Shown here: positions 1-64,000 of the stretch, in pieces
How positions within the stretch are numbered: position 1 is the first letter of the stretch
How the letters are laid out: the number at the start of each line of letters is the position of its first letter
From: Escherichia coli
GTDB lineage: Bacteria > Pseudomonadota > Gammaproteobacteria > Enterobacterales > Enterobacteriaceae
DNA length: 64,000 bases
Assembly (NCBI RefSeq): GCF_003334305.1
Contig: NZ_QOWS01000003.1
Direction: 5' to 3' (one strand)
Program-made: the position numbers and the translations under genes
The notes under the pieces: generated by a model
Databases searched by the model: none
What the model saw: the letters and a program-made list of their open reading frames with translations, nothing else
What the model was told of the DNA's origin: nothing

Positions 1-20932: not shown

Positions 20933-23080
20933 TTATTTTTTGCTTTCTTCTTTCAATACCTTAACGGTATAGCGGCCATCAGCCTGACGGTATGCACCGT
21001 GAATATCGGTTTCAAAGCCCGGATAGTGAGCGCCGATTTCACACAGCATCTGCAGGAACTCCAGAACCGGACGGCTTTCTTCGGTGATCATTTCACCCGG
21101 CATTACCAGAGGAACTCCCGGCGGATACGGAAGGATCATATTGGCGTTAATACGACCTACCATTTCGTCGAGGTAAACTTCTTCGGTCATACCGTGCAGC
21201 TCTTTCTGGAATGCAGCATACGGAGTCATTACCATCGTCGGCAGCACTTCAAATGCGCGATACATCAGATCCGGCAGATTGTGGTGAACAATCAGTTTGT
21301 GGATATTCTGAGCCAGTTCCTGAATACGCATGTTTTCATAGAATTCAGGATCTTCACGATACAGAGACGGCAGCATGTTTTTCACACGCAGGTTCAGGTC
21401 GAACGCACGTTTGAAGTCAGTCAGAGCACGCAGCAGGCTCAGTGCTTTGGTCTTATCGATACCGATGCTGAACAGGAACAGCAGGTTATACGGACCGGTT
21501 TTCTCAACAACGATGCCATGTTCGTCGAGGTATTTCGCCACGATGCTGGCCGGAATACCAAAGTCGCTCATGGTGCCGTCTTTTTCCATCCCCGGAGTCA
21601 GCAGGGTGACTTTGATCGGGTCAAGATACATGTGCTCGTTATCGATGTTTTTGAAGCCGTGCCAGGTGCTGTCAGAACGCAGCGGCCAGCATTCAGTCGT
21701 ATCGATATGATCCGGCTGCCATACATCAAAGAACCAGCCATCAGATTCCGTTCTCAGACGTTTGATCTCTTTACGGAATTTGATCGCACGTTCAATGGAA
21801 CCGTTGATCAGACGTTTACCTGCATTGCCTTTCATCATCGCCGCAGCGGTTTCAGTGGACGCCACGATACCGTAGTGAGGAGAAGTGGTGGTGTGCATCA
21901 TGTAGGCTTCGTTAAAGGTTTCTTCGTTTACGTCACCTTTAACGTGGATCATGGAAGCCTGAGAGAACGCCGCCAGCAGTTTGTGAGTGGACTGGGTTTC
22001 GTAAATCACTTTCCCTTCTACACGGCCACCGCTCATACCGCATTTACCTTCGTAAATCGGTGAGAAGTTGGTGTAAGGCACCCACGCGGAGTCAAAGTGG
22101 ATGGATTTCACATCCAGTGTTTTCTTGATGAAGTCGGTGTTGTACAGCAGACCATCATAGGTAGAGTTGGTAATTACAGCATGTACCGGCCAGGTTGCGT
22201 TTGGTGTTTCTTTCACGCGCTTAGCAATGGTAGCGTGCTGGAATTCACTCTGTGGGATACCACCAAGAATACCGTAAGCGTTACGGGTCGGGCGGAAATA
22301 GATTGGCGTAACATCGCTCATCATCATCAGGTGGGTCAGCGATTTGTGGCAGTTACGGTCAATCAGAATGGTGCTGCCTGCCGGAGCAGAGTACATGCCA
22401 ACAATTTTGTTCGCAGTGGAAGTACCGTTGGTCACCATGTAGCTGCGGTCTGCGTTAAAGACGCGAGCGATATACTGTTCTGCTTCTTTGTGTGGACCAC
22501 TGTGATCCAGCAGAGAACCCAGTTCAGATACTGAAATGGAAATATCAGATTTCATGGTATTCGGACCAAAGAAATCATAGAACAGGCTACCTACCGGGCT
22601 TTTCTGGAATGCAGTACCGCCCATGTGACCAGGAGTACAGAAAGTATATTTACCTTCACGAACATATTTAAACAGTGCTTTAGTCAGCGGAGGCAGAATA
22701 GTGTTGATATATTCGTCAGTGGTCTGCTTGATCTTATTAGCAATATCTTCAGCAGCACCCAGCGCATATTCAAAGAAGCTAATCTGTAAACGCAGGTCAT
22801 TCAGGCTTACATCGAGAGTGGAATACGTATTAGCGAACGCGTACAACGGCAGGTTCTCGTTCATTTTGCTAATTTCTTCGCACAGCTCGAGATTATATTT
22901 ATCCCAGTCAAAAATAACGCCGCACAGACGCGCATTGTTTTCGATCAGTTTTAATAAGTCGTCACGGTCGTTCGGGTAAACAATCTGGAAGTTCAGACGT
23001 TCAAGCGCGCGATGAAGTTCACGGATGGGTTCTTCTTTAAAATAAACCCCCATGTGATTCAATATTGCAATAACGTTCAT
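20933..23080 (-). CDS. cadA: Inducible lysine decarboxylase, PLP-dependent
   Basis: Start taken at MNVIAILNHMGVYFKEE (715 aa); motifs DRNCHKS, STHKLL. Confidence 0.95.
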   Translation of the reverse strand: MNVIAILNHMGVYFKEEPIRELHRALERLNFQIVYPNDRDDLLKLIENNARLCGVIFDWDKYNLELCEEISKMNENLPLYAFANTYSTLDVSLNDLRLQISFFEYALGAAEDIANKIKQTTDEYINTILPPLTKALFKYVREGKYTFCTPGHMGGTAFQKSPVGSLFYDFFGPNTMKSDISISVSELGSLLDHSGPHKEAEQYIARVFNADRSYMVTNGTSTANKIVGMYSAPAGSTILIDRNCHKSLTHLMMMSDVTPIYFRPTRNAYGILGGIPQSEFQHATIAKRVKETPNATWPVHAVITNSTYDGLLYNTDFIKKTLDVKSIHFDSAWVPYTNFSPIYEGKCGMSGGRVEGKVIYETQSTHKLLAAFSQASMIHVKGDVNEETFNEAYMMHTTTSPHYGIVASTETAAAMMKGNAGKRLINGSIERAIKFRKEIKRLRTESDGWFFDVWQPDHIDTTECWPLRSDSTWHGFKNIDNEHMYLDPIKVTLLTPGMEKDGTMSDFGIPASIVAKYLDEHGIVVEKTGPYNLLFLFSIGIDKTKALSLLRALTDFKRAFDLNLRVKNMLPSLYREDPEFYENMRIQELAQNIHKLIVHHNLPDLMYRAFEVLPTMVMTPYAAFQKELHGMTEEVYLDEMVGRINANMILPYPPGVPLVMPGEMITEESRPVLEFLQMLCEIGAHYPGFETDIHGAYRQADGRYTVKVLKEESKK

Positions 23081-23159
23081 AGTCATATCTCCAGGTAAAA
23101 AAGGCCCCTCCCAACACATGGGACAAAATGAAAGGAGGAGCCTCGGAAAATACTTTTAA

Positions 23160-24494
23160 TTAATGTGCGTTAGACGCGGTGTGGTTATCCATTGAGTGGC
23201 TCTGGCGCTCGTGCATTTTGCGAGCGTAGAACATCAGGATAATCAGGCTGACGATGAAGGTACCTGCCAGCTCGAAGGAGCTTGCGCCCATCAGCGCGAT
23301 GAAGCAGAACACGCAACCCAGTACAGAGCAGATCAGGCTGACAAAGTTGCGGATGTTAACGCCTTCAAAACGAATCAGGTCAACGCAAGAGTAGAAGTAC
23401 GGCAGCATAGTCAGCAGTACTGCGATACCGGTCAGTTCACCGAACAGGTCAGATGCTTTACCACCGGCAGAGTTCATCAGAGTGATGAGGATCATCAGGG
23501 CAGTCATTTTCACTGCAGCCAGCAGCAGACCTTTTTTCGGAATACCGTTGCTGTCGACTTCACCATAAACTTTCGGGAAGTTACCGTCGTTAGCGGCACG
23601 TACACCTGCCTGGCCTACCAACATCATCCAGGAGCCCAGAGAAGTCAGGCACGCAAAGGCGGTGAATGCAGAAACCAGCGGCGCAGCCCAGTTACCGAGG
23701 ATAGTTGAAGCACTGATTGCAAACGGAGCACCGGAAGCCGCCATTACAGAAGACGGATACATACCGGAAAGCACCTGAGTCGCAGCGATATAAACAATAC
23801 CTGCTAAACCAGTACCCAGCATGGTTGCCAGCGGAACGGTACGTTTCGGGTTTTTAACCATACCAGTACTTACTGCTGCGGATTCAACACCCACGAAGGC
23901 CCACAGGCAGAGCAGAATACTTTTAATGATCGCATGACCATCAGTGGTATCCGCAGTATTCCAGTTAGCTGCATAAGTTGCCGCATCAAACCAATGCCAG
24001 CCAACAATAGCAGTCATCACCACAGGAATAAGAACCAGCACCAGACCAATAGTGGTTAAACGGCTTACCCAAGTACCGCCGAGCATATTTACAAAGGTAA
24101 ATACCCAGACGATAGCAATACAGGCGATACCCGCCGGAACAGGATCATTTAATACTGGGAAGAAGGTGGAAAGATAAGATACCGCGGTAATACCAATCGC
24201 CAGGTTACCAATCCAGTTAGCATGGTAATAAAGAACACCTGTCTGAAAACCAAATGCAGGGGAAATTTCTCCGGCATAAGCAATTGGGCCACCTTGTTGC
24301 GGGTTTTTTGTTGCCAGTCGGGCATATACATACGCCAGCGACATTGCACCAATAATAGAGATAATCCAACCCCAGATAGCAATACCACCGATACTTGCTA
24401 GGTTCGCAGGTAATAATGCAATACCGCTCCCCATCATATTACCGGCAACAACACCGGTACAGGCAAATAGCCCGATCTTCTTGGCAGAACTCAT
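23160..24494 (-). CDS. cadB: Lysine:cadaverine antiporter (APC family)
   Basis: 444-aa membrane ORF paralogous to adiC. Confidence 0.95.
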   Translation of the reverse strand: MSSAKKIGLFACTGVVAGNMMGSGIALLPANLASIGGIAIWGWIISIIGAMSLAYVYARLATKNPQQGGPIAYAGEISPAFGFQTGVLYYHANWIGNLAIGITAVSYLSTFFPVLNDPVPAGIACIAIVWVFTFVNMLGGTWVSRLTTIGLVLVLIPVVMTAIVGWHWFDAATYAANWNTADTTDGHAIIKSILLCLWAFVGVESAAVSTGMVKNPKRTVPLATMLGTGLAGIVYIAATQVLSGMYPSSVMAASGAPFAISASTILGNWAAPLVSAFTAFACLTSLGSWMMLVGQAGVRAANDGNFPKVYGEVDSNGIPKKGLLLAAVKMTALMILITLMNSAGGKASDLFGELTGIAVLLTMLPYFYSCVDLIRFEGVNIRNFVSLICSVLGCVFCFIALMGASSFELAGTFIVSLIILMFYARKMHERQSHSMDNHTASNAH

Positions 24495-24750
24495 GCTCTT
24501 CTCCTAATTTCATTTTTGAATTTGGAGTCCGGGTCATGATGTATAACTATTTCCTGACCAGACCAAACTGGCGCTAAGATTACTCACGAAAAAAGGATTA
24601 ATCCTAAAGATTAGGTGAAATAATACAAAAGTTTCTGTAAGTGAGAACTTGAGGTTTTTTATTAACACATCAGGATCGCAAGTTGATATCATGAAAAGAT
24701 AAACATTCAATGTTTACAATGGATTGCATGACATTCTCTGGTTAAATTTA
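24495..24750 (-). promoter_or_regulatory. Pcad promoter/operator region (CadC, H-NS targets expected)
   Basis: AT-rich non-coding region upstream of cadB; individual sites not resolved. Confidence 0.45.
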
Positions 24751-24754
24751 TGTA

Positions 24755-24784
24755 ATAAAAATTATGCGGCAAATAAATTGCCGC
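24755..24784 (-). terminator. cadC rho-independent terminator
   Basis: gcggcaa-ataaa-ttgccgc hairpin followed on minus strand by T-tract. Confidence 0.45.
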
Positions 24785-24858
24785 AACATATTATACCAAC
24801 GGGAACATACAAAAACTCAACAACAAATATTCCAGAGCATAAATCAACCCGGAGTTAC

Positions 24859-26397
24859 TTATTCTGAAGCGAGAAATTTGTCGAGATAAGGTACAACATA
24901 AGGAACAGAAGTCTGGAATATACCATTTTCAATCCAGTAAAGGGTGTTTGCCCCTGGGCGTAAATTAAAGGCGGTGAGATATGCATCAGCTGCTTCCCGG
25001 TTCATCCCCTTCATTTCATAAACCTTGCCAAGCAATACATAATTTAGCCAGGACATTTCAAGATCAATGCCAGTATTTATCGCCTGGTAAGACTCATCTG
25101 TTTTACCTTTTACCAGAGCACTGACCGCTTTTATTTGATATATAATGGACAGGTTATTCAATTCCGGTAGTGTAACAATGTTATCTATTTCTGTGTTCAG
25201 TGCTGCTAATTGTTTTTCATCTAAAGGATGTTGAGAATGGCGCACGATATCAACTAATGCTTTTTCTGCTCTCGCGTAGGTAAATTCTGGGGATGATTGA
25301 ACAATCTCACCTAATAATTCACTGGCACGGTTCAATGATTTATCATCGCCATGCAGTAAATAATCATGTGCCTGATAAAAATTAGTTAATAACGCACCAC
25401 GATGAGGCAAAATTTGCTGGAGCGTCTCCTGCATTCGTTGTGGCCACGGTTGGTTTAACGCTTTTGATAAACTCTCCAGTAAATCATTTTGAATCGCCAG
25501 CTGATTACCGTTAGTGATGACATAACGTTTATCCAGCATGGTTGAACCATCTGCATTGTCTACCAATTTTATCGACATAAAGCATTGTTGAGCACGGTAT
25601 TGGCGCTGATTAACAAACGCAATAGATAATGTTTTACCGGAACTGCTCGGTTCATCAATGTTGTAGTTGATTTTGTCATGCACCATAAAGGTGGAGAAGG
25701 TGTTAAGTGATGTCGCCACCAAATCACCCACGCCTATCGCGTAAGAGAGCTGATACGGGGAACTCCAGCTATTACAACTTTTATTTACCATATTAATGTC
25801 AATATCGCGTGGATTGAGCAAAATACGCGATTTGCTCATCGGAAGACGTGTATCAAGACTTGAAAACGCTACCAGTGCTACACAGATACCTAAGGACAAC
25901 AGGAAAAAAAACCATACCCAAAAGGTAGTGAATCGTTTGCTTTTAACTGGGGATTGTTCAGGTGGCGTTGCGGTGTTTTGAATGTTAAGACTGTGGGAGG
26001 GAGAATCTGTGGCAGGAACCGCCTCTGGTATAGGGGGAGGCGAAGATAGCATTATTTCCTCTCCCTCTTCTTCGCTGTACCAGATAACCGGCACCATTAA
26101 TTTATAGCCGCGCTTTGGTACAGTAGCGATATAGACAGGACTATCTTCATCATTATCTTTTAATGACTTACGTAGTTCTGAGATACTCTGCGTCACAACA
26201 TGATTGGTGACAATACTTCTCTTCCAGACATTATCGATAAGTTCATCCCTGCTAAGTACTTCGCCACTGTGTTGAGCAAAGAAAACCAGAAGGTCGATTA
26301 ATCTCGGCTCAAGGGTAAGTTGACGCCCATTGCGGCTAATTTGGTTTATGGACGGAGTAACAAGCCATTCGCCAACGCGAACTACAGGTTGTTGCAT
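24859..26397 (-). CDS. cadC: ToxR-like membrane-integrated transcriptional activator of cadBA
   Basis: 512-aa ORF with N-terminal winged-helix domain, single TM, periplasmic domain; contains PPPIP. Confidence 0.9.
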   Translation of the reverse strand: MQQPVVRVGEWLVTPSINQISRNGRQLTLEPRLIDLLVFFAQHSGEVLSRDELIDNVWKRSIVTNHVVTQSISELRKSLKDNDEDSPVYIATVPKRGYKLMVPVIWYSEEEGEEIMLSSPPPIPEAVPATDSPSHSLNIQNTATPPEQSPVKSKRFTTFWVWFFFLLSLGICVALVAFSSLDTRLPMSKSRILLNPRDIDINMVNKSCNSWSSPYQLSYAIGVGDLVATSLNTFSTFMVHDKINYNIDEPSSSGKTLSIAFVNQRQYRAQQCFMSIKLVDNADGSTMLDKRYVITNGNQLAIQNDLLESLSKALNQPWPQRMQETLQQILPHRGALLTNFYQAHDYLLHGDDKSLNRASELLGEIVQSSPEFTYARAEKALVDIVRHSQHPLDEKQLAALNTEIDNIVTLPELNNLSIIYQIKAVSALVKGKTDESYQAINTGIDLEMSWLNYVLLGKVYEMKGMNREAADAYLTAFNLRPGANTLYWIENGIFQTSVPYVVPYLDKFLASE

Positions 26398-26971
26398 AAT
26401 AGAAACTCATTCGAAAAGGGAATGATGCAATGATAATTGCCACAACCTATTTTTACCATCTATAGATGGGTTTATTTACATATTATTGGTGAATGCAAGA
26501 CGTTATTTTTACCAGCCATAAACTTCTTGATTACATGGTATTAAGAAAGGATTTTACTGAGAACCAGAAGTAATATTCCTTACCATCAAAATTCATCATC
26601 TTTGCCAAAGAAAAATGTTCAGAAAATAATCCATGGAAAATTGTCCGGAGCGCTTACTATTTTAATGGATTGTTAGTCTTTGCATGAGCAAGCGGACTGA
26701 TACATTTCTCTTTGTTCTCATTCAGAAAATCTCATCAGTCGGCGTTCAGACCGGTGTTGTGCTTTATGGATGCGTTACGCTCCTGATGACGTCATTTGAC
26801 GTTCAACAACATCACGGGGCCGCACGACATTTCACGTCAGTTAGTGCTATCGCTCAGGAACAAATTTTCCCGAATTGGGATATGCCCGCAAATTGCTGGT
26901 GATGTGGGGAGAATCTGGTTGAGTTCGGGAGAATTGATTTGGAGGCAGAACGCTTAAATCGTGGCGTCCTG

Positions 26972-27003
26972 AAACGAAAAACGGACCTCCGTGGAGGTCC
27001 GTT
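26972..27003 (-). terminator. pheU rho-independent terminator
   Basis: acggacctcc-gtgg-aggtccgt hairpin with T-run on minus strand immediately 3' of the tRNA. Confidence 0.6.
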
Positions 27004-27013
27004 TATATGAATT

Positions 27014-27089
27014 TGGTGCCCGGACTCGGAATCGAACCAAGGACACGGGGATTTTCAATCCCCTGCTCTACCGACTGAGCTATCCGGGC
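27014..27089 (-). tRNA. pheU: tRNA-Phe(GAA)
   Basis: Reverse complement is GCCCGGATAGCTCAGTCGGTAGAGCAGGGGATTGAAAATCCCCGTGTCCTTGGTTCGATTCCGAGTCCGGGCACCA, 76 nt with encoded CCA. Confidence 0.95.
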
Positions 27090-27195
27090 AACGGGGCGCA
27101 TTAAACCGTAATCTGTACATCTCGTCAACCTAATTTCAGTAAAAGCGATTCAACTGCTTAAGATTGCGGCAAATCGCTTCTTTTCTGTGTTTCTG

Positions 27196-27771
27196 TCAGG
27201 TCAATGCACCACCCTGGCGGCAGCGGGCGAAGCGCAGGATATCTTCCGCCAGCCGATGTGCAGTGTCGACATCCGCCTGGCTACGATTCACCAGCATTCG
27301 GCTTAAACAGCCTTCCAGCACCAGTTCCATCTGCTTTGCTACCATCGCCGGATCGTCAACTTCCAGTGTGGTTAACAGTTCGTGGGTGAAATCGTAGGCC
27401 GCGCTTTTTTGCTGATCGGCCAGTTGATGAATAGGGTGGCCAGGATCGGGATAAAACGTACAGGCAGCGATAAATAGACAGCCCGGATAGCGGTTGTTTT
27501 TAACGCACTCCGATAACGCCTGATAACGTGCCAGCAGCTTTTGTTCGGCGGTTTGCGTTTCGTCCAGCATCAGCTGACGACGCCAGACATCTATCTGTTG
27601 GCTAAGATAACGCAGCGCATCGTAGAGGATTGCCTCTTTGTCTGGCCAGAAGCGGCGTAGCTCGTCCAGTGGATAATCCACACGTTCAGCAACCATCTCC
27701 AGCGTGGTGTTGGCAATCCCTTGTAATTCTAATAATTTCAGGGCTTCTCCCAGTACATCTTCACGTTGCAC
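27196..27771 (-). CDS. yjdC: TetR-family transcriptional regulator
   Basis: N-terminal TetR HTH; start uncertain (ORF-track ATG at 27795 versus internal GTG). Confidence 0.75.
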
Positions 27772-27807
27772 GCTATTTTCCTCCGTCTTTCCCACTGCAA
27801 GTGTCGT

Positions 27808-29505
27808 TCACGGTTGGCGATCGCGCAAATGTGCGCTGAAGGTTTCAGCATCCATAAAGCCCGTGACGCGTGCTTGTGGATGCTCCTGGCCTTGTCCGTC
27901 AAAAAAGAGAATTGTCGGTAGGCCAAGGACATTAAGATGCTTTAACAGCGCCACATCTTGTGCGTCGTTGGCCGTGACGTTGGCCTGAAGTAAGACCGTG
28001 TCTGCTAACGCTTTTTGCACCTGCGGGTCGCTGAAGGTGTATTTCTCAAACTCTTTACAGGCGACGCACCAGTCGGCATAAAGATCTAACATCACCGGTT
28101 TGCCTTTGGCTTCAACGAGCGCCTGATTTAACTCATCTACCGTTTTGATTTGTGTAAAGTTGAGATGCGTCTGAGTTTGCGCGGTATGCGTCGCACCAAA
28201 TGCCCAATCCTGAAGTGGGCGCACGCTAACCAATGCCGCTGCCAGCAGGATTATTTGCACCACGCGCATCCAGCCGCGTTTAGCCTGTAGGCTGGTGATA
28301 AAGGCCCAGCCAAAGAATGCGACACCCAGCGCCGACCACAAGCGTAATCCCCATACATCACCAATCACTCGCTCCAGCAGGAAGACCGGCAGTGCGAGGA
28401 TCACAAAACCAAACGCGGTTTTGACTTGTTCCATCCACGGGCCGCTTTTCGGCAGCAAGCGGTTACCAAAGACGGTAATTAGCATCAGCGGCAGGCCCAT
28501 GCCCAACGCATAGAGATAAAGCGTGCCGCCGCCCAGCCACATGTTCCCGCTTTGGGCGATATACAGCAGAATCGCGCTAAGCGGTGCGGTGGTGCATGGT
28601 GAACAGATCAGTCCGGCAATCGCCCCCATAACAAACACACCGCCAGGTGAGCCGCCCTGTTGGCGATTGCTCATCAACGTGAGACGTGTTTGCAGCGAAG
28701 AGGGGAGTTGTAGAGTAAACAAGCCAAACATTGACATCGCCAGCAAGGTAAAGACGATGGCGAGGCCAATGAGCACGTATGGGTGCTGTAGCGCCGCCTG
28801 GAACTGTAACCCTGCGGCGGCAACTACCAGACCCAGCGCCGTGTAAGTCAGTGCCATCCCCTGCACATAAATAAAGGTCAGCAACAATGCTCTGGCAGTG
28901 GAGAGCCGCTGTTTACCACCCAGCACGATGCCAGAAATCAGTGGGTACATTGGCAGCACGCATGGCGTAAAGGCGATACCAATACCGATCAACAACGCCC
29001 AGAGCGCGGAAAAGGGCAATTGCGCGGTGTGCTGCTCTTGCTGCGAAACAGACACAGGCTGTGACGCTGCGTTGTTGGCGACCACTTCGCTTAACGGAAC
29101 GGTTTTGGTTTCTGGCGGATAACAGAAACCGGCATCAGCACAGCCCTGGTAGGTGACAGTTAACGTCGCTCCCGCACTCGCCTGGTTGATGGTTACGGGA
29201 AGCGTCAGCCGATCGCGGTAAATCTCGCTTTTGCCGTAAAACTCATCTTCATGCCAGACGCCTTGCGGCAGCTGCACGTCGGCAATTTTCGCGTGTTCCG
29301 GCGTAATGCGGATCTGTTTACGGTAGAGGTAGTAACCGTCTTTGATCTGCCAGGTCAGATTAAGGTCATGTTGGTTTTGCTGAAAATCAAAAGTAAAGGC
29401 TTGATCCGCGGGGACAAATTGTGAACGTCCCGGCGCGTCGAATAATCCGGCAAAAACGGAAGTGCTGCAAAGTAGCAGGATCAGCGTAAAGATGCGTTGA
29501 GCCAT
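27808..29505 (-). CDS. dsbD: Thiol:disulfide interchange protein DsbD
   Basis: Start taken at [19 protein letters not shown] (signal peptide); C-terminal thioredoxin-like CVAC motif. Confidence 0.9.
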
Positions 29506-29819
29506 GAGAGGTAATCTGTGTCTCCGTGTGTAACAGGTAAAACCAGAAGTTCCGGGGTTTGATATGGATGATGAGACTTCAGGCATTCCAGCAGTGCCTG
29601 CTGGTGAGATACGGTAGTTTTTAAAATCATCTGCACTTCGTATTCTTGCTCCAGCTTACCTTCCCAGTAATAGAGAGAGGTAGCGCCGGGGATCAAGGTC
29701 GCGCAGGCCGCCAGTTTTTCCGCCAGCACTTTGGCGGCTAAATCCTGGGCTGTCGCTTCATCCGGTGCGGTACATAGCACCACGACAGACGCGGTATTCG
29801 AACTTTTTTCATCAAGCAT
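29481..29819 (-). CDS. cutA: Divalent-cation tolerance protein CutA
   Basis: About 112-aa ORF; 3' end overlaps dsbD start by about 25 nt. Confidence 0.85.
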
Positions 29820-29934
29820 AAACACCTCGCAAGAACAGATGGAACCGCAAGAGAGAGGTCACTATACAACGGACGGGGGAAGGATGTTAGTCGGCGGGAA
29901 AGAAAGCGGGGCGTGAACGCCCCGCGATTGGTCA

Positions 29935-31236
29935 TTACAGCATGAAGCTACCCAGCACGAAGCCGAAGCAAACGGCCAGGGCAACACCCAGAGTACCCGG
30001 GATGAAGAACGGATGGTTGAAGACGAATTTACCGATACGGGTTGTACCCGTGTCATCCATCTGTACCGCAGCAACCAGCGTCGGGTAGGTCGGCAGAATG
30101 AACAGACCAGACACCGCAGCGAAAGAAGCAACAGCGGTCAGCGGTGAAACGTTCAGTGCCAGGGCCATCGGCATCAGTGCTTTTGCGGTTGCAGCCTGAG
30201 AGTACAGCAGAGCAGAAGCAAAGAAGAAGATGACGGCCAGCAGCCACGGATGACCCTGAATCACTTCACCAGCGGTATCTTTGATCCAGTCGATGTTGTT
30301 GGAAACGAAAGTATCGCCCAGCCACGCAACACCCAGGATACAAATACAGGCGCTCATACCTGCTTTGAAGGTGCTGGAGTTGAGGATGTTGTCGGTATCG
30401 ACTTTACAGATAACGGTGGTCAGAGTTGCAACGCTGAGCATGATGATCAGGATTGCGTTGGTGGTGTTCATCAGCGGTTTTTCAACCAGACCCATGCTTG
30501 GGCTGTTGATGATTGCATAGATAACCACGCCAACTACGCCCAGCAGGAACAGCCAGACGGACGTTTTTGCACCGGATTTGATTTCAATCTGCTTTTCACC
30601 GCGCAGTTCAACCAGGCCCTCTTCCAGACGCTTGCGATAAATCGGATCGTCAGAGAGTTTGGAGTTGAACAGCATAGTGACCAGAAAGGACATCACCAGA
30701 ACCGCCAGCAGGGTGGACGGGATGACCACGGAGAGCAGATGGAGGTAGCTGATGCCATGACCTTCCATCACGGAAGACATGTAAACCACTGCCGCTGAGA
30801 TTGGCGATGCGGTGATCGCAATCTGCGCGGATACCACTGCAGTAGACAGCGGACGGCAAGGTTTGACGCCTTGTTCCTTCGCAACTTCAGCGATAACTGG
30901 CAGTGTCGCCAGAGATATGTTGCCAGTACCAGCAAAGATAGTCAGGAAATAGGTCACGATCGGTGCGAGGATCGTGATGTATTTCGGGTTACGGCGCAGC
31001 AGCTTTTCTGTCTGATGAACCAGATAGTCCAGACCGCCAGCAACCTGCATGGCAGAAATAGCGGCGATAACCGCCATGATAATGGAAATGACATCGAACG
31101 GGATGTTACCGGGTTTAACGCCAATAGCGGCAAGAACCAGCACCCCCAATCCGCCTGCAAAACCAATACCTATTCCCCCCAATCTGGCGCCCAAGAAGAT
31201 CGCCAGCAAAACTATGATGAGTTCTACAACTAGCAT
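29935..31236 (-). CDS. dcuA: C4-dicarboxylate transporter DcuA
   Basis: 433-aa membrane ORF paralogous to dcuB; downstream of aspA. Confidence 0.93.
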   Translation of the reverse strand: MLVVELIIVLLAIFLGARLGGIGIGFAGGLGVLVLAAIGVKPGNIPFDVISIIMAVIAAISAMQVAGGLDYLVHQTEKLLRRNPKYITILAPIVTYFLTIFAGTGNISLATLPVIAEVAKEQGVKPCRPLSTAVVSAQIAITASPISAAVVYMSSVMEGHGISYLHLLSVVIPSTLLAVLVMSFLVTMLFNSKLSDDPIYRKRLEEGLVELRGEKQIEIKSGAKTSVWLFLLGVVGVVIYAIINSPSMGLVEKPLMNTTNAILIIMLSVATLTTVICKVDTDNILNSSTFKAGMSACICILGVAWLGDTFVSNNIDWIKDTAGEVIQGHPWLLAVIFFFASALLYSQAATAKALMPMALALNVSPLTAVASFAAVSGLFILPTYPTLVAAVQMDDTGTTRIGKFVFNHPFFIPGTLGVALAVCFGFVLGSFML

Positions 31237-31296
31237 ATTAGCCTTCCTTGTTTTTTAACAAGTTGATATTAGGTTGTTATTTTTAAGTTACTGCTC

Positions 31297-31329
31297 ACAA
31301 GAAAAAAGGCACGTCATCTGACGTGCCTT
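31297..31329 (-). terminator. aspA rho-independent terminator (likely partial, before dcuA)
   Basis: 11-bp perfect stem aaggcacgtca/tgacgtgcctt, 2-nt loop, followed by UUUUCUU on minus strand. Confidence 0.55.
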
Positions 31330-31353
31330 CTTTATTTGTACTACCCTGTACGA

Positions 31354-47106: not shown

Positions 47107-48084
47107 ATGAGCGAAACGGCATCCTGGCAGCCGAGCGCATCCATTCCTAACTTATTAAAACGCGCGGCGATTATGGCGGAGATCCGTCGTTTCTTTGCCG
47201 ATCGTGGAGTGCTGGAGGTGGAGACGCCTTGTATGAGCCAGGCGACGGTAACCGATATTCATTTGGTCCCGTTTGAGACACGTTTCGTTGGCCCCGGGCA
47301 TTCGCAGGGGATGAATCTCTGGTTAATGACCAGCCCGGAATACCATATGAAACGCCTGCTGGTTGCCGGTTGTGGGCCGGTATTCCAGCTGTGCCGCAGC
47401 TTCCGTAATGAAGAGATGGGGCGTTATCACAACCCTGAGTTCACTATGCTGGAGTGGTATCGACCGCACTATGATATGTACCGGTTGATGAACGAGGTGG
47501 ACGATCTCTTACAACAGGTGCTGGACTGCCCGGCAGCAGAAAGCCTTTCTTATCAACAAGCTTTCTTGCGTTATCTGGAAATTGACCCGCTCTCTGCCGA
47601 CAAAACGCAACTGCGGGAAGTCGCAGCGAAACTGGATTTGAGCAATGTTGCTGATACCGAAGAAGACCGCGACACGCTGCTACAATTGCTGTTTACCTTT
47701 GGCGTAGAGCCAAATATTGGCAAAGAAAAACCGACCTTTGTGTACCACTTTCCAGCCAGCCAGGCATCACTGGCGCAAATCAGTACCGAAGATCATCGGG
47801 TCGCTGAACGCTTTGAGGTTTATTATAAAGGTATTGAGCTGGCGAATGGTTTCCATGAATTGACGGATGCCCGTGAGCAGCAACAACGCTTTGAACAAGA
47901 TAACCGTAAGCGCGCGGCGCGCGGTTTGCCGCAGCACCCCATTGACCAGAATCTGATTGAAGCCTTGAAAGTCGGTATGCCTGACTGTTCCGGCGTGGCA
48001 TTAGGTGTTGATCGTCTGGTGATGTTGGCGCTGGGCGCGGAGACACTGGCTGAAGTCATCGCCTTTAGCGTTGACCGGGCATAA
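47107..48084 (+). CDS. epmA: EF-P--(R)-beta-lysine ligase (LysRS class II paralogue)
   Basis: Start taken at [17 protein letters not shown] (325 aa); class II aaRS catalytic motifs; also known as poxA/yjeA. Confidence 0.9.
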
Positions 48085-48302
48085 TTCTGAAAAATTACTG
48101 AATTAACAGCGAAGAATGGCGTGATAAGCGCCATTCTGTAGCATATGTTTTCATTTTTCCGTTAAAGGCCACAATTTAAGACTGGATATTTGATATCATC
48201 CAGGTATCAATTCTGTATTGGTTTTTACGCTGCCCGCTCAATGTTGGGCAGTGCAGTTCAGTGGGCGCGTTTTATACACGCGCTGAAATGAAGGATGGTT
48301 TC

Positions 48303-49805
48303 ATGCCTCACACGATAAAAAAGATGAGTCTGATAGGACTCATATTGATGATCTTTACTTCCGTATTTGGATTTGCCAATAGCCCATCGGCTTATTACTT
48401 AATGGGTTATAGTGCGATTCCCTTTTATATATTTTCTGCATTGTTATTCTTTATTCCATTCGCCTTAATGATGGCTGAAATGGGAGCTGCCTATCGCAAA
48501 GAAGAAGGTGGTATCTATTCCTGGATGAATAATAGTGTCGGACCACGTTTTGCCTTCATTGGTACGTTTATGTGGTTTTCCTCTTATATCATCTGGATGG
48601 TGAGTACCTCCGCGAAAGTTTGGGTACCGTTCTCAACATTCCTCTATGGTAGCGACATGACCCAGCACTGGCGTATTGCTGGACTGGAGCCTACGCAGGT
48701 GGTTGGTCTGCTGGCAGTGGCATGGATGATTCTGGTCACCGTCGTTGCTTCAAAGGGGATTAATAAAATTGCCCGCATTACTGCGGTGGGCGGTATTGCA
48801 GTAATGTGTCTGAATTTAGTATTGCTGTTAGTAAGCATTACTATTTTGTTATTAAATGGTGGGCATTTCGCGCAGGATATTAATTTCCTTGCATCACCGA
48901 ACCCAGGTTATCAGTCCGGTCTGGCAATGCTATCGTTTGTGGTATTTGCTATTTTTGCCTATGGCGGAATTGAAGCGGTTGGTGGTCTGGTCGATAAAAC
49001 GGAAAATCCAGAAAAGAACTTTGCCAAAGGTATTGTTTTTGCCGCTATTGTTATTTCAATCGGTTATTCGCTGGCAATATTTTTATGGGGTGTCAGCACA
49101 AACTGGCAGCAGGTATTAAGTAATGGTTCCGTTAACCTCGGCAATATTACCTATGTGCTGATGAAGAGCCTCGGGGTGACGCTGGGTAACGCACTGCATT
49201 TGTCACCTGAAGCGTCATTGTCGCTGGGTGTATGGTTTGCGCGTATTACCGGACTTTCGATGTTCCTCGCTTATACCGGGGCGTTCTTTACGCTTTGCTA
49301 TTCACCGCTGAAAGCCATCATCCAGGGGACGCCGAAAGCGTTGTGGCCGGAACCGATGACGCGCCTGAATGCGATGGGGATGCCTTCTATCGCCATGTGG
49401 ATGCAGTGCGGGTTGGTTACTGTCTTCATCCTGCTGGTTTCGTTTGGTGGCGGTACCGCATCGGCGTTCTTTAACAAGCTGACGCTGATGGCGAACGTGT
49501 CTATGACGCTTCCTTACCTGTTCCTCGCGCTGGCTTTCCCGTTCTTTAAAGCACGTCAGGATCTCGACAGACCGTTTGTGATTTTCAAAACGCATTTGTC
49601 GGCAATGATTGCGACAGTGGTTGTCGTACTGGTGGTGACATTTGCGAACGTCTTCACCATCATTCAACCTGTGGTTGAAGCCGGAGACTGGGACAGCACA
49701 TTGTGGATGATTGGCGGCCCTGTCTTCTTCTCGCTGTTAGCGATGGCGATTTACCAGAACTATTGCAGTCGCATGGCGAATAAACCTGAGTTAGCTCTCG
49801 ACTGA
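48303..49805 (+). CDS. yjeM: APC-superfamily transporter of unknown substrate
   Basis: Polytopic membrane ORF; start uncertain (GTG 48261, ATG 48288 or ATG 48303). Confidence 0.8.
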   Translation: MPHTIKKMSLIGLILMIFTSVFGFANSPSAYYLMGYSAIPFYIFSALLFFIPFALMMAEMGAAYRKEEGGIYSWMNNSVGPRFAFIGTFMWFSSYIIWMVSTSAKVWVPFSTFLYGSDMTQHWRIAGLEPTQVVGLLAVAWMILVTVVASKGINKIARITAVGGIAVMCLNLVLLLVSITILLLNGGHFAQDINFLASPNPGYQSGLAMLSFVVFAIFAYGGIEAVGGLVDKTENPEKNFAKGIVFAAIVISIGYSLAIFLWGVSTNWQQVLSNGSVNLGNITYVLMKSLGVTLGNALHLSPEASLSLGVWFARITGLSMFLAYTGAFFTLCYSPLKAIIQGTPKALWPEPMTRLNAMGMPSIAMWMQCGLVTVFILLVSFGGGTASAFFNKLTLMANVSMTLPYLFLALAFPFFKARQDLDRPFVIFKTHLSAMIATVVVVLVVTFANVFTIIQPVVEAGDWDSTLWMIGGPVFFSLLAMAIYQNYCSRMANKPELALD

Positions 49806-49825
49806 TCATATGAAATCCTGCAACT

Positions 49826-49854
49826 CATCGTCTCTCCGGCGATGAGTTGTCAGG
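49826..49854. terminator. 10-bp perfect-stem hairpin between convergent yjeM and mscM
   Basis: caactcatcg-tctctccgg-cgatgagttg read directly; no strong T-tract. Confidence 0.35.
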
Positions 49855-49955
49855 AAGTAATGCGTATGGATGATACTCTCCAGGGCCGGTGATAACTGAA
49901 GATGATGTTAAGCTGCTAAATGAGCCACGTTGACATCATTTGGCAGCTTCATGCA

Positions 49956-52900
49956 TTACAAACTTCCCGCCTGACGACCTTTGCCCGCAGAAGTTAATGT
50001 TCTCCCCGTTTGCTTACCGTTGAGGCTTTCCAGACGCATCTGGAAGGGCGGGAATGGCATATCGATACCGTGGGCGTGGAAGCCTGCCAGAATCAGCTGG
50101 TGGATCTCATGGCGTAGCGGCATACGGTGACCCATCTCAGCGGCGTAAATACGCAGCTCGAAAATCTGAATCCCCTGTTGCAGATCCACCAGGAAGACTT
50201 CCGGTGCCGGGTTGTCGATCACCAGCGAGCAGCGACGCGCTGCGGTGAGCAGGATTTCCGTCACTTCTTCGCTATTGGCATCGGCAGGGGCCGGAATCGT
50301 CAACACCACGCGCGTGACCGAGTCAGAGAGCGACCAGTTGATAAACTGCTCGGTAATAAACGCCTTGTTCGGCACGATTATCTCTTTACGGTCCCAGTCG
50401 CTGATGGTGGTGGCGCGGGTGTTAATTTTTGTCACGCTACCAGTAAGATCGCGGATCGTTACCGTATCGCCAATGCGAATCGGTTTTTCGAACAGGATGA
50501 TCAGGCCAGAGATAAAGTTGGCGAAAATTTCCTGCAAACCAAAACCGAGACCAACACCGAGCGCGGCAACCAGCCACTGCAATTTCGACCACTCAATACC
50601 AATCATTGAGAAGCCGACCAGCCCGCCAATCAGCATCAGCAGATATTTGGTGATGGTGGTGATGGCGTAACCCGTACCTGGCGTTAAATCCAGGTGCTGC
50701 AAAATCGCCAGTTCCAGCAGCGCGGGCAGGTTGCGCACCAGCTGCGTGGTGATGATAAACACCAGAATGGCAATCAGCACCGCACCGAGGGTAATTGGCT
50801 CCAGACTTTCTACGCCCTGTACCGTGGAGGTGACATCCCACAGCGAAATATTTTCGAGGAAGCCGAAAGCGGAATGGATTTCTGACCACAGCACAATGAC
50901 AGAAAGCAGGGCGATCAACATCAAAATTGAGCGCACCAGCCGCAAGGATTGCGCACTGATGGCATCGAGATCGACTTCGCTTTCATCGACTTCAATTGCT
51001 CCTTCCGGGCTACTGTGATGATGCGCTTCCTCTTCGCCACGCGCACGTTGCGCTAACATCTCTGCACGGCGATGCTTCGCCCGGTCAAACGCCAGCCTGC
51101 GACGCTGGATCAGCATCCAGCGGCGGATAACGTGATAAACCACCAGTAGCAGGAACCAGATGGCAACCGAGGTTTCAAGCCTCGCTAACAGTGCCTGCGC
51201 CGTTGCCAGATAACCCACCGCCGACGCCAGAATGGCAACCAGTGGTGCGCCAATCATCATGTTCCACAGCATATGGTTGGTAATGTTGTCGCCGCTGCCC
51301 TCTTTGTTGAGGTACAGCGGGATCCCGGCCTTTTTCAGGCTGAGGGTGACCACCGCCAGCGCACCGCAAATGAGGATAAAGCAAAGCCGTCCCAGCGAAC
51401 CGGAAAATTCGCGGTCGTCGAGGTTATCGAACATCATCAGCGCCATAATCAGCGGCACAATAAGCCCGATGCTCATCAGGTAGTAGCGCATACCACGAGA
51501 AACACGTTCGCGCGGCCAGCCAAAATGAGCGATAAACAAGCCGTTCGGGCGGGCAAAAGTAGCGCAAATCATCACTACCCACAGCAGCGGCACGGTGGCT
51601 GTTACGCCATCGCCAATCGCGACCGCCAGCGGATAAGGCCACGCCTCGCGCAAGCCGTAACCCAGCGTCATCCACAGCACCGGCAACGGTGACGCGACGA
51701 GAATCGACCAGAAAAGAGTGCGCAACGTCAGCCAGAAGTGATCCTGAGTCACTTTGCCGACTTTCGCCGCCGAACGTTCAAGAAAACGGGTGAAATAGCG
51801 GCGTGAGTAAATACTGCAACCGACCAGAATCAACGCGCCAAACAGCGGTAAAATTGTCTCTTTACTGGTCAGCATCATCACACTGGCTTTGCCCAACTGA
51901 CTGAAGGTGTCCAGCGAAATGAGACGACGCAGATCCTGGGCGATTTCCAGCGGCCAGGCGATGGTCATCGGGCGCACGTCAGAGGTCCAGAACAGATAGC
52001 GGTGCGTCGCTTCGTTCACCTCTTTCAGCGCATCCTCCAGTTGCCCGTTGGAGACTTTCAGCTTGGTCAGTTCCAGCAGTAGCGTGTCTCCACCCTGCAA
52101 CAATGAGTTCAGCAACTCACGCTGAGTGCGTAGCTGTGCTTCCAGAATACGGTTTTGCTCGGCGGTCAGCGGCTGACCGTCGGCCTGATGAATTTGCCTT
52201 AGCTGCGGCTGTTTATTAAGCAGATCCTCATAACGTAACCGTTGCACACGCAACTGCGCCATTTCGGTATCAAGTTGTTGTGGTTTTGGCATTTCCGGCA
52301 GCCGTGCCACCTGCGCCCGCAACGCTTCGCCGAGCAGGTTGGACGAGCCCAGCCATTGCGACTGTTCACGCAGCGTATTCAACGCCTGCCGGACCTGTAA
52401 CGTCTGGCTGGTGGCCTGGCGCTGTTGCGAGGCAACGAGATCCATCCGCTGCGCCTGTTGATTCAGTGCCGCCGATAGTTCGCGGTTAATTTTGAATTGC
52501 GCGACGATGTCTTTCGGCAAATCGGCGCTGTTTTCTGCCAGCAATTCGGTACTTTCCAGCGCCCGCTCCGCTTCAAGCTGACGTTGGCTGTTCAACTGAT
52601 TACGTAAGGCCTGCAAATACGCATCCAGTTGCTGGCTCTCTTTTTCCGCCAGCTCTGAGCGTAAGCGCGCTAATTCCTGACGGTTATTGGCAGACAGCTG
52701 CGCCAGTTCCAGTTCATCAACGAGCGCTTTCAGGCGTGCGGAGTCAGACTGCAACGCGAAATTTTGTGCCTGATTGAGCGGGGTATTGCCAGTAAGCGTT
52801 CCCAGGCGGCGCTCGATCTCATTTAACTGACGGCGGGCGTCGGTTTGCTGTTGCGGCAGTTGATTCAGCGAATCGGCAATCTCGCGGGCGCGCTCCTGCT

Positions 52901-53279
52901 CTTGCTGGGCCTGACGGCTTTTATCCAGCAACTGGCTGCTGACCTGGAGAATTTCCTGATTCAGCGCGTCGGTAGACATCCCCGGCGACACGCTGCGCGG
53001 TTCGTCACGCATGTTGTTTAATTGTGCGCGCAGAGTAGCGGAAAGTTTCGGGTAATTATCAATGACTTCTTGATATTGCTTGATGCGCTCAAGGGAACCT
53101 TTTCGTTCCTCAAGCGCATTTAAGGCGGACTGGAGCGCCTCTACGACTTCCGGCTGCGCGGGTTTCGCCGCTTTTGCCTGCTCCAGTTCTTGTGAGATTT
53201 GTTTGCTATCGGGGGCCGTCGCGGCGTACGCCCCCCAACTGAGGCACCAGGCCATCAGAAAAGTGATAATCAGGCGCAC
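49956..53279 (-). CDS. mscM: Mechanosensitive channel MscM (MscK-like, large periplasmic coiled-coil N-terminus)
   Basis: 1107-aa ORF: signal peptide, Q/L-rich periplasmic domain, multiple TMs, MscS-type C-terminal domain. Confidence 0.9.
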   Translation of the reverse strand: MRLIITFLMAWCLSWGAYAATAPDSKQISQELEQAKAAKPAQPEVVEALQSALNALEERKGSLERIKQYQEVIDNYPKLSATLRAQLNNMRDEPRSVSPGMSTDALNQEILQVSSQLLDKSRQAQQEQERAREIADSLNQLPQQQTDARRQLNEIERRLGTLTGNTPLNQAQNFALQSDSARLKALVDELELAQLSANNRQELARLRSELAEKESQQLDAYLQALRNQLNSQRQLEAERALESTELLAENSADLPKDIVAQFKINRELSAALNQQAQRMDLVASQQRQATSQTLQVRQALNTLREQSQWLGSSNLLGEALRAQVARLPEMPKPQQLDTEMAQLRVQRLRYEDLLNKQPQLRQIHQADGQPLTAEQNRILEAQLRTQRELLNSLLQGGDTLLLELTKLKVSNGQLEDALKEVNEATHRYLFWTSDVRPMTIAWPLEIAQDLRRLISLDTFSQLGKASVMMLTSKETILPLFGALILVGCSIYSRRYFTRFLERSAAKVGKVTQDHFWLTLRTLFWSILVASPLPVLWMTLGYGLREAWPYPLAVAIGDGVTATVPLLWVVMICATFARPNGLFIAHFGWPRERVSRGMRYYLMSIGLIVPLIMALMMFDNLDDREFSGSLGRLCFILICGALAVVTLSLKKAGIPLYLNKEGSGDNITNHMLWNMMIGAPLVAILASAVGYLATAQALLARLETSVAIWFLLLVVYHVIRRWMLIQRRRLAFDRAKHRRAEMLAQRARGEEEAHHHSSPEGAIEVDESEVDLDAISAQSLRLVRSILMLIALLSVIVLWSEIHSAFGFLENISLWDVTSTVQGVESLEPITLGAVLIAILVFIITTQLVRNLPALLELAILQHLDLTPGTGYAITTITKYLLMLIGGLVGFSMIGIEWSKLQWLVAALGVGLGFGLQEIFANFISGLIILFEKPIRIGDTVTIRDLTGSVTKINTRATTISDWDRKEIIVPNKAFITEQFINWSLSDSVTRVVLTIPAPADANSEEVTEILLTAARRCSLVIDNPAPEVFLVDLQQGIQIFELRIYAAEMGHRMPLRHEIHQLILAGFHAHGIDMPFPPFQMRLESLNGKQTGRTLTSAGKGRQAGSL

Positions 53280-53300
53280 GTCAGCGTTTCCTTTGATGGA

Positions 53301-54269
53301 TTAGACCTGGTCTTTTTTATCGTCAACCAATGGGCTGGCGTCGTGTTCTGCTTCGATCTCTTCAGCAGGAAGCGGGGCCGGTTCAGCGTCTGGCGTAACA
53401 AAGGTTTCGGTAGATACTGCCAGCGGCTGGCCAATTTTCGTGACAGACAGGCTTTCCAGTTGCTCAACCAGATTCACTTTACCCGGTGCAAACAGGTTGA
53501 TAACGGTGGAACCGAGTTTAAAGCGACCCATTTCCTGGCCTTTCAGCAGTGCCACAGAACCGTCGTTTTCCCCGGCAGGCCAGGTCCAGCGCTTGATGAT
53601 ACCTTCGCGCGGCGGCGTAATGGTGCCCGCCCAGACCGTCTCAATGCTGCCAACAATCGTCGCTCCGACCAGAATCTGCGCCATTGGGCCAAATTCGGTA
53701 TCGAAAAGGCAAATCACGCGTTCGTTACGGGCAAACAGATTCGGCACGTTCTGAGCCGTGAGATGGTTAACGGAGAAGAGATCGCCCGGTACGTAGATCA
53801 TCTCACGCAGAATACCGTTGCACGGCATGTGTACGCGATGGTAGTCACGCGGGGAGAGGTAAGTGGTCACAAACGTACCGTTGCGGAACAGGTCCGCCAT
53901 CAGATAGTTGCCTGCCAGCAGGGCTTCGAGGCTGTAGTTGTGGCCTTTGGCTTGCAGGATTTTATCTTCTTCGATTTTACCCAACTGGCTGATAACGCCA
54001 TCGGCAGGCATGACCAGTACATTCGGATCGGTATCGATTGGGCGTACTTCGCCACGCAGCGGACGGACAAAGAATTCGTTAAAGGTGCGGTAGCTGGCGG
54101 TGTCCGGCTTTTGCGCCTCTTTCATGTCGACCTTGTAGTATTTAACGAACAGATCGATAACCAGTTTTGTCAGCCATCCTGCCCGCTTGCTTGCGCCCCA
54201 ACCCGCCAGGCGAGTAAGCCATAGTTTCGGCAGAATGTACTGTAGCGAAAGTTTAAATGAATTTAACAA
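53301..54269 (-). CDS. psd: Phosphatidylserine decarboxylase proenzyme
   Basis: 322-aa ORF with LGST self-cleavage motif (FKLGSTV). Confidence 0.95.
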
Positions 54270-54297
54270 GGTAGCCTCCAGGCCATTGTTTTGTCGT

Positions 54298-54325
54298 TCC
54301 TGATCCGGCCTACATGCCGGATCCT
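54298..54325. repeat. REP-like palindrome gatccggc-ctacat-gccggatc
   Basis: 8-bp perfect arms in rsgA-psd intergenic region. Confidence 0.4.
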
Positions 54326-54365
54326 GAAAAAAAGGGGACGATTCTAACGACGGTTAGCTTAATTG

Positions 54366-55418
54366 TCAGTCATCCGTATCAGAAAAGTTTTTACGCGTTT
54401 TTACCTGCGCCATGCTTTCCAGAATACGGTGATAGTTTTCGAAACGGGTTTCCGCGATTTTCCCTTCCTCAACCGCTTCCCGGATAGCGCAGCCCGGATC
54501 GGTATCGTGTTTGCAATCGCGATATTTACACAGACCTAAATAGTCATGGAATTCGACAAAGCCCTGAGTGATTTGTTCCGGCTCCAGGTGCCAGAGGCCG
54601 AACTCACGCACACCAGGGGAATCAATCACATCACCGCCGTGCGGGAAGTGATACAGCCGAGCGGCGGTCGTGGTGTGCTGACCGAGCCCCGAGTTGTCAG
54701 AGACATCGTTGGTCAGGATCTCTTTTTGCAGCCCCAGCAACGCATTCAGCAGGCTGGATTTGCCGACGCCAGACTGCCCGGCAAAAATGCTGATGCGCCC
54801 GGTCAACGCCTCTTCCAGCGGTTTTAGCCCATCCTGAGTATGGCTGGAAACCATCAATACGCGATAACCGATATTGCGGTAGATATCCATCTGCTCGTTG
54901 ACGAACGCCATGCCTTCGTCGTCCAGCAGGTCTATCTTGTTGAGCACAATAATCGGCTCAATCTGCAAGGTTTCGCAGGCCACCAGGTAACGGTCGATAA
55001 TATTGAGCGACAGCTCCGGCAAAATGGCGGAGACAATGACAATCTGGTCGATGTTGGCGGCAATAGGTTTTACGCCGTCGTAGAAATCCGGACGCGTCAA
55101 CACCGAGGTACGCTCATGCACCGCTTCCACGATCCCTTTGACATTTACGCCTTCCGCCGCCGGTTTACCCGGACGCCAGACTACGCGGTCGCCGGTTACC
55201 AGCGAACGGATGGTACGGCGAATATTGCAGCGGTGAACGTCGCCATCGGCGGATTCCACATCAGCGTGCATACCAAAGCGGCTGATGACGATACCTTCAT
55301 CAGGCTCGCCAAACAGATTGTCGTCGTAGTCGGGCTTCTCCTTAGACGTTTTAAGACGACGCTGGTGATTGGCGTTCACGCGGCGCTGCTGGCCTTTGGA
55401 GAGTTTATTTTTACTCAA
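54366..55418 (-). CDS. rsgA: Ribosome small-subunit biogenesis GTPase RsgA
   Basis: Circularly permuted GTPase motifs; start inferred as TTG ([13 protein letters not shown], 350 aa). Confidence 0.88.
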
Positions 55419-55512
55419 TCGTACAGACTCCTGGTCGCCCCTGATGGGCAAAACATCTATGATACACGCAATTGTGGATCAATATAGTCACTGTGAATGG
55501 GTGGAAAATAGC

Positions 55513-56058
55513 ATGAGTGCCAATGAAAACAACCTGATTTGGATCGATCTTGAGATGACCGGTCTGGATCCCGAGCGCGATCGCATTATTGAGATTGCCA
55601 CGCTGGTGACCGATGCCAACCTGAATATTCTGGCAGAAGGGCCGACCATTGCAGTACACCAGTCTGATGAACAGCTGGCGCTGATGGATGACTGGAACGT
55701 GCGCACCCATACCGCCAGCGGGCTGGTAGAGCGCGTGAAAGCGAGCACGATGGGCGATCGGGAAGCTGAACTGGCAACGCTCGAATTTTTAAAACAGTGG
55801 GTGCCTGCGGGAAAATCGCCGATTTGCGGTAACAGCATCGGTCAGGACCGTCGTTTCCTGTTTAAATACATGCCGGAGCTGGAAGCCTACTTCCACTACC
55901 GTTATCTCGATGTCAGCACCCTGAAAGAGCTGGCGCGCCGCTGGAAGCCGGAAATTCTGGATGGTTTTACCAAGCAGGGGACGCATCAGGCGATGGATGA
56001 TATCCGTGAATCGGTGGCGGAGCTGGCTTACTACCGCGAGCATTTTATCAAGCTGTAA
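55513..56058 (+). CDS. orn: Oligoribonuclease
   Basis: Start taken at [18 protein letters not shown] (181 aa); DEDDh exonuclease motifs. Confidence 0.95.
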
Positions 56059-56183
56059 AATTTTTCCTGGTCACGTAAGCGCCGGAATCCACTTGCGGCG
56101 GCGTGATTTTGACGCTAAATTGAACGTCTTGCTGATAATTTCAGCACTTGAGATAAAAACGCAAAAAAAACTTTTTTGGGGGG

Positions 56184-56211
56184 TTGCAGAGGGAAAGATT
56201 TCTCGTATAAT
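56184..56211 (+). promoter_or_regulatory. sigma70 promoter for tRNA-Gly operon (TTGCAG-16 bp-TATAAT) with upstream A/T tract
   Basis: TTGCAG at 56184-56189 and TATAAT at 56206-56211; GC-rich discriminator gcgcctccc typical of stringently controlled stable-RNA promoters. Confidence 0.55.
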
Positions 56212-56268
56212 GCGCCTCCCGTAACGACGCAGAAATGCGAAAATTACGAAAGCAAAATTAAGTAGTAC

Positions 56269-56344
<76 letters not shown>

Positions 56345-56380
56345 AAATTTGAAAAGTGCTGCAAAGCACAGACCACCCAA

Positions 56381-56456
<76 letters not shown>

Positions 56457-56469
56457 AATTCTTCTCTCA

Positions 56470-56730
56470 ATAAAATATCCACAGCGATGCGATGCGTTAT
56501 TGCTGGTTTTCGTTGTCTCTGACAAACTCTTGTAAACAGAGTTATCCACAGCCTCAGGCTGTAATCTTAATTTCAAAGAAACTTCGCACGGTGAATAGTA
56601 TTTTTTTAACCTATTGATAGATAAGTTAAAAATTAAGATTCCGTTTTGTCGAGTCGATCACTTGACGATTTTATTCGTCTTGAATTGCAATGCGTTTTTA
56701 TTTTTATTCACAAGCTGTGGATGAATCAGG
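56470..56730. other. datA: DnaA-box cluster with central IHF site, consistent with the datA DnaA-titration/DDAH locus
   Basis: TTATCCACA (56542-56550) and TTATTCACA (56704-56712) perfect DnaA boxes; ATATCCACA (56475-56483) and inverted TGTGGATGA (56716-56724) one mismatch; IHF core at 56607-56619. Confidence 0.55.
56607..56619. promoter_or_regulatory. IHF-binding-site core consensus
   Basis: TAAcctaTTGATA matches YAAnnnnTTGATW. Confidence 0.45.
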
Positions 56731-57863
56731 CGTCACGCGGTAACCCTTTTTCAATCACCCGAACCAGACGCTGTTTTTTCGGCAATTGCACTTCGACTAT
56801 GCACGCATTTCGTCTCTCTATTTGCTGCGCAATCGCCCACGCTATGTGCTCATCGAGAAGTGGGTGCTCACCTTTACGACTTTCCAGCGCTGTCAAAATC
56901 GTTTCATCCCAAGGGGCATTGCCTAATGCTACGGCGATATTACGCAGCCAACGCAGGTGACCAATACGACGAATCGCCGATCCTTCCGTGACTTTTAAAA
57001 ACTTCTCTTCGCTCCAGGCGAATAACTCAATGAGTTCCGGTGCGTGTAGCGGCTTACGCGGGCTGAAATCGTCTTCTGTAGTGAGTTGCGAATAGCGATT
57101 CCACGGGCAGATAAGCTGGCAGTCATCGCAACCGTAAATACGGTTTCCCATTAACGGTCGCAACTCTTCCGGGATCGCCCCTTCAAGTTCGATGGTGAGA
57201 TAAGAGATACAGCGGCGAGCATCGACGGTATATGGCTCGACGATGGCACCGGTCGGGCAAATCGTCATACAGGCTATGCATTTACCGCATCCTTCCTCGA
57301 CTGGTTGATCCACGGGCAGCGGAATATCGACCAGCAATTCGCCTAAAAAGAAGAAAGAACCGGCCTCGCGATTGAGGATAAGTGAGTGCTTACCTGTCCA
57401 GCCGAGCCCAGCTTTTGCAGCTAACGGGCGCTCGAGAATAGGCGCAGAATCGACAAACGGTCTAAAATTCAGCGAAACACAATGTTGCTGAATCATCTCG
57501 CCCAGCTTTTTGAGTCGGTTGCGCAGAAGTTTGTGATAGTCACGGCCCAGCGCATAACGGCTAACATAGCCGAGTTTGGGGTTTTTCAGCGTGCTGGCAA
57601 ATGCGGCGTTAGCAGGAAGGTAATTCATCCGCACGCTGATCACGCGCAGCGTACCGGGTAATAACTCATGGGGGCGAGCGCGCAGCATACCGTGACGTGC
57701 CATCCAGTCCATTTCGCCGTGGTATTGTTTGTCCAGCCATGCTTGCAGTTTGGGCTCGGACTCGCTGAGATCGGTATCGGTAATACCTACCTGCTGAAAG
57801 CCCAGTTCCAGCCCCCACTGTTTAATTTTTTGCGCTAACTGATTGAGATCGAGGGGCTCTGAC

Positions 57864-57865
<2 letters not shown>
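56726..57865 (-). CDS. queG: Epoxyqueuosine reductase (Fe-S, cobalamin-dependent)
   Basis: Start taken at MSEPLDLNQLAQKIKQW (379 aa); 4Fe-4S ferredoxin-type Cys motifs (CGKCIACMTICPTGA, CDDCQLICPWN). Confidence 0.9.
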
Positions 57866-59844
<1,979 letters not shown>

Positions 59845-59862
59845 CCTTTGAAAGGTGGCGGG

Positions 59863-64000: not shown

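Follow-up and report, generated by a model that had tools for sequence, protein, structure and literature searches.

Introduction

In Escherichia coli, the tRNA-Phe gene pheU is a textbook hotspot for the integration of genomic islands. The tandem accretion of islands at a single tRNA gene is also known, for example at pheU and pheV of uropathogenic E. coli. The interval between yjdC and cadC has been treated as the standard site of pheU islands, and the islands found at pheU and pheV share one integrase (PMC7686366; bioRxiv 10.1101/549998). Intact P4-type integrases of these islands, such as WP_001218852.1 (pheV, ETEC strain 2011EL-1370-2) and WP_021568554.1 (pheU, strain L73), are proteins of 420 amino acids with three domains, the genes of which follow the tRNA-Phe gene. 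In E. coli K-12 MG1655, the spacer between cadC (b4133) and pheU (b4134) carries the pseudogene yjdQ (b4654), located on the minus strand at 4362191–4362353 of NC_000913.3. A full-text literature search for 'yjdQ' did not return any paper.

Here we describe the same spacer in a 64-kb stretch of E. coli chromosome, which is called the window throughout. Our results indicate that the spacer is very probably the fossil tRNA-proximal end of a P4-type island that an ancestor of E. coli once carried at the 3' end of pheU. The relic itself is already known and ordinary, since it is annotated as yjdQ; modest additions to that knowledge are its internal-deletion anatomy, its great age, the derivation of the pheU terminator from an island, and the long repeat with which it flanks a later insertion such as that of strain L73.

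Results

The minus strand of the window encodes, in this order, cadB (23160–24494), cadC, the spacer, pheU, yjdC/dicD, dsbD, and cutA. The cadC gene (24859–26397) starts at 26397 and pheU, a tRNA-Phe(GAA) gene identified with ARAGORN and scoring 68.3 bits with the Rfam tRNA model (27014–27089), has its 3' end at 27014. The spacer is therefore 26398–27013, or 616 bp, in agreement with the preliminary description of this DNA, which had put it at about 600 bp and had seen no integrase-length ORF in it; the longest frame has 72 codons (26684–26902, plus strand) and is considered below. Starting from the tRNA, the 3' end of which is the attachment site for islands, the following segments were delineated on the minus strand: a pheU terminator formed by an 11-bp GC-rich hairpin (27004–26979) and a T-run, detected with a terminator scan (26969–27013); the rest of an island-type leader that reaches the integrase start, defined by colinear local alignments with loci L003 and L006 (26851–26968); a 5' integrase fragment of approximately codons 1 to 9 (IALTDVKC..., 26824–26850), identified by tblastn, by colinearity with the leader, and by comparison with locus L013; a 3' integrase fragment corresponding to yjdQ, with approximately codons 356 to 420 and a TAG stop (26657–26823), supported by tblastn, nucleotide blocks, and the PGAP annotation; post-integrase DNA homologous to a pheV island, found by blastn and local alignment (26545–26656); and cadC-proximal upstream DNA, delimited by segment identities (26398–26544). 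Comparison of this last segment with island sequences revealed no homology, and the cadC promoter and 5' UTR presumably lie within it. An Rfam scan at a permissive E-value returned the tRNA alone, without any known sRNA or cis element. Some clinical isolates have a spacer 100% identical to that of the window, and that of K-12 MG1655 is 98.7% identical over its full length. In K-12, a genomic-SELEX study of minor sigma factors placed an RNA polymerase holoenzyme peak in the cadC-pheU spacer (printed coordinate 4360430; PMC5493296).

The preliminary description had mentioned an integrase pseudogene, yjdQ, at this locus of K-12. This was accurate: b4654 lies on the minus strand and corresponds to 26654–26816 of the window, with the same position and sequence. 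RefSeq PGAP annotates a frameshifted 'tyrosine-type recombinase/integrase' pseudogene on the same strand, at the equivalent of 26657–26771 or 26657–26816. We searched the spacer by tblastn using as query an intact 420-aa integrase that adjoins pheV in an ETEC strain (L003) and contains the Arm-DNA-bind_3, Phage_int_M, and Phage_integrase domains. On the minus strand, this produced HSPs for residues 359–391 and 397–420 (36.6 and 30.8 bits) and a short match to residues 1–11. The 2 best HSPs together scored 67.4 bits, compared with maxima of 23.5 and 38.5 bits in 300 shuffled spacers. A spacer devoid of integrase similarity, the outcome that the preliminary description had named as fatal to its suggestion, is thus not what the search found. 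Blastn against island DNA gave matches with E = 1.7e-33 and E = 1.3e-98; the former covers 313 nt at 69% identity, running across the integrase 3' end and past it, and the leader matched that of live islands at 89.7% over 253 nt. The match to residues 1–11 (8 of 11 identical) is weak when taken alone (E = 0.13) and becomes convincing only through its colinearity with the leader and the support of L013.

Searches of the NCBIfam and PHROGs profiles with 3 spacer ORFs and with the raw or hand-repaired relic peptide returned only noise and no integrase family; at its small size and advanced decay, the relic is beyond the reach of such profiles. The identification of the relic rests instead on pairwise homology to intact neighbors and on synteny: the homology to an intact member is colinear, and the relic is located directly 3' of the tRNA gene, in the same orientation, and behind an island-type leader. 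We considered whether the spacer could be a native, never-occupied attB with integrase similarity arising by chance, as might be thought from the absence of an attR, of a long ORF, and of a profile-HMM match. This does not account for tblastn scores far above those of the 300 shuffles, for the 2 blastn matches to island DNA, for a leader, start, 3' end, and post-integrase DNA in the same order as in live islands, or for the independent annotation of a pseudogene by PGAP and in K-12. We therefore rejected this explanation, to which we assign practically no probability.

Alignment of the spacer with live islands allowed the lesions of the relic to be located. Positions 27013–26894 are approximately 95% identical to the leaders of intact pheU and pheV islands, and positions 26893–26851 correspond to a diverged leader with deletions of 12 and 22 nt. 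The start codon (26850–26848) is ATA where live genes have ATG. After the approximately 9 N-terminal codons, which end at about 26824, the relic jumps from about 26823 to about codon 356, so that approximately 1 kb comprising codons ~10 to ~355 is missing. This junction (codon ~9/356) was established in a three-way alignment including L013; tblastn alone had suggested 11/359. A global alignment with very cheap gap extension broke the 5' part of the relic into spurious micro-blocks and was replaced by tRNA-anchored local and three-way alignments. Because the leader, the start, and some 9 N-terminal codons survive, the lesion is an internal deletion and not a 5' truncation. In this the window differs from the yjdQ annotation, which spans only the 3' fragment and which PGAP flags as 'missing N-terminus', whereas the leader, mutated start, and N-terminal codons are still recognizable at 26824–27013.

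Further lesions affect the 3' fragment. At 26791 one nucleotide has been inserted (+1), and the nucleotide alignment shows a 16-nt deletion by which GVRAAY, including the catalytic Tyr378, is lost. There are also a second deletion, of 14 nt, and an in-frame stop codon (TAA) in the yjdQ part; positions 26732–26660 correspond to codons 396–420 and are followed by TAG at 26659–26657. Homology to L003 continues after the integrase for approximately 110 nt to about 26545 and, more weakly, to about 26513, and the integrase terminator hairpin in this part is degraded. The relic consequently lacks what a functional integrase has: the PF13356 and PF22022 domains are absent, codons ~10 to ~355 being deleted; of the PF00589 catalytic residues, the HGFR box falls in the deleted part and the tyrosine is gone; and the frame is broken by the ATA start, the insertion, the 2 frameshifting deletions, and the TAA. 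Compared with the intact pheU and pheV integrases, the relic has the same position and orientation after tRNA-Phe, a leader ~95% identical over the first 114 bp, and homologous start and C-terminal coding sequences; unlike these 420-aa, three-domain proteins, it keeps about 74 scrambled codons with no catalytic residue and no start.

We then analyzed the occupancy of the site. The 3' end of the tRNA reads TGGTGCCCGGACTCGGAATCGAA on the plus strand. The 64-kb window does not contain a second copy of the 23-nt tRNA 3' end with up to 3 mismatches, nor of the 14-nt tRNA tip with up to 2 mismatches, and the best local score for a degenerate attR in 26398–26700 was 7, a value equalled by 390 of 500 shuffles. 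The far boundary of the old island was not found in the 64-kb window either. The preliminary description had noted the lack of a direct repeat of the tRNA 3' end and had concluded that the pheU site appeared unoccupied. The former stands for full, tip, and degenerate copies. The latter has to be divided: no intact island or attR is present in the window, but at least 26545–27013 is homologous to pheU and pheV islands, and about 470 of the 616 spacer bp are, as judged from this homology, island-derived. The attR direct repeat that marks an occupied site is missing from the window and present in strain L73. The window therefore holds the dead oldest layer alone and no live island.

In strain L73, pheU is followed by an intact integrase gene, a 43-kb BREX island, an attR (TTCGATTCCGAGTCC-GGCACCA), the complete relic, and cadC. 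This stacked layout, in which a new island separates the relic from pheU, was followed from end to end in this one strain. A 137-bp direct repeat borders the island on both sides; it consists of the 23-bp tRNA end and 114 bp of leader, and 132 of 136 aligned positions are identical. The repeat measures 137 and not 23 bp because the relic keeps 114 bp of leader. L73 thus resembles the known cases of tandem accretion at tRNA genes, with a new island that precedes the old relic and ends in a second copy of the tRNA end. The window differs from these cases in that it has only the dead oldest layer and lacks the second att copy.

Of 5,426 genomes, 3,737 matched a 741-bp query spanning the tRNA/spacer junction without a break; the remaining ~31% have a junction disrupted by islands, IS elements, or deletions, counted together. 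In many of the interrupted genomes, including CFT073, the match ends at 26900, past the 114 bp of shared leader, and a different, intact integrase gene starts at this breakpoint. Many draft contigs end 0.1 to 3 kb past pheU (L014–L018, L022, L024, L026–L029, and others), as is expected if repeated island or IS DNA breaks short-read assemblies.

The first 114 bp of the leader are 95% identical to live islands, compared with 69% to 83% for the integrase parts, and this stretch might not be original and might have been renewed by later recombination. In strain MSB1_6C, which has an uninterrupted pheU-relic junction, positions 26929, 26960, and 27004 carry bases typical of the leaders of incoming islands. 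These bases hint that the relic may have exchanged leader sequence with later islands by recombination or gene conversion. Live-island leaders also contain the motif TG(C/T/A)GGGTA(T/C)A twice (TGTGGGTATAATTGCGGGTATA, L006 ~1335–1360), and the L73 island has a further copy close to its distal end (TGCGGGTATAATTGAGGGTACA, L006 ~44490–44520). One degenerate copy, TGCGGGCATA, is kept in the relic (26878–26893, minus strand). These motifs are candidate arm-type integrase sites.

Among 5,426 complete E. coli genomes, 5,416 contain the spacer and 5,219 retain 80% or more of its length. A DsbD-anchored scan of GTDB species genomes identified locus L013, from a divergent lineage of Escherichia that is catalogued as E. 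coli. The CadC protein encoded there is 92% identical, and the order pheU-relic-cadC is the same. In the three-way alignment, the large deletion of L013 has the same junction as that of the window. L013 retains the ATG start codon, 23 leader nucleotides, and 10 junction nucleotides, all of which are lost from E. coli. Since L013 shares the junction but keeps these pieces, the big deletion is old and the small lesions came later, in a stepwise decay.

Other arrangements were observed after pheU. In E. albertii NBRC 107761 (L014, 12493–12790), a similar leader is followed by a different integrase stump with a mutated start and the first ~43 codons, which contain small deletions, and then by unrelated AT-rich DNA; this stump represents either independent decay or a separate insertion. 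In CP089930.1 ('E. coli' E69, L012), another hairpin terminator follows pheU, and then unrelated accessory genes (12493–21695) that encode a dcm-type cytosine methyltransferase, a 1,322-aa autotransporter, and an AraC-family regulator. The 9 kb after pheU are free of integrase, relic, and cad genes. The spacer of NZ_CP063499.1 (EH10-18-47) is 100% identical to that of the window and is split in two by an internal IS1A. In strain TOK-001 (L005), an IS1B is located at the equivalent of ~26600, and cadC and cadB have been lost together with the 5' end of cadA, which carries the annotation 'missing N-terminus'. This is an IS-mediated loss of cad that starts inside the spacer, and it resembles the cad 'black holes' of Shigella and EIEC.

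Conservation is unevenly distributed along the relic. Identity between the window and L013 reaches 96% in the terminator and 94% in the 72 nt next to cadC, whereas it is 53% to 65%, with gaps counted, in the integrase pieces. A decayed middle between conserved ends fits free decay of the relic together with constraint on the ends that serve pheU and cadC. The pheU hairpin has a fold energy of −19 kcal/mol (z = −4.3). The same 45-bp segment (26969–27013) follows pheV in L003 and, in L73, follows both pheU and the attR repeat. The terminator is thus common to the leaders of intact pheU and pheV islands, and therefore borne by the mobile element. The 2 ends of the relic appear to keep housekeeping roles, in pheU termination and as the cadC upstream region. 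In strain 14EC047 (L004), this 45-bp terminator segment is the sole remnant of the spacer (locus positions 6001–6045), with the DUF4942 end of an island on one side and, on the other, a gene for a very large glycosyltransferase of the TcdA/TcdB type.

To place the locus in the wider family, we compared the surroundings of pheU in the DsbD-anchored scan, which covered at least 80 Enterobacterales loci; Salmonella and E. fergusonii are not among the loci listed. The order dsbD-yjdC-pheU is conserved in all 80 Enterobacterales loci listed. Downstream of pheU, the most widely shared gene family occurs in no more than 6 of 57 listed loci, and different genera carry unrelated sequence in the pheU 3' flank. 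Among these same loci, the window and L013 are the only ones with cadC and cadB after pheU. The GC content is approximately 37% to 46% in cadC (~40%), 32% between cadC and cadB, and 47% to 53% in cadB and cadA, and ranges from 50% to 57% on the yjdC-dsbD side.

These observations bear on a further explanation, according to which the relic would be the integrase end of a larger ancient island, with cadCBA (and perhaps dtpC and lysU) as domesticated cargo at pheU and the attR eroded. The order pheU-relic-cadC fits the tRNA-integrase-cargo order typical of islands, synteny ends at the tRNA while the other side is kept in every locus listed, the restriction of cadC and cadB to the window and L013 among these loci agrees with it, and so does the low GC of cadC and of the cadC-cadB spacer relative to the 50% to 55% beyond pheU. 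Yet the 64-kb window has no repeat of the tRNA 3' end, the composition of cadB and cadA is ordinary, and homology to islands fades by ~26513–26545, well short of cadC. The low GC of cadC could simply reflect the history of that gene. We consider this explanation unlikely, and the reading of the spacer itself as the tRNA-proximal end of an old island does not include it.

Finally, we analyzed the 72-codon ORF. Its coordinates and strand (26684–26902, plus strand) in the preliminary description match the ORF list; its proposed role as a possible integrase remnant, perhaps yjdQ, does not hold, because it runs on the strand opposite to all integrase homology. The frame is antisense to the relic and leader: it overlaps yjdQ at 26684–26816 and then crosses the dead start codon and the diverged leader to 26902. 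Alternatively, it might encode a genuine small protein and have arisen de novo, for example, on the strand opposite the pseudogene. Of the 8 strains compared, 7 keep the frame open, and it appears as a 'hypothetical protein' in the output of some pipelines, for E. coli and Shigella only (cluster of 213 members). A sigma-70-like site is present upstream of it (26602–26630, plus strand); this was the only site returned by the consensus promoter scan, which gave none on the cadC strand, and a single site is below the chance expectation of 1.6. Strain E20, in turn, has a TAG at codon 22. Codon variants among the 8 strains comprised 15 nonsynonymous, 6 synonymous, and 1 nonsense changes; the synonymous share of 27%, against the 22.5% expected from random change, gives no sign of purifying selection. 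The sequence has no Shine-Dalgarno-like purine-rich run within 15 nt before the ATG of the ORF, NCBIfam and PHROGs yielded no family match, and neither RefSeq PGAP nor the curated K-12 record annotates the frame. A small protein gene is thus very improbable, and on these sequence features the ORF is most likely a chance antisense frame and not a gene.

Discussion

The results described above suggest the following history for the cadC-pheU spacer. Judging from the live relatives, integration by a tyrosine recombinase would have put a leader and an integrase gene directly after pheU and in the same orientation. The alignments show that an internal deletion of ~1 kb then removed integrase codons ~10 to ~355, and that the start codon was lost and small frameshifting indels followed, one of them taking the catalytic tyrosine. 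The relic encodes no recombinase and has no attR partner, and is therefore immobile and fixed in the species. Its ends would have been kept for housekeeping, as their conservation suggests, the hairpin terminating pheU and the cadC-proximal end forming the cadC upstream region. The tRNA 3' end meanwhile remains an intact attB, and in L73 a new island lies before the relic, which is pushed toward cadC.

This history has practical consequences. An 'empty' pheU in E. coli is never truly empty, and pipelines that score island occupancy from the yjdC-cadC distance or from integrase hits should expect the fossil. Gene callers should not report the antisense 72-codon ORF. The repeat of approximately 137 bp could allow integrase-free loss or exchange of pheU islands like that of L73. 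Should the cad genes prove to be old cargo after all, which we hold to be unlikely, lysine-decarboxylase acid resistance, a core trait of E. coli, would be domesticated island cargo, and the cad 'black-hole' losses of Shigella and EIEC would have eliminated what was left of an old island, next to a still-active attachment site. For the spacer itself, the comparisons with live islands show that the terminator of pheU is island-borne and that at least 112 bp of island-derived DNA (26545–26656) lie upstream of cadC. The spacer would thus be a small example of dead mobile DNA kept for housekeeping signals.
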